Assembly: GCA_937922155.1 (NCBI GenBank) | Contig: CAKZVL010000049.1 | Span: 9,004 to 73,003, forward strand | Source: an uncultured Rhodobacteraceae bacterium | GTDB taxonomy: Bacteria; Pseudomonadota; Alphaproteobacteria; Rhodobacterales; Rhodobacteraceae | DNA: 64,000 nt | Direction: 5' to 3' | Part shown: positions 1 through 64,000 of the stretch, piece by piece | Layout of the letters: every line of letters starts with the position of its first letter | How positions within the stretch are numbered: the stretch's first letter is position 1 | The notes under the pieces: generated by a model | Told to the model about the DNA's origin: nothing | What the model saw: only the letters and a program-made list of their open reading frames with translations | Databases searched by the model: none | Program-made: the position numbers and the translations under genes

Positions 1-1101
1 GAACGTGGCTTTGTCCCCATGCCATGGCTGACGTCTCCAACCGCCTTGCTCCCACTTTGGGCCTTTCACGACGATGGCCGCCCGTTCGCAGGGGATCCCC
101 GTCACGCATTGGCCAACATTGTCGCGCGCTTTGCCGCCCACGGCCTCACCCCCGTCTGCGCGACAGAGATGGAATTTTACCTCGTCGATGACAGCGGCCC
201 TGACATACAGCAACCCAAATCCCCCAGATCCGGAAAACGCCGCGCGGGCGCCAATATCCTCTCCCTCCCCATGCTCGACGGATTTGACGCCTTTTTCAAC
301 GACCTCTACGCCGCCTGCGCAGCAATGGACATCCCGGCAGAGGCAGCCATTTCCGAAGGTGGCGAAGGCCAGTTTGAGGTCAACCTCAACCATGTCCCCG
401 ACGCCCTCAAGGCGGCAGATGACGCTTGGCTGTTCAAAATGCTGGCCCAAGGCCTCGCGCGCAATCACGGCATGGCGGCGACATTCATGGCCAAACCCTA
501 CGCCGACTTTTCCGGCACCGGGCTGCACACACATTTCTCCCTGCTCGATCAGGCGGGGGAAAACGTCTTTGACAATGCCAGCAACCGGGGCAGCGAAATA
601 CTACACCACGCGATTGCAGGCTGCATGGGCGGGCTGGATGATCTGATGTTGATCTTCGCTCCGCACGGCCCCAGCTATGACCGCCTGGTTCCCGGTGCCC
701 ATGCGCCGACCGCCGCCTGCTGGGGCCATGACAATCGCACCACTGGCATCCGTATCCCCGCCGGTGATCCCGCCGCCAAACGCATCGAACATCGCGTTGC
801 AGGCGGCGATGTGAACCCTTATCTGTTCCTCACCGCGGTGCTCGGCAGCGCCTTGATTGGCATCGAACAAAAACTGCCCCCACCCGCCCCGATTGTCGGC
901 AACGCCTACGCTCAAAACCTACCGCAGGTTATCACCAATTGGGCCAGCGCGATTGACGCCTTCGATCAGGGGCCACTGGCACGGCAAATCTTCGCGCCAA
1001 CACTCGTCGACAACTTCCTGCGTACCAAACGACAGGAAATGGAGCGTTTGAAAACCCTGTCAGATCACGAAAAACTGGCACTTTACCTAGACTGCATTTA
1101 G
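1..1101 (+). CDS. Glutamine synthetase-family protein, gamma-glutamylpolyamine synthetase (PuuA/PauA)-like; 5' end truncated by the window edge
   Basis: The frame is open from nt 1. The protein aligns by eye with the paralog at 1836-3188 (GLTP..EMEFYLV, NRTTGIRIP, GGDVNPYL), but about 90 N-terminal residues are missing. Confidence 0.8.
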   Translation, partial: ERGFVPMPWLTSPTALLPLWAFHDDGRPFAGDPRHALANIVARFAAHGLTPVCATEMEFYLVDDSGPDIQQPKSPRSGKRRAGANILSLPMLDGFDAFFNDLYAACAAMDIPAEAAISEGGEGQFEVNLNHVPDALKAADDAWLFKMLAQGLARNHGMAATFMAKPYADFSGTGLHTHFSLLDQAGENVFDNASNRGSEILHHAIAGCMGGLDDLMLIFAPHGPSYDRLVPGAHAPTAACWGHDNRTTGIRIPAGDPAAKRIEHRVAGGDVNPYLFLTAVLGSALIGIEQKLPPPAPIVGNAYAQNLPQVITNWASAIDAFDQGPLARQIFAPTLVDNFLRTKRQEMERLKTLSDHEKLALYLDCI

Positions 1102-1155
1102 ACCACACAAAAAGGATCGCCCCTGCGCATCCAAAACCCCAAGTCACGGTGACCT

Positions 1156-1839
1156 ATGCACATTGGAATTTTACAAACCGGCCACGCTGCGGAGGAAATA
1201 CAATCCACCTCCGGCGATTTTGACGTTCTATTCGCCAAACTCCTGCAAAATGAGGGGCTGAGTTTCACCGCCTATGACGTCGAAAACATGGTTTTTCCAT
1301 CCAAGGTAGGTGAATGCGACGGCTGGCTCGTCACCGGTTCACGCCATGGCGCCTATGAGGATCACCCCTTCATCCCCCCCTTGGAAATCTTCATCCGCGA
1401 CGCCTACAGCGCAGATGTTCCAATGGTCGGCATTTGCTTTGGCCATCAAATCATCGCCCAAGCCCTCGGCGGCGTGGTCGAAAAATTCGAAGGCGGCTGG
1501 GCCGTAGGTCGCCAAAGCTACACCATGGGCGATCAAACCCTCGCCCTGAACGCATGGCATCAGGATCAAGTGGTGAGCGCCCCCAAAGACGCCACCTGCA
1601 TCGCCAGCAACGCATTTTGCGAAAACGCAGCCCTCGTCTACGGTCGCAAAGCCTTCACCGTACAACCGCATCCAGAATTTGACTCCACTGTCGTCCAAGG
1701 ATTGATCGACCATCGCGGCAAGGGCATCGTGCCCGAAGACCAATTGCAAGAGGCCGCTGAAAACCTTGATAAGACCAATGACAACGCAGCCCTCGCCCAA
1801 ATGATCGGGCGGTTCTTCCGCGAACGCGCTCTCCAATGA
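1156..1839 (+). CDS. Class I glutamine amidotransferase (possible gamma-glutamyl amide hydrolase role, PauD/PuuD-like)
   Basis: It has the nucleophile motif GICFGHQ and an HPE triad element (QPHPEFD). Its stop overlaps the next start (ATGA at 1836). Confidence 0.75.
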   Translation: MHIGILQTGHAAEEIQSTSGDFDVLFAKLLQNEGLSFTAYDVENMVFPSKVGECDGWLVTGSRHGAYEDHPFIPPLEIFIRDAYSADVPMVGICFGHQIIAQALGGVVEKFEGGWAVGRQSYTMGDQTLALNAWHQDQVVSAPKDATCIASNAFCENAALVYGRKAFTVQPHPEFDSTVVQGLIDHRGKGIVPEDQLQEAAENLDKTNDNAALAQMIGRFFRERALQ

Positions 1840-3188
1840 ACTGGCGCAAAACGATCCCAGAAGCGGCGAACACCTACCTTGAAAGCACCCGCTTGGATGA
1901 GGTCGAATGCGTTATCGCCGACCTACCCGGCATCGCGCGGGGCAAGGCGGTTCCCGCCTCCAAATGGGAAACGCAAACCCACTTCCACCTGCCCAATTCG
2001 ATCTTCTTTCAAACCATCACAGGCGATTGGGGCGACGATGACGCCGTCGAAGGCTACCTCGAACCCGACATGGTCCTCAAACCAGACCTCGCCACCGCAA
2101 GCGCTGCCCCTTGGGCGGCCGATGGCACGTTACAGGTGATCCATGATGCCTTCGATCAAAAGGGCGCGCCCATCGGCTACGCCCCGCGCAATGTCCTCAA
2201 ACGGGTGGTCGCGGCGTATGTTGCTGCTGGCCTCACCCCTATCGTGGCGCCGGAAATGGAATTTTACCTTGTGGCGCGCAATATCGACCCGGCCAAACCC
2301 ATCGAACCAATGATGGGGCGCACCGGACGACCCGCCGCCGGGCGACAAGCCTATTCGATGTCCGCCGTGGATGACTACGGCCCCGTTATCGACGACATCT
2401 ACGAATTTGCCGAAATCCAAGGCATCGAAATCGACGGCATCACCCAAGAAGGCGGCGCAGGTCAGCTCGAAATCAACCTGCGACACGGCGATCCTGTAAC
2501 GCTGGCCGATCAAGTCTTCTACTTCAAACGCCTGATCCGCGAAGCCGCGCTCAAACACGACTGCTTTGCCACCTTCATGGCCAAACCGATCGAGGGGGAG
2601 CCGGGCAGTGCCATGCACGTGCATCACTCGATCCTCGACAAATCCGGCGACAACATCTTTACCGGGCCACAGGGCGGCGAAACCGACGCCTTCTTTCACT
2701 TCATCGGCGGCTTGCAAGAACACCTCCCCAGCGCAATCGCGGTCCTTGCCCCTTACGTCAACAGCTTCCGCCGCTACGTGCGCGACCACGCCGCCCCGAT
2801 CAATCTGGAATGGGGCCGCGACAATCGCACCACGGGCATTCGCATTCCTCTGTCCGATCCAAAATCCCGCCGCATCGAAAACCGCATCGCCGGCATGGAT
2901 TGCAATCCGTACCTGTGCATCGCCGCATCGCTGGCCAGCGGCCTGCTTGGCCTGCAAAACGAAACCAGACCCGACAAACGCTACCGCGGTGACGCCTACG
3001 ACGCCCAAGACGACATCCCAAAAGGCATGTACGCCGCCCTCGAACTCTTTGACGCCGCCAAGGATTTACATCAAATCATGGGCCCCGACTTCGCGCGGGT
3101 CTACTCGGCTGTAAAGCACGCCGAATACAACGAATTCTTGCAAGTCATCTCGCCTTGGGAACGCGAACACCTCCTCCTAAACGTCTGA
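1836..3188 (+). CDS. Glutamine synthetase-family protein, gamma-glutamylpolyamine synthetase (PuuA/PauA)-like
   Basis: 450 aa with GS catalytic-domain motifs (EMEFYL, QEGGAGQLEIN, NRTTGIRIP, DCNPYL). Confidence 0.85.
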   Translation: MNWRKTIPEAANTYLESTRLDEVECVIADLPGIARGKAVPASKWETQTHFHLPNSIFFQTITGDWGDDDAVEGYLEPDMVLKPDLATASAAPWAADGTLQVIHDAFDQKGAPIGYAPRNVLKRVVAAYVAAGLTPIVAPEMEFYLVARNIDPAKPIEPMMGRTGRPAAGRQAYSMSAVDDYGPVIDDIYEFAEIQGIEIDGITQEGGAGQLEINLRHGDPVTLADQVFYFKRLIREAALKHDCFATFMAKPIEGEPGSAMHVHHSILDKSGDNIFTGPQGGETDAFFHFIGGLQEHLPSAIAVLAPYVNSFRRYVRDHAAPINLEWGRDNRTTGIRIPLSDPKSRRIENRIAGMDCNPYLCIAASLASGLLGLQNETRPDKRYRGDAYDAQDDIPKGMYAALELFDAAKDLHQIMGPDFARVYSAVKHAEYNEFLQVISPWEREHLLLNV

Positions 3189-3209
3189 CACTTATGTCGA
3201 TCTTTTCGC

Positions 3210-3241
3210 ATCATCTTGCCAAAAATACTCCCGCCGGAGGC
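3210..3241 (+). repeat. Conserved post-stop intergenic element, copy A (ATCATCTTGCCAAAAATACTCCCGCCGGAGGC)
   Basis: It lies 22 nt after the stop at 3188. It is near-identical over a 21-22 nt core to the copies at 6075-6105 (minus) and 15561-15592. Confidence 0.7.
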
Positions 3242-3285
3242 AAAATTATTCCAATAATTTTCGCCCCGCTTCAAATGGGCGCGCC

Positions 3286-4590
3286 ATGAACCCACTCTAC
3301 CGCAACGACACCCCCGGAACCTTTCCCGCCAGCTGGTATGCGGCCACCGCCGACATCCCCGATCAACGCCCAGCTCTGCGCGGCGCGCATAGCGCAGATG
3401 TCTGCATCATCGGCGCCGGCTTCACCGGGCTCACCGCCGCCCTCAGGCTCGCTCAGCAGGGACGCCACGTCATCGTTCTCGACGCCCATCGCGCAGGCTT
3501 TGGCGCTTCGGGGCGCAACGGCGGGCAAGTCTCCTCTGGCTTTAACTGGGATCAACACGCCCTCGCCGCCAAACTCGGCGACGGCCCCGCTCGCGCGCTC
3601 TGGGACCTCTGCGAAGACGCCAAAGCCGACCTCGCCGACCTGATCAAATCCCACGCGCCTGAGGCCCGCCAAACCCCCGGCGTCGCCTACGGCATCTACA
3701 CCGACGCAGAACGGCGCAAGGTGCATGATGAGGTTGCGTTCCTGCAAAAAAGCTACGGCTACAACCAAATCACAGCACTGGATCGCGCCGACATCTCCGC
3801 CCTCGTCAAAACCAAAGCCTATCACGGCGGCTCGTTGGACATGGGCGCCAGCCACATCCATCCGCTGCGTTACGTCCTCGGCCTCGCCCGCGCGGCAGAG
3901 GCGGCAGGCGTCACGATCTATGAGGGATCAGAGGTGCACAACATCGCCAATGGCACGCGAGTGAAGGTGCAAACCCCCAAAGGTCACGTCATGGCCGACC
4001 ACGTCATTCTGGCTGGCAACGGCTACCTGCCCAATATGGTCGGGCAAGTCGCAGCCAAAGTCATGCCCATCAACAGCTTCATCGGCGCAACCGCCCCCTT
4101 GGGCGACAAAGCCGCCGACATTCTAACCCGCGACATCGCCGTGGCCGACAGCAAATTCGTGGTGAACTATTATCGCCTGTCCGAGGATAAACGCCTGCTC
4201 TTTGGCGGGCGGGAAAGCTATTCTGTAGGCTTCCCCAACGACATCAAAACCGCCCTCGTCAAACGCATGTGCACCTTGTTCCCGCAACTGACAGGCACCC
4301 CCATCGACTACATCTGGGGCGGCACCTTGGGCATCACGATGACCCGGCTCCCAGCGGTGCAAAAGATCGGGCCAAACATCTGGTCAGCGGCCGGGTTCTC
4401 AGGCCACGGCGTGGCGCTTTCGGGTATGTCCGGGCGCATCTTGGCTGAGGCGATCATGGGCGACACCAACCGCTTTGACACGATGCAATCCCTGCCCGTG
4501 CCAAACTTCCCCGGCGGCGCTGCCTTTCGCGCACCGCTCTTGTCGCTGGCCATGACATGGTACGCCATGCGCGACCGGTTGGGTCTTTGA
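3286..4590 (+). CDS. FAD-dependent oxidoreductase (DAO family; gamma-glutamylputrescine oxidase PuuB/PauB-like)
   Basis: N-terminal dinucleotide fold DVCIIGAGFTGLTAAL, 434 aa, and its position in the polyamine cluster. Confidence 0.8.
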   Translation: MNPLYRNDTPGTFPASWYAATADIPDQRPALRGAHSADVCIIGAGFTGLTAALRLAQQGRHVIVLDAHRAGFGASGRNGGQVSSGFNWDQHALAAKLGDGPARALWDLCEDAKADLADLIKSHAPEARQTPGVAYGIYTDAERRKVHDEVAFLQKSYGYNQITALDRADISALVKTKAYHGGSLDMGASHIHPLRYVLGLARAAEAAGVTIYEGSEVHNIANGTRVKVQTPKGHVMADHVILAGNGYLPNMVGQVAAKVMPINSFIGATAPLGDKAADILTRDIAVADSKFVVNYYRLSEDKRLLFGGRESYSVGFPNDIKTALVKRMCTLFPQLTGTPIDYIWGGTLGITMTRLPAVQKIGPNIWSAAGFSGHGVALSGMSGRILAEAIMGDTNRFDTMQSLPVPNFPGGAAFRAPLLSLAMTWYAMRDRLGL

Positions 4591-4675
4591 TGTCGTTGCC
4601 GCCTACCCCCAACCGCAGGATTGTAAGCGCCTTATCCGCAGCTTAGGGTGCGTCTGAACATCAACGAGGTCGCCC

Positions 4676-6043
4676 ATGAACCCCCATGAACCCAACAGCT
4701 GGGAAGCCCGCGCAGATGCGCATTCCTTTTACGGTTTCACCGATCTTCCCACGATAAATGACCGCGGCACCATCGTTTTGACCCACGGCAAAGGGCCTTA
4801 CGTCTATGACGTGCATGGCCGCCAATATCTGGATGGAAATTCCGGCCTTTGGAACATGTTTGCAGGCTTTGACCACAAAGGATTGGCTGAGGCCGCAAAA
4901 GCGCAATACGACCGTTTTCCCGGCTATCACGCATTTTTCGGGCGGATGTCAGACCAAACCGTGATGCTGTCGGAAAAACTGGTTGAGGTCTCCCCCTTCG
5001 AGAGGGGGAAAGTCTTCTACACCAACTCCGGATCAGAAGCGAATGACACGATGGTCAAAATGCTCTGGTTCCTCGCCGGCAACGAAGGAAAACCCGCGCG
5101 GCGCAAAATCCTGACCCGCGTCAATGGCTATCACGGGGTGACAGCCGTCAGCGCCTCAATGACGGGCAAGCCTTATAATTCTGTATTTGGCCTGCCGTTG
5201 GACGGCTTTATCCACCTGACCTGCCCACACTATTGGCGCTACGGCACAGATGGCGAGACAGAGGCGGAGTTCACCGCCCGCCTCGCCCAAGAGCTGGAAG
5301 ACACGATCGCAAGCGAAGGGGCCGACACAATAGCTGGCTTTTTTGCCGAACCCGTGATGGGCGCAGGGGGCGTTATCCCCCCGTCTGCGGGGTATTTCGC
5401 CGCCATCCAACCGATCCTGAAAAAACATGGGATCCCCCTCATCGCGGATGAGGTGATCACAGGCTTTGGCCGCACGGGTGAGGTTTGGGGCTGTCAAACC
5501 TATGACTTTATGCCCGACGCAATCATCTCCTCCAAAAACCTCACTGGCGGGTATTTCCCCATGGGCGCGGTCATTCTGGGCCCTGACCTGACCGACCGGA
5601 TGCAAGCCGCCGCCGACGCGATCGAAGAATTCCCACATGGGTTCACTGCGTCCGGCCACCCTGTTGGCTGCGCTGTGGCGCTCAAGGCGATTGATGTGGC
5701 CATGAACGAAGGCCTGATCGAAAATGTGAAAGCCCTGACCCCATTGTTCGAAGAAGGCCTCGCCCGATTGTCGCAAAAAGCCAACATCGGCGAATGGCGC
5801 GGCAAAGGGTTGATGGGCGCGCTAGAGGCGGTGCAGGACAAAGACACCAAACAACCCTTTGATGCATCCCTGTCGGTCAGCGAACGCATTGCCAACGCCT
5901 GCACCGATCAAGGGCTGATCTGCCGCCCGCTGGGACAAGCCATCGTGCTATGTCCTGCGTTCATCCTGACGCCCCTCCAGATGGAGGAGATGTTTGATAA
6001 GTTAGAAACCGCGATTGATGGCGTGTTCGCTGAAGTTGGATAG
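4676..6043 (+). CDS. Class III (omega) aminotransferase, polyamine/beta-alanine:pyruvate transaminase (SpuC)-like
   Basis: 455 aa with the ADEVITGFGRTG motif and typical class III length and architecture. Confidence 0.85.
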   Translation: MNPHEPNSWEARADAHSFYGFTDLPTINDRGTIVLTHGKGPYVYDVHGRQYLDGNSGLWNMFAGFDHKGLAEAAKAQYDRFPGYHAFFGRMSDQTVMLSEKLVEVSPFERGKVFYTNSGSEANDTMVKMLWFLAGNEGKPARRKILTRVNGYHGVTAVSASMTGKPYNSVFGLPLDGFIHLTCPHYWRYGTDGETEAEFTARLAQELEDTIASEGADTIAGFFAEPVMGAGGVIPPSAGYFAAIQPILKKHGIPLIADEVITGFGRTGEVWGCQTYDFMPDAIISSKNLTGGYFPMGAVILGPDLTDRMQAAADAIEEFPHGFTASGHPVGCAVALKAIDVAMNEGLIENVKALTPLFEEGLARLSQKANIGEWRGKGLMGALEAVQDKDTKQPFDASLSVSERIANACTDQGLICRPLGQAIVLCPAFILTPLQMEEMFDKLETAIDGVFAEVG

Positions 6044-6074
6044 CTCCAGAGGGGGCGCTGCCCCCGCTGCGATG

Positions 6075-6105
6075 CAGCCCCCCGGAGTATTTTTGGCAAG
6101 ATGAT
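6075..6105 (-). repeat. Conserved post-stop intergenic element, copy B
   Basis: The reverse complement reads ATCATCTTGCCAAAAATACTCCGGGGGGCTGC. It starts 5 nt after the phaR stop (6111) on the minus strand. Confidence 0.7.
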
Positions 6106-6110
6106 GCAAT

Positions 6111-6656
6111 CTAGCCCAGCTTGTTGAGCTTATCCTGCATCGCCTTTAGCTGGGCTTTCATATCTTCAAGGTCGCCCTCGGCGTCGTCGGTCGGTTCTTT
6201 GGCCGGGGCGCCGGCGCCCATCATACCCCCTGTCATCGCTTTCATAAACGCATCTTGCTGGGCGCGCATCGCCTCAAACCCCGGCATCGCCGCCAGCGGG
6301 TTTGCCTTGGTCATGTTTTCCATCGCCTGCGATTGGCCTTCGCGCAATGTTTCAAAACTGGTTTGCAAAAACGACGGCACCACAGAGGCGACTTGGCTGG
6401 TATAGCTGCGCACAAGGTCGGTCAGAATATCAACACCCAGCACGCTTTCGCCTTTGCTTTCGTGTTCTGCGATAATCTGCAACAGGTACTGCCGGGTCAG
6501 ATCATCACCGGACTTCAAATCAACGATCTGCACCTCACGGCCTTCGCGAATGAAAACGGCGATATCCTCAAGCGTCACGTAATCGCTTGTCTCAGTGTTA
6601 TACAATCGCCGACTTGCATAGCGTTTGATCAGCAGCGGTTGGTCTTTGGTGGCCAT
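6111..6656 (-). CDS. phaR: Polyhydroxyalkanoate synthesis repressor PhaR
   Basis: LIKRYASRRLYNTETSDYVTLEDIA is the canonical PhaR N-terminus. I prefer the internal ATG at 6656 (MATKDQP) over the ORF-track start at 6761. Confidence 0.85.
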   Translation of the reverse strand: MATKDQPLLIKRYASRRLYNTETSDYVTLEDIAVFIREGREVQIVDLKSGDDLTRQYLLQIIAEHESKGESVLGVDILTDLVRSYTSQVASVVPSFLQTSFETLREGQSQAMENMTKANPLAAMPGFEAMRAQQDAFMKAMTGGMMGAGAPAKEPTDDAEGDLEDMKAQLKAMQDKLNKLG

Positions 6657-6807
6657 GCCTTGCCCCTCCCCGGGGAATGTTGCGGTTGCAAAAAGCCTAT
6701 GCCGCATGTGCGAGGAAAGAAAGGGGTATGACGCAGTGCCGCAAGAATGTGAATTTAGCACATTTTCCGGCGTTCATTATGGCGAATTAATCAATTCAAA
6801 ACAAAAA

Positions 6808-6841
6808 AGAGACGGAACATCGGGAGGAATGTTCCGTCTCT
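6808..6841 (-). terminator. Rho-independent terminator downstream of phaP
   Basis: A 13-bp stem (AGAGACGGAACAT / ATGTTCCGTCTCT) with a 7-nt loop. It is followed on the minus strand by a T6 run (6803-6808 region). Confidence 0.75.
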
Positions 6842-6915
6842 TGCACGCACGAACCCTAAATTTGGGGTGAAGGTGTTCGCATATGTGACTTACCAATTAC
6901 GCGTTACTGTACCGT

Positions 6916-7365
6916 TTACTTTGCGGCGGCTGTTGCTTTCTTTGCAGCAGCAGTCACTTCAGTTGTCGCCTTTTTGGCAGCAGCTGTCATTTCTTCTGAC
7001 ATGTCTTTGCCAGCGGCCAACATCAGTTCCATTGTCTGTGTCTGAACCTTTTTCGCGATTTCAGCGAAAGCTGCCATTTTTTCTGTCGCTGTTTCTGCAG
7101 ATGCAGATGCGAATTCAGTCATGGACTTTGCGTAATCCGCTGGTTCTGCTTTTGCAGCTGTCAAGGATTGCATCTTGGTCAATGCGTCCTGTGCCCATGC
7201 TGCGGACAGTTCAGTGGATTTTGTTGCCGCGTCCAGGTTTACGGATGACAGCTTTTCAGCCAGGGATGACTGCGTCTTGAACGCGTCTTCCATTGCTTTT
7301 GTGTCAACAGGGAATGAACCCATCATGTCTTTGAAGACAGCTGTGAAATCTTGAGTGTTAGCCAT
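6916..7365 (-). CDS. phaP: Phasin family protein (PHA granule-associated)
   Basis: 149 aa, Ala/Lys/Glu-rich and helical, with the FTAVFKDMMGSFPVD phasin-type N-terminus. It lies between phaR and phaC. Confidence 0.8.
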   Translation of the reverse strand: MANTQDFTAVFKDMMGSFPVDTKAMEDAFKTQSSLAEKLSSVNLDAATKSTELSAAWAQDALTKMQSLTAAKAEPADYAKSMTEFASASAETATEKMAAFAEIAKKVQTQTMELMLAAGKDMSEEMTAAAKKATTEVTAAAKKATAAAK

Positions 7366-7437
7366 TTGATCTATCTTTCCGGTTTACGGAGGCCGCAGCC
7401 TCAGAAGGTTGGTTTTAACTTGAGAGATAGATACATG

Positions 7438-7497
7438 CTGCATCGCGGCATTTCAAGTCTTTTTCTGCATCGCAGCAAAAATAATGCTGCAATTGCA
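7438..7497 (-). promoter_or_regulatory. PhaR-operator-like boxes upstream of phaP
   Basis: An exact CTGC-N3-GCAG (CTGCATCGCAG) lies at 7465-7475. It is flanked by the near matches CTGCATCGCGG (7438-7448) and CTGCAATTGCA (7487-7497). Confidence 0.55.
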
Positions 7498-7552
7498 TAA
7501 TGTCCTGAAAAATCATAATAATTTTAGGCACTTTCCCGGTTATAACTGGAAA

Positions 7553-9358
7553 TCACTCTGTTTTCGGTAAAACATAGGTCCCCGGCGCAGGCCCCAAAAC
7601 CGGATGTGATGGCCCACCTTCCGCACGTGCAGCGATGCGTTTGCCCGATTTTGCCGACAGCCATTTTTCCCATTCCGGCCACCAGCTGCCCTCGTTTTGT
7701 TGGGCATCTTGCTGCCACTCCAGCGGCGCCAGCGTCAGATCTTCATTGCTACGGTATCCGTATTTCACACGGGTCGGCGGGTTGACGATCCCCGCGATAT
7801 GCCCAGACCCCGACAGGATAAACGTCTTATCTTTCGATCCCATCTTTTGAATACCGCGATAGCTGCCTTTCCAGTGGGCAATGTGGTCCGTCTCGCAGGC
7901 AATCGCATAAAGCGGAACGCTTACATCGCTCAAATGCACCAGCGTGTCGCACACCTCAAACCCAGCGCCGTTGGCGAAAGTATCCTGCTGGCAGAGCCCG
8001 CGCAGATATTGCACCGCCATCTTAGCCGGCAGGTTCGTCCCATCCCCGTTCCAATACAGCAGATCAAAGGCCGGCGGCGCCTGCCCCATCATATAGCTTT
8101 TGATCGCAGGCCCATAGATCAGATCATTTGATCGCAGAAAACTAAACGTGCGGGACATATAATACTTGTCCAACACACCTGCCGTCTCCACCTCCGCCTC
8201 GATCCCATCGACGAAATCATCCTCTAGGAACACGCCAACCTCACCGCGGTCAGAAAAATCCGTCATCGTGGTAAAGAACGTCGCGCTGTTCACAGATGTA
8301 TCACCACGCTGCTTCATCAGGGCGAGGGTCAGCGACAGTGTCGTCCCCGCAATGCAATACCCAACCGCGTTCACCTGTTTGACGTCACAAATCTGTTTGA
8401 CCTGTTCAATCGCGGCCAGAAACCCAGACTCCACGTAATCTGTCATCGTCGTGTCGCGATAGCTGCTGTCAGGGTTCACCCACGAGACAACAAACAGCGT
8501 ATAGCCCTGATCCACGATCCATTTGATCAGCGAATTCTTTTCCTTCAGATCAAGAATATAAAACTTGTTGATCCACGGCGGGAACATAATCAGCGGCGTT
8601 TCATACACCATGTCCGTCGTCGGCGTATATTGGATCAATTCGAACAAGTGATTGCGATAAACCACGCTCCCCTTGGTGGTGGCGAGGTTTTCACCAACCT
8701 GAAACGCATCCGCATCGGCCAGCGTGACAACAAGATCGCCGTTGTTCGCCTCCAAATCGCGCACAAGGTTTTCCAGCCCCTTCACAAGGCTTTCACCATC
8801 AGTTTCCGCCGCCAGCGACAAGGCCTCTGGATTTGTCGCCAGAAAATTCGTCGGGCTCAGCATGTCGATGATCTGGCTCGAAAAATACTCCAAACGCGAC
8901 CGCTCTTGCGGCTCCAACCCATCTAGATCGGCCACAGCGGTGCGCATTGCTTCTGCGTTCATCAGATATTGCTGCTTGATAAAGTTGAAATAGGGGTTCG
9001 TATCCCACAACTCATGAGCGAAACGACGATCCTTTGGGCCCTTATCCGCGGGGGATTCAATGCGCCCTTGGACCAGAATATGTTGCGACTCCACGAAATG
9101 TTTGACCGATTTGGACCAAAACCCCAACTGATGCTCCAACAGCTTGGCCGGATTATTCACCATCTCGGCCCAATACGCACTCGCAGCCTTGGCATAAAGG
9201 TCAGGCGAAGGACCGCTCAGGGGCTGCGGCACTTGCCGCCCTTGCTGCATCGCAGAAAGAAGGCGTTGCGTCAGCTCTTCTATTTTACTGAGGTTTTTCT
9301 CAAGTTCCGCAAGGTTTTCACTAGAGATTGCGCCATTTGTGACATCTTTGGTTGTCAT
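7553..9358 (-). CDS. phaC: Class I poly(R)-hydroxyalkanoic acid synthase
   Basis: 601 aa with a lipase-box-like GYCIAG carrying the catalytic Cys, and a typical PhaC N-terminal region. Confidence 0.9.
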   Translation of the reverse strand: MTTKDVTNGAISSENLAELEKNLSKIEELTQRLLSAMQQGRQVPQPLSGPSPDLYAKAASAYWAEMVNNPAKLLEHQLGFWSKSVKHFVESQHILVQGRIESPADKGPKDRRFAHELWDTNPYFNFIKQQYLMNAEAMRTAVADLDGLEPQERSRLEYFSSQIIDMLSPTNFLATNPEALSLAAETDGESLVKGLENLVRDLEANNGDLVVTLADADAFQVGENLATTKGSVVYRNHLFELIQYTPTTDMVYETPLIMFPPWINKFYILDLKEKNSLIKWIVDQGYTLFVVSWVNPDSSYRDTTMTDYVESGFLAAIEQVKQICDVKQVNAVGYCIAGTTLSLTLALMKQRGDTSVNSATFFTTMTDFSDRGEVGVFLEDDFVDGIEAEVETAGVLDKYYMSRTFSFLRSNDLIYGPAIKSYMMGQAPPAFDLLYWNGDGTNLPAKMAVQYLRGLCQQDTFANGAGFEVCDTLVHLSDVSVPLYAIACETDHIAHWKGSYRGIQKMGSKDKTFILSGSGHIAGIVNPPTRVKYGYRSNEDLTLAPLEWQQDAQQNEGSWWPEWEKWLSAKSGKRIAARAEGGPSHPVLGPAPGTYVLPKTE

Positions 9359-9426
9359 ATTAAAATCCTACGCCTACTTTGCAGTTGCAGCATCGGCTTG
9401 GCCCATGCCCCCTCAGGAGTGTTCTA

Positions 9427-10710
9427 ATGAAGTATATGGTAACTTATGACCTGATGGAAACCACGCGAAACACCAATCAGTGGTTGGGTGCGACCGCGCG
9501 GGCCTTCGCAAGCTATCCTGCAATGGCCGCAATCCCTAATCCTGCGATGGATTGGCTCAAAGCATGGGGTGAGGTCACAGAACGCACCTTCGCGCGAATG
9601 GTCGTCAAACCCGATTGGGGTATCCCCTCATTTACCTGCGAGGATGGCAAAGACCACATTGTCGAAATTGAAACGCTGGTGGAACGCCCCTTTGGCGACC
9701 TGATCCATTTCAACGTCCCTGGCCGCAAGGAACGCAAGCGCCGCGTCTTGCTCGTCGCCCCAATGTCCGGCCATTACGCCACATTGCTGCGCAAAACCGT
9801 GATCAGCCTGCTCCCCGATTGCGAAGTCTTCATCACAGATTGGCACAACGCCCGCGACATTCCCGTCAGCAAGGGCAAGTTCGACGTCGAAGATTACACG
9901 CTCTACCTCGTTGATTTCATGAAGGAACTTGGCAGCGACATCCACATCGTGGCCGTCTGCCAACCCGTCCCACTGGCACTGGCCGCAACCGCCTATCTGG
10001 CTGAAGAAGACCCCAGCGCACAGCCGCGATCCCTCACCCTGATTGGCGGCCCAGTTGATCCCGATGCCAACCCGACAGAAGTCACCGACTTTGGCCACTC
10101 CGTCACGATGGGCCAGCTCGAAGAAACGATGATCCAGCGCGTTGGTTTTAAATCCGCAGGCGTCGGGCGCATGGTCTACCCCGGCCTGCTCCAGCTTGCC
10201 TCATTCATCTCTATGAACGGCGAGATGCATTACAACGCCTTCCAAGATCAAATCGTGCGCGCCGCCAAAGGCGAATCCTCCGATCATGACCGCCACAACG
10301 TATTTTATGACGAATACCTCGCCGTGATGGACATGACGGCTGAATTCTACCTCTCCACGGTCGAACGCATCTTCAAAAACCGCGATATCGCGCGCAATGA
10401 ATTTGTCGTCGCAGGCCGCAACGTCGACATCTCCAAAATCACAACTGTGGCCGTAAAAATCGTCGAAGGCGAAAACGACGACATCTCCGCCCCCGGTCAA
10501 TGTCTCGCCGCCTTGGATTTGCTCACCGGCCTGCCCGACAGCAAAAAGGCAGCGCACCTCGAACCCGGCGCTGGCCACTACGGCATTTTCGCTGGGAAAA
10601 GCTGGCGCAACAACATCCGCCCTCTGGTGCTTAACTTCATCGACGCAAATTCCGCCGCCCCTAGGGCTGCAAAATCCGGTAAGTCCGGCAAAGTCGTCGC
10701 AATGAAATAA
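9427..10710 (+). CDS. phaZ: Intracellular polyhydroxyalkanoate depolymerase
   Basis: About 427 aa, divergent from phaC, with length and sequence character typical of intracellular PhaZ. The start is taken at MKYMVTYD. Confidence 0.75.
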   Translation: MKYMVTYDLMETTRNTNQWLGATARAFASYPAMAAIPNPAMDWLKAWGEVTERTFARMVVKPDWGIPSFTCEDGKDHIVEIETLVERPFGDLIHFNVPGRKERKRRVLLVAPMSGHYATLLRKTVISLLPDCEVFITDWHNARDIPVSKGKFDVEDYTLYLVDFMKELGSDIHIVAVCQPVPLALAATAYLAEEDPSAQPRSLTLIGGPVDPDANPTEVTDFGHSVTMGQLEETMIQRVGFKSAGVGRMVYPGLLQLASFISMNGEMHYNAFQDQIVRAAKGESSDHDRHNVFYDEYLAVMDMTAEFYLSTVERIFKNRDIARNEFVVAGRNVDISKITTVAVKIVEGENDDISAPGQCLAALDLLTGLPDSKKAAHLEPGAGHYGIFAGKSWRNNIRPLVLNFIDANSAAPRAAKSGKSGKVVAMK

Positions 10711-11015
10711 GCGCAGCCTGCCCAAGGCTGAGGCGAACAGGTCGCACTTTACAGTTGAATACAGGTTTTGCCGTGCCAAGCTGGTCACCGGTTCGCGCAC
10801 AACACCGCCAAATTCCGCACCGCATCGCGACTCAATCCTAAAGAGTGGCCGAGCCCCAAACACACGCCTTTCCAGAAATGACGGGCTATCGGGACTCCAA
10901 CCCCCTGATTTCTTGAGATTCTAAACACTTTCTGAACGGCCTTGACTGTGGCACTATGGCAACTGTTAGACGGTATTCTGTTATTTTTTTGAACGTATTT
11001 TTGTGGAGAAAACTA

Positions 11016-11513
11016 ATGAACTTAAAAAGCCTGCTCATCGCCAGCGTCTTTGTCGGCGCGTCCTCACTGGGGGCGTCTGCTGCGACCATTAATCCGGATG
11101 ACTTTATGTTCGATGGAAAAGTCACGAGCGGCAACTGTCCTTTTGGCGGAAGCACCTGCATCCTTTTACCGAACAATGGCACGGCTGAACTCACCTATAG
11201 CGGTGGTGTTTTTGACCTTGTTAGCTTCGAATATGCCCTGCAAGGTTCGGGTTCCGAGGTGACGGCAACATCCGACTTGGGCGATGTTTTTGTCAGCCAA
11301 CCGCTCCAAGGAAATAATCCAGACAACACGGCTATTGTTAACTGGACTGGGGTAACGACAATCAATTTCGAAAGCACTGGCAACGGCTCCGTGCGCATCG
11401 GTGTTATTGATGGTGTCGTACAGATGACAGCCGTACCGCTGCCAGCTGGCCTGCCGCTGATGCTCGTCGGACTTGGCGCACTTGGTATCGCCAAGCGTCG
11501 CAAGGCGTCCTAA
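11016..11513 (+). CDS. Secreted protein with a VPLPA-CTERM sorting tag
   Basis: Signal peptide MNLKSLLIASVFVGASSLGASA with GGAG upstream of the ATG at 11016. The C-terminus VPLPAGLPLMLVGLGALGIAKRRKAS has the motif, a TM helix and a basic tail. Confidence 0.75.
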   Translation: MNLKSLLIASVFVGASSLGASAATINPDDFMFDGKVTSGNCPFGGSTCILLPNNGTAELTYSGGVFDLVSFEYALQGSGSEVTATSDLGDVFVSQPLQGNNPDNTAIVNWTGVTTINFESTGNGSVRIGVIDGVVQMTAVPLPAGLPLMLVGLGALGIAKRRKAS

Positions 11514-11533
11514 CGAAGCGAAACAAAGATCAT

Positions 11534-11570
11534 CCAAGGATCGGCACCCCTCGCCGATCCTTGGCGTTTT
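11534..11570 (+). terminator. Rho-independent terminator after the first VPLPA-CTERM gene
   Basis: A 12-bp stem (CCAAGGATCGGC / GCCGATCCTTGG) followed by CGTTTT. Confidence 0.7.
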
Positions 11571-11710
11571 GAATATCAGCGGCGAATCCCAACGCACCTT
11601 TTCTGGCGATTCTCCTAGGCGAACGCGAAATCGCCTAAAAAACATACGTTTACCAACCGTTAACCATGATCGCCCGCGCGCAGCCTTAACCAGGCGTTCT
11701 GCGTAGGCAC

Positions 11711-11750
11711 GGTGTACCGATTGTGTACGCAGTGTGTACCGGCTGTGACA
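11711..11750 (+). promoter_or_regulatory. Array of four direct heptamers at exact 11-bp phasing (GGTGTAC/TGTGTAC/TGTGTAC/TGTGACA)
   Basis: The heptamers start at 11711, 11722, 11733 and 11744. An AAAATA -10-like hexamer lies about 14 nt downstream. A homologous array occurs at 26055-26094. Confidence 0.6.
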
Positions 11751-11975
11751 CTGAATTTCCCAACAAAATAACGCGTAAACCCTTGCGTCTGACACCACAG
11801 CCAAAATGCCTGCATCCATCCAGCGCACGCACGCCCCACCCCATTAACAAAGCGCACGCGCAATCACAGGGTTTCACACACCCGTGCAACACGCGCCTGT
11901 GTCTTTCCTGTGATCGGCTCATGACGTTACGCAAGGGGACCACCAAAACCGGTGTGTTCTTTTACGGAGTTAAAC

Positions 11976-12779
11976 ATGTCCAACAGATCAAAAATCGCAG
12001 GCCTAATGGCCGCAACAACCATGCTGGTCGCGGGTGCGGCGAATGCTGCAACGCTGTCCGTCAGCATCACAAACGAACAACCTGCAGACGGGGTCTTTCT
12101 AACACCTCTGGCATCCATCTTCCACGATGGCAATTTCGACCTCTTCAACGCTGGCGAAACCGCCTCCCAAGTGGTTGAAGGCCTCGCCGAAGAAGGCGCC
12201 GCAGGCCCAGTTGTGGCAGCCGCCCAAGCGGCAGGTCATCAAGGTGGCGTTGTCTTTGGAACAGGCGGTTTTGGTTCCGCACCAGGTCAACCACCTCTGA
12301 TTGATCCAATGGAAACAGCCTCCGCCCTGTTCAACGTTGATTTCGGCGCGACGGACGATCTCTACTTCTCGTTCATGTCGATGATCCTACCAACAAACGA
12401 TGCATTCATCGGCAACGACAACCCAACCGCCTATCAAATCGTAGACAGCGGCATCTTCCAAGGCACGTCCATCAGCGTCTACACAAACGATGCATGGGAT
12501 GCCGGCACCGAGGAAAATAACTTCCAAGGCTTGCCCTTCAGCCCCAACGGCGGTGACGCAACCGACACCAACGGTGTGATCGCGCGCCTTGGCAACCTGC
12601 TGTTCGTCGACGGCCAAACACGCGGTGCCGAATTCGGCCCAGTTGGCCCTGCTGGCCTCGGCGATGCGACATTGATCGCAACCATCGAAGTTGCAGCCGT
12701 TCCGCTGCCAGCTGGCTTGCCGCTGATGCTCGCAGGACTTGGCGCATTTGGCATCGCTAAGCGCCGCAAAAAGGCATAA
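11976..12779 (+). CDS. Spondin_N-like secreted protein with a VPLPA-CTERM sorting tag
   Basis: Signal peptide ending AANA, then the SMILPTNDAFIGN region typical of bacterial spondin-N homologs. C-terminus is VPLPAGLPLMLAGLGAFGIAKRRKKA, and GGAG precedes the ATG at 11976. Confidence 0.75.
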   Translation: MSNRSKIAGLMAATTMLVAGAANAATLSVSITNEQPADGVFLTPLASIFHDGNFDLFNAGETASQVVEGLAEEGAAGPVVAAAQAAGHQGGVVFGTGGFGSAPGQPPLIDPMETASALFNVDFGATDDLYFSFMSMILPTNDAFIGNDNPTAYQIVDSGIFQGTSISVYTNDAWDAGTEENNFQGLPFSPNGGDATDTNGVIARLGNLLFVDGQTRGAEFGPVGPAGLGDATLIATIEVAAVPLPAGLPLMLAGLGAFGIAKRRKKA

Positions 12780-12926
12780 TCGCTCTTGTTCTCTGCCGCC
12801 TGCCCTCGGGTGGGCGGCACTTTCCGCCTTAGAACCCATGTCGGTTCTGGCCTCTGAAAATGTCGGTCCCCGACATGACGTCCCCGCAAATCGCCCGCCA
12901 CCATCACCTAAATGGGAGGGCCGAAC

Positions 12927-14267
12927 ATGAACACTCACTACCGGGACACGCGCAAGATCGATCCAACGCGCGGCGCCATGCTCGCGGATGGCACACCCAA
13001 CGACCAAGACCGAATGGAAATCGGCCCAACCCAACTCGCGTTTTCCGAATGGGCCGCCGCGGGACTTGAGCTTCCAAATCTCCCAGCCCTACGCACATGG
13101 CGTCACAAACGCCTTGTGGATGCCGTCAACCAACGCGACTACGGCGGTATCTTGATGTTTGACCCGCTCAACATCCGCTACGCCACAGACAGCACGAATA
13201 TGCAGCTGTGGAACACCCACAACCCCTTCCGCGCCTGTCTCGTCTGCGCTGACGGCTATATGATCGTCTGGGACTATAAAAACGCGGTCTTCCTGTCCAA
13301 GTTCAACCCGCTGGTGAACGAACAACGCACCGGCGCTGACCTCTTCTACTTTGATCGCGGCGACATGCTGGACCCCGCCGCCAAGACCTTCGCGGGCGAA
13401 GTCCACGACCTGATCCGCAGCCATTCAGGCGGCAACATGCGCCTTGGCGTCGACAAACCCATGCTCCACGCCCTGCGCGCCCTCGAACAAACAGGCTTCA
13501 CCGTCTTCCCCGGCGAAGAACTCACCGAAAAAGCCCGCTCCATCAAAGGCCCCGATGAAATAAAGGCGATGCGCTGCGCCTCCCACGCCTGCGAAGCCGC
13601 CTGCCACGCCATGGAGGACGCCGCCCGAACAGGCGTGCCAAAGGGCGATATGTCCGAAAACGATGTCTGGGCAGTGCTGCACGCCGAAAACATACGTCGC
13701 GGTGGCGAATGGATCGAAACGCGGCTCCTCGCCTCGGGTCCCCGCACAAACCCATGGTTCCAAGAATGCGGCGGACGCATCGTACAAAACAACGAAATCC
13801 TCGCCTTTGACACCGACCTCATCGGTGCCTACGGCATCTGCGTCGACATCTCGCGCACCTGGTGGGTCGGCGACGCGCGGCCCCGCCAAGACATGATCGA
13901 CGCCATGAACCTCGGGCGCGAACACATTGAAACCAATATGCAAATGCTGCGCCCCGGCGTGCATATGCGGGACCTGACAATGAACGCCCATAAACTACCC
14001 GATCAGTTCCAAGACCTGAAATACGGCTGCCTGATGCACGGCGTGGGCCTCTGCGATGAATGGCCCCTGATCCCCTATCCCGACAAATTCGTCGAAGGCG
14101 CCTACGACTACGTCCTAGAACCGGGCATGACCTTATGTGTGGAAGCGCTGATCAGCCCCAAAGGCGGCGATTTTTCGATCAAGCTCGAAGACCAAGTGCT
14201 GATTACCGACGACGGGTTTGAAAACCTCACCCAATACCCCTTCGACCCAAGGCTCACCGACACATAA
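12927..14267 (+). CDS. dddP: M24-family metalloenzyme, DMSP lyase DddP-like
   Basis: The N-terminus HYRDTRKIDP..GPTQLAFSEW..MFDPLNIRYATDSTNMQLWNTHNPFR matches my recollection of Roseobacter DddP. It has the M24 pita-bread fold length, and GGGAGGG precedes the ATG at 12927. Confidence 0.7.
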   Translation: MNTHYRDTRKIDPTRGAMLADGTPNDQDRMEIGPTQLAFSEWAAAGLELPNLPALRTWRHKRLVDAVNQRDYGGILMFDPLNIRYATDSTNMQLWNTHNPFRACLVCADGYMIVWDYKNAVFLSKFNPLVNEQRTGADLFYFDRGDMLDPAAKTFAGEVHDLIRSHSGGNMRLGVDKPMLHALRALEQTGFTVFPGEELTEKARSIKGPDEIKAMRCASHACEAACHAMEDAARTGVPKGDMSENDVWAVLHAENIRRGGEWIETRLLASGPRTNPWFQECGGRIVQNNEILAFDTDLIGAYGICVDISRTWWVGDARPRQDMIDAMNLGREHIETNMQMLRPGVHMRDLTMNAHKLPDQFQDLKYGCLMHGVGLCDEWPLIPYPDKFVEGAYDYVLEPGMTLCVEALISPKGGDFSIKLEDQVLITDDGFENLTQYPFDPRLTDT

Positions 14268-14350
14268 TTCACGTCTGCGGCACCCCTCTTGCAGTGAGAA
14301 GGCCAGACAGACAATTTACCTCCGAACACCACAACAAAGGGGGCGAACCC

Positions 14351-15544
14351 ATGCCAACGCAAAGATTAACGTTTGAAGGCCACGCCGGCGACACGCTCGC
14401 CGCCCGGTTGGACCTCCCCGATGGGCCGCATCTGGCAACGGCCCTCTTCGCCCATTGCTTCACCTGCTCCAAAGACATCACTGCCGCGCGACGGATCGCA
14501 GCCCGCCTCGCCTCCATGGGGATCGCCGTATTGCGGTTTGATTTCACAGGCCTCGGCCATTCAGAGGGTGAGTTTGCCAATACAACCTTCACCTCCAACG
14601 TCCAAGACCTGCACGCCGCCAGCGCCGCCCTCACCGCGCGCGACATGACCCCCAGTCTGCTGATCGGCCATTCGCTTGGCGGGGCTGCGGTGCTCAAGGC
14701 CGCCCACGAAATGCACCACATAAAGGCCGTGGTCAGCATCGGCGCCCCCTTTGATCCCGCCCATGTCACCCACAACTTCGCCCAAGCCCTGCCCGGCATC
14801 CTCAAAAATGGCAGCGGCGATGTCTCCCTCGGCGGTCGCCCCTTCACAATCGGCAAAGCCTTCGTCGAAGACGTCTCCCAATCCTCACTGACCCGCGCCT
14901 TGTCGTCCCTCAACGCCGCCTTGCTCGTCCTGCACGCACCGCGCGATCAAACCGTCAGCATCGACAATGCCGCACAGATTTTCATGGCCGCCAAACACCC
15001 CAAAAGTTTTATCACTCTGGATACCGCTGACCATTTGATCACCGATAGTGCTGATGCCGAATATGCCGCAGACACCATCGCCACATGGGCCCGCCGCTAC
15101 ATAGACCTGGCAGAACCTGAACGCACGCCAGACGTCCCCGAAGGCATCCTGCGCGTCAGCGAAGCCGACGCAAACGGCTTCCTCCAAGACGTCCAATCCG
15201 GCCCGCACCATATTCTGGCCGATGAACCGACCAGCTTTGGCGGCACTAACAAAGGGCTCACCCCTTACGGCTTCCTCTCCGCCGGGCTCGGCGCCTGCAC
15301 CAGCATGACCATCCGCATGTACGCACGGCGCAAAAAATGGCCCCTCACCGGGATCAGCGTCGACATCAGCCACGGCAAAGCGCACGTAGACGGTCAAAAA
15401 ATCGACAGCTTTAACCGCAAAATCACTCTGCACGGCGATCTTGACGAAGATCAGCGCAACCGTCTGCTGCAAATCGCTGACAAATGCCCCGTCCACAAAA
15501 CGCTAGAGGCCCAAGCAACGATCACAACCGAACTCGCCCCATGA
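14351..15544 (+). CDS. Bifunctional alpha/beta hydrolase / OsmC-family protein
   Basis: The N-terminal half carries a GHSLGG nucleophile elbow. The C-terminal ~130 aa are OsmC-like (GLGACTSMT, DKCPVHKTL). Confidence 0.8.
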   Translation: MPTQRLTFEGHAGDTLAARLDLPDGPHLATALFAHCFTCSKDITAARRIAARLASMGIAVLRFDFTGLGHSEGEFANTTFTSNVQDLHAASAALTARDMTPSLLIGHSLGGAAVLKAAHEMHHIKAVVSIGAPFDPAHVTHNFAQALPGILKNGSGDVSLGGRPFTIGKAFVEDVSQSSLTRALSSLNAALLVLHAPRDQTVSIDNAAQIFMAAKHPKSFITLDTADHLITDSADAEYAADTIATWARRYIDLAEPERTPDVPEGILRVSEADANGFLQDVQSGPHHILADEPTSFGGTNKGLTPYGFLSAGLGACTSMTIRMYARRKKWPLTGISVDISHGKAHVDGQKIDSFNRKITLHGDLDEDQRNRLLQIADKCPVHKTLEAQATITTELAP

Positions 15545-15560
15545 TCATTCGCGTTCCAAG

Positions 15561-15592
15561 ATCATCTTGCCCAAAATACTCGCGCCGCAGGC
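15561..15592 (+). repeat. Conserved post-stop intergenic element, copy C (ATCATCTTGCCCAAAATACTCGCGCCGCAGGC)
   Basis: It lies 17 nt after the stop at 15544. Confidence 0.7.
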
Positions 15593-15666
15593 ATCCTAAG
15601 GTCTAGCGCACACCGAACCAGCGCGGCTTTGCGAGAACGCCAAAAAATCAGCGCCAAAAACAAAGC

Positions 15667-15690
15667 AAGGCGCCGCAACCGCGGCGCCTT
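15667..15690. terminator. Bidirectional hairpin terminator between the hydrolase/OsmC gene and bioY
   Basis: AAGGCGCCGC-AACC-GCGGCGCCTT, with T-rich tracts on both strands. Confidence 0.65.
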
Positions 15691-15719
15691 CCCTTTTGAT
15701 TCAAACCACCAATGTGGCG

Positions 15720-16316
15720 TTAAGCGCGGGCCTTGCCAACCAGCTTCCAAAGGGCGGGCATGATCAACGCCGCCAACGCCAGCTTCAACGCATCACCAAT
15801 CAAAAACGGCGTAATGCCCCAGGCAAACGTCTGCGCCCAGCTTTCGGCAAATCCATTTAGCCAAACAAGGCCGGGGATGTAAATCAACGCGTTGCCAACC
15901 AGCATCGCAACCGCCATCAGCAGAACACTGCGATCCCAGCCAAGCCGCGCGAAAAACCCAAGCGCCAGTGTGGCAAGCGCATATCCAACCAAATAACCGC
16001 CCGTGCCACCCATCATATAGGTCAAACCGGCTTCCTCACCGGCAAACACCGCAGCGCCCGCAGCACCCATCGCAAGATACCCAAGGACCGTCATCAACCC
16101 CAAACGCGGACCATAGGCAGCACCAATGGTCAAAACCGCGAATGTGCCAAAGGTGATCGGCACCGGGTTCCCGGGCAAAAAGACCTGAACCTTCGCCGCG
16201 ATTGTCAAAACCGCGATCCCAAGGATCACCAGAACCGCCTGCTTGATCCGCAACGCGCTCCCTTCAGTGGGGCCAAACGCTTCTGTTAGCGCCTTGTCAT
16301 TCAATACGAGAGCCAT
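15720..16316 (-). CDS. bioY: Biotin transporter BioY
   Basis: A multi-pass membrane protein of about 198 aa with a BioY-type sequence (PITFGTFAVL..GYL.GY). The start is taken at MALVLND. Confidence 0.8.
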   Translation of the reverse strand: MALVLNDKALTEAFGPTEGSALRIKQAVLVILGIAVLTIAAKVQVFLPGNPVPITFGTFAVLTIGAAYGPRLGLMTVLGYLAMGAAGAAVFAGEEAGLTYMMGGTGGYLVGYALATLALGFFARLGWDRSVLLMAVAMLVGNALIYIPGLVWLNGFAESWAQTFAWGITPFLIGDALKLALAALIMPALWKLVGKARA

Positions 16317-16412
16317 CTTGCACTCCTTCCTTGTCCAATTTCCTCTTGATTGCCTGACCAAAGGCGCAGGTGCAAGGCTGATTGCGCTCTCAAATCCCAA
16401 TCAAGGTCCAAT

Positions 16413-16832
16413 TCAAGCGCGGATATAGCGCGAAACCGATGTATAATCCTTGCGCGGGCCCAACACAGTCCAGATGGCCTCCCAGTTCGGCCAGCGCGTA
16501 AAATCATACGCCACCTTGTAATAATCATCGCCACAAGGATGATCACTCCCCGCCGCACACCCCTGCGGCGTGAACTTGTGAAAGGCAGATCCATCTTCAA
16601 ACGTCACCACCACCTCTGAGGCGGTAAACTGCCAATTATATCGCCGCGTGGCCTGCATCGCCGGTCCACGCCCCAAACGAAACTCACCCGTTTCGACATA
16701 GGCCAGACGCAGCAGCCCCGCCGGGGTCATCTCCACTTGCCCCGACAAAACGCCCTCTTGCCCCGCCAAACGGTCGTCAATGCGTCGGGCCAGCTTCCAA
16801 ACCCCGCCAAACGCCTCCGGTCCCAGCATCAT
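16413..16832 (-). CDS. Conserved hypothetical protein
   Basis: 139-aa ORF with coding-like composition, start-stop coupled to the upstream ORF (overlap at 16829-16832). I recognised no motif. Confidence 0.5.
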   Translation of the reverse strand: MMLGPEAFGGVWKLARRIDDRLAGQEGVLSGQVEMTPAGLLRLAYVETGEFRLGRGPAMQATRRYNWQFTASEVVVTFEDGSAFHKFTPQGCAAGSDHPCGDDYYKVAYDFTRWPNWEAIWTVLGPRKDYTSVSRYIRA

Positions 16833-17164
16833 TTCTGGTATGCACCTTCACTGACGCTGCGATCTGACGAAATGAACCGCACGCGGTCCCCATTCACCTG
16901 AAAATCATAACAATCCCATGTGTCCGACGGCGGCCATGTGCTGCAATACTGTCCACCGCGTGCCGCCCAACGACCATCACTCATCCGCTCGGTGACAAAT
17001 TGCGTGTCCCCTTCCGCCCCAAAATGCTGCAACGAATAGGCATCATAAACAATCACCTGTCCCGCCAACGCCTCCGTGATCGCCGCATCATCGGACAATT
17101 GCACCCACTCTTGCGCCCAAAGGACGCTCGGCAAAAGGGACATTAAGACTGTTATTGTTTTCAT
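16829..17164 (-). CDS. Hypothetical exported protein
   Basis: N-terminal signal-like segment MKTITVLMSLLPSVLWAQ. It is coupled to the downstream ORF. Confidence 0.5.
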   Translation of the reverse strand: MKTITVLMSLLPSVLWAQEWVQLSDDAAITEALAGQVIVYDAYSLQHFGAEGDTQFVTERMSDGRWAARGGQYCSTWPPSDTWDCYDFQVNGDRVRFISSDRSVSEGAYQK

Positions 17165-17260
17165 CGCTTTCCTCCTCTTGAGACTGGCTCTTGAGACTGG
17201 GCCTCCCCCCCTTTATGACGCGTCTCAAAGCGCTGCCCAATCACAAAAAGGCTATCACAG

Positions 17261-18562
17261 ATGATCCCACGTTATTCCCGCCCTGAAATGACTGCCATTT
17301 GGGAGCCGGCCACAAAATTCAAAATCTGGTACGAGATTGAGGCACACGCCTGCGACGCCATGGCCGATCTGGGCGTCATCCCTCGCGAAAATGCCCAAGC
17401 CGTGTGGAAAGCCAAAGACGTCGAATTCGACGTGGCCCGCATTGATGAGATTGAGGCGGTGACAAAACACGACGTCATTGCCTTTCTAACCCACTTGGCC
17501 GAAATTATCGGCAATGATGAGGCCCGTTTCGTCCACCAAGGCATGACATCCTCTGACGTGCTCGACACCACCTTCAACGTCCAACTGACCCGTGCCGCCG
17601 ACATCCTTCTGGCGGATATGGATCGCGTCTTAGCGGCCCTCAAAACCCGCGCGATGGAACATAAAGACACAGTGCGCATCGGCCGCTCCCACGGCATCCA
17701 CGCCGAACCCACAACAATGGGCCTGACCTTCGCGCGGTTCTATGCGGAAATGGATCGCGGCCGTCAGCGCCTTGTGAACGCCCGCGCTGAAATCGCCACT
17801 GGTGCGATCTCCGGCGCGGTTGGCACCTTCGCCAATATCGACCCCGCAGTCGAAGAACACGTTTGCGCCAAAATGGGCCTGACGCCCGAACCGATCAGCA
17901 CGCAAGTGATACCGCGCGACCGCCACGCGATGTTCTTTGCGACCCTCGGCGTCATCGCCTCCTCAATGGAAAACATCGTCACCGAAGTCCGCCATATGCA
18001 GCGCACCGAAGTGTTGGAGGCCGAAGAATTCTTTTCCAAAGGTCAAAAGGGGTCTTCCGCAATGCCCCACAAACGCAACCCGATCCTGACCGAAAACCTG
18101 ACCGGCCTCGCGCGCCTTGTGCGGATGTCCGTCACCCCGGCCCTTGAAAACGTAACCCTCTGGCACGAACGCGATATCTCTCACTCCTCAGTGGAACGCA
18201 CCATCGGGCCAGACACAACCGTGACGCTTAACTTTGCCCTCAACCGCCTTGCCGGAATGCTGGAAAAGCTGGTCGTCTATCCCGACAACATGATGGCAAA
18301 CATGAACAAATTCCGCGGCCTCGTGATGTCCCAACGCGTTCTTCTGGCCCTGACCCAAGCCGGCGTCAGCCGCGAGGACAGCTATAAACTGGTACAACGC
18401 AACGCGATGAAAGTTTGGGAAAAGGGCGCGGATTTTCAAACCGAACTGCTGGCAGATGACGACGTCCGCGCGGCGCTAAGTGCGGATGAAATCAAAGAAA
18501 AATTCGATCTCGGCTACCACACCAAACACGTGGATACGATTTTCAAACGCGTGTTTGGCTAG
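17261..18562 (+). CDS. purB: Adenylosuccinate lyase
   Basis: 433 aa with the fumarate-lyase signature GSSAMPHKRNP. Confidence 0.92.
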   Translation: MIPRYSRPEMTAIWEPATKFKIWYEIEAHACDAMADLGVIPRENAQAVWKAKDVEFDVARIDEIEAVTKHDVIAFLTHLAEIIGNDEARFVHQGMTSSDVLDTTFNVQLTRAADILLADMDRVLAALKTRAMEHKDTVRIGRSHGIHAEPTTMGLTFARFYAEMDRGRQRLVNARAEIATGAISGAVGTFANIDPAVEEHVCAKMGLTPEPISTQVIPRDRHAMFFATLGVIASSMENIVTEVRHMQRTEVLEAEEFFSKGQKGSSAMPHKRNPILTENLTGLARLVRMSVTPALENVTLWHERDISHSSVERTIGPDTTVTLNFALNRLAGMLEKLVVYPDNMMANMNKFRGLVMSQRVLLALTQAGVSREDSYKLVQRNAMKVWEKGADFQTELLADDDVRAALSADEIKEKFDLGYHTKHVDTIFKRVFG

Positions 18563-18648
18563 CAAAATCGACTGCGCCAAGCGACCATAGGTGACATTTG
18601 GCGCAGTTCTGCTAATCTCGCCAGCATAGATAATTGTTGGAGGCGAAG

Positions 18649-18816
18649 ATGACTTTGAAGACAATACTCACCGCAGCCATTCTGCTGCTCACCCCCGGAT
18701 TGGCCGTTGCACAATGCATGGGCGGCTATCACAGCACGCAAACCGCGATGAGCTGTGCAGAGGGCACAATGATGGACGAAGAAACCGGGCGCTGCATCCC
18801 GCTGTCGATCAGCTAG
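18649..18816 (+). CDS. Small secreted Cys-containing peptide (55-aa precursor)
   Basis: A strong SD (GGAGG) lies 6 nt upstream of the ATG at 18649. The signal peptide ends AVA-Q, and the ~32-aa mature part has 3 Cys. Confidence 0.5.
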   Translation: MTLKTILTAAILLLTPGLAVAQCMGGYHSTQTAMSCAEGTMMDEETGRCIPLSIS

Positions 18817-18862
18817 CCCGCCAACACCAATGCGCGCGTGCCTGCGCGGGCGCATTTGATGG

Positions 18863-19471
18863 TTAAATCAATCCGAATTGCGACGCGATTGCAGCGGCTT
18901 GCGTGCTGGTGTTCGCTTCCAGCTTTAACTTCGCATTCTTCAGGCGTTGCTTGACCGCCCCTTCTGAGATGTCAATTTCATGCGCAATCTGTTTCAGCCG
19001 CATACCATCCTTGACCATCCTCAACGCAGACAATTCCGCGTTTGTCAGGTTCGTGGGCGGTGCCGTTTCCTGATGACGTCGCTGAACGAACGCATATAGA
19101 AACTTGGTCTCCAGATCCGTGAATTCCCGGTCAGATCGGGTGAAAATCCCATATGATCGCTGCCCCTGCTGATTCCCGTCAAAATGGGAAACCGCAATGC
19201 CATAACGCAACCCAAACACTTGCGCCTGCTTTAGAACGCCCTTTGGATCATCAAGGGCGAGCTCGCTCCACCGGGTCGTCCCTGTGTGGCTATAAACCCA
19301 TCGAATGACCGGATCGAAAATCATATACCGCTGCTTGGTATAATGACTGACCCACGCGTCTGGAAGGTTGTTAATTTCCTCAACCGGAAAGGCAAAACCA
19401 ACCCGCAAAGCGATATAAAAACCGGCCTGAGCAAATTCAGATATCTCGTCTTCACCGATGTCGGCTAGCAT
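18863..19471 (-). CDS. LuxR-family transcriptional regulator with an autoinducer-binding domain (solo in this window)
   Basis: C-terminal LuxR HTH (LSALRMVKDGMRLKQIAHEIDISEGAVKQRLKNA). The N-terminal W-x3-Y-x8-DP-x13-W spacing is identical to the TraR W57/Y61/D70/P71/W85 pattern. Confidence 0.8.
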   Translation of the reverse strand: MLADIGEDEISEFAQAGFYIALRVGFAFPVEEINNLPDAWVSHYTKQRYMIFDPVIRWVYSHTGTTRWSELALDDPKGVLKQAQVFGLRYGIAVSHFDGNQQGQRSYGIFTRSDREFTDLETKFLYAFVQRRHQETAPPTNLTNAELSALRMVKDGMRLKQIAHEIDISEGAVKQRLKNAKLKLEANTSTQAAAIASQFGLI

Positions 19472-19600
19472 CGTCCACCTTTTCGCGACCTAACTTACTT
19501 ACTAATCGTGGGTTGATATTCCCCAGACTCTAATCGTAGACCATTTTTTGAGACTTGTAATCCACTGAATCTCCACTCTAGCTACAGAACGCAAACAATT

Positions 19601-20092
19601 ATGTCGACGCATCAAGATACCATAATTAACTGCCTGATTAATCTCAAAAATATCGCCCCTGCCGGATTCGTCGTTGGACTGCACATTCAGTTCACAACGT
19701 CGCGTTTCTTGTTCCAGACCTATCCGCGCAGGTGGGTCAAACACTATTCCGAAAACGGCTTGATCGTCTCAGATCCCACGGTTGTCTGGGCGGCCCAAAA
19801 CGAGGGGATCAAATATTGGCACGCGCTGGCAGATCAAGACACCGAAGGTGTGCTCAAGGCCTCAGCGGCACATGGTCTGACCTATGGCGTGACCTGCGCC
19901 CACGCCGATGACACCAGCCGGAGCATGGCAGGCTTTGCCCATGATCAATCAGATTTTGACGCCAAAACCGCGCAATCTCTGCTGGATGCCGTGGCGCTGC
20001 TGCACGACAATACCAAAGATATGCAGAAACTCCCAACCGACCTGATCAGCCAACTGCGCGACGCCGGGATTGATATTCCCGCCGGATCATAA
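19601..20092 (+). CDS. Autoinducer-binding-domain-only protein (LuxR N-terminal domain paralog without an HTH)
   Basis: 163 aa with the same W-x3-Y-x8-DP-x13-W pattern (WVKHYSENGLIVSDPTVVWAAQNEGIKYW). It has no C-terminal HTH and ends 34 nt before fliG. Confidence 0.7.
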   Translation: MSTHQDTIINCLINLKNIAPAGFVVGLHIQFTTSRFLFQTYPRRWVKHYSENGLIVSDPTVVWAAQNEGIKYWHALADQDTEGVLKASAAHGLTYGVTCAHADDTSRSMAGFAHDQSDFDAKTAQSLLDAVALLHDNTKDMQKLPTDLISQLRDAGIDIPAGS

Positions 20093-20126
20093 CCAATCCT
20101 TGAGACATGCCCGCTAGATAGCTCGC

Positions 20127-21194
20127 ATGATCCAAACCAATGATTTCAATGCCACCGTGCCCGCGCAGGGCCCCTGCACGCTCTCCCGACGGCGCAAAGC
20201 CGCCTTGGTTGTCCAAATGATGATCGGCGATGGTGGCAAACTGTCCCTAACGGATTTGCCTGAACACTTGCAGGAACTTCTCGCGCTGGAAATGACCGCG
20301 ATCCGCCTTGTCGATAAGGACACAGTGAACGCCGTCGCCCAAGAATTCTCTAGCCTGCTAGAGGCGATTGGCCTGTCCAGCTCGGGCCGCCCGGATCGCA
20401 CGATTGAAACGATTTCCGAACACGTGTCGCCAAACTTGGTCAACAGGTTGCGCACCCGCTTCGGCCTTGCCGAAGGCGCTGACCCTTGGGCGCGCATCCA
20501 AACCATGGAAGAAACGGAACTCACGTCGATCCTCACCCGCGAAAGCGTTCAGATCGGCGCGGTCGTCCTGTCCAAACTCCCCGTGGAAAAGGCCGCAGCA
20601 TTGCTCGGCGTTCTGCCTGGCGAACGCGCCCGTCGCATCACCATCGCCATGTCAGATAACAAAGACATCGCCCCTACAACCGTCGACAAAATCGGCAAGG
20701 CGCTCTTGGCGGGCAACGGCCCTGACAAAGCGATCGCATTTGAAAAAACGCCCGTCGATCGCCTCGGCGCGATTCTCAACAACAGTACGGCCATGACCCG
20801 CGACGCCCTGCTCACAGAAATCGAAACAGAGGATGAAAAATTCGCCAACGATGTGCGCAAGGCGATCTTTACCTTCGCCGACATCCCCCACCGCGTCACG
20901 CCCACTGACGTCCCCAACATCTTGCGCGCCATCACACCAGAACTGCTGACCGTCGCCATGGCCGCCGCACTGGCCGAAGACACCCCCAACACCGAAGCGG
21001 CAAATTTTATCCTCGACAACATCTCGCAACGCATGGCCCAGGCCATGCGCGAGGAAGCGCAGGAACAAGGGACGATCAAACCCAAACAGGCCGAAGAAGC
21101 GATGAACGGCGTCGCCGCCATCGTCAAAGACCAAGCAGACAACGGCGCCATCACCTTTGTCGTGGACGAAGACGAGGATGACGACGCAGGATAA
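20127..21194 (+). CDS. fliG: Flagellar motor switch protein FliG
   Basis: 355 aa with a FliG-type N-terminal, middle and C-terminal layout (KAALVVQMM, EPWARIQ.., IFTFADI). It carries an acidic tail, DEDEDDDAG. Confidence 0.8.
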   Translation: MIQTNDFNATVPAQGPCTLSRRRKAALVVQMMIGDGGKLSLTDLPEHLQELLALEMTAIRLVDKDTVNAVAQEFSSLLEAIGLSSSGRPDRTIETISEHVSPNLVNRLRTRFGLAEGADPWARIQTMEETELTSILTRESVQIGAVVLSKLPVEKAAALLGVLPGERARRITIAMSDNKDIAPTTVDKIGKALLAGNGPDKAIAFEKTPVDRLGAILNNSTAMTRDALLTEIETEDEKFANDVRKAIFTFADIPHRVTPTDVPNILRAITPELLTVAMAAALAEDTPNTEAANFILDNISQRMAQAMREEAQEQGTIKPKQAEEAMNGVAAIVKDQADNGAITFVVDEDEDDDAG

Positions 21195-21406
21195 ACTCCA
21201 CCACGCTCTTATCCAGACTGGAAAAAGCCGCAGGCGCCGATCTGACAGCCAACCCGTCCCGGCGGAGAGGCTGTCAGACCAGCTTAGCGCTGTCCTCGTA
21301 GATTTTGGCTCACCCCCAGAAACCTTAGATCCAAAATAACATAGCAACCACGCAATAAAACCAACGACGCTTTTCATGTCGGTCCCCGCCCCTTAATAAG
21401 AAAAGC

Positions 21407-22315
21407 ATGAACACGCGGGCAAAAACAAAAACGCGGGCAAAACGACGGGGCAGCCGCACAGATTGGTTGGCGGACAAGGCCTTGCGCGGGCTCATTTCGT
21501 CAGTGATGAAACTGCCCTATGAAAAACGTGTCCCCATGATGGGCCGCACGCTGCGCCGCGCGATTGGCCCGCTTGTCGGCTATCGCAAACGCGCCATCGC
21601 CAACCTCACCCTCATCTATCCCGACATGACGGACGTGAACCGCCGACAAATCGCAGAAGACGTCTGCGATAACTTTGGCCGCACGCTGATCGAAAACTAC
21701 TCCTACAAAGAATTTGGCGAACGCCTGAAATCCGTGGTCCCAACCGGCGATGGGCTGACAGCCGTGGCCGAGGCCCATGCCAGTGGCCGCCCCGTCATTT
21801 TCGTCACCGGTCACTTCAGCAACCATGAGGCACCACGCCACGTCCTCACCAACGCAGGCTATGAAATCGGCGGTCTGTTCCGCAAGATGACCAACCCCTA
21901 TTTCAACGACCACTACGCCAAAACGATGACCTCATGGGGCGGGCCGGTTTTCGAACAAGGGCGCAGCGGCACAATCGGTTTTGCCCGACACCTCAAGGGC
22001 GGCGGCTTTGGCACGCTTTTGTTTGACGTGAATGCCACTGACGGAATTCCAATCCCGTTCATGGGGCGCCCCGCAATGACAACAACCTCAGCCGCGGAGT
22101 TGGCTTTGCGATTTGACGCCTTGGTCGTTCCCTATTTCAGCGTGAGAGACACCGACGGCCTGTCCTTTGACGTCACCGTCGAAGCACCGATCCCCCACGG
22201 ATCAATCGAAAACATGACACTGGCAATGACCCAACGCCTGGAATCCTACGTGCGCACCACGCCAGAACAATGGTTTTGGATCCATCGCCGCTGGAAAAGC
22301 CAGCCAAAAGTTTAG
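21407..22315 (+). CDS. Lipid A biosynthesis lauroyl/lysophospholipid acyltransferase (LpxL/HtrB family)
   Basis: 302 aa with an HX4E acyltransferase motif (GHFSNHE) and the WFWIHRRWK C-terminus typical of the family. Confidence 0.75.
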   Translation: MNTRAKTKTRAKRRGSRTDWLADKALRGLISSVMKLPYEKRVPMMGRTLRRAIGPLVGYRKRAIANLTLIYPDMTDVNRRQIAEDVCDNFGRTLIENYSYKEFGERLKSVVPTGDGLTAVAEAHASGRPVIFVTGHFSNHEAPRHVLTNAGYEIGGLFRKMTNPYFNDHYAKTMTSWGGPVFEQGRSGTIGFARHLKGGGFGTLLFDVNATDGIPIPFMGRPAMTTTSAAELALRFDALVVPYFSVRDTDGLSFDVTVEAPIPHGSIENMTLAMTQRLESYVRTTPEQWFWIHRRWKSQPKV

Positions 22316-22325
22316 GAAAAGCCGT

Positions 22326-23021
22326 CTAAGGCAGTTGCGCCGCGCCCAGAATTTCGCCGTGATGACCGTTCTGAACAATCACCGCCACAGCCTCCGGTCC
22401 TTCAACAGCAGCATCAATCGACAACGTATCAGACACATCCCACGTGCCAATCTCCTCCCAAGAGGTGACGACATTGATATACTTGATTGTCTTTCCCGCG
22501 TTTTCGCCACGTCGGATATCGCGCTCAATCTCAGGAATGAACCGCACGATCTGCACCACCGCATCGCCCGACACCCCTTGCGACGTCGCTTCGATCTTTA
22601 GGACATCACCGTCGCGTTCCAATGTAACGCTCACCTGATCTTCGGCCTGCGCATGCGCCTGAAGCTGGTCCATCACTTGCATAGGCCGTGATCCAATCAC
22701 GTGATCCTTGCCACCAATAACCATCTGCGGCGTATAAACCGTCCGCGCGCCTGCCTCTTGCGCATATCCATGTTGACGCTCTGTGTATGCAGGATCGGCT
22801 AGATCATCTTTCCAGCCCAAGTAATCCCAATAATCCACATGCAGCGACAGCGCGATAACGTCCTCCATCTCGACCAGATCTTCCATCATCGCATCCGCAG
22901 GCGGACAGCTTGAACAGCCTTGCGATGTATAAAGTTCCAACACCGTTGGGCTCGCACCACCGATAGAGGGCGCAATCAACATGGCTGCTGAAAACGCAGC
23001 AGTGCATAAGGTGTGGCGCAT
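22326..23021 (-). CDS. DUF1223 family secreted thioredoxin-like protein
   Basis: A signal peptide followed by the LYTSQGCSSCPPAD motif. Confidence 0.7.
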   Translation of the reverse strand: MRHTLCTAAFSAAMLIAPSIGGASPTVLELYTSQGCSSCPPADAMMEDLVEMEDVIALSLHVDYWDYLGWKDDLADPAYTERQHGYAQEAGARTVYTPQMVIGGKDHVIGSRPMQVMDQLQAHAQAEDQVSVTLERDGDVLKIEATSQGVSGDAVVQIVRFIPEIERDIRRGENAGKTIKYINVVTSWEEIGTWDVSDTLSIDAAVEGPEAVAVIVQNGHHGEILGAAQLP

Positions 23022-23223
23022 GGAGTTTCCTTCGTCGTGTATTGGCTACAAAGGATACTTAGAACAGGTCGACTGTAATAACCAATCAATGAATTGCGAT
23101 TATGGAGTGAAACGGATAAATTTGCAATTGTATGCCATTGTATGCAGAAAAAGCTTGAAAGCGCCCGCGCCTTGGTGCACAAGCCGCCATAACGCCACCA
23201 TTTCCAATCAGAAAGGGATCGCC

Positions 23224-25914
<2,691 letters not shown>

Positions 25915-25940
25915 AACACGTTCCCAAATCGACCTGAAAA

Positions 25941-25965
25941 GGCCCGCCAACGCGCGGGCCTTTTT
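25941..25965 (+). terminator. Rho-independent terminator after acnA
   Basis: GGCCCGC-loop-GCGGGCC followed by TTTTT. Confidence 0.75.
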
Positions 25966-26054
25966 GCTGCGTTTAACCCAAAATTAGTCCATTCCTTAAA
26001 ATCAGGTTAACCGGGGCGCCGACCGCTGCGTTAATCCCCAATTTCGCCGATTTC

Positions 26055-26094
26055 CGTGTACCAACTGTGTACAGCTTGTGTACGGCCTGTGACT
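26055..26094 (+). promoter_or_regulatory. Second copy of the four-heptamer 11-bp phased array (CGTGTAC/TGTGTAC/TGTGTAC/TGTGACT)
   Basis: The heptamers start at 26055, 26066, 26077 and 26088. TATAAA lies 12 nt downstream. The array sits between the convergent genes acnA and ccmG. Confidence 0.6.
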
Positions 26095-26233
26095 CTCTCA
26101 AACCCCTATAAACAAGGGGCTTAACCCTGATACCCCAAAATCAAACACGAAACGTACACACAACCGTTGCGCACACGCCCTCGGCGCGCTGCACGCAACG
26201 GCATTTCACACATCTTTCATGTTATAAAAATCT

Positions 26234-26782
26234 CTAAGGCGCGCTTTTCGCACCCTCTAACATCGGCACAAACCGCTGCTCATAATCCGACCCAACCAGC
26301 GGCCCGATGAACCTGTTCAGAATGGTCCCATCCGCCCCAACGATAAACGTCTCCGGCGGCGCAGTGACGCCCCAGTCAATGGCAAACCCACCGCGCGGAT
26401 CAAAGCTGGTCGCGATAAACGGATTGCCATCCTCGCGCAGGTATTGCTCTGCATTGGCCTCAATATCGCGAAAGTTCGCACCAACGATCCTGTACCCCTG
26501 ATCCTCCAGCGACAACAACGTTGGATGCTCCGCCCGGCACGGCGGACACCAGCTGGCCCAGAAATTCACGATTGTAATCTCGCCCGCGTCAAACAACGCA
26601 GGATCAAACGCCTCTGTGCCCGGAACCGCCTGCGTCGGCAATCCCGGTGCCGCCTGACCAATCAGGGCCGAGGGCAGCTCGCCCGGATTGTCCCGCATCA
26701 TGCCCGCAAAAAACAACCCGGCCATGCCTGCAAACAGGATCGGTGGGATCAACAGCATTGGCGAAATCTTACCCATTTTCAA
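26234..26782 (-). CDS. ccmG: Thiol:disulfide oxidoreductase CcmG/DsbE (HelX)
   Basis: An N-terminal membrane anchor, the WASWCPPCRAEHP thioredoxin motif, and its position after ccmD. Confidence 0.85.
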   Translation of the reverse strand: MKMGKISPMLLIPPILFAGMAGLFFAGMMRDNPGELPSALIGQAAPGLPTQAVPGTEAFDPALFDAGEITIVNFWASWCPPCRAEHPTLLSLEDQGYRIVGANFRDIEANAEQYLREDGNPFIATSFDPRGGFAIDWGVTAPPETFIVGADGTILNRFIGPLVGSDYEQRFVPMLEGAKSAP

Positions 26783-26912
26783 CGACCTCTAGCGCTTTCT
26801 TAGCGCGGCGCGACTTGCGCCAAATCACCAAGACCATCACAGCCATCAGCGTCAGTGAAACGCCATAGGCCAGCAACACTTCGCCCGCGTATTTCCCAAG
26901 ATCCGGCATCAT
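26769..26912 (-). CDS. ccmD: Heme exporter protein CcmD
   Basis: 47-aa single-TM peptide MMPDLGKYAGEVLLAYGVSL... It overlaps the ccmC stop and the ccmG start. It appears only as the tail of a longer ORF in the track. Confidence 0.7.
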   Translation of the reverse strand: MMPDLGKYAGEVLLAYGVSLTLMAVMVLVIWRKSRRAKKALEVVENG

Positions 26913-27637
26913 GCCCGCGCCGCCCGTGCGCTCAGCGCCTTCGCGCGGCGCAGCCGAATTTCCGTGCGCGTGCCCAGCAAAACCAATGCGATAAACAACA
27001 GCACGAACCCGGCCATCGAAATGACCAGCGGCTGCCAGAACACATCCGAAATGTTCTCCTCTGCATCCAGCGACAGCGACGCCCCTTGGTGCAACCCTTG
27101 GTTCCAAAACAGAACCGCATAGCGCGACAACAGCGCAAAGACCGATCCAACGATGCACAGCACAGACGTCAGATCAGCGGCCGTATCGGGGTCCTCAATC
27201 GCCGCCCAAAGCGCCATGTAACCAAGGTAAAACAAGAACAGGATCAGAAACGACGTCAGCCGCGGATCCCACGCCCAATACGTCCCCCACATCGGCTGCC
27301 CCCAAATCGCACCAGTGGCCAATCCGATCACCGTCATCGTCACACCCACAGGTGCCGCCGCCTTTGCCGCCAACGCAGAAACATGATGCCGCCGCACCAG
27401 CCAAATCAGCGAGGCGACCAGCATCATGATCCACGCATTGATCGCAATAAATGCAGCAGGAACATGCAGATAGATGATCTTGACGGTGGACCCTTGGCGG
27501 AAATCATCGGGCGTAAAAAAGAAACCCCAGATCAGCCCAACAGCCAAGAAAACGGCAGACAAACCCGCCATCCAAGGCACCACCGGTGTGGTCCAGTCCA
27601 TGAACTTTTTCGGATTTGCGAATTCCCAAAATGACAT
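26909..27637 (-). CDS. ccmC: Heme ABC exporter permease CcmC
   Basis: It has the WGxxWxWDPRL tryptophan-rich motif (WGTYWAWDPRLTS). The start is taken at MSFWEFANPKKF. Confidence 0.9.
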   Translation of the reverse strand: MSFWEFANPKKFMDWTTPVVPWMAGLSAVFLAVGLIWGFFFTPDDFRQGSTVKIIYLHVPAAFIAINAWIMMLVASLIWLVRRHHVSALAAKAAAPVGVTMTVIGLATGAIWGQPMWGTYWAWDPRLTSFLILFLFYLGYMALWAAIEDPDTAADLTSVLCIVGSVFALLSRYAVLFWNQGLHQGASLSLDAEENISDVFWQPLVISMAGFVLLFIALVLLGTRTEIRLRRAKALSARAARA

Positions 27638-27679
27638 ACCCCGTGAATTAACCTCTGCGCCTTGCGGGGACAATCCCCA

Positions 27680-28336
27680 TCAACGCAAGTTGACGCGCAA
27701 TGCCGCAGCCGACGCAATGGGCAGCAAGGCCAATGATCCCGCCGTAATCCCCGCGAGCAAGATCAGCGGCGTCGAATAGGCCAACCCCTCCGCCCCGCGC
27801 CGCGCCACCTCGGCCCCGAAAATCAGCGTCGGCACGTACAGCGGCAGCACCAGCAGCGACAACAGCAACCCGCCCCGGCGCAAACCAACCGTCAACGCCG
27901 CGCCAAAGGTGCCGATCATCGACAACGCAGGCGTGCCGATCAGCACCGACCAGAACAGTGGGACGTAGCCTTCAGGTGTGAGGTTCAAAAAGAACCCAAG
28001 CGCGGGCGCGGCAAAGGCCAGCGGCAGCCCTGTGGTCAGCCAATGCGCGACTGCCTTGATTAACGCGACTCCTTCCAGCGGCAACGGCGACGTCGCCAAT
28101 AGCGCGAGCGCCCCGTCCTCCCAATCCAGCGCGAATATCCGGTCGAGCGACAAAAGTGCCGCCAGCAAGGCCGCGACCCACAGAATACCCGGGGCAATCT
28201 GCGTCAACAGCTCCCGCTCCGGCCCAACGCCAAAGGGAACAAGGATCACAACGATCAAAAAGAACGCCAGCCCAAGCCCAAAGCCGCCGCCAGCGCGCAC
28301 CGCCAGCGTCAAATCCCGGCGCAACAGCGCGATCAA
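27680..28336 (-). CDS. ccmB: Heme exporter protein CcmB
   Basis: 218-aa multi-pass membrane protein between ccmA and ccmC, with start/stop overlap with ccmA. Confidence 0.85.
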   Translation of the reverse strand: MIALLRRDLTLAVRAGGGFGLGLAFFLIVVILVPFGVGPERELLTQIAPGILWVAALLAALLSLDRIFALDWEDGALALLATSPLPLEGVALIKAVAHWLTTGLPLAFAAPALGFFLNLTPEGYVPLFWSVLIGTPALSMIGTFGAALTVGLRRGGLLLSLLVLPLYVPTLIFGAEVARRGAEGLAYSTPLILLAGITAGSLALLPIASAAALRVNLR

Positions 28337-28947
28337 AGGAACGCCTCATCCGGGCTGTCACCCGTCCCGGGTTTCGCGACAAACGGCGTCAGGTCCAGCT
28401 CAGGCGCGTCTAGCCCTAGGTCGATGTGCGTTGCAATCACAGCGATGCCACCTTTGGCCAAATGCTGATCCCGCAAAAAGGTCGCGAACATCTTCACCGA
28501 AAACGCGTCCAGCGATACGGTCGGTTCGTCCAAGAACAGCACCTTTGCATCCATAACGCCCAGCCGCGCAAGGCCAACCCGTCGTTTTTGCCCTGCACTT
28601 AACGTGCCCGTTATACGCTCCGAAAGGTCAGCAATGTCAAAGGTTTCCAACACGTCATTGCTTAGGCGCGTTCCATGAACCTCTGCCCAAAACGCAAGGT
28701 TCTCGCTCACCGTAAGCGCCGATTTCACCCCGTCCGCATGGCTGGCATAAGCCGCAGCATCGGGGATCGACATCGTACCTCCATGCGCTGGCTGCAAGCC
28801 CGCCAGCGTGCGCAGCAGCGTCGTTTTACCAACCCCGTTTGGCCCGCGCAGGATCAACGCCTGCCCCGGCTCCACGCTGAACGACAGCCCTTGCAAGACA
28901 GTGACAGGCCCACGCGCGACAGACAGGTTTGTGACGGTTAAAGTCAT
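28333..28947 (-). CDS. ccmA: Heme ABC exporter ATP-binding protein CcmA
   Basis: Walker A GPNGVGKTT, signature LSAGQKRRV, Walker B LFLDEP; 204 aa. Confidence 0.88.
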   Translation of the reverse strand: MTLTVTNLSVARGPVTVLQGLSFSVEPGQALILRGPNGVGKTTLLRTLAGLQPAHGGTMSIPDAAAYASHADGVKSALTVSENLAFWAEVHGTRLSNDVLETFDIADLSERITGTLSAGQKRRVGLARLGVMDAKVLFLDEPTVSLDAFSVKMFATFLRDQHLAKGGIAVIATHIDLGLDAPELDLTPFVAKPGTGDSPDEAFL

Positions 28948-28991
28948 AAGGTGTGAGTAAACATTTATGCCCAGTGGCGAAAGGGGGTGCC

Positions 28992-29345
28992 CTAAACCGG
29001 GATCAACGCCAATCCGACCCGACGCCCCTCGCTCAACAGCACGTTATAGGTCCGACAAGCTGCAGGCGATGACATGGGTTCAACGCCCAGCCCTGCGCTT
29101 TCAAGCTCGTCGCGGAACGCTGTAGGAAGATGCGCAATTTCGCCGCCCGTCCCAACGAACAACACGTCAATCTGATCCGCTTTCGCAATAAGACTGGCGC
29201 TATCCTCAAAGCCTTTCCAAGCCTTCACCCCAGATGGCAGAACGACGACAGGCCCCTGAAAGACCTCTCCGCCAATGCGAAAGAACCCCGGCCCATAGCC
29301 GTCAACGGGTTTGCTGTCGTCATACTGAACCTCATTCAGCCGCAT
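28992..29345 (-). CDS. Mth938-like (DUF498) domain protein
   Basis: 117 aa with a DGYGPGFFRIGGEVFQGPVVVLP pattern. Its start overlaps the secF stop. Confidence 0.65.
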   Translation of the reverse strand: MRLNEVQYDDSKPVDGYGPGFFRIGGEVFQGPVVVLPSGVKAWKGFEDSASLIAKADQIDVLFVGTGGEIAHLPTAFRDELESAGLGVEPMSSPAACRTYNVLLSEGRRVGLALIPV

Positions 29346-30313
29346 CAGCCACCCACGTTCGCATACTGGTTTCCAGCCGTGTTATCCGGCTTGGACCAAT
29401 CGCGTTTCACGCCCAGAACCAGCAACGTGGCGGAGGCGACAAAGATCGACGAATAGGTCCCTATAAAGACACCCCACATCATCGCAAAGACAAAGCCGCG
29501 GATCACATCACCGCCAAGAATGAACAGCGCCAACAGCGCAAGCATCGTGGTGACAGAGGTCATCAACGTCCGGCTCAACGTTTCGTTGATCGACAGATTC
29601 AACAAATCTTTCAGCGACTTTTTCTTGTACTTGCGCAGGTTCTCTCGCACCCGGTCAAACACAATAACGGTATCGTTGATCGAATAGCCCACAATGGTCA
29701 AAAGGGCGGCAATGATGGCCAGATCAAACTTGATCTGTAGCTCTGAAAAGATACCAATCGTCAGCACAACATCGTGCACCAATGCCAGCACAGCCCCAAC
29801 CGCAAACTGCCATTCAAACCGCAGCCAGATGTAAAACAAGATTGCACAAACGGCGAGGGCCACAGCAATCGCCGCCGTCTTGATAAGCTCACCAGAAACC
29901 TTAGGCCCTACGGATTCAACGGCTGTAAAACTGATCGTCGGGTCAACGGCTTCCAAGGCGCTTTGCACCTGTCCGATGGTGTCATTGCTGACGCTTTCTT
30001 GGCCGTCTTGCGATTGAATGCGGATCATCGCGACGTGTTGATCGGCGGCAAAACCGGGGTCAAACACCTCTGTGATCGACACATCCCCCAATTCCAGCGG
30101 CGCAATGGCGTCGCGATAGGAACCAACGTCAATTTCGGTTGTGGATTGCGTGCGGATCGACGTGCCACCTTGAAAATCAATGCCATAGTTCAGCCCCTGA
30201 AACAGGAACGACGCAAAGGCGATGATCACCAGTGTCGCAGAAATCCCCAGCCAGATTTTCGCCCGGCTAAAGAAATCAAAACTTGTTTGATCCTTGATGA
30301 TTTTAAATCGCAT
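29345..30313 (-). CDS. secF: Protein translocase subunit SecF
   Basis: Canonical SecF sequence (GLNYGIDFQGGT, INDTVIVFDRVREN). The ATG at 30313 lies immediately after the secD stop. Confidence 0.9.
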   Translation of the reverse strand: MRFKIIKDQTSFDFFSRAKIWLGISATLVIIAFASFLFQGLNYGIDFQGGTSIRTQSTTEIDVGSYRDAIAPLELGDVSITEVFDPGFAADQHVAMIRIQSQDGQESVSNDTIGQVQSALEAVDPTISFTAVESVGPKVSGELIKTAAIAVALAVCAILFYIWLRFEWQFAVGAVLALVHDVVLTIGIFSELQIKFDLAIIAALLTIVGYSINDTVIVFDRVRENLRKYKKKSLKDLLNLSINETLSRTLMTSVTTMLALLALFILGGDVIRGFVFAMMWGVFIGTYSSIFVASATLLVLGVKRDWSKPDNTAGNQYANVGG

Positions 30314-30314
30314 C

Positions 30315-31949
30315 TTAGACCTCAATCGTTTTGGGGCGCGTCCGCGCGAACCAGATGGCGATGATCGCCCGTGTGACAAAAATCGCGGTAAAGACGGACG
30401 TCAAAATGCCCAGTCCCAACGTGATCGCAAAACCGCGCACAGGGCCAGAGCCCATGACAAACAGGATCGTCGCGGTGATGAATGTGGTGATGTTGGCATC
30501 AACGATGGACGACAGCGCCTTTTCATAGCCCAGCTCAATCGCGCGCGCCGGTCCTTTGGCGGTGCGCAATTCCTCGCGGATACGCTCAAACACGATCACA
30601 TTGGCGTCCACCGCCATCCCGATGGTTAAAACGATGCCCGCGATGCCCGGCAGGGTCAGCGTCGCCCCAATCAGCGATAGCAAGCCAAAGATTAGCCCGA
30701 TGTTCACCACCAAGGCCACATTGGCAAAAACGCCAAACAAACCATAGCTCAGGAACATATAAACAAGGATCGCAATCCCCGCGACGATACAGGCGATCTT
30801 ACCGGCATCAATACTGTCCTGCCCCAATTCCGGCCCGATGGTGCGTTCTTCCAAAAACGTCAGCTCCGCAGGCAAAGCCCCGGCGCGCAAGAGAACCGCA
30901 AGGTTGGTGGATTCCTCAACCGTAAAGTTCCCGGTAATGATGCCCGACCCACCCGCGATATGGCTCTGGATAGTGGGCGCGCTGATCACTTTATCGTCAA
31001 GAACAATGGCAAACGGCGCACCGATATTTTCAAGCGTATAATCGCCAAACTTGCGCGCGCCCGAGACGTTAAAACGAAAACTCACCGCCGCGCTGCCGTT
31101 CTGATCAAAATCAGGCTGCGCATCGACAAGCTCTTCACCCGTCACAACCGGATTACGCTCAAGGATGTAGAAAATGTTCTCATCCTCCACGTCCTGCAAA
31201 ATCTCATTGCCAGACCCCGGCGCTTGGCTCGGGTCGCCCGTGCGGCTGACCACTGGTTGAAAGTTCAACTGCGCCGTGGTGCCGATAATGTCTTTGACCT
31301 CTTGCGCAGATCCCACACCTGGCACCTGCACCAGAATACGTTCTGCACCTTGGCGCTGGATCGTGGGTTCGCGCGTGCCGACCTCATCAATCCGGCGGCG
31401 AATAATCTCTAGCGATTGCTGCATCGTGCGTTCGTTCACGGCTGCAATCTCAGCCTCTGACAGGCGCACGGTGATGACGCCACCCTGCCCTGACACGTCC
31501 AAATCGGTGGATCCAACACCCGTCAGCGTCTGGATCGGAACCGCAAGCCCGCGCGTGATCTCTAGCGCTTGTTCCAGCGCCTCTGGCTGTGAAATACGCA
31601 CCTGCAGCACATCCAGCGCCCCACCTTCGATCCGTTCCACAAACCCAACAATATCACGCTGTTCGGCCAGCGCATTGCGCACTTCCGGCCACAGCGCCTC
31701 GATCCGGGCTTCATGGACGTCTTCCAAATGGACCTCGGCCAGCAAATGCGCACCGCCCCGCAGATCAAGCCCAAGGTTCACAAGCCCGGATGGCAAAAAC
31801 GACGGCCAGGAATTATCCTCAGCCCCCATCGCCGTCGCGTCATTGTGACCTTCGACCCGACCATAAAAGCCATTCGGCATGGCGAGCATTAGCCCAACCA
31901 CAACCGTCAACCAGATCATGACCTGTTTGGCCGGCGAAATCTGCAGCAT
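30315..31949 (-). CDS. secD: Protein translocase subunit SecD
   Basis: 544 aa with LGLDLRGGAHLL and AVDANVIVFERIREE motifs. Confidence 0.92.
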   Translation of the reverse strand: MLQISPAKQVMIWLTVVVGLMLAMPNGFYGRVEGHNDATAMGAEDNSWPSFLPSGLVNLGLDLRGGAHLLAEVHLEDVHEARIEALWPEVRNALAEQRDIVGFVERIEGGALDVLQVRISQPEALEQALEITRGLAVPIQTLTGVGSTDLDVSGQGGVITVRLSEAEIAAVNERTMQQSLEIIRRRIDEVGTREPTIQRQGAERILVQVPGVGSAQEVKDIIGTTAQLNFQPVVSRTGDPSQAPGSGNEILQDVEDENIFYILERNPVVTGEELVDAQPDFDQNGSAAVSFRFNVSGARKFGDYTLENIGAPFAIVLDDKVISAPTIQSHIAGGSGIITGNFTVEESTNLAVLLRAGALPAELTFLEERTIGPELGQDSIDAGKIACIVAGIAILVYMFLSYGLFGVFANVALVVNIGLIFGLLSLIGATLTLPGIAGIVLTIGMAVDANVIVFERIREELRTAKGPARAIELGYEKALSSIVDANITTFITATILFVMGSGPVRGFAITLGLGILTSVFTAIFVTRAIIAIWFARTRPKTIEV

Positions 31950-31970
31950 ATTCAGCCCCTTGAACGGCGT

Positions 31971-32252
31971 TTATTTGGCCGGTTCGGTCTTGTTGACAAC
32001 TTGCGCGATGGTGGATCGAACAACTTTGACGTTGACGCCTGATGCGATCTCAACCTCGATCTCACCTGCGTCGTCTTTGACTTTGGTCACTTTACCCAAA
32101 AGGCCACCTTGCGTGATAACTTGATCGCCCCGGCGCAATGCTGCGACCATGGCTTGGTGTTCCTTCAGCTTCTTCTGCTGAGGTCGGATCAGCAAAAAGT
32201 ACATGATCCCAAAGATCAGAATAAGAGGAACGAGTGATTCAAAACCCTGCAT
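31971..32252 (-). CDS. yajC: Preprotein translocase subunit YajC
   Basis: 93 aa with the YFLLIRPQQKK motif, located upstream of secD. Confidence 0.88.
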   Translation of the reverse strand: MQGFESLVPLILIFGIMYFLLIRPQQKKLKEHQAMVAALRRGDQVITQGGLLGKVTKVKDDAGEIEVEIASGVNVKVVRSTIAQVVNKTEPAK

Positions 32253-32398
32253 AGGAAGTCCTTATACTTATCGTGTCAGACCCGCGAATGCAGGTCTGTT
32301 AAGTCGCGGCACATTAGGAGCGCTGCGCGGAAATGGCAACCGCCTCAGGGCGCGTATTGCCCCTTTCCCTGTGATGATTTCAGTGCATATGGTAGCGC

Positions 32399-33103
32399 AT
32401 GTTCAAAGCGTCAATTGCCCTGCTCACCTTCGTTACGGTTTTCTGCGCCACTTTGGTCCAGGCGCAGGATGAATATGTCGTCATGACCCCCGACAAAATC
32501 CCCGGATGGGAGGCCGTGGGCCGCGTCACCTTCAGCCGCACGGGTGCCGGATATACCTGCACCGGCACGCTCGTCGCGCCCGATAAAGTACTCACAGCAG
32601 CCCATTGTGTGTCACTGCAATTCGACAAAGGACCATCCGCCGCCCGCAACCTCATCTTTCAAGCTGGCAAAAGCGGAACCTCCGTGGTCGAGGTAAAGGG
32701 CGTCGCCCGCATTTCCTATCATCCTGGTTATGAACCCGGCGCAGGCCTGCGCAACAACATCCCCCATGACATCGCCGTGCTTCATCTGGTCGCCCCGATG
32801 GAAAAGGTCACGCCGATGCCCATTGCAAAGGTTCACGAACGCGTTGAAACCGTCTCCTACCTTGCGCACCGCGCCAATGGCCGCAATCCGCCCCGCCTGA
32901 CCGAAGATTGCCAGCAACGCGCACTCACCGCCCGCGTGCTAGAGGTGGCGTGCCGCGCCATTCAGGGTAATTCAGGCGCCGGTGTGATCCTCGAAGAAGA
33001 CGACGGGAAAAAACTCGTCGCAGTCATCTCAGCCGCCGCCGATATGCAGTTTTACGCAGCGATCCCCGATCAATGGCTGTTGTCCCTCCTGAACACACCA
33101 TAA
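32399..33103 (+). CDS. Secreted trypsin-like (S1) serine peptidase
   Basis: A signal peptide plus catalytic-triad contexts LTAAHCV, HDIAVL and GNSGAGV. Confidence 0.7.
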   Translation: MFKASIALLTFVTVFCATLVQAQDEYVVMTPDKIPGWEAVGRVTFSRTGAGYTCTGTLVAPDKVLTAAHCVSLQFDKGPSAARNLIFQAGKSGTSVVEVKGVARISYHPGYEPGAGLRNNIPHDIAVLHLVAPMEKVTPMPIAKVHERVETVSYLAHRANGRNPPRLTEDCQQRALTARVLEVACRAIQGNSGAGVILEEDDGKKLVAVISAAADMQFYAAIPDQWLLSLLNTP

Positions 33104-33184
33104 CGCGCCTCCCAAAAAAGGCGGCTTCAAATTGCCGCGCGAATTCGTCATATGGGGCGCATATAAATTTCAGGAGACGGACCC

Positions 33185-34477
33185 ATGCACGATATCCGCA
33201 CGATTAGAGAGAACCCAACCGCCTTTGATGCGGCGCTGTCTCGCCGTGGTGTGGATGCGGTCTCGTCCCAGCTTTTGGCGATTGATACCGAACGCCGCGC
33301 AGCCATCCAAGCCGCCGAAACCGCCCAAGCTGAAGCAAACAAAGCCGCCAAAGAAGTCGGCGCCGCCAAAGCCAAAGGCGATGACGCCGAATTTGAACGC
33401 CTGCGCGCGCTGGTCGGGGAAAAGAAATCCGACATCGCGCGTCTGGGCGATGAGGCAAAAGCGCTGGACGCCAAGCTGACAGACCTGATGATCGGCCTGC
33501 CCAATCTGCCTTACGACGATATCCCCGACGGCGCGGACGAAGCCGACAACGTAGAGATCAACCGCCACGGCGCCCCGCGCAATTTCGACTTTGACCCAGT
33601 TGAACACTTCGACATTCCCGGCGTGAAAGACGGCATGGATTTTGAAACCGCCGCCAAACTCTCCGGCAGCCGCTTTGTGCTATTATCGGGTTCCATCGCA
33701 CGCCTGCACCGCGCCTTGGCGCAATTCATGATCGACACGCACGTGGACGAAAACGGATTGATCGAAACCATCACACCCGTCCTCGTGCGCGAGGAAATGA
33801 TGTATGGCACCGGGCAATTGCCCAAGTTTGGCGAAGACAGCTATCAAACCACAAACGGCTGGTGGCTGATCCCCACGGCAGAGGTGACGCTGACAAACAT
33901 CGTCAACGGTGAGGTGGTCGAAGACCACTACCTTCCCCGCCGCTATGTCGCCCACACCCAATGTTTCCGCTCAGAGGCGGGCAGCGCGGGGCGCGACACC
34001 TCTGGCATGTTGCGCCAACACCAGTTTGAAAAGGTCGAAATGGTCAGCGTGACCCATCCAGACCAATCAGACGCCGAACACCTGCGCATGACCAAATGCG
34101 CAGAAGGGATTTTGGAAAAACTCGGCCTGCCCTATCGCACCGTGGTTCTATGCACCGGTGACATGGGCGCAGGCGCACGCCGCACCCACGACATCGAAGT
34201 CTGGCTGCCCGGTCAAAACCAATATCGCGAAATCAGCTCAATCTCGACCTGCGGCGACTACCAAGCGCGCCGCATGAACGCCCGCTTCAAACCAAAGGAA
34301 GGCGGCAAGCCAGAGTTCGTGCACACGCTGAACGGCTCCGGCCTTGCGATTGGGCGCACCCTGATTGCCGTGCTGGAAAACGGGCAACAGGCCGACGGCT
34401 CTGTTGACCTGCCTGCGGTGTTGCATCCCTACCTTGGCGGCAAAACCCGCATTTCAGCGGACGGAACCCTCTCCTAA
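33185..34477 (+). CDS. serS: Serine--tRNA ligase
   Basis: 430 aa with an N-terminal coiled-coil arm and class II motifs ([22 protein letters not shown]). Confidence 0.95.
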
Positions 34478-34882
34478 AAATGCGCGATTGGGCCATGCGC
34501 CCAGTTCCGGCGGCACGGTTTGGGCGGCATCTTTTGCCGCCTCCCAACCGCGCGGTCGGATCGTGCTGTTTTTCTCATGCGTCGGGCCACCATAGCGGGC
34601 AACCAGCCAATCGCGCAGCGCCGCCAACTCGGCCTCGGATTTGTCGCGTACTTCGTCTTTAATGAAATTTAACGTGTTGGGCGCATACTTCGGATCGCCA
34701 AGCAGTCGATCCAGCGTCGCAACCGAAATATCTTCAACCTCCTTCGGCCCGTCGCGATCTGTCTTGAGTGCGTTCAGCAGTAGACCAATGACACCGGACG
34801 GTCCGAATTTGTTAACCAGTTTTTCGCCCACGGGATCATAGCGGATCGGCAAGCGTTCAAATTCTTCCCAGGAAAATCGCAC
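34454..34882 (-). CDS. Hypothetical protein
   Basis: 142-aa ORF with no recognisable motif. Its 3' end overlaps the 3' end of serS by 24 nt. Confidence 0.4.
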
Positions 34883-34997
34883 ATTCGCGAATGGCGCGAT
34901 CCAATGCAGCGGAATGGCTGCAATGACGTCGGGTTAATCAAGTCAGGCTTTCCAGACCTTTCGTGACCCAAATTGGCCGCTCCCACGTAACACCCTC

Positions 34998-35705
34998 ATG
35001 AAAACAAAATCCTTCCTCACGTTCATCCTTGCGCTCACCTTCGCAGCGGCACCCTTTGTGACCTCTCCGTTCATGGGGTTCACCGAAGATCAATTGCCCA
35101 TCCCACAGATCGACCCACCGGTCCAACCTGCCGGATATGCCTTTGCGATTTGGGGGCTGATCTACCTATGGCTGGCCCTCTCAGCCGGGTTTGGCCTGCT
35201 GCGCCGGGCCGATGCCATAGATTGGGACGCGGCGCGCCTGCCCTTGATCATCAGCCTCGCGATTGGCACGCCTTGGCTGGCCATCGCCAATGCCAGCGCG
35301 ATTTGGGCCACCGTCACAATCATCCTGATGGCCGCAACTGCGATGTGGGCATTAATATTGACGCCGATCTTGGATCGCTGGCTTTTCCAAGCACCTGTGG
35401 CAATTTACGCAGGCTGGCTCACCGCCGCCTCCGCCGTTTCGATTGCCACCACCATGGCCGGATATGGAATCCTGTTCGACGCCTATCTTTGGGCCATCAT
35501 CGGCATTTCTTTGGCCCTGATCGTGGCCGTGTCGGTTTACCTAACCCGCCCTAGCGCACCGGAATATCTGGCCACAGTGATCTGGGCCTTGGTCGGTGTG
35601 ATCGTGGCAAACGGGCTGACGCTACCCGTGATCAGCGGGATCGCAGCGCTCGGCATTGCCATACTTCTCGCCTTAACCTTGGCCAAACGCGCAAGCTGGG
35701 CCTAG
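34998..35705 (+). CDS. Multi-pass membrane protein, distantly TspO/MBR-like
   Basis: Five to six hydrophobic helices, and [16 protein letters not shown] resembles the TspO first-helix motif. The function is not established. Confidence 0.5.
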
Positions 35706-37162
35706 AAGTTTTCGCCCGTATTCTTCTTAAGGTGCTTTGACAGTTTTGACTGCTGCTTCTTCGTGCGGCCCTTGAACGGGTTCTTGTCGTTCTGGTCACG
35801 CAAGGTCAGCCGGATCGGCGTGCCGGGCATGTCAAAGTCGGCGCGCAACCCATTGACAAGATAGCGAGAATAGCTCGCAGGCACCAAATCCTGATGCGAC
35901 GTCATCACAATAAAATTGGGCGGGCGCGTCTTCACTTGGGTCATATAGCGCATCTTGATCCGCTTGCCCTGCGGCGCAGGCGGCGGGTGCTGTTCCAACA
36001 TCCCCGTCAACCAACGGTTCAACTGCGCGGTCGTAATGCGACGGTTCCACACTTCATGCGCACGCAGGATCGCATCGTTCAACCGCTCCAACCCCTTACC
36101 CGTCTTGGCGGACACAGTGACAAGCGGCGCACCGCGCAGTTGCGGCAGCATCCGTTCAAAATCCAGCTTTAGCTTGCGCAGCTTGTCTTGCTTTTCGCCT
36201 TCCAAGTCCCATTTGTTCACGGCCAAAACCACCGCACGGCCTTCGCGCTCCGCCAAATCGGCAATGCGCAAATCCTGCTGTTCAAACGGGATATCCACGT
36301 CGATCAAGACGACGACAACCTCGGCAAACTTAACCGCGCGCAAACCATCGCTGACGGATAATTTCTCAAGCTTTTCTTGGACTTTCGCGCGTTTCCTCAT
36401 GCCCGCCGTGTCAAAAATGCGCATCGGTGTCCCGCTCCACTCTGTTCGCACAGAAATGGCATCGCGGGTGATACCAGCCTCAGGGCCAGTTAGCAGACGT
36501 TCCTCACCAATGATCTGGTTGATCAACGTAGACTTCCCCGCGTTGGGGCGCCCAACAATGGCAACCTGCAATGGCTTTTCAACTGTGGGAACGCGCGGCG
36601 CGTCTTCATCATCCTCGCCGACATCCACATCCGTCTCAGGCGCGTCTTCCTCAGCTTTTGCGACATTGGCATCATAGATCGGGCGCAAGGCCTCCATCAA
36701 ATCGACGAGGCCCTCGCCATGTTCGGCAGACAGACGGATCGGCTCCCCCAGCCCCAGCGCAAAGGCTTCTAGGATCGTCGCATCCGCCGCACGTCCCTCG
36801 GCCTTGTTCGCCGCCAAAATTACGTTGGCATTCTTCTTGCGCAGGATATCCGCGAAAACCTCGTCCGTCGGCAAAACACCTTGCCGCGCGTCGATCATAA
36901 ATAAGCAAACATCAGCCATTTCCACAGCACGTTCCGTCAGCCGCCGCATCCGCCCTTGCAGGCTGTCGTCGGTTGCATCTTCCAGCCCTGCGCTGTCGAT
37001 CACGGTAAAGCGCAAGTCAGCAAGCCGTGCTTCGCCTTCGCGCAAATCGCGCGTCACACCCGGCTGGTCATCCACCAGCGCAAGTTTCTTGCCAACCAAA
37101 CGGTTAAACAGCGTGGATTTGCCGACGTTGGGACGTCCCACAATGGCGAGGGTAAAGCTCAT
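35702..37162 (-). CDS. der: Ribosome biogenesis GTPase Der (EngA)
   Basis: Two tandem G domains ([12 protein letters not shown] and [12 protein letters not shown]) plus a KH-like C-terminus. Confidence 0.95.
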
Positions 37163-37210
37163 AGTTTTCGGTTCCGATGTATCAGACCGGGCCGATACAC
37201 CCTTTTGTCG

Positions 37211-38503
37211 CTAACGGAAAGCCACCAACTGCCCATCTTTGCTCACGACATAAAGCGTACCACCGGCAACAACAGGATGGCTGGCCGCACCGCCCGGTAT
37301 CGCGACAGCGCCAGTTTCAGCGCCAGAGGTCGGATCAAAGCTGCGGATTTGCCCGTCAGATGACGCCACGATCAACCGCCCACCGGCAAGCACTGGCCCG
37401 TAGTGCGCGAACACCGTGCGCTGCTGGCGCAAACGGGTTTCCACAAATTCCGGCAATTGCGTACGCCAGATCGCAGACCCGTCTGCGGCATCTAGACGTG
37501 TCAGCTGGTTGAGGTCGTTAATCAGGAAAACAGACCCACCCGCTGGCCAGACCGGGCTGATCGACCCTTCTTCTGCAGTCCAAATCCGTTCCCCGTCAAA
37601 GCTGTTCAGCGCGACCAAGCGGCCAGAAAAATTTCCGACATAGGCCCGATCGCCCACCAAAACAGGGTCACCTGCGATGTCCGTGATATTGGCTGCCGCT
37701 TCGCCGATGCGATCACCGCTCACAATCGTGGACCAGCGACGCAACCCGCCAATGGGGAAGGCACCAACAACTTCACCAGATGGAAATGGGATTACAGCAA
37801 TGTCTGAATTGGCAGCAACGCCCGCGCCACCGCCAAAGTTGCCAACAGAAGGTGTCCCGCTAATTTGCCAAGCAATGCGCCCGCTGTCAGCCTCTAGCGC
37901 CCATGCGGTGCTATCGCGGCCTACGACGTAGACAAGGTTTCCGCGAACCGTTGGCGCCGACGCCCCCGGTGCGTCCAGATCTTGCATCCACAGCGTTGAC
38001 CCGTCTTGCGCGCTCAGCGCTGTTAGCGCACCAAAACCAGTGGTGACGTACACAACGCCATCCGCAGTGGCCAGCCCTCCACCAGACGCATCGTTTGCCC
38101 CATCGAGGCGCGGCGCAATGTTCATCGACCACAGCGTCGCACCAGATGTGCTGACGGCGGTCACCGTCGAACGCGCATCAAGCGTAAAGATGACGTCGCC
38201 TGCAACAACGGGGTCCGCGGTAATACGCGCCCTGCGACTGTCCCCCTCCCCGATATCAACGGCAAATATCTGCTGGATAGACGCCCCAAGCGCCGGATGT
38301 GTGATTTGATGCGTCGCAGAGCCATAACGATGCGTCCATTCTGCGTTGACCTGTTGCGCAGGCAGCGCGATTTGACGGGCTTCGTTGGTGAAATTTGTAT
38401 CCCCTCGGATCGAAAGCCGCTCACCGGGTAGAATGATATCTCGTTCACCGCAGCTTGCCAGTAAGGCCGCGCAGGTAAGTGCAAAGCTTAGTCGGATTGT
38501 CAC
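37211..38503 (-). CDS. bamB: Outer membrane protein assembly factor BamB (PQQ-like beta-propeller lipoprotein)
   Basis: Lipobox LLASCG, repeated beta-propeller blades, and conserved yfgM-bamB-der synteny. Confidence 0.8.
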   Translation of the reverse strand: MTIRLSFALTCAALLASCGERDIILPGERLSIRGDTNFTNEARQIALPAQQVNAEWTHRYGSATHQITHPALGASIQQIFAVDIGEGDSRRARITADPVVAGDVIFTLDARSTVTAVSTSGATLWSMNIAPRLDGANDASGGGLATADGVVYVTTGFGALTALSAQDGSTLWMQDLDAPGASAPTVRGNLVYVVGRDSTAWALEADSGRIAWQISGTPSVGNFGGGAGVAANSDIAVIPFPSGEVVGAFPIGGLRRWSTIVSGDRIGEAAANITDIAGDPVLVGDRAYVGNFSGRLVALNSFDGERIWTAEEGSISPVWPAGGSVFLINDLNQLTRLDAADGSAIWRTQLPEFVETRLRQQRTVFAHYGPVLAGGRLIVASSDGQIRSFDPTSGAETGAVAIPGGAASHPVVAGGTLYVVSKDGQLVAFR

Positions 38504-38535
38504 GGGCTGCTCCCCCTTTGGCGACTTTTGTCGCG

Positions 38536-39195
38536 CTATTGTCCGTCTTCTTCGGCGGCTACCTCTAGCGGCGCGCCTAGCGCCACAATCAGGGTTTGCG
38601 CGCGATCACGCAAGCCTTGTGTCACTTCTGCATCCTCTATGATGCGACGCAGCGCTGTAACAGCCTCGTCCGGCTGCCCTGCCGCAATCAGATCAAGGGC
38701 CAATTGTTCCTCTGCCATCATGCGCAACGATCCACCTGGCTGCGCCAGGGTTTCAAGTTTACTGGTTCTGCCGTCGCCTTCGTCCAAAAGCGCGGATTTA
38801 AACAGCGCGATGTCACGATAAATCGGATCAGCGTCATCGTTGCTGGCCAAAGCGTCCAAGGTGGCAAGCGCATCTCCGTTTTGCTCCGCTTCGACAAATG
38901 CGGCAGCGGACATCAGCGCAGCCACCGCGACGGCCGGGCCTTCAACCTCCACGTCGCTCAACGCTTGCGCGCGCGCAGCGGCGTCATCTTGGCTTACCGC
39001 CTCCAAAAGGCTATCGCCAACGGTCTGTGCCGCGGACGTCGTTTGCGCCTTGCGAAATTCGTTCCACGCCGCACCACCAACCAATAGGATCACAACAAGG
39101 GCTGCAATCCAGCCATATTTGCGCAGATAGCCGTAAAGTTCATCCTGACGGACCGCATCGTTCACTTCGCTAATGAAACTGTCTTGGTCACTCAC
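38536..39195 (-). CDS. YfgM-like membrane-anchored TPR protein
   Basis: An N-terminal TM helix (WIAALVVILLVGGAAW) followed by an Ala-rich helical domain. It sits upstream of bamB-der, as in E. coli. Confidence 0.65.
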   Translation of the reverse strand: MSDQDSFISEVNDAVRQDELYGYLRKYGWIAALVVILLVGGAAWNEFRKAQTTSAAQTVGDSLLEAVSQDDAAARAQALSDVEVEGPAVAVAALMSAAAFVEAEQNGDALATLDALASNDDADPIYRDIALFKSALLDEGDGRTSKLETLAQPGGSLRMMAEEQLALDLIAAGQPDEAVTALRRIIEDAEVTQGLRDRAQTLIVALGAPLEVAAEEDGQ

Positions 39196-39446
39196 GGCGG
39201 TGTCCTTTCAAAGAACGCTTGATTTGCGGTTACATATCGCGAAGCACAAGACATTGCCAAGAGGCGCAAAGACACGTCAATGAAAGTTTAGAAAAAAGCC
39301 GCTTGTCGCAACGATAGGCCAAGGCTAAATTGAACTGATCGGTTTAGTTTTAGAAATTATCATCTAAGTTATGTATGACGTCGTAACTCTGTCTATATGA
39401 CCCTGAATGCAGACCCACATAATTGGGCGAAAAATAGGTTGTTCGA

Positions 39447-40694
39447 ATGAAGATCGCACCCATCCTGACCGCAGTTTTGGTTTCAGCTGCACTTTACGTT
39501 GTTGTTTTCCAAAGAGATCTCTTAACCGGAAGCGCAGAACCCACGCAAGAAGCCAGTGCTGAAAGCATATCGCCTGACAGCACCTCACTTCAGACAGCAG
39601 AGGGTGATGATACAGCCGACCAGTCGATATCAGTCATCGCGATGACCTCAACCGCGCAAAAAATTGAAAGCGGGATCATCCTGCGGGGCCGCACAGAGGC
39701 CGCCCGTCAGGTGATGGTCGCCGCTGAAACATCTGGATTGGTGGCGTCAGAACCTTTGCGCAAGGGCACCTTTGTTAGCGAAGGCGACATAATGTGCCAA
39801 CTTGACCCCGGCACGCGCGAAGCCTCCCTCGCTGAAGCCCGCGCCAGATTGACCGAGGCCCAAGGCCGCGTTCCAGAGGCTGAGGCAGGTTTGATAGAAG
39901 CCAATGCCCGCTTGGCTGAGGCGGAAACGAATGTAGCCGTTGCACGTCAAGGTGTGCGCGATGGGTTTTCAACTGAGTCCCGCCTCGTCAGTGCCGAAGC
40001 CGCAGCCGAGGCCGCAAATGCGGGTATCCAGCGGGCGATGTCACAGATCGCCAGCGCCAAAGCAGGCATCCAAGCCGCAGAAGCCGCCGTCGCAGGTGCA
40101 GAAACAGAGATCGGGCGTTTAACCATCACCGCACCTTTCGCAGGATTGCTGGAAACAGACACAACCGAACTCGGCACATTAATGCAGCCGGGCAGCCCCT
40201 GCGCGACGATCATCCAGCTCGACCCAATCAAACTGGTTGGATTTGTTCCAGAAGCCGACATTGCAAAGGTGGAATTGGGCGCTCTTGCCGGTGCGCGACT
40301 AACAGACGGGAATGAGGTCAGTGGCCAAGTAACGTTCCTGTCACGTTCCTCTGATCCAACCACACGCACATTCCGGGTTGAGGTCACAGTTCCAAACGAA
40401 GATCTCGCCGTAAGGGACGGTCAAACGGTGGAAATTCTGATCGCCTCAGAAGGTAAAATGGCGCACTTGGTGCCGCAATCTGCGCTGACGCTCAACGACG
40501 AAGGACGGCTTGGCGTGCGCACTGTGGCCCCTGATAGCACGGCGTTGTTCTATCCCGTGACGCTGCTGCGCGACACGGTGGATGGTGTGTGGATCAGCGA
40601 CCTACCGGATAAGATTGATATCATTGTCCTTGGCCAAGAATACGTTATCGACGGCGTCCCCGTCGCGCCAACATTTAAGGAGGCCGAAGGATGA
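39447..40694 (+). CDS. Efflux RND transporter periplasmic adaptor (MFP) subunit
   Basis: N-terminal anchor, a coiled-coil hairpin (Ala/Glu-rich, residues 130-220) and a beta-barrel C-terminus. Its stop overlaps the RND gene start. Confidence 0.85.
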   Translation: MKIAPILTAVLVSAALYVVVFQRDLLTGSAEPTQEASAESISPDSTSLQTAEGDDTADQSISVIAMTSTAQKIESGIILRGRTEAARQVMVAAETSGLVASEPLRKGTFVSEGDIMCQLDPGTREASLAEARARLTEAQGRVPEAEAGLIEANARLAEAETNVAVARQGVRDGFSTESRLVSAEAAAEAANAGIQRAMSQIASAKAGIQAAEAAVAGAETEIGRLTITAPFAGLLETDTTELGTLMQPGSPCATIIQLDPIKLVGFVPEADIAKVELGALAGARLTDGNEVSGQVTFLSRSSDPTTRTFRVEVTVPNEDLAVRDGQTVEILIASEGKMAHLVPQSALTLNDEGRLGVRTVAPDSTALFYPVTLLRDTVDGVWISDLPDKIDIIVLGQEYVIDGVPVAPTFKEAEG

Positions 40695-43600
40695 CCGGTC
40701 TTGTCGATTGGGCCGCCTCACGGGCCCGGATGGTTATTGCGTTCATTGTCCTGTCGCTTATGGCAGGCAGCGCGGCCTACGTCGGCCTCCCCAAAGAGGG
40801 CGAGCCGGATATCGAAATCCCAGCGATCTTTGTCTCTGTCCCCTTCCCCGGCATTTCAGCCACCGACAGTGAGACCCTTTTGGTCAAACCGATGGAGACA
40901 GAGCTTGCCGACCTAGACGGACTAAAAACGATGAGCGCGACCGCGGCCGAAGGCTATGCAGGTGTGGCGCTTGAGTTTGATTTCGGCTGGGACAAAACCA
41001 AAATCCTCGCCGACATTCGCGATGCGATGAACAAGGCGCAGGGATCGTTTCCGCAGGGTGCGGAAAATTATTCCATCAATGAGATCAACTTTTCCGAGTT
41101 TCCGATCATCATCGTAAACCTAACCGGTCAACTGCCGGAACGCACGTTGGTGCGCGTCGCCAAAGACCTGCAAGAACGCCTCGAAAGCGTCGACGCGGTG
41201 CTAGAGGCCGGGCTGGCCGGTCAGCGCGATGAAATGCTTGAGGTTGTGATTGACCCACTCAAACTGGAATCCTACAACGTCACAGCGGGCGAATTGATCA
41301 ATGTAGTCACGCAAAACAACCTGTTGATCGCCGCAGGCGAACTTAACGGGACAGCCGTCAAAATCCCGTCGTCCTTTGATGAAACCGCCGATGTCTATAA
41401 CCTGCCTGTCAAAGTGAATGGCGACAGCGTTGTCACCCTTGGCGATTTGGCCACCATCCGCCTGACGTTCGAAGATCGCGTTGGCACCGCCCGGTTTAAT
41501 GGCGTCAACACCGTCGCCTTGCAGGTGGTCAAACGCAAAGGCTTCAACCTGATCGACACCGCCGCCTTGATCAAAGAAACCGTCGAACTAGAACGCCAAA
41601 GCTGGCCGCCAGAACTGCAAGCCGCGATTGAAGTTGGCACCAGCAACGACCAATCCACCAGCGTGGATTCCATGGTCTCCCAGCTTGAAGGATCGGTTCT
41701 AACGGCCATCGCGCTCGTGATGATTGTGGTTCTGGCCGCCTTGGGCATGCGCCCCGCCCTATTGGTCGGCTTTGCGATTCCGACGTCGTTCCTGCTGTGC
41801 TTTGCCCTCCTTGCGATTATGGACATCACGATTTCCAACATCGTGATGTTTGGTCTGATCCTCGCCGTTGGGATGCTGGTTGATGGCGCGATTGTTGTGG
41901 TCGAATACGCCGACAAACGCATCCGCGACGGCGTTGGCCCCATGTCAGCCTATACGGAGGCGGCCAAACGCATGTTCTGGCCAATTGTCTCCTCCACCGG
42001 GACCACGCTGTGCGCCTTTTTACCAATGCTATTCTGGCCCGGCGTTCCGGGGCAATTCATGGGCATGCTGCCTGTCACGCTGATCTTTGTTCTATGTGCA
42101 TCGCTTGTTGTCGCGCTGATCTATCTACCGGTTATGGGCGGCGTCACAGGCCGCATCAGCCGCGCATTTGAAAATCTGGCGACTTGGTTACGGTCCAAAT
42201 ACTCGTTGTTCGTTCGATTGGTCCTTGTCGCGGCGTCCATCGCAATTGTGTTCCTTGGCGCATCCATGCTGCTGGCCAATATGCGGGCCGTGGCAAGTGA
42301 TATCTCTGTGATGCCGGGGGTCTTGGTGTTCCTGCTCGGTGCTATCGCCGTTTCCATCACCATGGACGCCGCGCGAACACCGCGCCAACCGACGCGCGTA
42401 CGCGCGGGCTATCGCCGCTCTTGGTTCGGTAGTTTTATGCACTTTGTCACCGGCAATCCGGTCATGCCGTTTGTGACCATCGGTGCTGTCATGTTCTTTG
42501 TCTTTTCTGTCTTTGGATATTTTGGAGCCAACAACAACGGTGTTGAATTCTTTGTTGAGACAGAGCCAGAGCAAGCCATCGTCTATGTCCAGACGCGGGG
42601 CAACCTGACCTTGGAAGAAAAAGACCTTCTTGTCCAACAGGCCGAAGACGCGGTTCTGTCCCATCCCGGTGTGCGCAGCGCGTTTTCTTTCGCCGGTGAA
42701 GGGGGTCTGTCGTCCAACACCGGCGGCGCCGAAGGTCCCGCCGATGCCGTTGGGCAAATCCAGCTAGAACTGGTGCCATGGGCCGAACGTGCGGGCAACC
42801 CAGACCTAGATGGCAACGTCGTCATTGCCGAGCTTGAGGAACGGCTCTCCGGCCTGCCCGGTGTGCGGTTTGAAATCCTAAACCTTGCGATGGGTCCCGC
42901 CTCTGCCAAGCCTGTGCACCTGCGCCTCAAGGGCGAAGACTTTGATAATCTTTTGACCGCGGCCACAGCAGCGCGCGAACAGTTTGAAGGGACCGCCGGT
43001 CTGATCCAGATCGAAGACACAACACCCCTTCCCGGCATCGACTGGCAGATCGACGTGGACGTCGAGGCCGCTGGCCGTTTTGGCGCTGATGTCGCCACGG
43101 TTGGCGGCATGGTCCAGCTTGTCACGCGCGGCATCCTTTTGGATACGATGCGCGTGGATAGTTCAGATGAAGAAATTGAAATTCGTGTGCGCTTGCCTGA
43201 AAAAGACCGCGTGCTGTCAACCTTGGACAGCCTCAAGGTGCGCACATCCTCCGGTCTGGTGCCGCTGTCCAACTTTATCGAACGCGCCCCCGTCACCAAA
43301 TTGGCAGAGCTGAACCGCACCGATCAAAAGCGCTATTTCGACGTTAAAGCAGCGGTCACAGGCGACATCGAAATTCTGCAAATGGTTCCACTAGGCGAAG
43401 ACGGTGAGCCTGTTCAAGATGGGTTGATCGATGTCGGCTTTGGCTACGCAGTCAGCGAAGAAGAAGCAGCCAGCGGTGACCCGTATAATGTCACTCTCAC
43501 CACACCAAGAGGCAGGCTCATGTCCCTCTTTTTTGACCCTGTGGTCACTCTCTACAATGTGCCCGAAGTTGCCCAGAATGTGGATCTTGATCTCGTGCAG

Positions 43601-44464
43601 AGCGAGCTTGATCGCGGCCAGGCACAAGTCCAACTCGTCCCCATGACCGCCAGCGAAAGAATTGGCCGCGTCACGGAATGGCTGGACACCGATCCTTTCC
43701 CAGCGGGCATCGAATGGGAGTGGACGGGTGATGAACAAGACCAAGCAGAAAGCGGCGCGTTCTTGCAGATCGCGGGTATTGCAGCACTTGGCCTGATGTT
43801 CATTATTCTGCTGGCTCAGTTCAATTCGTTCTATAATGCGATGCTTGTCTTGATGGCCGTTATTCTGTCCACCGCAGGCACCTTGATCGGGATGCTCGTC
43901 ATGGACCAAGCGTTCTCGATCATTATGACAGGCACGGGGATCGTGGCCTTGGCCGGGATCGTGGTGAACAACAACATTATCCTGATCGACACTTATCAGG
44001 AATACAGCCGGACGATGCCACGCAAAGTCGCGATTGTGCGCACGGCAGAGGATCGCATCAGACCTGTTCTGCTAACCACAATCACAACGATGGCAGGCCT
44101 AGCTCCGATGATGTTTGGCCTCAGCCTCAACTTCTGGGATGGCGGCTATACCATTGATAGCCCAACCGCCCTGTGGTGGAAGCAATTGGCGACAGCGGTC
44201 GTCTTTGGCCTCGGCATCGCGACGATCCTCACCCTCGTGTTCACGCCGTCGATGCTGGCCATTCGCGTCTGGATCGAAGAGGCGCTTTACGCCACATTCA
44301 TCAGAATTCGCGCGAGCAAAAAGAACGGTGTAAAGAACAACGTTCTGCGGGACCTAGAGCTCACCCGTGAGGCCAAGAAGATGGATGCGCCAACGATGTT
44401 CTGGACAGACGCGGATGAACCAACAACCCCCGTGCCACTCTCCCCAGTTCGTGCCGCAGAATGA
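40691..44464 (+). CDS. Efflux RND transporter permease (AcrB/HAE family), unusually long at 1257 aa
   Basis: Typical AcrB start (RARMVIAFIVLSL..G...Y..LPKEGEPDIEIP) and 12-TM architecture, with extra hydrophobic and periplasmic segments. Confidence 0.9.
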   Translation: MTGLVDWAASRARMVIAFIVLSLMAGSAAYVGLPKEGEPDIEIPAIFVSVPFPGISATDSETLLVKPMETELADLDGLKTMSATAAEGYAGVALEFDFGWDKTKILADIRDAMNKAQGSFPQGAENYSINEINFSEFPIIIVNLTGQLPERTLVRVAKDLQERLESVDAVLEAGLAGQRDEMLEVVIDPLKLESYNVTAGELINVVTQNNLLIAAGELNGTAVKIPSSFDETADVYNLPVKVNGDSVVTLGDLATIRLTFEDRVGTARFNGVNTVALQVVKRKGFNLIDTAALIKETVELERQSWPPELQAAIEVGTSNDQSTSVDSMVSQLEGSVLTAIALVMIVVLAALGMRPALLVGFAIPTSFLLCFALLAIMDITISNIVMFGLILAVGMLVDGAIVVVEYADKRIRDGVGPMSAYTEAAKRMFWPIVSSTGTTLCAFLPMLFWPGVPGQFMGMLPVTLIFVLCASLVVALIYLPVMGGVTGRISRAFENLATWLRSKYSLFVRLVLVAASIAIVFLGASMLLANMRAVASDISVMPGVLVFLLGAIAVSITMDAARTPRQPTRVRAGYRRSWFGSFMHFVTGNPVMPFVTIGAVMFFVFSVFGYFGANNNGVEFFVETEPEQAIVYVQTRGNLTLEEKDLLVQQAEDAVLSHPGVRSAFSFAGEGGLSSNTGGAEGPADAVGQIQLELVPWAERAGNPDLDGNVVIAELEERLSGLPGVRFEILNLAMGPASAKPVHLRLKGEDFDNLLTAATAAREQFEGTAGLIQIEDTTPLPGIDWQIDVDVEAAGRFGADVATVGGMVQLVTRGILLDTMRVDSSDEEIEIRVRLPEKDRVLSTLDSLKVRTSSGLVPLSNFIERAPVTKLAELNRTDQKRYFDVKAAVTGDIEILQMVPLGEDGEPVQDGLIDVGFGYAVSEEEAASGDPYNVTLTTPRGRLMSLFFDPVVTLYNVPEVAQNVDLDLVQSELDRGQAQVQLVPMTASERIGRVTEWLDTDPFPAGIEWEWTGDEQDQAESGAFLQIAGIAALGLMFIILLAQFNSFYNAMLVLMAVILSTAGTLIGMLVMDQAFSIIMTGTGIVALAGIVVNNNIILIDTYQEYSRTMPRKVAIVRTAEDRIRPVLLTTITTMAGLAPMMFGLSLNFWDGGYTIDSPTALWWKQLATAVVFGLGIATILTLVFTPSMLAIRVWIEEALYATFIRIRASKKNGVKNNVLRDLELTREAKKMDAPTMFWTDADEPTTPVPLSPVRAAE

Positions 44465-44466
44465 GT

Positions 44467-44497
44467 GAACAGCGGCCCTTTCGGGGGGCCGCTGTTC
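44467..44497. terminator. Hairpin between the convergent RND and ABC exporter genes
   Basis: A 12-bp stem, GAACAGCGGCCC / GGGCCGCTGTTC, begins 3 nt after the RND stop. Confidence 0.6.
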
Positions 44498-44511
44498 GTT
44501 CACCCGACGCT

Positions 44512-46338
44512 TTAGACAGTAGAAACCTGTTCTTCGATCTGGCGGTTCCACAGATGGGCGTAACGTCCATTCTTGGCCAACAGTGCGTCATGGGTGCCGT
44601 CCTCAACGATCTCTCCGGCTTCAAGAACGATAATCCTGTCCGCGTCTTGAATTGTGGACAATCTATGCGCGATGGTGATGACGGTGCGTCCACTGCTCAT
44701 CACGTCTAGCTCCGCCTGGATTTCCATTTCGGTTTCCGTATCCAGCGCGCTGGTCGCTTCGTCCAGCAAAAGGATCGGCGGGTTCTTGAGCAACGTGCGC
44801 GCAATACCGACCCGCTGCTTTTCCCCACCCGACAGCTTTAACCCGCGTTCACCCACCGTCGTGTCATACCCATCCGGCAGTGACATGATAAAATCATGGA
44901 TCTTTGCGGCTTTGGCGGCACTACGGATTTCATCCTCGCTCGCGCCGGGGCGACCGTAGGCGATGTTGTAATGCACCGTGTCGTTAAAAAGCACCGTATC
45001 CTGCGGTACGACACCGATCTGGGCGTGCAGACTGTCTTGCGTCACATCACGCACGTCTTGCCCATCAATCAACAACGCACCGTCACCCACATCATAAAAA
45101 CGGAACAAAAGCCGCCCAACCGTGGATTTCCCAGACCCCGAAGAACCCACAAGGGCGATGGTCTGCCCCGGTTGTGCGGTAAAGCTGATACCCTTTAGGA
45201 TCGCCCGTTCCGCATCGTAGCCAAACTTGACATCGCGCAGCTCAACCTTGCCGCCGGTAACCTCCAGGTCTTTGGCATCGGGCTTGTCCACCACCTCGGC
45301 CGGTTGTTCCAAAAGATCAAACATATCGCCCATGTCGATCAAAGCTTGCCGGATTTCACGATACACCGTGCCAAGGAAATTCAACGGCATGGTGATTTGG
45401 ATCATATAGGCGTTAACCAACACAAAATCGCCAACCGTGAGCGTACCCTTGTTCACGCCAATGGCCACCATGACCATAACCCCGACCAGCCCGGCTGTGA
45501 TGATCAACGCTTGGCCAAAGTTCAGAAAGGCGAGCGTATAATTCGTCTTGACCGCCGCTTCTGCATATTTTTGCATGGCGCCATCGTAACGATCTGCTTC
45601 CCACCGCTCTGCGCCAAAATACTTGACGGTTTCAAAGTTCAGCAAACTATCAATGGCTTTTTGGTTCGCGTCCGTATCCTGATCGTTCATCACCTTGCGA
45701 ATACGCACCCGCCATTCGGTCACCGCAAAAGTGAACCAAACATAAAGGAAGATAGTCACGACAACCACGACCAAATACCAAACGTCGAACTTGAAAAACA
45801 AAACAGCCGCAATCATCAACAACTGCAAAACAAGCGGCCCCACAGAAAACAGCAGGAACCGCAGTAAAAACTCAACGCCTTTCACGCCGCGTTCAATGAT
45901 CCGGCTCAGCCCGCCGGTTTTGCGCGTGATGTGATAGCGCATAGAAAGCCGGTGTATGTGCGTGAATGTTTCCAGCGCCAACTGGCGCAGCGCCCTTTGC
46001 CCGACACGGGCAAAAATCACATCGCGCAATTGCTGGAACCCCACGGACATCAACCGCGCAAAACCATAGGCCAGCGTCAGACCAACCGCACCAAGACCAA
46101 GATAGGTTCCAACATCCGGTTGATCCGGCGCCATAATATCAACGGCTTGACTAAAAAATTGCGGGGTCAAGACGGCGATAACTTGGCTCGCGAACAAGGC
46201 GATCATGGCCAAGACGACCCGAACTTTAACCTCAACGTTCCCTTCAGGCCAAAGGTAGGGCGCGACGCGACGGATCACCGCCCACCCTTGGATGCGTGCA
46301 TCGCTCATGTTGGCGTCGGTCTTTGGCAATGAGCGCAT
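44512..46338 (-). CDS. ABC transporter permease/ATPase, Atm1/ABCB7/HMT1-like exporter
   Basis: Six TM helices plus an NBD (GSSGSGKST, LSGGEKQRVGIAR, LLLDEATSALD). The start is uncertain: ATGs occur at 46386, 46338 and 46308. Confidence 0.85.
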   Translation of the reverse strand: MRSLPKTDANMSDARIQGWAVIRRVAPYLWPEGNVEVKVRVVLAMIALFASQVIAVLTPQFFSQAVDIMAPDQPDVGTYLGLGAVGLTLAYGFARLMSVGFQQLRDVIFARVGQRALRQLALETFTHIHRLSMRYHITRKTGGLSRIIERGVKGVEFLLRFLLFSVGPLVLQLLMIAAVLFFKFDVWYLVVVVVTIFLYVWFTFAVTEWRVRIRKVMNDQDTDANQKAIDSLLNFETVKYFGAERWEADRYDGAMQKYAEAAVKTNYTLAFLNFGQALIITAGLVGVMVMVAIGVNKGTLTVGDFVLVNAYMIQITMPLNFLGTVYREIRQALIDMGDMFDLLEQPAEVVDKPDAKDLEVTGGKVELRDVKFGYDAERAILKGISFTAQPGQTIALVGSSGSGKSTVGRLLFRFYDVGDGALLIDGQDVRDVTQDSLHAQIGVVPQDTVLFNDTVHYNIAYGRPGASEDEIRSAAKAAKIHDFIMSLPDGYDTTVGERGLKLSGGEKQRVGIARTLLKNPPILLLDEATSALDTETEMEIQAELDVMSSGRTVITIAHRLSTIQDADRIIVLEAGEIVEDGTHDALLAKNGRYAHLWNRQIEEQVSTV

Positions 46339-46404
46339 GAAATATCCTTTGGGTTCAGCGCACCTACATAGTGCGCTTCCACCCAATTCGCCAGAGCGTG
46401 CGTG

Positions 46405-47886
46405 CTATTCGTCGATCTGAGGCAGCACAAAAATCTGCCCCGGATAGATCAGATCAGGATCTCGGATTTGATCACTGTTGGCCTCATAGACCGCCACGAA
46501 CATCACCCCTTGGCCATATTCTTCGCGCGCGATGGCCCAAAGCGTTGCACCGGGTTGCACCGTCCGCACCGCAACCTCAAAATCGTCTTGCGTAGTTTGA
46601 TCGGCCAGCGCGGCGGCGACGGTTTCGGCTTCTTCTCTTTTGAACGGTGTTTCGATGCGCGATACGACCGTTCCCTCGGCGTCCAATTCGTCAATGCGCA
46701 GCGTGTAAATGCCGGTATCAATATCCGGCAAATCGGTGCGCCAATCCCGATCAGCTGTGATGCGAGACGACGTGACAGGTTTGTTGTCGATATAAACCTG
46801 AACAAAACCATCCGTGGAAGCACGCCCCGCCAAAAGAACCTCACCCGCGAGGTCATAGGTGATCGTATCAAGCGCAACCTGCGCAACCTGCGGCCCCGCA
46901 CCAGACACGACTCGCACGCCATCTGCGTCGGCTACGAGGATTGTTGGTGTTTCTTCTTCGTCGCTCTCTTCAACATCGGCTGCCGGGTCAAGCGTGTCGC
47001 CGAAAATATCGGCTATGGCCTCGGTCACTTCGACGGATTCTTCGGTCTTGATGGCTTCTGCCAAATCTGGTGGATCAACAGGTTCGACGACCCTTGGTGT
47101 CGGCGCGGGTTCGGATACCTCTCCGGTGGTTGGCGATGGCTCTGGCTGCGGATTGGGGTCAATCGGATCGATCGGGGGATTGGCTTCCACGACCGCTGGT
47201 TCAGACAGGGCGATCACTTCTTCCTCATCCGCTGGGGTGGGTGGCGCAATCGCCCCGGCGATCACGGGTGCGTCTTCACTCTGCACTTCCGGGGCGGGGT
47301 CCTCTTCGGCAACCTCTGTCGCGCCAAAGGGTTCTATGAAATAGGTTTGCGTCATTCGCACCGCGTCGCCGTCAGGATCCGCGATCACGGTCAAGCTGCG
47401 CGATCGATCGGACGCAGCAAGGTCCAAGAAGGCGACAAAACTGCCAGTGCCGTCCGTGGCAACGCGTTCCACGACCCGCCCTGCGACAACAATATCAACC
47501 GCAGTTCCCGGGGCCGCACGCCCCGCAATTACGGCAAGGCCATCCGCATCAACGCGCAGACTATCAAGCGTCGGCATGATTTGGGGGTCTGGTATCGGCT
47601 CTGGCTCCGGGACGGGTTCAGGTTCAGGTTCAGGTTCAGGTTCAGGTTCAGGTTCAGGTTCAGAAAGCGCTACTATAACCTCTTCAGGTGCGCCAATCGG
47701 TTCTGCGCTTTCCTGCTCTGGCGCGGCCTCCACTATCTCTTTTGTCGTGACGTCTTCATCCAGGAAAACCGCCGCCAACGCGTCAACGTCTTGATCGGGC
47801 TGGAGCACAACAAAGGCACCAACGGCCGCCAAACCTGCCCCAACGGCAAGCGCACCAAGCCCGTATCGCGTTCCAAAATTATTCAT
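46405..47886 (-). CDS. LysM peptidoglycan-binding domain protein with a membrane anchor and acidic Pro-rich linkers
   Basis: C-terminal LysM (VQPGATLWAIAREEYGQG..YPGQIFVLP) and an N-terminal TM helix (LGALAVGAGLAAVGAFVVL). It contains an (EP)8 tract. Confidence 0.75.
   Translation of the reverse strand: MNNFGTRYGLGALAVGAGLAAVGAFVVLQPDQDVDALAAVFLDEDVTTKEIVEAAPEQESAEPIGAPEEVIVALSEPEPEPEPEPEPEPEPVPEPEPIPDPQIMPTLDSLRVDADGLAVIAGRAAPGTAVDIVVAGRVVERVATDGTGSFVAFLDLAASDRSRSLTVIADPDGDAVRMTQTYFIEPFGATEVAEEDPAPEVQSEDAPVIAGAIAPPTPADEEEVIALSEPAVVEANPPIDPIDPNPQPEPSPTTGEVSEPAPTPRVVEPVDPPDLAEAIKTEESVEVTEAIADIFGDTLDPAADVEESDEEETPTILVADADGVRVVSGAGPQVAQVALDTITYDLAGEVLLAGRASTDGFVQVYIDNKPVTSSRITADRDWRTDLPDIDTGIYTLRIDELDAEGTVVSRIETPFKREEAETVAAALADQTTQDDFEVAVRTVQPGATLWAIAREEYGQGVMFVAVYEANSDQIRDPDLIYPGQIFVLPQIDE
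47615..47662 (-). repeat. Perfect hexanucleotide tandem repeat (GGTTCA)8 encoding (EP)8 in the LysM protein
   Basis: I counted eight consecutive GGTTCA units directly. They are in frame. Confidence 0.9.
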
Positions 47887-48002
47887 GGCTTCGTTACCAC
47901 CGCCCAAAATCACACTGCGCCGCGGCTTGTCCCCTGCCCAACGCTTGCGCGACCATATCAACAGCGCTACCCACGGTAAAGCAAGCTATGAGGGCTAAAG
48001 GC

Positions 48003-48560
48003 ATGTCAGATTTCACAAAATCGGTCTGCGTCTACTGCGGATCCCGTGATGGGGTTAGTCCCGCTTATGCAAATGCCGCCGAAGATCTTGGCGCGCTTTT
48101 GGTAAAATCACAATGGCGTTTGGTCTATGGCGCGGGCGACGTTGGATTGATGGGGCGCGTTGCGCGAACCGTGCAGGCTGCAGGTGGCGTCACCTTCGGC
48201 GTTATTCCCACCCATCTGTTAGATTGGGAGGTAGGCAAACGCGATCTGGACAGTTTTGTCATTACCGAAACCATGCATGAGCGTAAAAAGGTCATGTTGA
48301 TGAACGCAGATGCCGTCGTTGTTCTACCAGGTGGCGCCGGGAGCTTGGACGAATTTTTCGAAGCCCTGACCTGGCGCCAGCTTGGCCTGCATCAAAAGCC
48401 AATCGTTCTGCTGAACGTCGATGGCTACTGGGACCCGCTTTTGGCGATGATGAAACAGATCGTCGATCAGGGATTTGCCGATGATGACATATTGGCATTC
48501 GTGGATATTGTGCCCGACGCCAAGGGCGCGATTGCAGCTTTGGCCGCGCGTTTTGACTAG
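48003..48560 (+). CDS. LOG family protein (cytokinin riboside 5'-monophosphate phosphoribohydrolase-like, TIGR00730 type)
   Basis: It has the PGGAGSLDEFFE motif and is about 185 aa. Confidence 0.8.
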   Translation: MSDFTKSVCVYCGSRDGVSPAYANAAEDLGALLVKSQWRLVYGAGDVGLMGRVARTVQAAGGVTFGVIPTHLLDWEVGKRDLDSFVITETMHERKKVMLMNADAVVVLPGGAGSLDEFFEALTWRQLGLHQKPIVLLNVDGYWDPLLAMMKQIVDQGFADDDILAFVDIVPDAKGAIAALAARFD

Positions 48561-49333
48561 CTTATCCCGGATGCACGGCGTCTGCGGCGCGCACCAAGCA
48601 CCCCAAACGCGCCGATCACAGGCAGCATCAATGCCAGGCCTGCAGGAACCGGGACAGCCGCAATTTTGATATCCCCGGTCAGTTTGAGGTTGTCGAAGGC
48701 CAAATCCTCGTCATTTCCATTCAGATCAAAAAAGCTCACCTGAATATCCAAAAGCGATCCATCGGCCAGCGAGGCCGCAAATTCGCTAAAGGCATTCGTG
48801 ATTTCTGCACCATCCCCGACGCCATCAAAATCGGTATCAACGCGGGCGCGTTCATTGGTTTGATTGCCATCCACGCCCAGTTCAGATCGAATAGAAAAAA
48901 CAGAATTGTACCCAGCCCCGTCGATCTGTGCGTCAATCTGGAAATTGGTTGTTGCATCCCAATCTTCGAATCCGTTGGTGGCGTCAGACTCCGCCACGAA
49001 CCATGTCAGATTCAGGTTGGTGTGATCTGAAATATCGACGCCCACCCAGTCCAGCACAATTGTCCCACTCGCGGCCCCAGAAACGCTGTCGCTATCTTGG
49101 ACCGTATAAAATTTGATGCCTTGCGTGCTGAGATACGTGACATCGCTGGGCAAGTCCGTACTGCCAGCCCGCCCAAAATAATCACCGTCAGCCACCGCTG
49201 TAAAGTTATCGGGAACATTGGACGTGTATGTCAGCACCGCATCTTCAAAATCCTCAAGCAGCAGCGTGGCCGCTTGAGATGTGCCGACCGAAGCAATGAA
49301 CAAAAGTGTCGATGCAAAAAAAATGTTTTTCAT
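48557..49333 (-). CDS. Secreted protein with a VPLPA-like (VPVPA) CTERM sorting tag
   Basis: Signal peptide MKNIFFASTLLFIASVGTSQA. C-terminus is AAVPVPAGLALMLPVIGAFGVLGARRRRRASGIS. Confidence 0.7.
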   Translation of the reverse strand: MKNIFFASTLLFIASVGTSQAATLLLEDFEDAVLTYTSNVPDNFTAVADGDYFGRAGSTDLPSDVTYLSTQGIKFYTVQDSDSVSGAASGTIVLDWVGVDISDHTNLNLTWFVAESDATNGFEDWDATTNFQIDAQIDGAGYNSVFSIRSELGVDGNQTNERARVDTDFDGVGDGAEITNAFSEFAASLADGSLLDIQVSFFDLNGNDEDLAFDNLKLTGDIKIAAVPVPAGLALMLPVIGAFGVLGARRRRRASGIS

Positions 49334-49378
49334 AAAGTCGCCCTCACGTGATCATTGATCAACCGTAGCGGGGGCTGG

Positions 49379-49393
49379 TTAACATCGCGTTAA
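49379..49393. promoter_or_regulatory. CtrA-box-like TTAA-N7-TTAA
   Basis: TTAACATCGCGTTAA lies 46-60 nt upstream of the start of the VPVPA-tagged gene (49333, minus strand). Confidence 0.35.
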
Positions 49394-49408
49394 CCAGGCT
49401 TGATAACT

Positions 49409-50380
49409 TCAGCGCATTTGGGTCAGCTCTTGAAACCGCTTCAGGCTGATGCTGGACCCACAGGCGATGATAGCCACCTTTCGCCCTGCCAATTCGCTGC
49501 GCAACGGGCTGCAAATTGCCGCCAGCGACGCCGCGCATGCGGGTTCAGCAACCATTTGCAAGACATCCAAATAGACACGCATTGCATCGCGCATTTGATC
49601 ATCGCTCACATGCACCATCTGATCCACATGGGCCTTTGCCACGCCAAAAGAATAGGCCATCGCTTTCGGTGCGCCAAGGCTGTCGGCGATGGTATCAATA
49701 CGCTCCAGGCTGACAGGTTCGCCCGCCACAAGTGACCGGGTCAGGCTGTCTGCACCAATGGGTTCGACGCCGATGACTTTGGCCTCAGGCTTTATCGCCT
49801 TGATTGCCGCCGCCATACCACTGATCAAACCACCACCACCAACGGGGATGACAAAAACCTCCGCCTCTGGCCAGCTTTCCACGTATTCGAGACCACAGGT
49901 CGCAGCGCCCAGCGTCATGTGTTCCCCTTCAAACGGATGCATCAGGGTCCTGCCCGCATCCGCGCCCTCCTCCATCGCGGCAAAGGCGGCGGCCATGTCC
50001 GGGCGCAGGATGACCTCTGCCCCCATCGCCCGGCACCGCTCAATACGCAGCGGATCTACCGCTTCTGGCATAAAAATCGTTGCAGCAACCCCCGCCGCTT
50101 GCCCTGCCCAGCCCACGGCCAGCGCATGATTTCCCCCGCTGGCCGCAACAACACCAGCAGCCTTTTGCGTCTTTGTCAGCCCAGCCATGCCAAGGTATGC
50201 GCCCCGCGCCTTAAAGGATCCGGCTTGCTGGAACAACTCCAGCTTGACCCGCACCTCGGCCCCCTCGGGCAGTAATCCGTCCCAGCGCGCTGAGGTGAGC
50301 GGCAGGACCGGCGTCTTGATCGTCACGTCGTCTAGGGCATCGGCCGCCGCGCGGATTTGGCTCAAGCTTGGACCGTTCAT
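49409..50380 (-). CDS. PLP-dependent threonine/serine dehydratase
   Basis: PLP-lysine motif GSFKARGA and Gly-rich loop GGGGLISG. GGGGGA SD precedes the ATG at 50380. Confidence 0.8.
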   Translation of the reverse strand: MNGPSLSQIRAAADALDDVTIKTPVLPLTSARWDGLLPEGAEVRVKLELFQQAGSFKARGAYLGMAGLTKTQKAAGVVAASGGNHALAVGWAGQAAGVAATIFMPEAVDPLRIERCRAMGAEVILRPDMAAAFAAMEEGADAGRTLMHPFEGEHMTLGAATCGLEYVESWPEAEVFVIPVGGGGLISGMAAAIKAIKPEAKVIGVEPIGADSLTRSLVAGEPVSLERIDTIADSLGAPKAMAYSFGVAKAHVDQMVHVSDDQMRDAMRVYLDVLQMVAEPACAASLAAICSPLRSELAGRKVAIIACGSSISLKRFQELTQMR

Positions 50381-50450
50381 TTCGGCTCCCCCATAAAAAA
50401 GGCCCGCGAGGTGTCTCACGGGCCCTAAGCATCGTCAATGCAGCACGCGA

Positions 50451-51050
50451 TTACATGCGGCTTGCAACGTTTTCCCAGTTGACCAGATTGTCGAGGAAGT
50501 TGGTCAAATAGACAGGACGCTTATTGCGGAAATCGATGTAGTAGGAATGTTCCCACACATCACACCCCAACAACGCCGTTTGACCAAAGCACAAGGGGTT
50601 CACGCCATTTTCCGTCTTGGTCACAGCCAAAGACCCGTCAGCATTCTTAACAAGCCAGCACCAGCCAGACCCGAACTGGCCCGCACCTGCGGCTGAAAAC
50701 TGCTTTTTGAATTCATCAACGGAACCAAAGCTTTCGCTCAGCGCCTTTTCCAACTCAGATGGCATCGCCGATTTACCCGGCCCCATCATTTCCCAAAATT
50801 GGTTGTGGTTCCAAAGCTGAGAGATGTTGTTGAAAATACCATTCTGCGCCACGGCAGACTTGTCATATGTCCCGACAATGATCTCTTCGAGGGATTTACC
50901 CTCCCACTCTGTCCCTGCAATCGCAGCGTTACCGTTGGTGACATAGGCGTTGTGGTGCAGGTCGTGGTGGTATTCTAGCGTCTCTTTTGACATGCCAGCA
51001 TCAGCAAGCGCATCGTGGGCGTAAGGTAGATCAGGAAGTTCGAAAGCCAT
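50451..51050 (-). CDS. sodB: Fe superoxide dismutase
   Basis: 199 aa with LPYAHDAL, HHDLHHNAY and DVWEHSYYID metal-ligand motifs. Confidence 0.95.
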   Translation of the reverse strand: MAFELPDLPYAHDALADAGMSKETLEYHHDLHHNAYVTNGNAAIAGTEWEGKSLEEIIVGTYDKSAVAQNGIFNNISQLWNHNQFWEMMGPGKSAMPSELEKALSESFGSVDEFKKQFSAAGAGQFGSGWCWLVKNADGSLAVTKTENGVNPLCFGQTALLGCDVWEHSYYIDFRNKRPVYLTNFLDNLVNWENVASRM

Positions 51051-51110
51051 ATTGGGACCCCATCAGTTTGGTGTTTCGTTGGCCTTAAGAAAGCGCAAAC
51101 GCCGTTGGCG

Positions 51111-51680
51111 TCAACCGTTAAGGTGGTCAACAGGCCCGGCTTTTGCCGATGCGGCCAATAAGTTAAACGTATAATCAGCCACAGAACGAAAACAAACCAC
51201 CCGAAAACTGTCTTGGTCCACCTTCCAAAAGGCGGCGGCCACTTGGCCAAGTCGACTACGGCGCAACCTCCCGACCGGAAAATGAGCGGGGTCCAGATCA
51301 ACGGGGGCCAGTTTCGCCAAAATCTCATGAACGTATTTCCCAGTCAGCTGGAACATCGCACGCGCATCCGAAACATCAAATGCAAGGAAATGACTGCCTT
51401 TCAACGCCTCTTGCGCCATGCTCAACGCCACTTCTGACGTCGCATAGGGCACCAAGATCAAAACTTCATCTGGTGACATCCAAGCAAGGCCGGTTTCCCC
51501 AGTCGTTGTCGCATGTCCTTTGGCAGGCAAATCATGGCCGGTCAGATCACGGCAAATGGCCGCGATCTTGGGATCGGCCAGATCACCGCGCAGCGTGATC
51601 ATGCCACAAAGACCCATTTCCTGAATGGTGACGACCCCCTCGGCGGTTCGACCCTGTAGGGCGCTGATCACATCAGACAT
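51111..51680 (-). CDS. soxG: Sarcosine oxidase subunit gamma
   Basis: It follows soxA with an ATGTCTGA-type overlap at 51673-51680. Size and position are typical of soxG. Confidence 0.75.
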   Translation of the reverse strand: MSDVISALQGRTAEGVVTIQEMGLCGMITLRGDLADPKIAAICRDLTGHDLPAKGHATTTGETGLAWMSPDEVLILVPYATSEVALSMAQEALKGSHFLAFDVSDARAMFQLTGKYVHEILAKLAPVDLDPAHFPVGRLRRSRLGQVAAAFWKVDQDSFRVVCFRSVADYTFNLLAASAKAGPVDHLNG

Positions 51681-54600
51681 TTTGCTTCTCCCCATCTGAG
51701 TCATAGAAAACGGGGCTGACGATCTTGGTCGGGATCGGATCACCACCGATCTGGTTGAATTCGATAACCTCACCCATGCGATCGGGCCCGTTGTGCACCA
51801 GCCCCATCGCAATGCCCTTATTCAGCGTCGCCGAATAATAGGTCGAGGTCACACGCCCCTGCGTGTTGCCTTGCCCGTTGGCGTTCGTCCCCTCCGCAAT
51901 GGCATATGCGCCATCCGGCAGCACGGACCCATCAACGGTTTCTAGCCCCACCAGCTTCCAACGATCCGGGCTCGCCATATAGTCGCGTTCTTGCGCGCGC
52001 TTGCCGAGGTAGTCGTCCTTCTTTTTCGACAAAGCCCACTGCAGGTTCAAATCCTGCGGGATGACCGTGCCATCGGTTTCATCCCCGATCATGATGAACC
52101 CCTTTTCAGCCCGCAAGATGTGCAGGGTTTCGGTGCCATATGGCATAACCCCAAACTCTTGCCCCGCATCCATCAAGGCATCCCACAGCGCCTGCCCCTG
52201 TCCGGCAGGCACTGCAATCTCATAGGACAATTCCCCTGAAAAACTAATGCGATAGGCACGAACATCAAAACCGCCAAGGGTACCATCAGCCCATTGCATG
52301 AACGGCAAGGCATCCTTGCTAACATCCATACCGCCCAGCTTTTCCAAGACCTGACGCGCCTTGGGGCCCACAACCGCGATCTGGCCATATTGTTCGGTGA
52401 CATTCCCGACATAAACCTGCCAGTCCCACCATTCGCATTGCAACCAGTCTTCCATCCAGCCGTGAATGCGTTCAGCGCCGCCAGTGGTCGTGTGGCACAG
52501 CCAAGTGTCTCCGTCGATGCGCGCAACGACCCCGTCGTCCATTAGAAATCCGTTTTCAGAACACATCAGCCCGTATCGGCACTTCCCCACCGCAAGATTG
52601 GACATCATGTTGGTGTACATCATATCCAAAAACTTGCCCGCGTCCGGCCCCTTAACGATCAGTTTCCCGAGGGTAGACGCATCTAGCAGACCGACGTTCG
52701 TTCGGGTATTGATCACCTCGCGGTTCACAGCATCATGCACGTCTTCGCCGCTGCGCAGATACGCGAAAGGGCGCTGCCACGCGCCGACAGGTTCATTGTC
52801 TGCACCATTGGCATCGGACCAGTCAGAAATCGGCGTTTTGCGGATCGGCTGGAATAAATCACCCTTTGCCACACCTGCGATGACAGACATCGAAATCGGT
52901 GTATAAGGCGGGCGAAATGTTGTTGTACCCACATCCGGAATATCACTGCCCAAAGCAATAGAAAGCGTGGCAAGACCATTGATATTGCTCAACTTACCCT
53001 GATCCGTCGCCATGCCAAGCGTCGTATAGCGTTTGGCATGTTCAACGCTTTCAAACCCTTCTTGTGCTGCCAGTTGCACATCGCTCACTTTCACGTCGTT
53101 TTGAAAATCAAGCCATGCCTTGGATCGCAAATCATACCCTGCTTTCGCAGGCATCATCCAAACCGGCATTAGCGGTTCTTCGACGGCATCCTGACCAACG
53201 GGCGCATCCGCATTGCGTGGCGTGGCGCCACTGGCTTTCGCGGCTACGCGCCCCGCTTCCAAGGCATCCTTCAGCACATCGTCGGTGCGCAAATGGCCAT
53301 TGGCGGTCCCTGCGCAGCTGACAAATGCCTCACCCGTGGCACCCTTTGGCGCCTTTTCAGGATCAGGGCGGAACATCGTTTGCGCCTCATCCCAAATCAA
53401 CTTGCCACCACAATGGGACCAAAGATGCACAACGGGGGACCAACCGCCCGACATCGCAACGCAATCACATTCGATCAGATCTAACGCGCCACCAGTCCCA
53501 TCCTGCAAACCGACGTAAACGCCTTTAACCTCTTTGCCACCTTTCACCTTGACTACAGCGCGCGCGGTTTCCACCGGAATACCCAAGGCCCGCGCTTGCG
53601 CAGGCAACGCGCCGTTGGCCTCTGGTCGCGCATCGATCACCGCAGGCACATCAAGGCCCGCTTCCTTCAACGTGATCGCCGTGCGATAGCCATCATCATT
53701 GTTGGTCACAACCACCGTACGCTTACCAACCGAAACGCCGTAATTCACCGTATAGTCGCGAACAGCAGACGCCAAAAGAACGCCAGGAATGTCATTACCT
53801 GCAAAGGACAAAGGCCGCTCAATCGCACCAGATGCCACAACGATCTGCTTGGCCCTGATCCGCCAAAGTCGATGGCGCGGACCATCCGTTGGGCCATGAT
53901 CGCCCAACCGCTCATAAGCCAGTGCATACCCGTGATCATACACACCTGCGCCCATACACCGCGTGCGCATGGTGACGTTGGGCATATTATCAAGCTCGGC
54001 AATCCGCGCATCAATCCAGTCTTGCGCGGGTCGATCGTTGATCATTGCGCCATCCACTGGCGCACGACCGCCCCAATGGGCAGTTTGTTCCATCAACAAA
54101 ACACGTGCACCAGAACGCGCTGCGCCAAGCGCTGCAGTTAATCCGGCAATCCCACCACCGACAATCAGAACATCAACTGCACAATGAAAATGCTCGTACG
54201 TGTCCGGATCACGCTCTTTCGGGGCTTTGCCAAGACCTGCGGACTTGCGAATAAACGGTTCATAGACGTGTTTCCACAACGGGCGCGGATGAATGAACAT
54301 TTTGTAATAAAAACCAGCCGGCAAAAATCGCGCGAGTTTACTGTTCACCGCACCAACATCAAAATCCAATGACGGCCAGTGGTTTTGCGATTCCGCTACC
54401 AGCCCGTCGAACAATTCTTGTGTGGTGGCCCGCTGGTTCGGCTCAAACCGATCCCCTTCGCCAAGGTTCATCAGCGCGTTGGGTTCTTCTGCACCGCTAC
54501 CCACAACGCTGCGCGGGCGGTGATACTTAAACGACCGCCCCATCAACATCTGACCGTTCGCCAGCAAGGCAGAGGCCAGCGTGTCGCCCTGCACACCCTT

Positions 54601-54681
54601 TAAGGTTTTGCCATTAAAGGTAAAGGATACGTCCTTGTTTTTATTGACAAAACGACCACCCGCGGCCAATCGCATGCTCAT
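51673..54681 (-). CDS. soxA: Sarcosine oxidase subunit alpha
   Basis: About 1002 aa with an NAD/FAD fold (DVLIVGGGIAGLTAAL) and a C-terminal aminomethyltransferase/folate-binding-like domain. Confidence 0.9.
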   Translation of the reverse strand: MSMRLAAGGRFVNKNKDVSFTFNGKTLKGVQGDTLASALLANGQMLMGRSFKYHRPRSVVGSGAEEPNALMNLGEGDRFEPNQRATTQELFDGLVAESQNHWPSLDFDVGAVNSKLARFLPAGFYYKMFIHPRPLWKHVYEPFIRKSAGLGKAPKERDPDTYEHFHCAVDVLIVGGGIAGLTAALGAARSGARVLLMEQTAHWGGRAPVDGAMINDRPAQDWIDARIAELDNMPNVTMRTRCMGAGVYDHGYALAYERLGDHGPTDGPRHRLWRIRAKQIVVASGAIERPLSFAGNDIPGVLLASAVRDYTVNYGVSVGKRTVVVTNNDDGYRTAITLKEAGLDVPAVIDARPEANGALPAQARALGIPVETARAVVKVKGGKEVKGVYVGLQDGTGGALDLIECDCVAMSGGWSPVVHLWSHCGGKLIWDEAQTMFRPDPEKAPKGATGEAFVSCAGTANGHLRTDDVLKDALEAGRVAAKASGATPRNADAPVGQDAVEEPLMPVWMMPAKAGYDLRSKAWLDFQNDVKVSDVQLAAQEGFESVEHAKRYTTLGMATDQGKLSNINGLATLSIALGSDIPDVGTTTFRPPYTPISMSVIAGVAKGDLFQPIRKTPISDWSDANGADNEPVGAWQRPFAYLRSGEDVHDAVNREVINTRTNVGLLDASTLGKLIVKGPDAGKFLDMMYTNMMSNLAVGKCRYGLMCSENGFLMDDGVVARIDGDTWLCHTTTGGAERIHGWMEDWLQCEWWDWQVYVGNVTEQYGQIAVVGPKARQVLEKLGGMDVSKDALPFMQWADGTLGGFDVRAYRISFSGELSYEIAVPAGQGQALWDALMDAGQEFGVMPYGTETLHILRAEKGFIMIGDETDGTVIPQDLNLQWALSKKKDDYLGKRAQERDYMASPDRWKLVGLETVDGSVLPDGAYAIAEGTNANGQGNTQGRVTSTYYSATLNKGIAMGLVHNGPDRMGEVIEFNQIGGDPIPTKIVSPVFYDSDGEKQNV

Positions 54682-55007
54682 GACAACGCCCCCCATGTCC
54701 AGCCGGGACGCTTTTTGGTGATCTTGTCACGTATGTCCTTTGGCGGCTCAAGCGTTTGTGCAGGATAGGTTCCAAAAACCTCCAGCGTTTGGGTGCAACG
54801 TGCCGCCAAAAACCATTTTCCGCAGCCATAAGTGTGATGCCAACGCTCAAAATGCACGCCCTTTGGGTTCTCGCGCATGAAAAGGTAGCCTTCAAATTCC
54901 TCATCGCTCGATCCAGGGCCAAAGCGTTTGAGATGCGCCTCCCCACCTGCGTGCAGGTCGGTTTCATCCACGTCTTCGCCGCAGCACGGGCAGTACAGTG
55001 TTAACAT
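54678..55007 (-). CDS. soxD: Sarcosine oxidase subunit delta
   Basis: 109 aa with a CPCCG zinc-binding start. A strong SD (AAGGAG) precedes the ATG at 55007, and the stop overlaps the soxA start. Confidence 0.85.
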   Translation of the reverse strand: MLTLYCPCCGEDVDETDLHAGGEAHLKRFGPGSSDEEFEGYLFMRENPKGVHFERWHHTYGCGKWFLAARCTQTLEVFGTYPAQTLEPPKDIRDKITKKRPGWTWGALS

Positions 55008-55316
55008 TACACGTCTCCTTGAGACGGCGCGCGCATCAGCACGGCGCACAATCGACAAAATTGCGCCAGACATCGGAGGTTGCAACTATTGGTTGATATT
55101 TTCACTTGGCTCCACCACCGTTGAACGTTACGCCATACTCATGGAAATCGTGTTTTATATTTTGATCATTACCGCCTTTATCGCTTTTGTCGCTTGGCTG
55201 TTTCAATCGCGTCCCGCTGCAAAGCACAAAACCGGCACCGGCGCGCCCATGTCGCATCAGCAAAAACAGTTGGACCATCAAGAGCGCGAAAAGCGATTGA
55301 TCAATTTCAAAGACCA

Positions 55317-56561
55317 TTAATGCGCCACCCCTGCAGCGACGCTTTCATCGATAAACTTGCCCCGGCCAAACCGGTTCATGTCAAACTCCTCGGTTAAAGG
55401 CGAATGGCCTTTCGCCATCAGCTCGGCCATCGCCCAGCCCGACCCCGGAATCGCTTTGAACCCGCCCGTGCCCCAACCACAATTCACAAACACCCCTTCA
55501 ACAGGTGTCTTGGACAAAATCGGGGATCGATCCCCCGTCACATCCACGATCCCGCCCCACTGGCGCAGCATTTTCAACCGCGCGATCATGGGAAAGGTTT
55601 CGACCAGCGCGCGCACGGTTTCTTCGATGTGATGAAACGACCCGCGCTGCGTGTAATTGTTATATCCATCTGTGCCGCCACCAATCACCATCTCGCCCTT
55701 GTCAGATTGCGACATATAGCCATGAACCGTGTTGGCCATCACAACGATATCCATGCAAGGTTTGATCGGCTCTGACACCAGCGCCTGCAACGCCACGCTT
55801 TCAATTGGCAGCTGAAACCCGGCCATGTTGGCGACGTGACTTGCGTGCCCGGCAACCACCATCCCAAGTTTATCACAGGCGATATCACCGCGCGTGGTGT
55901 TGACGCCCGTCACGTTGCCAGCGCTGGTGGTCACCCCAGTGACTTCGCATTGCTGGATGATATCCATCCCCATATCGCTGCAAGCGCGCGCATACCCCCA
56001 CGCCACAGCATCGTGACGCGCAGTCCCACCGCGTGCCTGCCACAGCCCGCCAAGCACCGGATAGCGTGGCCCATCAATGTTCATGATCGGGCAAATTTCT
56101 TTGACCTCGGCGGGTTCGATCCAGCGTGTTTCGACGCCTTGCAACGCGTTGGCGTGTGCTGTGCGCTTGTACCCACGGATTTCATGCTGCGTCTGGGCCA
56201 ACATCAAAACCCCACGCGGGCTAAACATGACGTTGTAGTTCAGATCTTGGCTCATCGTCTCATATAGCGAGCGCGACTTTTCATAAATCGCCGCAGACGG
56301 ATCTTGCAAATAATTGGATCGAATGATCGTGGTATTGCGCCCAGTGTTCCCACCACCGAGCCAGCCTTTTTCCAGCACAGCAACATTTGTGATGCCAAAG
56401 TTTTTGCCAAGGAAATACGCCGTTGCCAGACCATGCCCGCCAGCACCGATAATGATCACATCATAGCGTTTCTTGGGTTCAGGATTGCCCCAAGCGCGAG
56501 TCCAGCCAACGTGTTGGCGCAACGCTTCTTTTGCAATGGCAAAGGCGGAATAGCGTTTCAT
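55317..56561 (-). CDS. soxB: Sarcosine oxidase subunit beta
   Basis: 414 aa with the FAD fold DVIIIGAGGHGLATAY, and typical SoxB length. Confidence 0.9.
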   Translation of the reverse strand: MKRYSAFAIAKEALRQHVGWTRAWGNPEPKKRYDVIIIGAGGHGLATAYFLGKNFGITNVAVLEKGWLGGGNTGRNTTIIRSNYLQDPSAAIYEKSRSLYETMSQDLNYNVMFSPRGVLMLAQTQHEIRGYKRTAHANALQGVETRWIEPAEVKEICPIMNIDGPRYPVLGGLWQARGGTARHDAVAWGYARACSDMGMDIIQQCEVTGVTTSAGNVTGVNTTRGDIACDKLGMVVAGHASHVANMAGFQLPIESVALQALVSEPIKPCMDIVVMANTVHGYMSQSDKGEMVIGGGTDGYNNYTQRGSFHHIEETVRALVETFPMIARLKMLRQWGGIVDVTGDRSPILSKTPVEGVFVNCGWGTGGFKAIPGSGWAMAELMAKGHSPLTEEFDMNRFGRGKFIDESVAAGVAH

Positions 56562-56755
56562 GTTTGGCGATTCCCAAATGGCTTGGCTACTAGTCGTTTT
56601 TCGCGTGTCTGACGACGTGAAAGGATACCCAGACCGTCACATAGCCCGTCTTTTGCGACAAGCGGTTTGAATGCGCCATGCGCGAATGGTCGCAAAGGGT
56701 TTTCATCCGTCTTCACCAGCCCTACTTTGCCCCTAAGAAACAAAGGATCTGGCAC

Positions 56756-57955
56756 GTGATATTTTGGCTGATTTCGATTGCGATGTCCTGTGCGATTGCC
56801 GGGATCATTATCGCCCCGGTGCTAAGGGCGAAAGAGGGTGAGGTCACCTCCCCCGATGTCGACCTCTACAAGTCCCAACTGGCTGAGTTGGACAACGACA
56901 TCGCGCGCGGCGTCATGTCTGGGGCTGAGGCAGAACTGGCCCGCACCGAAATTGCACGGCGACTGCTGGCGGCCAGCAAATCCGTGGAAAGCTCCACCAC
57001 AGCCCCCTCAGGCGCCAATCGCATTGTCGCAGGGGCAAGCGTTGTTGTCATTCTCGCGGTGTCGCTTTGGGCCTACAACTCCATAGGCGCACCGGGTGAG
57101 CCGGATCAACCACTAGCAGCACGTCACGCGATGGCAGAACAGATGCGCGAGAACCGCCCATCCCAAGCAGAGTTTGAGGCCGCAGCCCCCCCACCACCAG
57201 AAGTGGATGCGCCAGTGGACTATATCGCAAACGTGGAACAGCTCCGCGAAATAATGCCCACACGACCGGATGATCTGCGGGGTTGGACGCTACTTGCATT
57301 CCATGAAACCGAATTGCTGAACTACAGCGCTGCCGCCCGCGCCCAATCGCAAGTCTTGCGCATTACAGAAGCGGAAAACATCGACGACATGGTCCGCCTT
57401 GTCGATCTTTTGGTTGCAGCCGCCAATGGTCACGTCTCGCCCGAGGCGGAAAACGTGGTACGCCAAATACTCGCCCGCGACGAAGACAACATCCCGGCCC
57501 GTTATTACCTTGGTGCGCTACATAATGCGACAGACCGGCCTGATATTGCGTTTGGACTTTGGCGACCGCTTTTGGACAACGCACCCGATAGCTTTCACGT
57601 CGCACTGGCCCGCGAACAAATCGAGGATGCGGCGTTTCGTGCGGGGACCGATTACACACTGCCAACAACCGCAACCCGCGGACCAAGCGCCGAAGACATC
57701 GCCGCCGCTGAAGGGATGAGCGAGGAGGATCGAAATATAATGATCGGCGGTATGGTCGCAGGGCTTTCCGACCGCCTTGCCAATGAAGGCGGCACTGCAA
57801 GCGATTGGGCCCGATTGATCAGCGCTTATGGCGTTTTGGGCGACACGCAGGCCGCCGCAGACATCTGGGCCGAAGCGCAAACCGCCTTTGTCGGCAATCC
57901 ATCAGCCATCGAAGAATTGCGCGCGGCTGCCATCAGCGCAGGCGTCGCAGAATGA
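56756..57955 (+). CDS. ccmI: c-type cytochrome biogenesis protein CcmI (CycH)
   Basis: N-terminal TM pair (IFWLISIAMSCAIAGIIIAP...) followed by a TPR-like periplasmic domain. I prefer the GTG at 56756, which has AAGGA 8 nt upstream. Confidence 0.7.
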   Translation: MIFWLISIAMSCAIAGIIIAPVLRAKEGEVTSPDVDLYKSQLAELDNDIARGVMSGAEAELARTEIARRLLAASKSVESSTTAPSGANRIVAGASVVVILAVSLWAYNSIGAPGEPDQPLAARHAMAEQMRENRPSQAEFEAAAPPPPEVDAPVDYIANVEQLREIMPTRPDDLRGWTLLAFHETELLNYSAAARAQSQVLRITEAENIDDMVRLVDLLVAAANGHVSPEAENVVRQILARDEDNIPARYYLGALHNATDRPDIAFGLWRPLLDNAPDSFHVALAREQIEDAAFRAGTDYTLPTTATRGPSAEDIAAAEGMSEEDRNIMIGGMVAGLSDRLANEGGTASDWARLISAYGVLGDTQAAADIWAEAQTAFVGNPSAIEELRAAAISAGVAE

Positions 57956-58425
57956 TTTTCGAAACACTTGATGAGGCCGCGCAGTCGTTACAACCGATGA
58001 CGCCTATCGCCGGATTGGACCTAGGGACCGTGACTATCGGCGTTGCCGTATCCGATCGCCTTTTGACCGTGGCAACACCCGTTGAAACCATCAAACGCAA
58101 GAAATTCGGCATTGACGCCGCCGCCCTCCTCGCGCTGCTAGATCAGCGCGAGGTCGGCGCGATTGTTCTGGGCCTGCCGCGCAATATGGACGGCAGCGAA
58201 GGACCACGCGCCCAGTCAACGCGCGCCTTTGCCCGTAACCTTGAAAAGCTGACGCCAATGACAATCACATTTTGGGACGAACGTCTGTCCACCGTCGCAG
58301 CTGAACGCGCGTTGCTAGAGGCGGATACGTCCCGCAAACGTCGCGCAGAGCTGATTGATCACGTCGCGGCCAGCTATATTCTGCAAGGAGCGTTAGATCG
58401 GCTCGCCCATATGAGGACGCAATGA
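57952..58425 (+). CDS. ruvX: Holliday junction resolvase-like protein RuvX (YqgF)
   Basis: It has GLDLGTVTIGVAVSD and the RLSTVAAERAL motif. An ATGA overlap joins it to the ccmI stop. Confidence 0.85.
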   Translation: MIFETLDEAAQSLQPMTPIAGLDLGTVTIGVAVSDRLLTVATPVETIKRKKFGIDAAALLALLDQREVGAIVLGLPRNMDGSEGPRAQSTRAFARNLEKLTPMTITFWDERLSTVAAERALLEADTSRKRRAELIDHVAASYILQGALDRLAHMRTQ

Positions 58426-58658
58426 CCGACGATATTTGGAAACGCGATGAGATCGAAAGCCCATGCATCAAGATTTGCGTGATCCATCCTGCCACGCGCC
58501 TATGCACCGGGTGTTTGCGCAGCATGGATGAAATCGGCACATGGTCACGGATGACGCCAGACCAAAGGCGCACGGTGATGGCGGAATTACCAGAACGACA
58601 GTCCAAACTCACCAAACGTCGGGGTGGCCGCAGCGCGCGCATAAAGCCAGAGCCTTAA
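58422..58658 (+). CDS. DUF1289 domain protein (small Cys-rich, Fe-S-like)
   Basis: It has the SPCIKIC...CTGCLRSMDEIGTW pattern and overlaps the ruvX stop. Confidence 0.7.
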   Translation: MTDDIWKRDEIESPCIKICVIHPATRLCTGCLRSMDEIGTWSRMTPDQRRTVMAELPERQSKLTKRRGGRSARIKPEP

Positions 58659-58671
58659 GGATCAGAGGCAA

Positions 58672-59754
58672 TCATCCGCTCAAAGATTGCGGAAACACAA
58701 AACACTTGTCACGGCGCAACATAATCCAAAGCGGTGTTCCCGGTTTCGGCAAAAAGACCGAAGGCACAACCGCGCGCATGACAGACCGATCATAATCCAT
58801 CGTAAATTCAACAAGGCTCTCATTGCCCATAAACCGCGCACGCTGCACGATTCCACGCGCAGGCGTGCCTTCCATCGGCGTTGGATTTGGGCCACGGCCA
58901 TGACGATCGAAATCAATCTTTAGATGCTGAGGGCGAATGCAAATGTCGACCCACGTGCCATCCGACACCCCGGGCGTCAGGAATTGACCAAAAGGCGTAT
59001 CCGTCAACGCCCCTTTAACCTGACCACTGATCACATTGATATCACTAAAGAATTCCGCAGCCCCCAAATCAACAGGCGTGTTGTAGATATTATAGGGTGC
59101 GCCCCGTTGGACAATGACCCCATCCCGCATCAAGGCAATCTCATCCGCCATGCGCATCGCCTCTGCCGGCTCATGGGTCACAAGCAGCACAGCCGTCCCT
59201 TCATCGGTTAGCACTTCCAAGGTTTCATCGCGAATATCGTCGCGCAATCGGTCGTCCAACCCAGAAAACGGTTCATCCATCAACATCACTTTCGGACGCG
59301 GCGCCAAAGCTCGTGCAAGGGCCACGCGCTGCTGTTCGCCCCCCGATAGTTCATGCGGATAACGATCAATGTAACGCTGCATCCCAACTTTTTCCAAAAG
59401 CTGCGGCACCCGAACCCGCGCGTCTGCTTTGGACAAGCCAAAGGCCACGTTGCGTGCAACGCTCAGATGCGGGAACAGCGCGAAATCTTGGAACATCAGC
59501 CCAACGCCGCGGTCCTCAGGCGGAACCGACAGCCCATCGCCCGCCATTTGGTGCCCATCAACAAAGATGTCCCCAGAATCCGGCGCCTCAACCCCCGCAA
59601 TAATGCGAAGTGTCGTCGACTTTCCGCACCCCGACGGCCCCAGCAGGCACGTCACCTGCCCTTGCGGCACGGTCAAGCTGACATCGGACACGATACGACG
59701 TCCTGCGTAGGATTTCCCAATATTGGACAATTCTAAACGGGCGTTGGCTGTCAC
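58672..59754 (-). CDS. ABC transporter ATP-binding protein (PotA/FbpC/MalK-type importer ATPase with a C-terminal regulatory domain)
   Basis: GPSGCGKST, LSGGEQQRVALARAL and MLMDEPFSGLD motifs; 360 aa. Confidence 0.85.
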   Translation of the reverse strand: MTANARLELSNIGKSYAGRRIVSDVSLTVPQGQVTCLLGPSGCGKSTTLRIIAGVEAPDSGDIFVDGHQMAGDGLSVPPEDRGVGLMFQDFALFPHLSVARNVAFGLSKADARVRVPQLLEKVGMQRYIDRYPHELSGGEQQRVALARALAPRPKVMLMDEPFSGLDDRLRDDIRDETLEVLTDEGTAVLLVTHEPAEAMRMADEIALMRDGVIVQRGAPYNIYNTPVDLGAAEFFSDINVISGQVKGALTDTPFGQFLTPGVSDGTWVDICIRPQHLKIDFDRHGRGPNPTPMEGTPARGIVQRARFMGNESLVEFTMDYDRSVMRAVVPSVFLPKPGTPLWIMLRRDKCFVFPQSLSG

Positions 59755-59825
59755 AAGTTATTCCAGAGAAAAACAATAAGGTATCTGCTAGCTACAGACT
59801 GCGCCGCGAAAAAACAAGTAACAGA

Positions 59826-60605
59826 TCAAATCGTCGCGTTCACAGCGCCCCCATCCAAAACCACATTCTGTCCGACGATGAACCCCGCATGCTGCGAACA
59901 CAAAAATGCACAAGTCGCCCCAAACTCATCCGGCGTACCATAGCGATGCGCAGGAATGGTGGCTTCGCGATTCTCGCGCGCCTCCTCCATGCTGATTCCT
60001 TGGGCCTTAGATACGCCTTCGTCCAAGCTGGTAGCACGATTTGTGGCGTGGATTCCTGGCAGCATATTGTTGATATTCACACCGAACTGAGCAACTTGGC
60101 GAGAGGTTCCAGCAACATATCCCGTCAGTCCCGCGCGCGCTGAATTGGACAAACCAAGTTGCGGGATCGGAGCCTTTACCGATTGCGACGTGATGTTAAC
60201 CACGCGCCCCCAACGCTTGTCGATCATACCCGGCAGCAACGCTGTCATCATGGCAATAGGGGCAAGCATATTAGCATCAAGTGCGGCGATAAAATCATCA
60301 CGGCTCCAGTCAGACCACAGACCCGGCGGCGGACCACCCGCATTATTGACCAAAATATCAACACCTTGCGCTGCTTTGATTAGGGCCAGCCGGCCATTTT
60401 CGGTTGCAACGTCTGCGGCAACCGCCTCGACAGTGACATCGTATTTCGCGCGCAGCTCTGACGCGGTATTTTCCAAAACATCCGCCGTGCGCCCGTTCAA
60501 GATAACGTTGACACCAGCCCCAGCCAAAGCTTCGGCGCAACCGCGACCCAAGCCTTGCGATGACGCGCAGATCAGCGCTTTTTTACCTTTTATTCCCAAG
60601 TCCAC
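59826..60605 (-). CDS. SDR family oxidoreductase
   Basis: 259 aa with a Rossmann start (KKALICASSQGLGRG) and an NNAG motif. Confidence 0.8.
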   Translation of the reverse strand: MDLGIKGKKALICASSQGLGRGCAEALAGAGVNVILNGRTADVLENTASELRAKYDVTVEAVAADVATENGRLALIKAAQGVDILVNNAGGPPPGLWSDWSRDDFIAALDANMLAPIAMMTALLPGMIDKRWGRVVNITSQSVKAPIPQLGLSNSARAGLTGYVAGTSRQVAQFGVNINNMLPGIHATNRATSLDEGVSKAQGISMEEARENREATIPAHRYGTPDEFGATCAFLCSQHAGFIVGQNVVLDGGAVNATI

Positions 60606-60738
60606 AATTTTGCCCTCCTTTTGCGTTAACTTCGAACTAACACGAACAAGGTAAACTGCAAATCAGCGACCCTTGCGGATGGTGATGTAAACGTTTGGGC
60701 TGCAATGGCTGCCCGTGTTGGGTGAAGAAGGTAGTTTT

Positions 60739-61731
60739 ATGGTCGAAGGCGTGAAATCGCGACAGTCTTTACCGGTTTACCGGTCAAATCATTTCGTCGC
60801 CACCGACGGTGTCGCCGAAGGGGATGGAATTTCGTTCGCTGATGAACTGATCTTGGATGATGTTTATCAATTGCGCCACGCCGCCAAACGCCAGATGCTT
60901 CGCTTGAATGTAGACGGACAAGACGGGTTCAAAATTGCCGGCGGCAGCGCCATTGGAATTCCCGGCAGTATCGTCGTGCTGGATTGCTGCATCACTCTGA
61001 TGGCCACCGATGGAACCACCTTAGAAGCCCTCATTCTGGTGGAGCTGCAGCCAGACGGCGTCGAAGACGTCTATTTCCTGCCTCTGGCAGAGCTTCATGT
61101 GGGGGCCGATTACCGGCTGGTCGGCTTAGACCGGCACGCCGCGACCAAGCGACTGGCAGAAGTGGCTTGTGTATCTTTCAGCCGTGGCACGAACATCACC
61201 ATGGCTTCCGGCCTTCAGGTCCCGATCGAGGATTTGAAAGTTGGCGATATGGTTCTGACCCGCGACGATGGCCCGCAGCCTGTGCGTTGGGTTGGCCAAA
61301 CGACATTGCGCGCAGTTGGCGAATTCGCCCCGGTCATGATCAAAAAAGGAACGCTGCACAACGTTCGCGACCTGATGTTAAGCCCAGATCACCGCATTTT
61401 CGTCTATCAACGCGAGGACAAGCTGGGCGCCGGTCGTAGTGAGGTTTTGATCAAAGTGCGTCACTTGATGGACGGCGAAACCGTTTATCAACAGGACGGC
61501 GGATTTGTTGATTACTTTCAGCTCCTGTTTGATGATCACCAGATTATTTTCGCAGAAGGCATCGCAGCGGAATCCTTGTTAATTGATCCACGGACACGCG
61601 CCGCCATTCCAGATGATGCAGAAGCATCACAAAACGAACATCAACATCGCGTGCATTTGGATTACGAGGTAAAGGAAAACCTGATCCCTCAAAGAGATGC
61701 GGTCGGCCTTTTGCGAAAGGCGTCGTTCTAA
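60739..61731 (+). CDS. Hint (Hedgehog/intein-like, BIL-type) domain protein
   Basis: The C-terminal ~150 aa have a Hint_2-like pattern. It runs from the Cys start CVSFSRGTNITMASG through KVGDMVLTRDDGPQPVRWVG and LSPDHRIF to the end IIFAEGIAAESLL. Confidence 0.75.
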   Translation: MVEGVKSRQSLPVYRSNHFVATDGVAEGDGISFADELILDDVYQLRHAAKRQMLRLNVDGQDGFKIAGGSAIGIPGSIVVLDCCITLMATDGTTLEALILVELQPDGVEDVYFLPLAELHVGADYRLVGLDRHAATKRLAEVACVSFSRGTNITMASGLQVPIEDLKVGDMVLTRDDGPQPVRWVGQTTLRAVGEFAPVMIKKGTLHNVRDLMLSPDHRIFVYQREDKLGAGRSEVLIKVRHLMDGETVYQQDGGFVDYFQLLFDDHQIIFAEGIAAESLLIDPRTRAAIPDDAEASQNEHQHRVHLDYEVKENLIPQRDAVGLLRKASF

Positions 61732-62298
61732 CTAATTCTGAGCGCCCGAAAACGACCCGTCAAAGACGTCGACCCCCAGATATGTTGTGACATTTCCATA
61801 CGCCACACCCGACACAATGCTCGCATCCTGACCTTTGAAATCCCCGCTGACGTTTCCAGCAATAACGGAATTGCGCAAACCATCGCCCGATAGCGTCCCG
61901 CTAATCCCTGCCCCAAAGGTATAATCAATCGTCGTATCGGTTGAACGTTCCAAAATCCCATCAGTCAAATAGATCCGCCCCAAAACGCTGTCCCCTGTCG
62001 GCCCGCTGAACCCATCCGCGTGCCCCGTCATCGCGCCCAGATTAGAGGCGAAATCGACGGTCAGAGACAAATCGCCCAGATAGGTTCCCCGCGCCGCACC
62101 CGGTTCGGCCCCATTGGGCAGGTTCAATGACAGAAAACCAGAATAGGTTGCCCGTCCATTGATCGGCAAACTGCCCGGGTCCGTAATAACGTCATCGTCC
62201 CCCATATCACCCAACGCCCCACTGCCAGAGCCATTGCCAGAACAGCCAACCGCCAAAACCAGCAATCCCAAGACCATCATTCGAAACAAAACCATCAT
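61732..62298 (-). CDS. Lipoprotein with a TbpB/factor-H-binding-like 8-stranded beta-barrel 'handle' domain
   Basis: Lipobox LAVGCSG. GRATYSG...LSLTVDF....+TG...GF pattern then repeated G..SG.F.G strands ending GSFSGAQN. Confidence 0.6.
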   Translation of the reverse strand: MMVLFRMMVLGLLVLAVGCSGNGSGSGALGDMGDDDVITDPGSLPINGRATYSGFLSLNLPNGAEPGAARGTYLGDLSLTVDFASNLGAMTGHADGFSGPTGDSVLGRIYLTDGILERSTDTTIDYTFGAGISGTLSGDGLRNSVIAGNVSGDFKGQDASIVSGVAYGNVTTYLGVDVFDGSFSGAQN

Positions 62299-62431
62299 CG
62301 GCAAACGCTGCCAGATCACGGTTAATGACAGGTAAACTAAACCCGTAATTGCCACATCATTTTTACATATCTACTTGCTTGCGGCATCCCAGCCATTGCC
62401 AAGGTGGTGCGTAATAACTACCACCCTGCTC

Positions 62432-64000
62432 ATGAACAACCGTGCCGAACTCCCTCCTGAAATTGCCCGCCGCCGTACCTTTGCGATCATCTCGCATCCG
62501 GATGCGGGGAAAACGACATTAACTGAAAAATTCTTGCTGTATGGTGGCGCGATCCAGATGGCGGGTCAGGTCCGCGCAAAAGGAGAAGCGCGCAGAACAC
62601 GTTCCGACTTTATGCAAATGGAAAAGGACCGCGGCATTTCTGTCAGCGCGTCCGCGATGTCGTTTGATTTTGAAAAATACCGCTTCAATCTTGTGGACAC
62701 GCCCGGTCACTCGGACTTTTCTGAGGATACCTATCGCACGCTCACCGCGGTTGATGCTGCAGTGATGGTGATTGACGGCGCGAAGGGCGTGGAAAGCCAG
62801 ACGCAAAAACTGTTCGAAGTATGCCGCCTGCGCGATCTCCCTATCTTGACGTTTTGTAACAAGATGGACCGCGAAAGCCGCGACACATTTGAGATTATTG
62901 ACGAAATCCAAGAAAACCTCGCCATAGACGTGACCCCTGCGGCATGGCCCATCGGCGTCGGCCGCGACTTTATCGGCACCTACGACATCCTGCGCGACCG
63001 GCTGGAATTGATGGACCGTGCGGATCGCAACAAGGTCGCCGAAAGCGTCGAAATCAATGGCCTTGATGATCCAAAACTGGAAGAGCTTGTTCCCGCAGAT
63101 TTGTTGGAAAAGTTCCTAGAAGAAATCGAAATGGCAAAAGAACTTTTGCCCACGCTGGATCATGAAAGCGTGCTGAATGGATCGATGACACCGATTTGGT
63201 TCGGTTCCGCGATCAATTCCTTTGGCGTCAAGGAACTGATGGATGGCATCGGCACCTATGGCCCCGAACCGCAAGTCCAACGCGCCCAACCCCGTGAAAT
63301 CGCACCCGAAGAAAAAAAGGTCGCAGGCTTTGTTTTCAAAGTTCAGGCGAACATGGATCCAAAACACCGCGACCGCGTCGCGTTCGTGCGCATGGCATCA
63401 GGCCATTTCACCCGCGGTCAAAAACTAACCCACGTGCGCAGCAAAAAGATTATGGCCATCACCAACCCGGTCATGTTCCTCGCCTCTGACCGGGAACTGG
63501 CAGAGGAAGCATGGGCCGGTGACATCATCGGCATTCCCAACCACGGGCAATTGCGCATCGGCGACACGCTGACCGAAGGCGAAGCCATTCGCGTGACAGG
63601 CATCCCGTCCTTTGCGCCCGAACTTCTTCAGGCTTGCCGCGCCGGCGATCCGCTCAAGGCAAAGCATCTGGAGAAAGCGCTGACGCAATTCGCCGAGGAA
63701 GGCGCTGCAAAGGTGTTCAAACCGACCTTTGGCTCTGGCTTTATCGTCGGCGTCGTGGGCGCATTGCAGTTCGAAGTGCTCGCCAGCCGGATCGAGATGG
63801 AATACGGCTTGCCCGTCCGCTTTGAACAATCCCAATTCACCTCCGCCCGCTGGGTGCATGGGGAAAAGGTCGCCGTGGACAGATTTGCCGAAGCCAACAA
63901 ACAACACATCGCAACCGACAACGACGGCGACATCGTATTCTTGACCCGCCTGCAATGGGACATCGACAGAGTTGGACGGGATTATCCAGACGTCACGCTC
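62432..64000 (+). CDS. prfC: Peptide chain release factor 3 (3' end truncated by the window)
   Basis: My own translation from the ATG at 62432 gives MNNRAELPPEIARRRTFAIISHPDAGKTTLTEKFLLYGGAIQMAGQVRAKGEARRTRSDFMQMEKDRGISV... The frame stays open to nt 64000. It is absent from the ORF track because it has no stop in the window. Confidence 0.9.
   Translation, partial: MNNRAELPPEIARRRTFAIISHPDAGKTTLTEKFLLYGGAIQMAGQVRAKGEARRTRSDFMQMEKDRGISVSASAMSFDFEKYRFNLVDTPGHSDFSEDTYRTLTAVDAAVMVIDGAKGVESQTQKLFEVCRLRDLPILTFCNKMDRESRDTFEIIDEIQENLAIDVTPAAWPIGVGRDFIGTYDILRDRLELMDRADRNKVAESVEINGLDDPKLEELVPADLLEKFLEEIEMAKELLPTLDHESVLNGSMTPIWFGSAINSFGVKELMDGIGTYGPEPQVQRAQPREIAPEEKKVAGFVFKVQANMDPKHRDRVAFVRMASGHFTRGQKLTHVRSKKIMAITNPVMFLASDRELAEEAWAGDIIGIPNHGQLRIGDTLTEGEAIRVTGIPSFAPELLQACRAGDPLKAKHLEKALTQFAEEGAAKVFKPTFGSGFIVGVVGALQFEVLASRIEMEYGLPVRFEQSQFTSARWVHGEKVAVDRFAEANKQHIATDNDGDIVFLTRLQWDIDRVGRDYPDVTL

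Follow-up and report, generated by a model that had tools for sequence, protein, structure and literature searches.

Phased GTGYAC repeat arrays form a dispersed intergenic family in Rhodobacterales and are oriented with chromosome replication

Replication fork traps are known only in the groups of bacteria that carry Tus (Enterobacteriales, Pseudoalteromonas, and Aeromonadales) and, with RTP, in some Bacillus, while most bacteria are thought to be without them (PMC10331603). On the RTP-Ter site, four monomers are bound to adjacent half-sites (PMC10331603). The repeat arrays that are the subject of this work have several properties in common with the Ter sites of both systems: they occupy dispersed intergenic or low-transcription positions, their number is in the order of ten per chromosome, they are asymmetric and oriented by replichore such that normal forks meet one face, and they are restricted to a lineage. 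Ter sites are single sites of 23-30 bp that cluster, in two opposed groups, around the terminus and are served by a dedicated, co-evolving protein that arrests forks from one side and whose gene is autoregulated through one of the sites, whereas the arrays are made up of three to five identical tandem units and have a putative reader only. The Ter cores of Tus and RTP both contain a TGTA(A)C-like sequence on the strand that is the lagging one for permissive forks, which is taken here as a lead only.

Direct repeats with a period of 11 bp, occupied head to tail along a single helical face, are also the hallmark of Pho boxes and other sites of OmpR/PhoB-type regulators, and in this respect they resemble the arrays. 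Likewise, the sites of P4-type primase-helicases and the parC/ParR system of R1 use four to five tandem one-turn repeats, cooperative binding, and a co-evolving protein, in a layout like that of the arrays. A strand bias that switches with the replichore, as seen for the arrays, is known from KOPS and Chi, but these are 8-mers that occur in hundreds to thousands of copies, mostly within genes, whereas the arrays are about 55 bp long, rare, and intergenic. The arrays would seem most like Ter with respect to polarity, number, and lineage restriction, and most like iterons, Pho boxes, and parC with respect to phased, cooperative binding.

The analysis started from a stretch of 64 kb from an uncultured Rhodobacteraceae bacterium, called the window in the following. 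A first, sequence-only reading of this stretch had singled out four phased heptamers upstream of a spondin-like gene, GGTGTAC-cgat-TGTGTAC-gcag-TGTGTAC-cggc-TGTGACA, with unit starts at 11711, 11722, 11733, and 11744. The exact 11-bp phase of these units was confirmed, and shuffled sequences gave 0 such arrangements. A second copy, GTGTAC-caact-GTGTAC-agctt-GTGTAC-ggcct-GTGAC at 26056-26093, is also in exact 11-bp phase, and copy 1 (11712-11749) and copy 2 both fit the pattern GTGTAC-N5-GTGTAC-N5-GTGTAC-N5-GTGAC (Table 1). The three-unit GTGTAC-N5 pattern occurs at two sites only in the 64 kb (dinucleotide shuffles: mean 0.00, maximum 0). No further or degenerate copies were found in the 64-kb window when mismatches or GTGCAC units were allowed, the reversed-sequence controls being 0 as well.

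Table 1 Arrays, boxes, and conserved blocks in the window
Feature	Position	Strand	Remarks
GTTAACC box	11659..11665		Reads TTAACCAT; 53 bp 5' of the first exact unit of copy 1
TTAACC box	11686..11691		26 bp 5' of the first exact unit of copy 1
Array copy 1	11701..11749	+	Degenerate unit GCGTAG at 11701-11706; GTGTAC at 11712, 11723, and 11734; terminal GTGAC at 11745; all in 11-bp phase
Block ATCACAGG...CACACACCCGTGCAACACGCGCC...CCTGTGAT	11864..11920	+	8-bp inverted repeat; counterpart of the CCGTTGCG block of copy 2
Three TTAAC-type boxes 5' of copy 2	25973..26035		TTAACC at 25973, GTTAACC at 26006, GTTAAT at 26030
Array copy 2	26056..26093	+	GTGTAC at 26056, 26067, and 26078; GTGAC at 26089; between acnA and ccmG
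Downstream TTAACC box of copy 2	26121..26126		+65 from the array start; conserved in L245
Block CGTACACACAACCGTTGCGC	26153..26173	+	Holds the CCGTTGCG motif and one inverted GTGTAC-like unit on the - strand

Copy 1 is located 3' of the terminator (11534-11570) of a VPLPA-CTERM gene and 226 bp 5' of the ATG of a Spondin_N/VPLPA-CTERM gene. Two mechanical ORFs overlap the gap around it, but an identical contig (L119), annotated independently, has zero genes between the two VPLPA-CTERM genes, in agreement with the earlier view that the gap holds no credible ORF. Copy 2 is present downstream of the acnA terminator and is flanked by two convergent 3' ends, that of the aconitase gene acnA (22981-25914, + strand) and that of ccmG for a CcmG/DsbE-type redoxin (26234-26782, - strand); it is therefore without a downstream protein gene to regulate. 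The neighbors of the arrays in the window specify VPLPA-CTERM proteins, an M24 peptidase, aconitase, and CcmG. A promoter scan of 11400-12100, around copy 1, gave no sigma-70-like promoter, and the hexamer AAAATA that had been put forward as a -10 sequence is without support.

Both arrays have counterparts in relatives. A metagenomic relative with a spondin 87 % identical (L244) and one with a CcmG 89 % identical (L245) to those of the window each carry an array at the orthologous position. In the comparison of copy 1 with L244, 22/23 hexamer positions are conserved, against 8/15 spacer positions and 36 % of the next 88 nt; for copy 2 and L245, the values are 22/23 for the hexamers and 9/15 for the spacers. 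The adjacent sequence outside the boxes is 15-52 % identical to the relatives at both loci. The hexamers have thus been kept while their flanks decayed, which amounts to a phylogenetic footprint, and these alignments indicate that the hexamers are under purifying selection. At greater distance the arrays are missing: none is present at the orthologous site of a 66 % identical spondin orthologue (L120) or of CcmG orthologues of 68-80 % identity, and the array-less 68 % CcmG orthologue, from a Loktanella sp., does have the convergent acnA-ccmG arrangement. Individual sites therefore turn over. Some are nevertheless deeply shared, as is seen at gltD, where an array is located 20-24 nt past the stop codon in six genera and where about 20 loci of a motif-blind sample of 80 metagenomic gltD loci have a phased array at that site. 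Individual sites, in other words, persist for a time but are not permanent.

An exact-pattern scan with one genome per species matched at least 118 stretches. Among the matches listed (at least 118), about 87 are from Rhodobacteraceae/Paracoccaceae, with multiple copies in several genomes. The genera among the matches listed include Paracoccus, Gemmobacter, Nioella, Yoonia, Planktomarina, Roseovarius, Roseicyclus, Litoreibacter, Jannaschia, Palleronia, and others, while the non-Rhodobacterales remainder among these matches consists of simple tandem repeats in unrelated phyla. In the logo of the family, which reads [tGCAC]-N5-GTGTAC-GGGtT-GTGTAC-rGGtT-GTGTAC-GcgtT-GTGC-CCCC over five phased units, about 10 positions in each 11 are informative. 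The units vary as GTGYAC (GTGTAC or GTGCAC), and GTGAC is often the last of them, as it is in the window. Within 632 kb of DNA flanking 87 loci, two to three additional arrays were present, or about one per 200-300 kb; extrapolation from this density gives, very roughly, 10-20 arrays per genome. Inverted pairs of arrays in two loci (L001 and L057) turned out to be artefacts of the GTAC palindrome.

A BLAST search of a plasmid collection with the module and the consensus array gave zero matches. No description of the array family was found in Rfam or in the open-access literature text, which was searched for this motif as well as for Rhodobacterales repeats with a polarity. The arrays constitute a previously undescribed, dispersed, intergenic, Rhodobacterales-wide family with three to five asymmetric GTGYAC units, one per helical turn of 11 bp. 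The suspicion that the repeats are a functional and probably protein-bound unit, and not a product of chance, was well founded. The motif is not unique to the two loci of the window but is conserved in the 87-89 % relatives and family-wide.

The arrays are in part embedded in a wider arrangement. The two window copies had been described as aligning over about 230 nt; outside the 38-bp array, the local alignment does not exceed that of shuffles (226/500 shuffles equal it upstream and 52/500 downstream), and what stands of the proposal are the ordered boxes. GTTAACC, TTAA, TAAACCC/TTAACCC..CCAAAAT, and TTTCACACA are all found in both copies. These boxes and a block CACACA(A/C)CCGT(T)GC are kept in the orthologous loci of close relatives, where the sequence in between has diverged. 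The 11864-11920 block, for instance, is 48/57 identical to L244, while the preceding 88 nt are only 36 % identical; it has a weak paralogous match to 26157-26180 and may alternatively be part of the promoter or leader of the spondin gene itself. The 26153-26173 block is 20/21 identical to L245, as compared to 15 % for the following 60 nt. The two proximal boxes 5' of copy 2 have survived in L245, in contrast to the diverged sequence between them.

Similar boxes accompany other members of the family. GTTAAC-type boxes are present at -65 to -15 in 27/87 Rhodobacterales arrays, with a background of 2 % per 50-bp window (p=8e-25), and at +45 to +95 in 17/87 (p=2e-12). The CAAACCGTTGCG motif is found on the same strand at +104 to +118 after the arrays in three other genomes (L064, L070, and L082) and at +106 in copy 2, and the CCGTTGCG block occurs beside arrays in some genomes only. 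Since the ordered boxes recur and are retained in orthologues, the array can be regarded as the central part of a composite element of looser build, which is present in a subset of genomes. Although the boxes look like CtrA half-sites, a CtrA box is a TTAA-N7-TTAA(C) pair, whereas the boxes near the arrays are single GTTAAC palindromes that are 24-26 bp apart, one of them reading TTAACCAT.

Gene contexts were counted with crude GC3-based ORF calls. The arrays are present in 28 convergent gaps, in 38 tandem contexts (23 co-oriented with the genes, 15 in the opposite direction), and in 8 divergent promoter gaps. The arrays thus prefer the 3' ends of genes, and the ratio of 28 convergent to 8 divergent gaps is the reverse of what is expected of promoter operators. 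Some arrays are located inside operons, directly before the essential genes lpd and rplQ. Among the genes that have their 5' end beside an array, no recurrent DNA-binding gene was found. A post hoc count showed TCA/2-oxoglutarate genes (acnA, icd, fumC, lpd, gltBD) as neighbors in 5/53 contexts, with about 0.5 expected.

The orientation of the arrays was compared with the GC skew of their flanks (about 8 kb). Of 80 loci, 67 have a negative skew on the strand that reads GTGTAC (67/80; mean -0.048; p=6e-10). The skew was also negative in 41/51 loci when the coding-strand effect was separated out (mean -0.052; coding-strand term +0.011), and in 45/53 when each independent genomic context was counted once (p=2e-7). 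Among the matches listed, that of Nioella (4.14 Mb) is the one complete chromosome to bear several arrays; they are found on the - strand at 694 and 1061 kb and on the + strand at 2724 and 3499 kb, with one exception at 3341 kb; four of the five arrays fit two replichores. Wherever one contig has more than one array, the arrays point in the same direction (the window, L036, L056, and L043/L075), and the + strand of the window, on which both arrays are read, has a C-rich skew in each of its 8-kb bins (-0.05 to -0.15). By an established general rule, the leading strand is the G-rich one. As the C-rich strand carries GTGTAC, this would place GTGTAC on the lagging strand, where it would read 5' to 3' toward the origin. 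Since the array itself is rich in G, its orientation opposes the compositional trend. Array orientation follows chromosome replication and not the direction of the adjacent gene. As in Ter, it is fixed by replication and switches between the replichores, as is seen in the loci (67/80), in the independent contexts (45/53), and in Nioella (4/5).

A weak enrichment of head-on genes was noted in the same data, 55-59 % of the coding bases being on the array strand as compared to 55 % for non-adjacent genes.

These results bear on the possibility that the arrays are operators of a global transcription factor, a winged-helix response regulator of the OmpR/PhoB or CtrA type that acts on adjacent genes, possibly those of central carbon metabolism and the TCA cycle. 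An operator specific for the spondin gene is a special case of this explanation. The 11-bp tandem geometry is typical of that family, with four 7+4 units in each window copy, and some arrays are indeed positioned 26-130 bp upstream of co-oriented genes; those at 26-39 bp from an ATG, however, leave a promoter no space, and the scan 3' of copy 1 revealed no sigma-70-like promoter. The post hoc enrichment of TCA/gltBD neighbors and the GTTAAC boxes beside the arrays, which are like CtrA half-sites, would fit such a regulator, but copy 2 and 27 other arrays occupy convergent gaps, divergent promoter gaps are depleted, orientation tracks replication and not the gene, and the spondin orthologue in L120 is without an array. 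We consider a global-regulator operator unlikely.

With respect to the OmpR/PhoB-type site that the sequence-only reading had seen in the array, the one-turn geometry was upheld and a winged-helix binder is possible, but the consensus does not match. The Pho box has the consensus CTGTCAT with an A/T-rich 4-bp spacer, whereas the arrays read T-GTGTAC-GGG and have G-rich spacers; their terminal unit CTGTGAC is what we take to resemble a Pho half-site. Pho operators, furthermore, are located at the -35 position of promoters or take its place, with a -10 about 10 bp further on, and have neighbors of the phosphate regulon, neither of which applies to the arrays, with their replication-set orientation and their TCA, housekeeping, and other neighbors; a -35 placement with a gene to drive was not found, nor were the consensus or phosphate-regulon neighbors. 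The idea of an operator dedicated to the spondin-like gene is not supported: copy 2 is without a gene that it could drive, the arrays avoid divergent gaps, their orientation is set by replication, and the 66 % orthologue is array-less. DnaA boxes, the alphaproteobacterial LexA site (GTTC-N7-GTTC), the sites of NtrC and PpsR, and the marbox were also considered, and either their consensus or the gene neighbors do not fit.

A different explanation is that the arrays are REP-like extragenic repeats that work through single-strand hairpins, either in transcript stabilization or termination or by binding a gyrase-like factor at 3' ends. REP/BIME elements are like the arrays in being extragenic, in their location at 3' ends, in convergent gaps, and inside operons, and in their family-specific sequences and concerted evolution. 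Moreover, TGTGTACR is self-complementary as RNA by way of G.U pairs, and the interchange of GTGTAC and GTGCAC preserves pairing on the G/T strand. RNA folds of 89 family instances, calculated for both strands, gave no consistent signal, the mean z on the + strand being about -1.1, and the window arrays fold no better than shuffles (z +0.36, +0.43, and -0.72); the value of -2.4 for the minus strand of copy 2 is due to a small hairpin next door. At the conserved gltD site the array is antisense and the mRNA bears the non-pairing strand. REP elements are palindromic hairpins with hundreds of copies, whereas the arrays are direct repeats with about 10-20 copies per genome and no significant fold. 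Rfam gave 0 matches for the window at the gathering threshold and, at E<=10, only terminator look-alikes at the acnA terminator.

Since there is neither an Rfam match nor a fold signal, and since the spacers (the would-be loops) are constrained and the orientation toward transcription is unbiased (23:15), an element that is read by a protein at the level of DNA is the better reading, and REP-like hairpins are quite unlikely. Two other structures were discarded. A G-quadruplex would suit Nioella with its G5 spacers but is at odds with the window and with many other genomes, and a rut site for Rho on the C-rich complementary strand does not go with the unbiased transcription orientation or with the window spacers, which are not G-rich.

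The arrays could also be relics or domesticated forms of iterons from the replication or packaging sites of phages, plasmids, or integrative elements. Many 11-bp GTGYAC arrays are present on viral contigs, one of them (L201) with the array directly 3' of a DNA primase gene (phrog_1156) and others (of the L220 type) with the array beside HNH/small-terminase-like genes, and other phyla have array families of their own (L020/L063/L106 and L044/L093). Iterons, however, occur once per replicon beside rep/par genes and an AT-rich unwinding region, whereas the arrays are dispersed among housekeeping genes. The viral contig L201 is the only case with an adjacent initiator/primase gene; no such gene is adjacent in the window. 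In the window and in the Rhodobacterales loci, the arrays are next to housekeeping genes, and genes for replication, integration, or packaging are absent from these neighborhoods. The trend is for arrays and mobile-element genes not to be found together. The orthologous core-genome positions across genera, the replication polarity, and the absence of a match in the plasmid collection also make an iteron origin very unlikely. Packaging sites of gene transfer agents (GTA) were rejected, as a study of GTA packaging in D. shibae shows no motif at the packaging peaks (PMC5786225).

The spacers carry a signature of the genome in which they reside. Within genomes the identity of the spacers is 0.76, as compared to 0.47 between genomes, a difference that was reached in 0/2000 label permutations; Nioella, for example, has GGGGG/AGGGG spacers, and several other genomes have GGGTT/AGGTT. 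The close relative of the window (L244/L245) has two arrays that agree in all of 49 nt, with a GTGTAT variant of unit 1 common to both, while the two arrays of the window itself are mismatched at a dozen positions in the spacers and the immediate flanks. Genome-specific spacers together with the 49-nt identity point to a trans-acting reader of the whole 11-bp unit, to conversion between copies, or to both.

The same facts could be attributed to recent copying of a selfish miniature element that spreads in single-stranded form, coupled to replication, in which case the strand bias would be an insertion signature. With about 84 %, the orientation bias is similar to that of elements that target the lagging strand, and the turnover of sites between genera, the genome-specific sequence, and the 49-nt identity between two loci of one relative are all compatible with such spread. 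Yet neither window copy has the terminal inverted repeats and target-site duplications that would be seen for a MITE or transposon end, and hairpin ends are absent as well. The shared sequence stops at the array of about 55 bp, no nearby transposase was found, the copy number is low, and identical orthologous positions with decayed flanks argue for retention and not for reinsertion. A selfish element is, all in all, highly improbable.

The reading that we tentatively prefer, even though it may well be wrong, is based on geometry and statistics: the arrays may serve as a docking platform for a putative, lineage-specific protein that forms a polar complex. Asymmetric units that follow each other at exactly one helical turn are what would be expected of a protein that binds head to tail on one face. 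Such a protein would bind the phased units cooperatively, in head-to-tail fashion and from the same side of the helix, and would read about 10 of every 11 bp, and a structurally polar nucleoprotein complex of relevance to replication would be the result. In one version, the complex would be a Ter-like, direction-dependent barrier or marker that lets normal forks pass and blocks forks from the opposite direction or RNA polymerases; in another, it would be a tight roadblock, and only the orientation permissive for replication would be tolerated. Placement at 3' ends would either shield the complex from transcription or allow it to stop transcription. The arrays before lpd and rplQ count against a roadblock, as a strong one would be costly inside these operons. 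An orientation bias can, furthermore, arise without any function, through replication-coupled insertion or through orientation-dependent instability of the repeats.

The most specific form of the docking-platform reading would be a third, independently evolved polar fork-trap-like system that is particular to Rhodobacterales, with a candidate protein polymerizing on three to five GTGYAC units. Forks from the side of the origin would pass, whereas those that arrive from the opposite side would be stopped, as would perhaps RNA polymerase. A search for a candidate terminator-protein gene with an array in its promoter was negative. Such a third fork trap has, in our estimate, a low probability.

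The finding of a conserved, replication-oriented family in the abundant marine Rhodobacterales offers a 55-bp bait with a clear consensus and thereby a handle on a protein that may be new and may organize the chromosome or block forks or transcription. It raises the questions of how asymmetric protein arrays coexist with replication and how spacers evolve in concert within genomes. Should the binder turn out to be an ordinary regulator, there would still be the strand polarity and the location at 3' ends to explain. Rhodobacterales have multipartite genomes and are subject to over-replication of the chromosome, and a fork-trap system, if it is real, could matter in these bacteria for that reason.

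The plus strand of the window (1-64000) is C-rich in all 8-kb bins, with a GC skew of -0.05 to -0.15, and therefore the entire window lies within one replichore, in which plus is the lagging strand. Throughout the window, AT skew is above zero. A PHA synthase gene (PhaC_N, minus strand) adjoins a PHB depolymerase gene on the plus strand. Two tandem secreted proteins are also encoded, both with terminal VPLPAGLPLML...KRRK (VPLPA-CTERM) sorting signals; a Spondin_N domain is present in the second of the two.

Upstream of the spondin-like gene, a block containing the 8-bp inverted repeat ATCACAGG...CCTGTGAT keeps 48 of 57 positions in comparison with the 87% identical relative, and it may be the real operator or leader of this gene, distinct from the array. 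Near the second window copy, 20 of the 21 positions of CGTACACACAACCGTTGCGC, inside which an inverted GTGTAC-like unit is found, are kept in the relative. An 8-bp hairpin can be formed here in the window by CCGTTGCG and CGCAACGG, of which the 3' arm is not kept in the relative.

Among the matches listed, genes for TCA/2-oxoglutarate enzymes adjoin arrays in 5 of 53 contexts, versus about 0.5 expected (a post hoc comparison). The enriched neighbours are aconitase, NADP-isocitrate dehydrogenase, class II fumarase, dihydrolipoyl dehydrogenase and glutamate synthase (gltD/gltB); rplQ, lepB and asd are further neighbours among these matches. In some Paracoccaceae (MAG A1.bin.17 and strain IMCC34051), the array is followed by the short palindrome CCGGAWTCCGG, which often has a GANTC (CcrM-type) site inside it.

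Two phage or prophage contigs and about ten similar ones carry 11-bp GTGYAC arrays of their own. One of these arrays (L201) is located directly 3' of a DNA primase gene (phrog_1156), and a second viral family, GGTGTACTAGAGGTGCACTAAAGGTGTAC, adjoins HNH-endonuclease and small-terminase-like genes; the viral GTGYAC arrays are probably origin or packaging sites. Multi-copy families of 11-bp tandem repeats containing GTGTAC were observed in unrelated phyla, examples being CTTGTGTGTAC, GTGTACAGTAA in six to eight repeats, and GGTGTACCTCC, which is accompanied by partner arrays in inverted orientation. At some metagenome gltD loci, two inverted copies (for example GGGCATTTGTACAA...TTGGTACAAATGCCC) follow the stop codon instead of the direct-repeat array. 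Different elements that contain GTAC may have a hotspot at this position after the gltD stop codon.

Features and loci
Feature	Sequence or loci	Positions
PHA synthase, PHB depolymerase	window	7553-10710
Tandem VPLPA-CTERM proteins	window	10956-12779
Conserved block	window	11864-11920
acnA (TCA/2-oxoglutarate neighbour)	window	22981-25914
Region containing CGTACACACAACCGTTGCGC	window	26153-26201
Hairpin arm CCGTTGCG	window	26164-26171
Hairpin arm CGCAACGG	window	26194-26201
Orthologue of copy 1	L244 (relative)	1-290
Orthologue of copy 2	L245 (relative)	1225-1560
Viral array	L201	4522-4560
Viral array	L220	8206-8244
Other TCA/2-oxoglutarate neighbours	L055, L056, L074, L060, L077, L110, L006, L038, L071, L073, L101, L114	
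Array with CCGGAWTCCGG	L030, L036, L043, L075, L010	
Repeats, one Verrucomicrobiota MAG	L020, L063, L106	
Repeats, Prolixibacteraceae/Bacteroidia	L044, L093, L108, L116	
gltD, inverted pair	L126, L134-L137, L157	

The window's own two arrays are mismatched at a dozen positions. In the closest relative, the two arrays, located at unrelated loci, match perfectly over 49 nt, including a GTGTAT variant of unit 1. The comparison suggests that dispersed arrays undergo gene conversion or another homogenising process.

Follow-up and report, generated by a model that had tools for sequence, protein, structure and literature searches.

Two divergent genes within the 64-kb window (the whole stretch of DNA analyzed here, from a marine Rhodobacterales bacterium) encode AHL-receptor-domain paralogues, a short full-length LuxR protein of 202 aa (A202) and a protein of 163 aa without a DNA-binding domain (B163), which are probably the orthologues of CerM and CerN, the two-protein quorum-sensing switch of Rhodobacterales. 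In Cereibacter sphaeroides, the AHL-bound, HTH-less CerN binds CerM and removes it from the DNA, whereby ctrA and flagellar motility are de-repressed; this mechanism rests on genetics, AHL-dependent pull-down and EMSA, and comes from one species only (Hernandez-Valle et al. 2024, MicrobiologyOpen, PMC11655674). The original prediction treated the pair as unusual, which did not hold: the CerM/CerN-type system is already known (2024) and is not a new kind of system, and a luxI-less layout had been catalogued in 2015 (PMC4338825) and 2013 (PMC3824088). The value of the locus lies rather in the context it gives to CerM/CerN, known from a single species. The features of the locus are listed in Table 1.

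Table 1. Features of the A202/B163 locus, with positions counted from the first nucleotide of the window.
Feature	Position	Strand	Evidence or comment
purB (adenylosuccinate lyase)	17261..18562	+	Pfam Lyase_1 187 bits, ADSL_C 92 bits
60-aa small ORF	18634..18816	+	conserved neighbour of A202; tblastn homologues
Junction, position of luxI in most relatives	18817..18862	.	46 bp between the 60-aa ORF and the A202 stop
A202, short full-length LuxR, 202 aa, probable CerM orthologue	18863..19471	-	Autoind_bind + GerE, BLASTP, HMM, tree
Divergent intergenic region, 129 bp, presumed site of both promoters	19472..19600	.	
B163, Autoind_bind-only, 163 aa, probable CerN orthologue	19601..20092	+	Pfam, BLASTP, HMM, AF2 fold
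fliG (flagellar motor switch)	20127..21194	+	Pfam FliG_N, FliG_M, FliG_C

Receptor domains and ligand pocket

Neither open reading frame can be extended, as each begins at the first start codon past an in-frame stop. A202 matched both Pfam Autoind_bind (50.4 bits, E 2.3e-13, cut-off 23) and GerE (35.3 bits), and B163 matched Autoind_bind (51.5 bits, E 1e-13) as its sole domain; the two proteins share 29% identity. As originally predicted, this is a divergent pair of receptor-domain paralogues in which the shorter gene is intact and has no HTH. The pocket residues are W40/Y44/D53/P54/W68/G91 in A202, with no substitution at the six canonical positions, and W45/Y49/D58/P59/W73/G96 in B163, where Y41 is the equivalent of TraR Y53. 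Their spacing (4, 9, 1, 14) is in both proteins exactly that of TraR W57-Y61-D70-P71-W85, and the motif strings from which this had been read proved correct, including the downstream Gly, located 5 residues closer than in TraR. Both receptor domains are also N-terminally shorter than in classical LuxRs, as had been claimed, because the conserved Trp lies nearer to the N-terminus, by 12–17 residues relative to TraR and 22–27 relative to SdiA.

The AlphaFold2 model of B163 (pLDDT 96.3) has its best PDB fold matches in TraR, YenR, RhlR, CviR, SdiA and LasR, each with a probability of 1.00, and the C-terminal tail of the protein aligns with the linker and the first helix of the GerE domain of A202-like (A-type) proteins. 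Equivalents of TraR W57, Y61, D70, P71, W85 and G113 are invariant in all 36 B163-like (B-type) proteins. The paralogues differ at the TraR Y53 position, occupied by Tyr in 36/36 B-type proteins versus Leu or Phe in 32/32 A-type proteins. It is this position, and not the W57F substitution singled out by the original authors of the CerM/CerN work, that gives a consistent pocket difference across the family, and it fits their proposal that CerN is the better AHL binder. Since A202 keeps W57 and CerM carries W57F, AHL binding may be stronger in A202 than in CerM.

An identity with VisN/VisR, the flagellar master regulators of Rhizobiaceae, was rejected: NCBIfam TransRegVisR gave 19 bits versus a cut-off of 300, in the HTH region only, and both VisN/VisR subunits carry an HTH, which B163 does not have.

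Relationship to CerM, CerN and other receptors

With BLASTP, A202 scored 144 bits against CerM (40% identity over 177 aa, E 4e-48) and 99 bits against CerN, while B163 scored 103 bits against CerN (35% identity, E 7e-33) and 62 bits against CerM. On family HMMs built without the window proteins and without the Cer proteins, CerN reached 156 bits for the B-family versus 111 for the A-family, and the N-domain of CerM 146 bits for the A-family versus 102 for the B-family. A split of A-type proteins plus CerM from B-type proteins plus CerN was recovered in 195 of 200 unrooted bootstraps, with CerM and CerN as sisters in none of the 200. This unrooted test was used in place of the neighbor-joining tree rooted with CerR, in which monophyly of the B clade was unstable (25 of 100 bootstraps), probably because the distant outgroup attaches within the fast-evolving B clade. 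As C. sphaeroides RSWS8N_15394 and GtaR stood outside the tree, the orthology of A202 to CerM, as opposed to 15394, rests on synteny and the A/B tree. The duplication into A and B types is older than the divergence of Cereibacter from the Roseobacter group.

The C. sphaeroides locus was recovered by scanning metagenome contigs with a 20-mer obtained by translation of the published cloning primers. It encodes CerN (160 aa) and CerM (195 aa) in divergent orientation, in agreement with the cloning scheme of PMC11655674, around a spacer of 119 bp. The window locus resembles it in the divergent pairing of a short full-length LuxR with an HTH-less Autoind_bind protein (202 and 163 aa here), in the spacer length (129 bp) and in the low identity of the paralogues to each other, about 30% in both species. 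A link to flagellar motility is common to both as well: in C. sphaeroides it runs via ctrA, here via the adjoining fliG. The putative recognition helix, read from the alignment, is nearly the same in A202 (ISEGAVKQRLKNA) and CerM (ISESAVKARLKGA). However, cerM of C. sphaeroides is followed by cerR, ORF2 and cerI, whereas the window has neither a synthase nor a second LuxR, and in C. sphaeroides fliG is not the next gene after cerN.

The published CerM-binding motif was not found in the A202/B163 spacer. Across the 64 kb, TNT(N5)AAGACA(N2)T occurred twice exactly and eight times with one mismatch, versus 0.28 and 7.0 expected, which was rated as chance level for a degenerate motif whose known targets (ctrA regulators) may lie elsewhere. 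Both exact matches are inside ORFs (the phasin gene and 55317–56561), and, being at chance frequency only, the matches were rejected as evidence either way. In related loci, the divergent spacer measures 114–161 bp in 27 of 29 cases. No direct or inverted repeat reached significance in the spacer of any one locus, and this includes a direct repeat CTAATCGT in the window (19502–19509 and 19530–19537) with p about 0.065 versus shuffles. Alignment of 30 spacers revealed a partly conserved element, GCAACC-N2-AAAG-N-GAGT, upstream of the short gene, which is absent from the window spacer.

Among other known systems, GtaR/GtaI of Rhodobacter capsulatus and LuxR1/LuxI1 of Dinoroseobacter shibae, compared here by description, represent a related LuxR subfamily and fall into the same orthogroup in PMC11655674. 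GtaR, too, binds DNA without AHL, is released by AHL, and feeds into CtrA, GTA and motility. In contrast to the pair in the window, GtaR and LuxR1 are single full-length receptors without an HTH-less partner, and their synteny is another one ('C topology', PMC3824088).

Distribution of the pair and absence of luxI

Both genes were present in all 36 Rhodobacterales species loci, and in none of them did the frame of the short gene stay free of stops for long enough to encode an HTH; the called short protein had 155–175 aa in 34 of the 36. A profile search returned 566 family members, and among its top 150 matches the HTH was absent in 87 of 88 short (150–185 aa) cluster representatives. Of the two outcomes named as refuting the original prediction, neither occurred: the relatives do not carry an HTH on the short gene, and both N-terminal domains score above the Autoind_bind cut-off. 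The possibility of a recent pseudogene remnant was rejected. A word-index protein search with B163 alone found 2 proteins, and a profile of 87 family members found 76, none from Cereibacter. In the species collection, the best B-type match of B163 had 44% identity. The CerM/CerN-type pair is thus ancient and occurs widely among the Rhodobacterales; in most cases it comes with a luxI of its own, and fliG is often the next gene after it.

The locus is flanked by purB, which is syntenic at 81–91% identity in 16 complete related loci and likewise flanks the 'D topology' and 'group 4 solo' loci of the literature. On the other side, B163 and fliG lie on the same strand with a gap of 34 bp, which falls inside the 26–47 bp seen for 15 of 19 related loci with fliG, and no terminator-like site was found between the two genes; B163 and fliG are probably co-transcribed. 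A terminator-like hairpin is present on the minus strand at 18848–18833, within the junction between the 60-aa ORF and A202.

In 29 of the 36 related loci, the A-type gene is directly followed by a LuxI homologue. In the window, as the original prediction held, no such gene was detected: in tblastn, no match to CerI or to six LuxI proteins of related loci had an E value of 0.3 or lower, and neither Autoind_synth nor an HdtS-type PlsC acyltransferase turned up when about 50 of the 60 candidate ORFs with 90 aa or more were scanned against Pfam, with ORFs below 90 aa and the few remaining ones checked for LuxI by tblastn only. The canonical LuxR-LuxI arrangement, with luxI adjoining luxR, is therefore missing from the locus. 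Positions 18796–18863 correspond to an 835-bp stretch holding luxI in the related locus L002; a gene of about 650 bp in most relatives is replaced here by the 46-bp junction, where tblastn found no luxI remnant. Given its absence without a remnant, as opposed to its presence in 29/36 relatives, luxI has probably been lost from the locus in this lineage.

The resulting gene order is not without precedent. The order fliG, autoinducer-binding-domain protein, luxR solo, adenylosuccinate lyase, without luxI, was described for the 'group 4' solos of Loktanella and Rubellimicrobium (Subramoni 2015, PMC4338825), and the same order with luxI and two luxR genes is the 'D topology' of Loktanella, Octadecabacter, Oceanicola granulosus and Roseobacter sp. 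CCS2 (Cude and Buchan 2013, PMC3824088). The window shares the gene order of the group 4 solos, and the pocket residues of A202 are unchanged, as in those; its organism is a further, more diverged member. Both papers are catalogues in which the HTH-less gene was neither analyzed functionally nor linked to CerN.

Proposed switch, divergence of B163 and minor features

By analogy with the experiments in C. sphaeroides, ligand-free A202 would bind DNA via its GerE domain and control a small regulon, as the CerM regulon indirectly represses ctrA and hence flagellar motility in that species (PMC11655674). B163 would be the high-affinity AHL sensor, its full AHL-contact set including the TraR-Y53 equivalent that has no counterpart in A-type proteins. 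When loaded with AHL, it would heterodimerize with A202 through the receptor domains and pull it off the DNA, the complex being inactive because B163 has no DNA-binding domain. B163 would thereby act as an anti-repressor that switches motility genes on. Since luxI is absent from the window, the pair must respond to AHL made elsewhere in the genome, to the AHL of neighbours, or to none.

A different polarity of the same interaction was suggested by the TrlR/TraS precedent of Agrobacterium tumefaciens (discussed in PMC11655674): A202 would be an ordinary AHL-activated LuxR, the cognate receptor for the luxI found beside it in relatives, and B163 would form inactive heterodimers with it, damping the response rather than relieving repression. 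The retention of W57 in A202, lost in CerM, is in line with this, as is the classical luxR-luxI arrangement of the relatives, where luxI comes directly after the A-type gene and shares its strand (29/36). [quoted passage not shown] The origins differ as well. TrlR, a copy that arose recently by frameshift and shares 88% identity with TraR, poisons an AHL-activated activator (PMC11655674), whereas the B163 type, at 29% identity to its partner, goes back to an ancient split and persists intact, at about 160 aa, in numerous genera (36 species, about 88 diverse clusters) instead of being a recent, near-identical truncated copy. Of the original claim of an HTH-less inactivating partner, the inactivation itself is borne out by CerN acting on CerM (PMC11655674), but the analogy to TrlR acting on TraR is imperfect because CerM needs no AHL to bind DNA and is taken off it by CerN-AHL.

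The anti-repressor reading has to accommodate the divergence of B163, whose identity values fall about 10 points below those expected from either A202 or FliG and which is the strongest negative outlier, the next taxon having a deficit of 3 to 4 points. It also lacks four residues of the conserved R-x-D-R-E-F-x-x-x-E motif, which CerN retains (R-x-DREF-x3-E). Together, these changes could mean a relaxed or altered function. It is quite improbable, though, that the pair ceased to sense AHL after the loss of luxI, with B163 either drifting towards loss of function or turned into a modulator of A202 or of fliG expression that is constitutive, independent of ligand or responsive to a new one. The traceless disappearance of luxI and the deficit against both yardsticks would fit such decay or rewiring, and so would S117 and T123 of B163, which are found at those positions in none of 86 other family members. 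However, the two ORFs are intact and have the length usual for the family, B163 retains 7/7 AHL-contact or pocket residues, and its deviation at 6 of 30 conserved columns stays below the family maximum of 9 (median 4). Moreover, a second strain has A202, B163 and spacer sequences identical to those of the window, no acceleration was seen in two other loci without an adjoining luxI (L010 and L020), and LuxR solos that retain the pocket commonly sense foreign AHLs (PMC4338825).

A rather unlikely variant is that B163, probably co-transcribed with fliG and evolving faster than its partner in a lineage that appears to have lost luxI, has been repurposed for foreign AHLs, a non-AHL ligand or constitutive binding of A202. 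If so, it would couple the expression of a flagellar-motor gene to the signals of other species instead of the organism's own density, and the locus would be a natural two-protein 'eavesdropping' solo module. Lineages without luxI, such as this one, offer natural test cases for an HTH-less sensor detecting foreign signals, which would control whether marine roseobacters swim or stick.

Neither Rfam nor tRNA scans had a match in the 64-kb window. The 60-aa ORF next to A202 had no match in the Pfam scan and has tblastn homologues at 42–63% in five related loci (L002, L005, L016, L006 and L035); inspection by eye suggested a signal peptide in it.

The divergent receptor pair and its family

The original prediction of a divergent pair of AHL-receptor-domain genes, only one of them with a helix-turn-helix (HTH), was confirmed by Pfam: Autoind_bind was found above its gathering score in both the long protein A202 (50.4 bits, E 2.3e-13) and the short protein B163 (51.5 bits, E 1e-13), and a GerE HTH (35.3 bits) in A202 only. 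Matches to the NCBIfam SdiA and TraR models were weak and sub-threshold, as was a likeness to VisR, confined to the HTH. Neither ORF can be extended, as each begins at the first start codon past an in-frame stop; 129 bp lie between them. According to the SdiA and family alignments, W57, Y61, D70, P71, W85 and G113 of TraR correspond to W45, Y49, D58, P59, W73 and G96 of B163 and to W40, Y44, D53, P54, W68 and G91 of A202. The W-Y-D-P-W spacing is identical to that of TraR in both proteins, as claimed, and the N-terminal shortness noted beforehand amounts to 12-17 residues relative to TraR. B163 was modelled with AlphaFold2 on 87 family members at a mean pLDDT of 96.3, and the model's top PDB matches were all AHL receptors (TraR, YenR, RhlR, CviR, SdiA, LasR and QscR; probability 1.00).

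A scan of relatives, with one genome per species, gave 36 loci, all from Rhodobacterales (Yoonia, Loktanella, Tropicimonas, Aliiroseovarius, Amaricoccus, Marivivens, Actibacterium, Rubellimicrobium, Halocynthiibacter, Aliiruegeria and more), and every one had both genes in the same divergent layout, with a spacer of 114-161 bp in 27 of 29 loci. The short protein as called has 155-175 aa in 34 of the 36, and in every locus its stop-free frame is too short for an HTH. An exhaustive profile search yielded 566 family members; among the top 150 there were 29 HTH-carrying representatives in all, while 87 of the 88 representatives of 150-185 aa lacked the domain. Since length and HTH absence are almost constant across the family, the short form is an old, conserved gene, intact at full length as had been supposed, rather than a recent truncation. 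Its C-terminal tail aligns to the linker and first helix of the GerE domain of the long paralogue, which reveals the origin of the short form. The interpretation in the original prediction is thus also right, both N-terminal domains belonging to the autoinducer-binding family and the short orthologues having no HTH. In an Amaricoccus MAG (L032, 3622-4205), the A-type gene is spread over several frames next to an intact short gene, as a frameshifted pseudogene or through an assembly error; in L037, a contig end cuts through the pair.

Relation to CerM and CerN

In Cereibacter sphaeroides, the HTH-less LuxR homologue CerN and the full-length LuxR CerM control ctrA and thereby Fla2 flagellar motility (Hernandez-Valle et al., 2024, PMC11655674). 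Strains without cerN or cerI cannot swim, and removing cerM as well brings swimming back; CerM occupies DNA without AHL, and CerN, binding CerM only in the presence of AHL, displaces it (PMC11655674). Both proteins were identified by translating the cloning primers of the supplement (CerN, MVNVPS...TLRH; CerM, MKEAFL...; PMC11655674), and the locus was retrieved by scanning metagenome contigs with a primer-derived 20-mer. It comprises cerI, cerR and cerM, which share a strand, and the divergent cerN 119 bp off, an orientation consistent with the supplement's cloning scheme (PMC11655674). The divergent pair is arranged as in the window, with a spacer of 119 bp instead of 129 bp; unlike the window, the C. 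sphaeroides locus includes a synthase gene, cerI.

A202 shares 40% identity with CerM (E 4e-48) and B163 35% with CerN (E 7e-33). Since the cross-comparison of A202 with CerN was also fairly strong (99 bits), the assignment was tested by trees and by cross-scoring HMMs of the long and short proteins, built from 30 and 34 sequences, respectively, from other species. CerN scored 156 bits on the short model versus 111 on the long one, and CerM 146 bits on the long model versus 102 on the short one. In unrooted neighbour-joining trees, the split between the long proteins with CerM and the short ones with CerN appeared in 195 of 200 bootstraps, and CerM and CerN were never sisters. Judged by these scores and trees, A202 and B163 are orthologous to CerM and CerN, and the duplication predates the divergence of these genera. 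C. sphaeroides has two further paralogues, RSWS8N_15394 and GtaR; with the comparison covering CerM and CerN, the preference for CerM over RSWS8N_15394 as the probable counterpart of A202 rests on the common divergent synteny.

By homology to CerM, ligand-free A202 would sit on DNA; AHL-loaded B163 would heterodimerise with it and take it off, and this removal would switch on CtrA and the motility programme. The presumed recognition helices, read by eye from the alignment, are near-identical (ISEGAVKQRLKNA in A202, ISESAVKARLKGA in CerM), and the family alignment shows every AHL-contact residue retained in the short protein. The position of TraR Y53 (LasR Y56), compared across A- and B-type proteins of L002-L036 plus CerM and CerN (L038), is Tyr in all 36 short proteins versus Leu or Phe in all 32 long ones. 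The W57F exchange of CerM was stressed by the authors who proposed CerN as the better AHL binder (PMC11655674); among the 32 long proteins, it occurs in CerM of C. sphaeroides only. The split at the Y53 position fits the idea of CerN as the better binder and points to this position, rather than W57F, as the relevant pocket difference.

The system is already known, its mechanism since 2024 and its gene layout since 2013-2015. The 'D topology' of six roseobacters has two luxR genes and one luxI between fliG and adenylosuccinate lyase (Cude and Buchan, 2013, PMC3824088). The 'group 4' LuxR solos, reported from Loktanella and Rubellimicrobium, are ordered fliG, [hypothetical protein, autoinducer-binding-domain protein], luxR solo, adenylosuccinate lyase, and proteins with this binding domain only often adjoin full-length LuxRs (Subramoni et al., 2015, PMC4338825); the window is one more example of this layout. 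The value of the finding lies in the breadth of the CerM/CerN-type family, the difference between long and short proteins at pocket position Y53, the likely coupling of the short gene to fliG and a lineage offering a natural case of the pair without adjacent luxI.

Absence of luxI and divergence of B163

As predicted, no AHL synthase gene was found in the window: tblastn with CerI and six LuxI queries from related loci gave a best E value of 0.35, and Pfam scans of about 50 of the 60 candidate ORFs with 90 aa or more found neither Autoind_synth nor a PlsC-type acyltransferase. The long gene is followed directly, on its own strand, by a gene for a LuxI homologue in 29 of the 36 related loci, the full order where flanks are present being purB, (small ORF), luxI, long gene | short gene, fliG. 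This site spans 46 bp in the window, without any detectable remnant of luxI in the stretch that corresponds to 835 bp of L002. Since luxI is kept in the closest relatives with the small ORF (L002, L005 and L016) and in most sampled genera, its absence is most simply read as a loss in the window's lineage.

B163 has diverged more than expected: the identity of the short proteins was regressed on that of the long ones for every pair of species, and again with FliG as the yardstick. The mean residual of B163 was -10.8 and -10.1 points, respectively, the strongest outlier among 31 taxa (next-lowest, -3.9 and -3.4), with a normal residual for A202 (+2.5). Of 30 strongly conserved columns, B163 departs from six; four of these departures (H114, Q116, S117 and T123) fall in the motif R-x-D-R-E-F-x-x-x-E with which the long C-terminal receptor helix begins, and S117 and T123 recur in none of 86 other members. 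However, six departures do not exceed what the family shows (median 4, maximum 9), L010 and L020 show no acceleration although they also lack an adjacent luxI, and a second strain (L001) is identical in A202, B163 and the spacer. Decay or rewiring is therefore the minority reading against a conserved CerM/CerN-type pair, and the divergence of B163 may reflect relaxed or altered selection after the loss of luxI. The Logan contig of that strain (L001, 1-3381, corresponding to 17917-21297 of the window) differs at 22 positions, one in purB and 21 grouped in fliG (20492-21059), and the latter may be a recombination patch.

Neighbourhood and spacer

Features of the window discussed in the text
Feature	Position	Strand	Remarks
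phaR	6111-6761	-	part of polyhydroxyalkanoate (PHA) cluster 6111-10710
phasin-like ORF	6916-7365	-	by eye only
palindrome TGTCTTTGAAGACA	7326-7339		inside phasin-like gene
PHA-synthase-like ORF	7553-9358	-	
PHA depolymerase	9379-10710	+	
purB	17261-18562	+	
small ORF	18634-18816	+	60 aa; putative signal peptide, by eye; no known family
counterpart of 835-bp L002 stretch	18796-18863		
A202 gene	18863-19471	-	202 aa; Autoind_bind + GerE (Pfam)
direct repeat CTAATCGT	19502-19509, 19530-19537		28-bp period; A202-proximal half of spacer
B163 gene	19601-20092	+	163 aa; Autoind_bind (Pfam)
fliG	20127-21194	+	begins 34 bp past B163
lipid A acyltransferase	21407-22315	+	
overlapping ORF	46402-47979	+	525 aa
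overlapping ORF	46405-47961	-	518 aa
Hint_2 (PF13403) domain protein	60715-61731		338 aa

Of the 19 related loci with fliG, 15 have it 26-47 bp past the short gene. Because of this short conserved gap and the lack of a terminator-like site between the two genes in the window, B163 and fliG are likely co-transcribed. The 60-aa ORF accompanies the locus in several relatives; in L002, L005 and L016 it is flanked by purB and luxI, in L006 and L035 by the short gene and fliG. Besides fliG, no flagellar gene was found in the 64-kb window, nor ctrA, cckA or chpT, and neither Rfam families nor tRNAs were matched in the respective scans. The remainder, by Pfam scans, is ordinary chromosomal housekeeping, including glutamine synthetases, the PHA cluster, aconitase, ccm genes, secDF, serS, der, bamB, an RND pump, sodB and sarcosine oxidase.

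The CerM-binding motif occurs in the window at chance frequency only and is absent from the A202/B163 spacer; the perfect palindrome in the phasin-like gene fits the CerM-site consensus and is taken to be a chance match. About 15 of 30 loci (L002, L003, L005, L009, L011, L013, L014, L016-L019, L023 and others) have the element GCAACC-N2-AAAG(C/A)(G/A)AGT 23-31 nt 5' of the start of the short gene, which may serve as a leader or in ribosome binding, or as a site for a regulator; the spacers of the window and C. sphaeroides lack it. The Yoonia-like loci L003, L009, L011 and L019 have TCTTGC-N14-TCTTGC at the same relative place as the direct repeat in the window's spacer. These repeats are insignificant in each single locus (window p ~0.065), their position being common to the loci. 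Elsewhere in the window, a plus-strand ORF without Pfam match overlaps an opposite-strand ORF almost completely.

Follow-up and report, generated by a model that had tools for sequence, protein, structure and literature searches.

A CerM/CerN-type pair of LuxR-family proteins beside fliG in an uncultured Rhodobacteraceae bacterium

Genes and signals at the locus

The window analyzed here is a stretch of 64,000 nucleotides (64 kb) from an uncultured bacterium of the Rhodobacteraceae. The locus under study is flanked on its left by purB, a plus-strand open reading frame of 433 aa (17261..18562) for adenylosuccinate lyase, which serves as a marker of the arrangement called topology D and is 81-97% identical to the Lyase_1/ADSL_C gene found at the equivalent position in related loci. 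Next comes the gene for a small secreted, Cys-containing peptide of 60 aa (18634..18816, plus strand), which accompanies the quorum-sensing (QS) locus and for which no match to any Pfam family was found. Only 46 nt separate this small ORF from the stop codon of a short LuxR of CerM type, a protein of 202 aa encoded on the minus strand (18863..19471) that combines the Pfam domain Autoind_bind with a GerE helix-turn-helix (HTH). Across a divergent promoter region (19472..19600) lies the plus-strand gene for a CerN-type protein of 163 aa (19601..20092), an HTH-less AHL-receptor-domain protein containing Autoind_bind only. Its stop codon is followed after 34 nt by fliG (20127..21194, plus strand), which encodes a flagellar rotor/switch protein of 355 aa with the Pfam domains FliG_N, FliG_M, and FliG_C.

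The original prediction had read these gene positions correctly, including the minus-strand LuxR, the full-length fliG, and the short gap free of a terminator. Its view of fliG as the only flagellar gene agrees with a Pfam scan of all ORFs in the 64 kb with 150 aa or more, which detected no further member of the fli, flg, flh, mot, or che families. A search of the 34 nt that separate the receptor gene from fliG returned no terminator-like site and the junction RNA forms no unusual hairpin (z = -1.26), while Rfam gave no match in the locus or in locus L003. A strong hairpin does occur 3' of fliG (21241..21278, plus strand), with a stem of 10 bp (tctgacagcc/ggctgtcaga) in the minimum-free-energy fold, and likely marks the end of the transcription unit with fliG. 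The junction also holds a promoter-like element that the original prediction overlooked. This consists of a CtrA-box-like sequence, aTAA-N7-TTGA, which overlaps the stop codon of the receptor gene (20089..20103, plus strand), and of a -10-like element, GCTAGATA, on the same strand (20113..20120).

Affinity of the two LuxR-family proteins with CerN and CerM

The receptor of 163 aa matches PF03472 (Autoind_bind) as its sole family, with 51.5 bits, and its AF2 model (pLDDT 95.6) finds its best fold matches in the ligand-binding domains of TraR, RhlR, and CviR, with that of SdiA also matching. The six AHL-pocket residues known from TraR (W57, Y61, D70, P71, W85, and G113) correspond to W45, Y49, D58, P59, W73, and G96 of the receptor, and they are invariant across 23 sequences of the receptor clade. 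When compared by BLASTP with proteins of Cereibacter sphaeroides, the receptor is closest to CerN (35% identity, E 1e-32), followed by CerM (E 2e-16) and CerR (E 3e-3), an order that is reproduced by the scores against the HMM of the receptor family (170.9, 109, and 21.6 bits, respectively). In a neighbor-joining tree, CerN falls within the receptor clade and CerM within the clade of short LuxR proteins. Judged from its sequence, the receptor is an ortholog of CerN. The 202-aa LuxR shares 29% identity with the receptor, aligns with CerM of C. sphaeroides at 40% identity (BLASTP, E 5e-48), and falls in the CerM clade.

The resemblance to the CerM/CerN system of C. sphaeroides (Hernandez-Valle et al. 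2024, PMC11655674) extends beyond the membership of the same two protein clades. The genes are divergent in both cases, with a spacer of 119 nt in that species and of 129 nt here; CerN and CerM have 160 and 195 aa compared with 163 and 202 aa here, and within either pair the partners share about 30% identity. The WYDPWG pocket is present in CerN, and CtrA connects the system with flagellar motility. There are also differences. The C. sphaeroides locus has the order cerI-cerR-cerM/cerN, with cerM on the minus and cerN on the plus strand. It includes one more gene, a canonical cerR placed between cerM and cerI, and fliG is not among its neighbors, whereas luxI is absent from the window. Moreover, CerM of C. 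sphaeroides carries the substitution W57F, whereas the LuxR of the window keeps W and has an intact WYDPWG pocket. This pocket is invariant in both clades among the family members sampled, C. sphaeroides CerM with its W57F being the exception, and none of the sampled CerM-type proteins from other organisms has the substitution, W being retained in every other member. The authors who described CerM proposed that W57F makes CerN the main sensor (PMC11655674). The substitution used to explain the mechanism in C. sphaeroides is, in other words, not general, and because it is missing from the CerM-type proteins of other organisms, the division of labor between the partners, and even the sign of the regulation, may differ here.

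CerN has been likened by the same authors to TrlR/TraS of Agrobacterium tumefaciens (PMC11655674), in which an HTH-less ligand-binding domain of the LuxR family likewise poisons a full-length partner in an AHL-dependent manner. However, TrlR is a recent truncation of TraR, with 88% identity and forming inactive heterodimers, whereas the two proteins considered here are only 29% identical and belong to ancient sister clades that extend across Rhodobacterales.

Distribution and gene neighborhood in Rhodobacterales

The receptor family is old and conserved across Rhodobacterales, with proteins of about 160 aa. An exhaustive HMMER search recovered 219 clusters at E<=1e-10, and nearly all of the best 150 relatives have 155-175 aa; a word-based search for homologs of the 163-aa receptor had returned two proteins only. 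The scan of genomes for receptor loci used an alignment of eight sequences, an alignment of 50 being too diverse, and the one pattern on which it relied (DPTVxW...) covers the family incompletely, Cereibacter having been missed. No Cereibacter protein was present among the 120 matches listed in a search seeded with a Frigidibacter homolog either, and CerN was obtained from metagenome contigs, which were screened with a 20-mer of the published cloning primer.

A divergent short LuxR of about 202 aa stands beside the receptor in 67 of 69 loci, with luxI behind the short LuxR in 61 of the 69. In contrast, no more than 31 of 63 loci have fliG downstream of the receptor, in every case with purB…lpxL as the context, and the loci without fliG often have a convergent gene downstream instead. 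The constant partners of the receptor are the divergent LuxR and luxI, not fliG; the synteny of the trio of LuxR, receptor, and fliG, which the original prediction had proposed to survey, is kept for the LuxR and fails for fliG in half of the family. The luxI-luxR-receptor module is situated between purB and fliG in one lineage, which encompasses Yoonia, Loktanella, Cognatiyoonia, Marivivens, and relatives. The adjacency of receptor and fliG is kept across many genera of this lineage, with gaps of 20-105 nt in most fliG-linked loci, and the complete version, purB-luxI-luxR-receptor-fliG, occurs in loci L001, L002, L071, L076, L078, and L079. Locus L043 has retained the receptor while fliG is gone, L069 and L080 have purB directly before fliG in the purB...lpxL context without any QS genes, and a plasmid of Limimaricola carries a CerM/CerN-type pair unaccompanied by fliG and luxI. 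Hence, the module that was described in 2024 for a single species occurs widely among Rhodobacterales, usually linked to luxI and sometimes present as a luxI-less "solo pair" or borne on a plasmid. The small peptide gene has homologs of 54-55 aa at the matching position in L001, L002, and L076 and is located between receptor and fliG in L007, L013, L018, L047, L058, and L079.

The gene neighborhood of the window is an ordinary one and constitutes no new kind of system. Contrary to the original prediction, which knew of no description of this arrangement, it was catalogued in 2013 among the QS topologies of roseobacters (Cude and Buchan 2013, PMC3824088), in which topology D, with its variants D1 and D2, comprises two luxR-like loci per strain together with luxI, fliG, and adenylosuccinate lyase. 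The neighborhood reported there for Loktanella, Oceanicola granulosus, Octadecabacter, and Roseobacter sp. CCS2, consisting of purB, luxI, luxR, a second PF03472 locus, and a divergent fliG, is that of the window, which has the order purB, LuxR, receptor, fliG with luxI deleted. In its account of topology D, the survey gives the second locus as luxR-like, does not mention the missing HTH, and proposes no mechanism (PMC3824088).

No match to LuxI was found anywhere in the 64-kb window. In relatives, luxI sits after the small peptide gene, and it is missing both here and in the closest relative, L077. With luxI deleted, any AHL to which the pair responds must come from another site in the genome or from other bacteria. 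The receptor itself has evolved unusually fast, showing 46-51% identity where the neighboring genes show 78-85%; with amino-acid identity near 50%, synonymous sites are saturated, which makes dN/dS unsuitable for this gene. It deviates at 5 of 34 highly conserved columns, the median being 1, and such deviations tend to be more numerous in loci without luxI; a change or loss of receptor function in the source organism is possible. A cognate luxI, for its part, characterizes the module and not the receptor family.

Upstream of the receptor gene, a 17-nt element that is conserved in relatives has decayed in the window (19581-19597). Three candidate identities for this element were rejected: a sigma-54 promoter, since its GG dinucleotide is not conserved; a Shine-Dalgarno sequence, since its spacing is variable; and the published CerM site, TNT-N5-AAGACA-N2-T, with which no alignment in register could be obtained.

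Control of fliG and the proposed mechanism

The original prediction treated the isolation of fliG as an oddity, yet an isolated fliG is normal in Rhodobacterales. In Phaeobacter inhibens, a fliG located far away from the flagellar cluster is indispensable for motility (PMC12363192), and in Dinoroseobacter shibae FliG and FliM are encoded separately (PMC6473078). In the explanation that we prefer, the fliG of the window is an ordinary structural gene for the fla1-type flagellum of Rhodobacterales, one that normally stands apart from the main flagellar cluster, and forms no dedicated functional pair with the receptor gene.

How, then, is this gene expressed? A CtrA-like box precedes fliG in 18 of 33 loci at such a distance that the A of the ATG falls on the 23rd-27th nucleotide after it, as against 0.7% of random sites, an enrichment whose statistics overstate independence because the loci are phylogenetically related. 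The box precedes fliG also in loci without QS genes, with purB directly upstream in L069 and L080 and in another context in L070, and it stays by fliG despite the insertion of 275-457 nt and a small ORF after the receptor gene. At the -10-like position, GCTA recurs in L002-L006, L010, L020, L021, and L077. In the mapped fla2 CtrA promoters of R. sphaeroides, a similar TTAA-N7-TTAA-like box near -35 ends 23-24 nt from the transcription start site, and position -11 is invariably A (Rivera-Osorio et al. 2018, PMC6180460). Of the eight consensus positions of TTAA-N7-TTAA, the box at 20089-20103 matches only six, and its spacing fits those promoters if transcription starts at A20127, the A of the fliG ATG, which would place A20116 at -11. 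Most likely, fliG has its own CtrA-type promoter in the 34-nt junction, with a putative dependence on CtrA and a start predicted at the ATG. Such a start implies a leaderless mRNA, unlike the leaders of 12-33 nt of the mapped fla2 promoters; no Shine-Dalgarno sequence was found before the ATG of fliG, which is possibly translated in this leaderless form. A putative CtrA-type promoter, conserved and apparently leaderless, would characterize fliG in this group. The junction was considered also as a sigma-70 promoter with TTGAGA as its -35 hexamer, which was rejected because the spacer of 9 nt is too short.

These data bear on the proposal that receptor and fliG are transcribed together. A true operon, driven by a QS-controlled receptor promoter beside or in place of the fliG promoter, would tie the supply of rotor protein directly to AHL sensing. 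The short gap devoid of terminator and hairpin, the similarly short gaps of most fliG-linked loci, the adjacency maintained in many genera of one lineage, and the position of the first strong hairpin only after fliG all speak for this possibility. Against it stand the conserved box at fixed spacing from the fliG ATG, which follows fliG across insertions and into loci devoid of QS genes, and the half of the receptor family that has no fliG downstream, often with a convergent gene instead. We consider a dedicated operon rather unlikely. Of the co-transcription claimed originally, the 34 nt without terminator stand, while the limited synteny, the loss of fliG from L043, the separate existence of fliG in L069 and L080, and the junction box weaken it; as to signals that might separate the two genes, a conserved promoter-like box is present and a terminator is not. 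As the junction has no terminator, transcripts of the receptor gene that run on into fliG may contribute to its expression.

The mechanism that we propose follows the logic of C. sphaeroides, in which deletion of cerN or cerI produces non-motile cells with low CtrA and loss of cerM suppresses this defect (Hernandez-Valle et al. 2024, PMC11655674). Pull-down experiments in that organism showed that CerN interacts with CerM in an AHL-dependent way, DNA binding by CerM being hindered by CerN-AHL with the consequence that ctrA and flagellar genes are de-repressed (PMC11655674). By analogy, the HTH-less receptor of the window, once loaded with AHL, would bind the CerM-type LuxR and alter its binding to DNA, most likely by blocking it. 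The corresponding step in C. sphaeroides relieves ctrA of an indirect repression, and the flagellar genes are then turned on by CtrA. For the source organism, we infer AHL binding, the interaction between CerM and CerN, and the sign of this interaction from C. sphaeroides. The best explanation of the locus, which we regard as probable in its entirety, is that the receptor and the 202-aa LuxR, the orthologs of CerN and CerM, form a two-protein QS switch and that fliG is equipped with its own CtrA-type promoter. The tempting tale of a ligand sensor acting upon the flagellar rotor is replaced by a tested homology to a characterized switch, which is relevant to the way in which quorum sensing drives the swim-or-stick switch of marine roseobacters.

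The original prediction was essentially right in postulating a heteromeric LuxR-type regulator with one HTH-less partner, which is the partner of the divergent 202-aa LuxR, but its model was VisN/VisR of Sinorhizobium meliloti, not CerM/CerN. VisN/VisR is likewise a LuxR-family pair placed upstream of flagellar expression in an alphaproteobacterium; however, both of its members have an HTH and they constitute a direct master activator, whereas CerM/CerN acts indirectly via ctrA. The pair of the window could nevertheless be an obligate heteromeric activator in the manner of VisN/VisR, heading the flagellar hierarchy, with the HTH-less protein as co-activator rather than antagonist. It would be consistent with this that complete AHL pockets are present in both partners throughout the family, unlike in C. 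sphaeroides CerM, that CerM mostly activates its direct targets (PMC11655674), and that the partial swimming of a cerI cerN double mutant hints that CerN and AHL also stabilize CerM (PMC11655674). Yet CerN-AHL antagonizes the DNA binding of CerM in the sole ortholog pair tested, and the VisR model NF047403 matches only the HTH of the 202-aa protein (19.2 bits vs. a cut-off of 300), so that an obligate co-activator appears quite improbable. Hardly credible is the notion that the 163-aa protein binds FliG directly as a small-molecule-responsive brake or clutch, with a logic like that of YcgR or EpsE. Gene adjacency in one lineage is all that points in this direction; the protein is orthologous to CerN, which is known to partner CerM; members of its family lack a neighboring fliG as often as they have one, persist after the loss of fliG (L043), and are also plasmid-borne; and the fold of the protein is that of a LuxR ligand-binding domain, with neither the PilZ domain nor the glycosyltransferase fold of EpsE.

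Two further readings deserve mention. The pair could be a decaying remnant without regulatory role in the source organism, considering that luxI is deleted here and in L077, that the 17-nt element has decayed, and that the receptor deviates at five conserved columns, as loci without luxI tend to do more often. However, a response to foreign AHLs is common among LuxR solos. In the window as in L077, both ORFs are intact although luxI is already missing, the LuxR being 84% identical between the two, all pocket residues are kept, and functional CerN itself shows eight deviations at the same columns; decay to irrelevance is highly improbable. Returning to the two-protein switch that we prefer, the module upstream of fliG in the Yoonia/Loktanella lineage might conceivably act as a composite control point, where the supply of rotor protein integrates AHL directly, by read-through, and also via CtrA, and the fast evolution of the receptor could reflect a retuning to ligand or partner, including the eavesdropping on foreign AHLs after luxI was lost. 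This extension is decidedly speculative and we hold it unlikely.

FliG itself aligns end to end with the FliG of Aquifex (3hjl) and has 409 homologs, of which the closest named ones belong to Cognatiyoonia, Yoonia, and Loktanella. Its acidic tail, thought at first to be unusual, was rejected as a special feature, for it is common across the clade: at least six D or E residues are present among the last 14 positions in 67 of 120 close homologs.

A CerM/CerN-type pair beside fliG

The succession of a receptor gene and fliG is real, and the three open reading frames have the coordinates assigned in the original prediction: a LuxR regulator of 202 aa (18863-19471, minus strand; Pfam Autoind_bind plus GerE HTH), a divergent receptor of 163 aa (19601-20092, plus strand), for which Autoind_bind is the sole Pfam family (51.5 bits), and a FliG of 355 aa (20127-21194, plus strand) with Pfam FliG_N, FliG_M and FliG_C, whose alignment with Aquifex FliG (3hjl) spans the entire protein. 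As anticipated, Pfam scans of all window ORFs of at least 150 aa recognize no further gene of flagellar, motor or chemotactic function, the remainder belonging to housekeeping and metabolic families only. In Rhodobacterales, an isolated fliG is the usual state for flagellar systems of the fla1 type, and P. inhibens requires the gene for motility (PMC12363192). The acidic tail of FliG, singled out earlier as unusual, is common to the clade. The middle domain of Thermotoga and Aquifex FliG contacts FliM through the motif EHPQ; at this position (residues ~139-142) the window protein has ESVQ.

The receptor was searched exhaustively with HMMER against 1.84 billion representative proteins, giving 465 matches, of which 219 reach E ≤ 1e-10. 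Almost every one of the 150 top-ranked matches measures 155-175 aa, so that the absence of the HTH is an old, conserved family trait and not a local truncation. The family profile aligns to the ligand-binding domains of RhlR, SdiA, QscR, LasR, CviR and TraR, while an AlphaFold model of the receptor (33 homologues as input, mean pLDDT 95.6) has TraR, RhlR, CviR and SdiA as top Foldseek matches. The AHL-pocket residues W57, Y61, D70, P71, W85 and G113 of TraR correspond to W45, Y49, D58, P59, W73 and G96 of the receptor, and all six vary little or not at all within the family. These predicted properties are consistent with a functional ligand-binding domain. Of 34 highly conserved columns, the window receptor departs from conservation at five (median 1), and functional CerN at eight. 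Receptor identity among the window and its two closest relatives, L077 (1200-1688) and L076 (5474-5962), is only 46-51%, against 81-85% for LuxR, 78-83% for FliG and 69-81% for LpxL in the same three genomes; the CerN-type protein thus evolves much faster than its LuxR partner.

The precedent for this pair lies in Cereibacter sphaeroides, where CerM is a LuxR and CerN lacks the HTH (Hernandez-Valle et al. 2024, PMC11655674). According to that study, cerN and cerI mutants are non-motile with low CtrA, a phenotype suppressed by loss of cerM; binding of CerN to CerM requires AHL, CerN-AHL interferes with DNA binding by CerM, and the repression of ctrA by CerM is indirect. We recovered CerN by scanning metagenome contigs for the first 20 nt of cerN, as given in the primer table of the same paper, which led to a 3-Mb contig carrying cerI←cerR←cerM← →cerN; the C-terminus of this CerN, ATLRH, agrees with the reverse primer. 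The window receptor matches CerN (35% identity, E 1e-32), then CerM (E 2e-16) and CerR (E 3e-3), and the receptor-family HMM scores the three at 170.9, 109 and 21.6 bits, respectively. The window LuxR is 40% identical to CerM (E 5e-48), and a neighbor-joining tree rooted on CerR places CerN within the receptor clade and CerM within the short-LuxR clade. The divergent layout is also common to both organisms, with a spacer of 119 nt in C. sphaeroides and 129 nt in the window. This evidence supports orthology of the receptor with CerN and of the window LuxR with CerM. The earlier idea of a heteromeric regulator was right in spirit, even if VisNR was the wrong precedent, while direct action of the receptor on FliG finds no support. 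One difference matters for mechanism: the substitution W57F, proposed to weaken AHL binding by CerM (PMC11655674), is private to C. sphaeroides CerM, the W being kept throughout a sample of 22 further CerM-type proteins. The wide distribution of the CerM/CerN family and the restricted occurrence of W57F are modest by-products of the analysis.

The quorum-sensing unit and its neighbours

A scan with one genome per species yielded 66 related loci, which become 69 with two from protein look-ups and the window. A divergent LuxR gene of ~202 aa lies upstream of the receptor gene in 67 of the 69, with luxI behind it in 61. In 63 loci the available sequence extends at least 1.5 kb downstream of the receptor gene; fliG follows in only 31 of these, invariably in the purB…lpxL/DUF1223 context (31/31); elsewhere the gene 3' of the receptor differs between loci and is often convergent. 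Cognatiyoonia sediminum (L043) keeps purB-luxI-luxR-receptor-lpxL with fliG absent, and a Limimaricola plasmid (L072) carries the divergent pair without luxI or fliG. A survey centred on FliG found the quorum-sensing module in seven contexts (L001, L002, L071, L076-L079), purB→fliG→lpxL synteny without any quorum-sensing genes in L069 (Salipiger) and L080, and one different context (L070). The constant unit is luxI-luxR/receptor, to which fliG is simply a neighbour, in one lineage only. In a Yoonia MAG (L053, 6001-6605), an apparent deletion has cost the receptor gene its 3' part and fliG most of its length, leaving FliG residues ~280-352 only. In some relatives, a nitrile hydratase cluster of three genes separates fliG from lpxL (L001 9156-10364, L071 5149-6368, L078 3571-4851, L080 3695-4935); this cluster is absent from the window, L002, L076 and L077.

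The arrangement was at first not known to have been described, yet Cude and Buchan (2013, PMC3824088) had already catalogued this neighbourhood as topology D/D1/D2 in Loktanella, Oceanicola granulosus, Octadecabacter and Roseobacter sp. CCS2, with fliG divergent from luxRI, adenylosuccinate lyase on the other side and two PF03472 loci per strain in the table. They call the link between quorum sensing and the flagellum worth study; in the passages searched, the missing HTH goes unmentioned.

No LuxI-like sequence occurs anywhere in the window, luxI being cleanly absent: only 46 nt (18817-18862) separate a small ORF from the luxR stop codon. Likewise, luxI is lacking in L077, the closest relative (FliG 83% identical), but present in L076, the next closest; the gene is also absent from L012, L030/L031, L040, L062, L067 and the Limimaricola plasmid. 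The small ORF (18634-18816, plus strand) represents a gene of 54-60 aa that travels with the quorum-sensing locus (L001 5722-5889, L002 853-1017, L076 3747-3911, L079 2264-2428). The gene occupies one of two places, the interval from purB to luxI or, in L007, L013, L018, L047, L058 and L079, the interval from the receptor gene to fliG. Its product, which matches no Pfam family, combines a signal peptide with a Cys-containing peptide of ~35 aa having the motif M(S/T)CA(E/D)G..D..TG.C(V/I)P.

At least 35 loci, with or without fliG linkage, contain a 17-nt element, GCAACC-NN-AAAGCGAGT, whose end precedes the start codon of the CerN-type gene by 5-11 nt (for example L001 7446-7462, L003 5973-5989, L077 ~1177-1193); it is present in decayed form in the window (19581-19597). 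The element is not palindromic, has no Rfam match and was not found elsewhere within the same loci. Some spacers also contain the palindrome TTGCA-N3-TGCAA.

Transcription of fliG

As originally noted, the 34-nt gap between the receptor gene and fliG shows no terminator; a pattern scan likewise detects none, and transcription from the receptor gene may therefore read through into fliG. The junction RNA has no folding advantage over shuffled sequence (z = -1.26), and a strong hairpin lies 3' of fliG (21241-21278). Most likely, however, fliG has its own predicted promoter of CtrA type. The aligned junctions recurrently present nTAA-N7-TT[C/G/A]A, resembling the CtrA box TTAA-N7-TTAA, followed after 9-10 nt by GCTA[A/G]N and, ~8 nt further on, by the fliG ATG without a Shine-Dalgarno; the window has aTAAccaatccTTGA at 20089-20103, GCTAGATA at 20113-20120 and the ATG at 20127. 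With boxes defined by at least 6 of 8 matches to TTAA-N7-TTAA, 18 of 33 fliG loci have the A of the ATG as the 23rd-27th nt beyond the box (mode 24 nt), the same spacing applying to 0.7% of random positions and at most 4.5% of ORF starts (a set including the fliG genes themselves), statistics that overstate independence because the loci are related to each other. For the fla2 promoters of R. sphaeroides, 5'-RACE mapping gave a distance of 23-24 nt from the end of the CtrA box to the transcription start, and these promoters invariably have A at -11 (PMC6180460). Applied to the window, this spacing would place the start at the A of the fliG ATG, with A20116 at -11, and would thus predict a leaderless mRNA. 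Where the spacing is longer, the box lies 42-51 nt upstream and a Shine-Dalgarno is present; in L007, L018, L047 and L079, in which a small ORF separates the receptor gene from fliG, the box stays with fliG, and it is kept in L069, L070 and L080, in which fliG is preceded by purB or unrelated genes. The putative CtrA box is therefore tied to fliG, not to the receptor gene. In D. shibae, a separately encoded fliG is induced on AHL addition along with CtrA-dependent flagellar clusters (PMC6473078).

The best explanation of the locus is a CerM/CerN-type quorum-sensing pair without its luxI, adjoining a fliG that probably has its own CtrA-type promoter. The conserved, apparently leaderless fliG promoter so predicted and the fast-evolving receptor are further by-products of modest scope. 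Elsewhere in the window, two long ORFs of ~520 aa overlap on both strands (46402-47979, plus; 46405-47961, minus), with no real Pfam family and only a sub-threshold, low-complexity PARP-repeat match for the minus-strand ORF. A Hint_2-domain protein of 338 aa is encoded at 60715-61731 (plus strand), and a protein of 185 aa (10956-11513, plus strand) bears a weak PEP-CTERM motif at its C-terminal end.

Follow-up and report, generated by a model that had tools for sequence, protein, structure and literature searches.

The element between the convergent genes acnA and ccmG is probably one copy of a dispersed composite DNA module that is specific to the Rhodobacterales and would serve as a docking platform for proteins at the level of DNA, rather than an sRNA gene; we hold this view with moderate confidence. 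The window is the whole stretch of DNA that was analyzed, 64,000 nucleotides from an uncultured Rhodobacteraceae bacterium. A preliminary description of the spacer had interpreted a phased heptamer array there as a candidate sRNA gene or regulated promoter, and that interpretation was, overall, partly supported. The features of the spacer and of a paralogous copy in the window are as follows (identities are to L122, the closest relative).

23224-25914: acnA (Pfam Aconitase), convergent with ccmG
25937-25965, plus strand: acnA intrinsic terminator (hairpin 25937-25964, then a T-run), left boundary of the module-bearing spacer
25966-25993, plus strand: direct repeat D1, a partial duplicate of the GCTGCGTTAA block, containing TTAA-N7-TTAG (25973-25987)
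25996-26011, unstranded: CtrA-type full site TTAA-N7-TTAAC (TTAAA-N5-GTTAAC), with GTTAAC at 26006, read directly from the sequence
26025-26042, unstranded: block CGCTGCGTTAATCCCCAA, 20 bp 5' of the array and 83% identical, containing the half-site GTTAAT (26030-26035)
26055-26094, plus strand: heptamer array of four units (CGTGTAC, TGTGTAC, TGTGTAC, TGTGACT) with an 11-bp period, starting at 26055, 26066, 26077 and 26088
26103-26131, unstranded: A-rich stretch and half-site block CCCCTATAAACAAGGGGCTTAACCCTGAT (TATAAA 26107-26112, TTAACC 26121-26126), 81% identical
26153-26172, unstranded: block CGTACACACAACCGTTGCGC, with an inverted heptamer GTACACA (26154-26160) and AACCGTTGCGC containing -35-like TTGCGC (26167-26172), 92% identical
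26164-26201, unstranded: hairpin CCGTTGCG...CGCAACGG, resembling a minus-strand terminator for ccmG, specific to the window and absent in L122
26189-26194, plus strand: CTGCAC, where gene-proximal paralogues show -10-like CTACAC or TACATC (alignments A3 and A4)
26224-26256, minus strand: ccmG 3' end, terminator-like hairpin and T-run, right boundary
26234-26770, minus strand: ccmG (Redoxin/thioredoxin-like; CcmG/DsbE in homologues)
11634-11912, plus strand: paralogous module copy A, with TTTA-N7-TTAA and GTTAACCAT at 11649-11667, TTAACC at 11686 and the array at 11711-11750

The layout agreed with the preliminary description. The four heptamer starts were exactly as given there, TATAAA lies 12 nt past the last heptamer, and the partial CtrA-like TTAA-N7-TTAG is present. 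The two genes are convergent with the acnA terminator between them; its arms (25937-25947 and 25954-25964) are perfect inverted repeats of 11 nt, and it is 93% identical in L122, with the differences confined to the loop. There is no credible coding sequence downstream on the plus strand, and the ccm operon is on the minus strand, as it is in relatives. Four elements had been overlooked: a perfect TTAA-N7-TTAA (25996-26010), GTTAAT (26030-26035), TTAACC (26121-26126) and the inverted heptamer (26154-26160), which pairs with array unit 3 as a perfect 8-nt inverted repeat. The D1 repeat is 75% identical to 26025-26052 and its conservation in L122 is just 23%.

The array is not a chance occurrence. 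Two copies of the 38-nt pattern GTGTAC-N4-TGTGTAC-N4-TGTGTAC-N4-TGTGAC are present in the window (11712-11749 and 26056-26093), and 100 shuffles gave no match even with three mismatches tolerated. The claim that the same array is found elsewhere in the window thus holds, with no copies expected by chance; a search of the 64-kb window for a third, weaker or degenerate copy found none. The two copies are similar over approximately 280 bp, that is, beyond the heptamers. Copy A sits upstream of a Spondin_N / VPLPA-CTERM gene at 11976-12779.

Comparison with L122 indicated that the motifs of the acnA-ccmG copy, and not the DNA between them, were conserved. The module occupies the corresponding spacer of L122 (CcmG 89% identical), the one orthologue compared (n = 1). 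Between the two, 25 of 26 heptamer positions were identical versus six of 12 positions in the 4-nt spacers, and motif blocks were 81-100% identical, compared to 51% at four-fold degenerate sites of ccmG and 15-28% in inter-block DNA. The more distant L138 and L140 have the same gene pair and no module. L138 (CcmG 69% identical) has a 572-bp spacer containing a 153-aa open reading frame, L140 (56%) has an 85-bp spacer with a single shared terminator, and neither spacer of these distant relatives can be aligned to that of the window. L118-L121 (CcmG 73-80% identical) were rejected as comparison loci; they have another gene order and no array. The conclusion that the acnA-ccmG module is non-random, with motifs under constraint even though no coding sequence lies downstream, is supported.

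The RNA predicted from this spacer was not conserved. In the preliminary model, the array binds an activator and takes the place of a -35, TATAAA serves as the -10, and an sRNA or cis-antisense RNA of approximately 100 nt is made from the plus strand beginning at about 26115-26120; in a variant, an antisense RNA starts at about 26200 by way of TTGCGC at 26167-26172. Several observations fit this model. An A-rich hexamer (TATAAA, TAAAAC or TAAAAA) is found 12-13 bp past the last unit in all long modules, a geometry like that of a Pho box; the region 26113-26232 folds better than shuffled sequences (z = -3.4) and contains a hairpin with a U-rich stretch after it; and the module lies between two terminators and so is insulated from read-through from its neighbors. 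However, the presumed -10 reads AATAAA in L122, and the hexamer is better described as the A-rich 5' flank of a TTAAC half-site, with the form ATAAA(A)CAA-GGC-GTTAACC. The same AAAGGTTAAC flank also occurs at upstream half-sites, as does the AAAGG(C)GTTAAC flank to which the hexamer belongs. The body of the presumed RNA (26173-26233) is just 15% identical to L122, where the hairpin at 26164-26201 is lost and the equivalent region is unfolded (z = +1.29). Covariation, which had been suggested as a check, was not found: RNAalifold over six modules gave -0.58 kcal/mol, three pairs and no shared structure. Many family members are in convergent spacers of 63-117 bp, leaving no space for a transcript; two tight examples checked by hand were 76 bp (L023) and 88 bp (L039). 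A search of the whole window against Rfam 15 at gathering thresholds gave no matches, and a search of 25900-26300 at permissive E-values gave only sub-threshold matches, none near the gathering score and nearly all on or beside the acnA terminator (25900-26070). A promoter scan of the acnA-ccmG copy found no -35/-10 pair. We consider the sRNA model quite improbable, although a weak transcript from the spacer may exist.

Other RNA and promoter readings of the module were also rejected. Neither the array, read as -35/-10, nor TTAAC, read as a promoter hexamer, had a consistent partner hexamer, and the module 3' half had no consensus structure that would indicate a structured leader or riboswitch. 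The promoter part of the proposal is supported for some paralogues: modules just 5' of rlmJ, lepA and lepB have a sigma-70-like promoter at the module 3' end. No usable promoter was found in the acnA-ccmG copy. There, CTGCAC at 26189-26194 apparently represents a disabled -10, judging from the alignments, and L122 has nothing -10-like at the equivalent position.

The module belongs to a large family. A scan for arrays using one genome per species matched at least 117 stretches. Among the matches listed, approximately 100 stretches were from Rhodobacterales, with a maximum of about 15 arrays per genome, and the genera included Roseicyclus, Roseovarius, Rhodophyticola, Planktomarina, Litoreibacter, Paracoccus, Yoonia, Octadecabacter and Marivivens. 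There were 14-15 perfect arrays each in IMCC 34051 and in one Paracoccaceae metagenome-assembled genome. Viral contigs with the pattern were set aside as simple tandem repeats in unrelated contexts, and BLASTN of the module against PLSDB found no match in plasmids. No description of the heptamer array was found in the literature searched, including that on Rhodobacterales repeats.

Family members share a composite architecture of approximately 190-270 bp with the heptamer array as its core. The parts are CtrA-type TTAA-N7-TTAAC sites and GTTAAC half-sites, three to six phased heptamers, GTTAACC preceded by an A-rich stretch, and AACCGTTGCGC. This architecture was common to eight modules from at least six different loci (alignment A3). 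Block CGCTGCGTTAATCCCCAA aligned across all eight of these long modules, as did block CCCCTATAAACAAGGGGCTTAACCCTGAT, in which AAA and TTAACC were invariant; ACCGTTGCG was found in L045 and L123-L128. The consensus downstream of arrays is CAAAGGTTAACGC. In the family profile, information content is restricted to the units (T-GTGTAC-R-G-N-T), and among paralogous modules the motifs are conserved and the DNA between them drifts. Avoidance of GTAC was mild (46 observed, 66.6 expected).

Sites that resemble those of CtrA are associated with the arrays well beyond expectation. GTTAAC was found upstream of 25 of 106 arrays (1.2 expected) and downstream of 19 of 106 (1.7 expected), an 11- to 20-fold enrichment. 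These motifs occur on both flanks at offsets quantized in steps of approximately 11 bp: TTAA clusters at -25, -36, -47 and -58 and at +42, +55 and +66 relative to the array, and distances between TTAA motifs fall at 72, 81-82, 90-92 and 100-104 bp. The CtrA motif of Dinoroseobacter shibae is TTAAC-N5-GTTAAC (PMC7232146), and both this motif and functional CtrA half-sites have been reported (PMC7232146, PMC6363796). By sequence, the acnA-ccmG copy contains such a box at 25996-26011 and half-sites at 26030 and 26121; the same box is present in L125 and L031 and, twice, in L032. The module flanks fit the alphaproteobacterial consensus (TTAA-N7-TTAA(C), with half-sites as in Rhodobacter capsulatus), and L122 retains both TTAA half-sites of the full site with a changed N7 spacer. 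Unlike known CtrA targets (motility, gene transfer agent, signaling and cell cycle), the module is found at housekeeping genes and gene ends, always with a heptamer array. The motif match makes CtrA a candidate occupant of the TTAAC sites.

The array itself resembles those bound by regulators of the OmpR/PhoB type. The Pho box is CTGTCAT; there are four 7-bp Pho-box repeats at Escherichia coli pstS, multi-repeat sites for ArcA, and four TT(A/T/C)ACA repeats for Bacillus subtilis PhoP. The heptamer arrays similarly consist of direct repeats of 6-7 bp with gaps of 4-5 bp and a strict 11-bp period, usually with four units (two dimers; four here and three to six in the family) that start with TGT, and the long modules share with the Pho box the position of the A-rich hexamer. 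Some copies are upstream of promoters (rlmJ, lepA and lepB). In contrast to OmpR/PhoB arrays, however, the family is over-represented in convergent spacers, not 5' of genes, and numbers tens of copies per genome. The motif for LexA is GTTC-N7-GTTC and that for PpsR/CrtJ is TGT-N12-ACA. The heptamer matched none of the regulator motifs checked (CenR, ChvI, Pho box and LexA). We rejected LexA as the array binder because its motif is unlike the array, PpsR/CrtJ because the spacing here is N11, and CenR and ChvI because their published motifs, TGA-N8-TGA (PMC9275681) and TTGC-N3-GCAA or GCC-N8-GCC (PMC9731502), respectively, are unlike the heptamer.

We also considered whether the heptamers might be clustered DnaA boxes of low affinity, or be recognized by GafA or another protein whose DNA-binding domain resembles that of DnaA; the modules would then titrate or position that protein beside CtrA sites. 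Read as its reverse complement, CYGTACACA, each unit agrees with the last six bases (3' side) of the DnaA box, TTWTNCACA (compare E. coli R2, TTATACACA). Low-affinity DnaA arrays at oriC have a 9-mer plus 2 bp, giving the same 11-bp period in one orientation. Unit sequence and period are thus in favor of this explanation, as is the co-occurrence of arrays with CtrA-type sites, and GafA of R. capsulatus has a domain like the DnaA DNA-binding domain and acts together with CtrA (PMC6363796). A further point in favor concerns one subfamily, in which GANTC was found at +40 to +49 (10 of 106 arrays, 1.1 expected), although these CcrM sites were enriched only in that high-GC subfamily and the acnA-ccmG copy reads GATAC. 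Each unit fits TNCACA but lacks the 5' TTW of the box. Within 200 bp of the arrays, there was no enrichment of TTWTNCACA or TNATNCACA anchor boxes. The modules are like DnaA-box clusters (low-affinity arrays at oriC, datA, and the B. subtilis DBCs) in orientation, period, TNCACA on the opposite strand and scattered intergenic placement, and unlike them in the missing 5' half of the box, the lack of a nearby high-affinity anchor and the far greater number of copies. We regard this explanation as highly improbable.

All types of intergenic context contained arrays, with gene 3' ends and convergent spacers clearly over-represented. Using gene calls from a simple caller, 25 array spacers were convergent, seven divergent and 46 tandem, compared to 62, 86 and 223, respectively, for all spacers of the same loci (chi-square p = 1.4e-4). 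The odds ratio for convergent versus divergent spacers was 7.6 (p = 4e-6), indicating enrichment in the former and depletion from the latter. The preliminary description had singled out a promoter-like module that is kept where it cannot drive a gene. The module is real and constrained, but its location is not an oddity, as convergent spacers are the most over-represented context. Co-directional spacers had no orientation bias (28 versus 18, p = 0.18), and a Rut-like (C-rich) strand reading was rejected. This distribution counts against the docking explanation in one respect: a plain transcription factor regulon should prefer divergent or upstream positions, and the opposite was observed.

The same distribution fits a selfish or neutral element of the REP, BIME or MITE type that is copied or transposed to intergenic positions where it is tolerated, mostly at gene 3' ends, with gene conversion or its own mobilizing protein keeping the copies uniform; the acnA-ccmG copy would then be an insertion without host function. 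Like enterobacterial REP/BIME and rhizobial RIME sequences, the modules are short, multi-copy, strictly intergenic mosaics of several motifs, with lineage-specific sequence and a preference for 3' ends and convergent spacers. BIMEs contain protein-binding sites (IHF, gyrase). Also in keeping with a mobile element are the tandem arrays of L020, L071 and L072, which lie 101-102 bp apart, the presence of the acnA-ccmG module only in the window and L122, and the lineage-specific flanks common to copies of one genome (TGTCACGACGGGAT in Litoreibacter, CGTACATACGYGTT in NORP23 and UBA3080). These shared flanks, and the similarity over approximately 285 bp among the Paracoccus albicereus copies, look like the result of copying or of concerted evolution, much as in REP elements. 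Conservation of the motifs could therefore reflect homogenization and not host benefit.

Other observations count against a mobile element. The core is a direct repeat rather than a palindrome, and no conserved hairpin or stable stem-loop was found in the modules. Target-site duplications were not recognized, and visual inspection revealed no consistent terminal inverted repeat. GTTAAC on both sides of the array could mimic a target duplication, but copies in Paracoccus albicereus are similar over approximately 285 bp, extending past the TTAAC motifs. Conservation is motif-specific, with drifting spacers, and many arrays are at orthologous sites in several genera: lpdA (L059, L082 and L112), arfB (L029, L046 and L085), fumC (L031 and L032) and rlmJ (L123, L126 and L128). 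As with putative mobile promoters and promoter-carrying MITEs (for example, Correia elements), homologous modules precede unrelated genes (rlmJ, lepA, lepB and the VPLPA-CTERM gene), with -35/-10 at one module end; in contrast to them, many copies have no promoter end. Taking both sides, we consider a mobile element without host function rather unlikely.

In the docking explanation that we favor, CtrA, or a protein of equal specificity, would occupy the TTAAC sites, and a second protein would bind the phased heptamers as a cooperative head-to-tail row on a single helix face. By analogy, this would be the geometry of winged-helix regulators of the OmpR/PhoB type (Pho boxes, ArcA and B. subtilis PhoP). 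Where a module is followed by -35/-10 (rlmJ, lepA and lepB), the bound proteins would modulate the promoter there. Copies in convergent spacers, including acnA-ccmG, would function only as protein-occupied sites (titration, architecture, roadblock or, at most, weak antisense transcription). The acnA-ccmG copy was presumably acquired in the lineage common to the window and L122, after which its binding motifs would have been maintained with a promoter end lacking a usable -10.

A broader version of the docking explanation is tentative, and on balance we doubt it. A protein polymerizing on 11-bp-phased TGTGTAC arrays beside CtrA-occupied TTAAC sites might form a genome-wide system conserved across the Rhodobacterales, linking the CtrA phosphorelay, and with it quorum sensing and the cell cycle, to chromosome architecture, regulator titration, or control of 3' ends and convergent transcription at tens to hundreds of loci, with the acnA-ccmG copy as a working member. 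Such a system would be most analogous to datA/DARS and gyrase-binding BIMEs.

Based on this analysis, the acnA-ccmG array is better seen as a single instance of a widespread element than as a lone, odd promoter, and the speculative sRNA annotation is dropped. Bacteria of the Roseobacter group are major marine heterotrophs, and their CtrA phosphorelay connects quorum sensing, motility, gene transfer agents and cell differentiation. The array and its GTTAAC flanks together are easy to search for, and can serve as a marker in annotating intergenic regions of the Rhodobacterales and in the design of ChIP or pull-down work. If host proteins occupy the modules, then the order would gain a repetitive intergenic family for which we found no description in the literature searched, the CtrA landscape would be larger, and the array would point to a new DNA-binding partner.

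The array was one of exactly two in the window and lay in a spacer with several further motifs. The preliminary description was accurate on the array's sequence and position, its flanking genes (supported by Pfam domains and homologue names), TATAAA and TTAA-N7-TTAG, and it overlooked the perfect TTAA-N7-TTAA, two additional TTAA(C/T) motifs and the inverted heptamer in the following list.

23224-25914, plus strand: acnA (Pfam Aconitase and Aconitase_C; identical 896-aa product on record)
25937-25964, plus strand: acnA terminator hairpin with perfect 11-nt arms (repeat finder)
25973-25987: TTAA-N7-TTAG
25996-26010: perfect TTAA-N7-TTAA
26030 and 26121: additional TTAA(C/T) motifs
26055-26094, plus strand: four-unit array CGTGTAC-caac-TGTGTAC-agct-TGTGTAC-ggcc-TGTGACT (read from the sequence)
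26107-26112: TATAAA
26154-26160: inverted heptamer
26234-26770, minus strand: ccmG (Redoxin/thioredoxin-like; homologues named CcmG/DsbE)

With up to two mismatches allowed, TGTGTAC-N4-TGTGTAC had four matches in the window, each of the two arrays contributing an overlapping pair, compared with 0.13 in shuffles. The full four-unit pattern occurred only at 11712-11749 and 26056-26093 and in none of 100 shuffles, and a relaxed scan of the 64 kb found no third array. The modules around the two arrays, copies A (11634-11912) and B (the acnA-ccmG spacer), were alike over about 280 bp with 71% column identity, which had also escaped notice. GTAC was slightly scarce across the window (46 observed, 66.6 expected from a second-order model), and seven of the 46 sites fell in the two modules. 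The acnA terminator (25937-25965; 11-nt perfect arms, then a T-run) was missed on the plus strand by the consensus terminator scan.

The motifs of the spacer have been maintained while the remaining DNA was free to drift. The closest relative available, metagenome contig L122 from ENA (CcmG 88.6% identical), has the same convergent gene pair and module. Four-fold degenerate sites of ccmG, our neutral benchmark, matched at 41 of 80 positions (51%). The heptamers were identical at 25 of 26 positions, compared with 6 of 12 in the 4-nt spacers inside the array. Identity was 83% in the GTTAATC block, 81% in the ATAAACAA..TTAACC block and 92% in the CGTACACACAACCGTTGCGC block, versus 15-28% between blocks and 15% over 26173-26233. 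The CtrA-type box retained its two half-sites with the N7 spacer replaced.

The module appears to have been acquired at acnA-ccmG in a lineage-specific manner, since it was lacking at the same gene pair in more distant relatives: in L138 (CcmG 69% identical) a 153-aa ORF lies in a spacer of 572 bp, and in L140 (CcmG 56% identical) the spacer measures 85 bp and contains a single shared terminator. Gene order differs in three other relatives (L139, L118 and L121). In L139 and L121 the DUF1223-acnA segment has, relative to the ccm operon, the opposite orientation to that in the window, L138 and L140. The spacer adjoining ccmG holds, depending on lineage, a LuxR/GerE gene, a DUF1801 and an Exo_endo_phos gene, the 153-aa ORF (L138 4806-5267; no Pfam match) or nothing, and looks like a rearrangement hot spot.

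A structured, conserved sRNA, as suggested in the preliminary description, was not supported by the L122 fold, the RNAalifold and Rfam results or the hexamers. The region 26113-26232 folded well in the window (z = -3.4) because of a hairpin at 26164-26201, which on the minus strand looks like a ccmG terminator; its equivalent in L122 did not fold (z = +1.29). Six modules had essentially no common RNA structure (RNAalifold, -0.58 kcal/mol), and Rfam yielded no relevant match. TATAAA, previously taken as a -10, belongs to the downstream TTAAC half-site as its A-rich flank; upstream half-sites carry the same flank, and L122 has AATAAA. Where paralogues read CTACAC the window copy reads CTGCAC, losing the key A of a -10, and L122 has no -10-like sequence at that position. 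A weak, unconserved antisense transcript could still arise from the spacer.

The array belongs to a large family in the Rhodobacterales. We searched GTDB, taking one genome per species, for GTGTAC-N4-TGTGTAC-N4-TGTGTAC, with about one chance match expected, and found at least 117 stretches. Among the matches listed, about 100 were from Rhodobacterales (Roseicyclus, Roseovarius, Rhodophyticola, Planktomarina, Litoreibacter, Paracoccus, Yoonia, Roseobacter sp. CCS2, Octadecabacter, Marivivens and many metagenome-assembled genomes) and 17 were plain tandem repeats from unrelated phyla. Perfect arrays numbered 14 in strain IMCC 34051 and 15 in one Paracoccaceae metagenome-assembled genome. In the array-anchored profile, information content was restricted to the unit T-GTGTAC-R-G-N-T, with no fixed-position signal in the flanks.

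Two high-GC Paracoccaceae genomes had tandem, same-orientation arrays 101-102 bp apart (L020 550/651, L071 1121/1222, L072 4006/4108). In Paracoccus albicereus (L015, L063, L064, L087), a repeat of about 285 bp encloses the array, contains a hairpin (CCGCCGGAGGCATCCCGGCGG) and has inverted GCGCAAC ... GTTGCGC near its two ends; three copies are on a plasmid-labelled scaffold. A high-GC subfamily (e.g. L023, L037, L102, L116) has a small GANTC-containing, CcrM-type palindrome, CCGGATTCCGG, about 6 nt past the last unit (10 of 106 arrays, 1.1 expected). One family of viral contigs from IMG/VR (L130, L132, L135, L136, L137) has three copies of TGTGTACCATT plus TGTGGGAC adjoining a lysin-like gene and a terminator, probably an unrelated tandem repeat.

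The arrays are the cores of composite modules, flanked by phased CtrA-type sites. TTAA was strongly clustered at -25, -36, -47 and -58 upstream and +42, +55 and +66 downstream. Of 106 arrays, 25 had GTTAAC upstream (1.2 expected) and 19 had it downstream (1.7 expected), its extended form on either side being (A)AAGGTTAACG(C). The distance between flanking TTAAs was quantised (72, 81-82, 90-92 or 100-104 bp, with 12 of the 25 cases at 90-92 bp), shifting in whole 11-bp units. Copy B, L122, L125, L031 and L032 (twice) have a full TTAA-N7-TTAA(C) box, which by its sequence is the Dinoroseobacter shibae CtrA motif, TTAAC-N5-GTTAAC (PMC7232146); half-sites are reported to be important in Rhodobacter capsulatus (PMC7232146, PMC6363796). 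Eight long modules, from the genome loci and a metagenome scan with a copy-B-specific pattern, aligned block by block (alignment A3).

Block 1: CtrA-type box
Block 2: CGCTGCGTTAAYC
Block 3: 3-5 GTG(T/C)AC units plus TGTG(A/C)N
Block 4: ATAAA(A)CAA-GGC-GTTAACCC
Block 5: (T)GATTCGC
Block 6: (TT)AACCGTTGCGC

Gene-proximal copies end in a predicted sigma-70-like promoter. In L123, L126 and L128, a gap of 15-16 nt separates (TT)AACCGTTGCGC from CTACAC or TACATC, and the rlmJ ATG comes 8 nt further on, a geometry that looks leaderless; the downstream gene is lepA in L125 and lepB in L045. L124/L127 is an orphan like the window copy, and there a minus-strand gene has its stop codon within the last TTAA (read from the sequence).

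CtrA-type sites also occur elsewhere in the window. A minus-strand gene (48557-49333) encodes a secreted protein whose C-terminal sorting tail is VPxPA...RRRR, and about 45 bp upstream of its ATG is a perfect GTTAAC-N5-GTTAAC (49378-49394), a Dinoroseobacter CtrA-type full site. The protein is one of three in the window with VPLPA-CTERM-like tails (also 10956-11513 and 11976-12779), one of which has a Spondin_N domain. CtrA-type motifs precede two of the three genes (copy A and the site at 49378), a hint that this protein class may be under CtrA control.

Orphan placement is the norm among the arrays. With a gene caller based on codon usage and written for this analysis, we classified 78 arrays: 25 were in convergent, 7 in divergent and 46 in co-directional spacers; all spacers of 40 bp or longer at these loci numbered 62, 86 and 223, respectively (chi-square p = 1.4e-4; convergent-versus-divergent odds ratio 7.6, p = 4e-6). 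Fourteen of the 25 convergent spacers were at most 117 bp, including, by hand inspection, 76 bp between a Hint-like and an Lrp/AsnC gene (L023) and 88 bp filled end to end by TTAAC...TTAAT (L039). Array orientation relative to the upstream gene was unbiased (28 versus 18, p = 0.18), which speaks against a rut-like role or one at the RNA level.

Copies within one genome have lineage-specific flanks in common, as expected from copying or concerted evolution. A selfish repeat of the REP, BIME or MITE kind, the main rival and in our view an unlikely one, accounts for these flanks and for the placement, but does not explain why the module lacks a palindrome and a terminal inverted repeat or why arrays are conserved at orthologous sites in different genera, where they adjoin lpdA, fumC, arfB, chorismate mutase and rlmJ. 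A DnaA-box cluster is very improbable: TNCACA on the opposite strand fits the unit, as do 11-bp arrays, but anchor boxes were not enriched within 200 bp of the arrays. Neither CenR (TGA-N8-TGA) nor ChvI has a known motif that fits the array.

We found no description of the element in full-text literature of incomplete coverage, searched for the heptamer, Rhodobacterales repeats and related terms, which is absence of evidence only. We file the element as akin to repetitive intergenic mosaic elements and response-regulator site arrays, outside every named family.

We lean toward the module being a DNA-level docking module; the data show its motifs with their phasing, constraint and distribution, and from these we infer the binders and any effect on expression. 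The TTAAC sites would be recognised by CtrA, or by another protein with similar specificity, and the phased heptamers by a second protein, head to tail on one helix face, much as OmpR/PhoB-type regulators bind Pho boxes. Beside a -35/-10 the complex would modulate that promoter, and between gene ends the module would be merely an occupied site.
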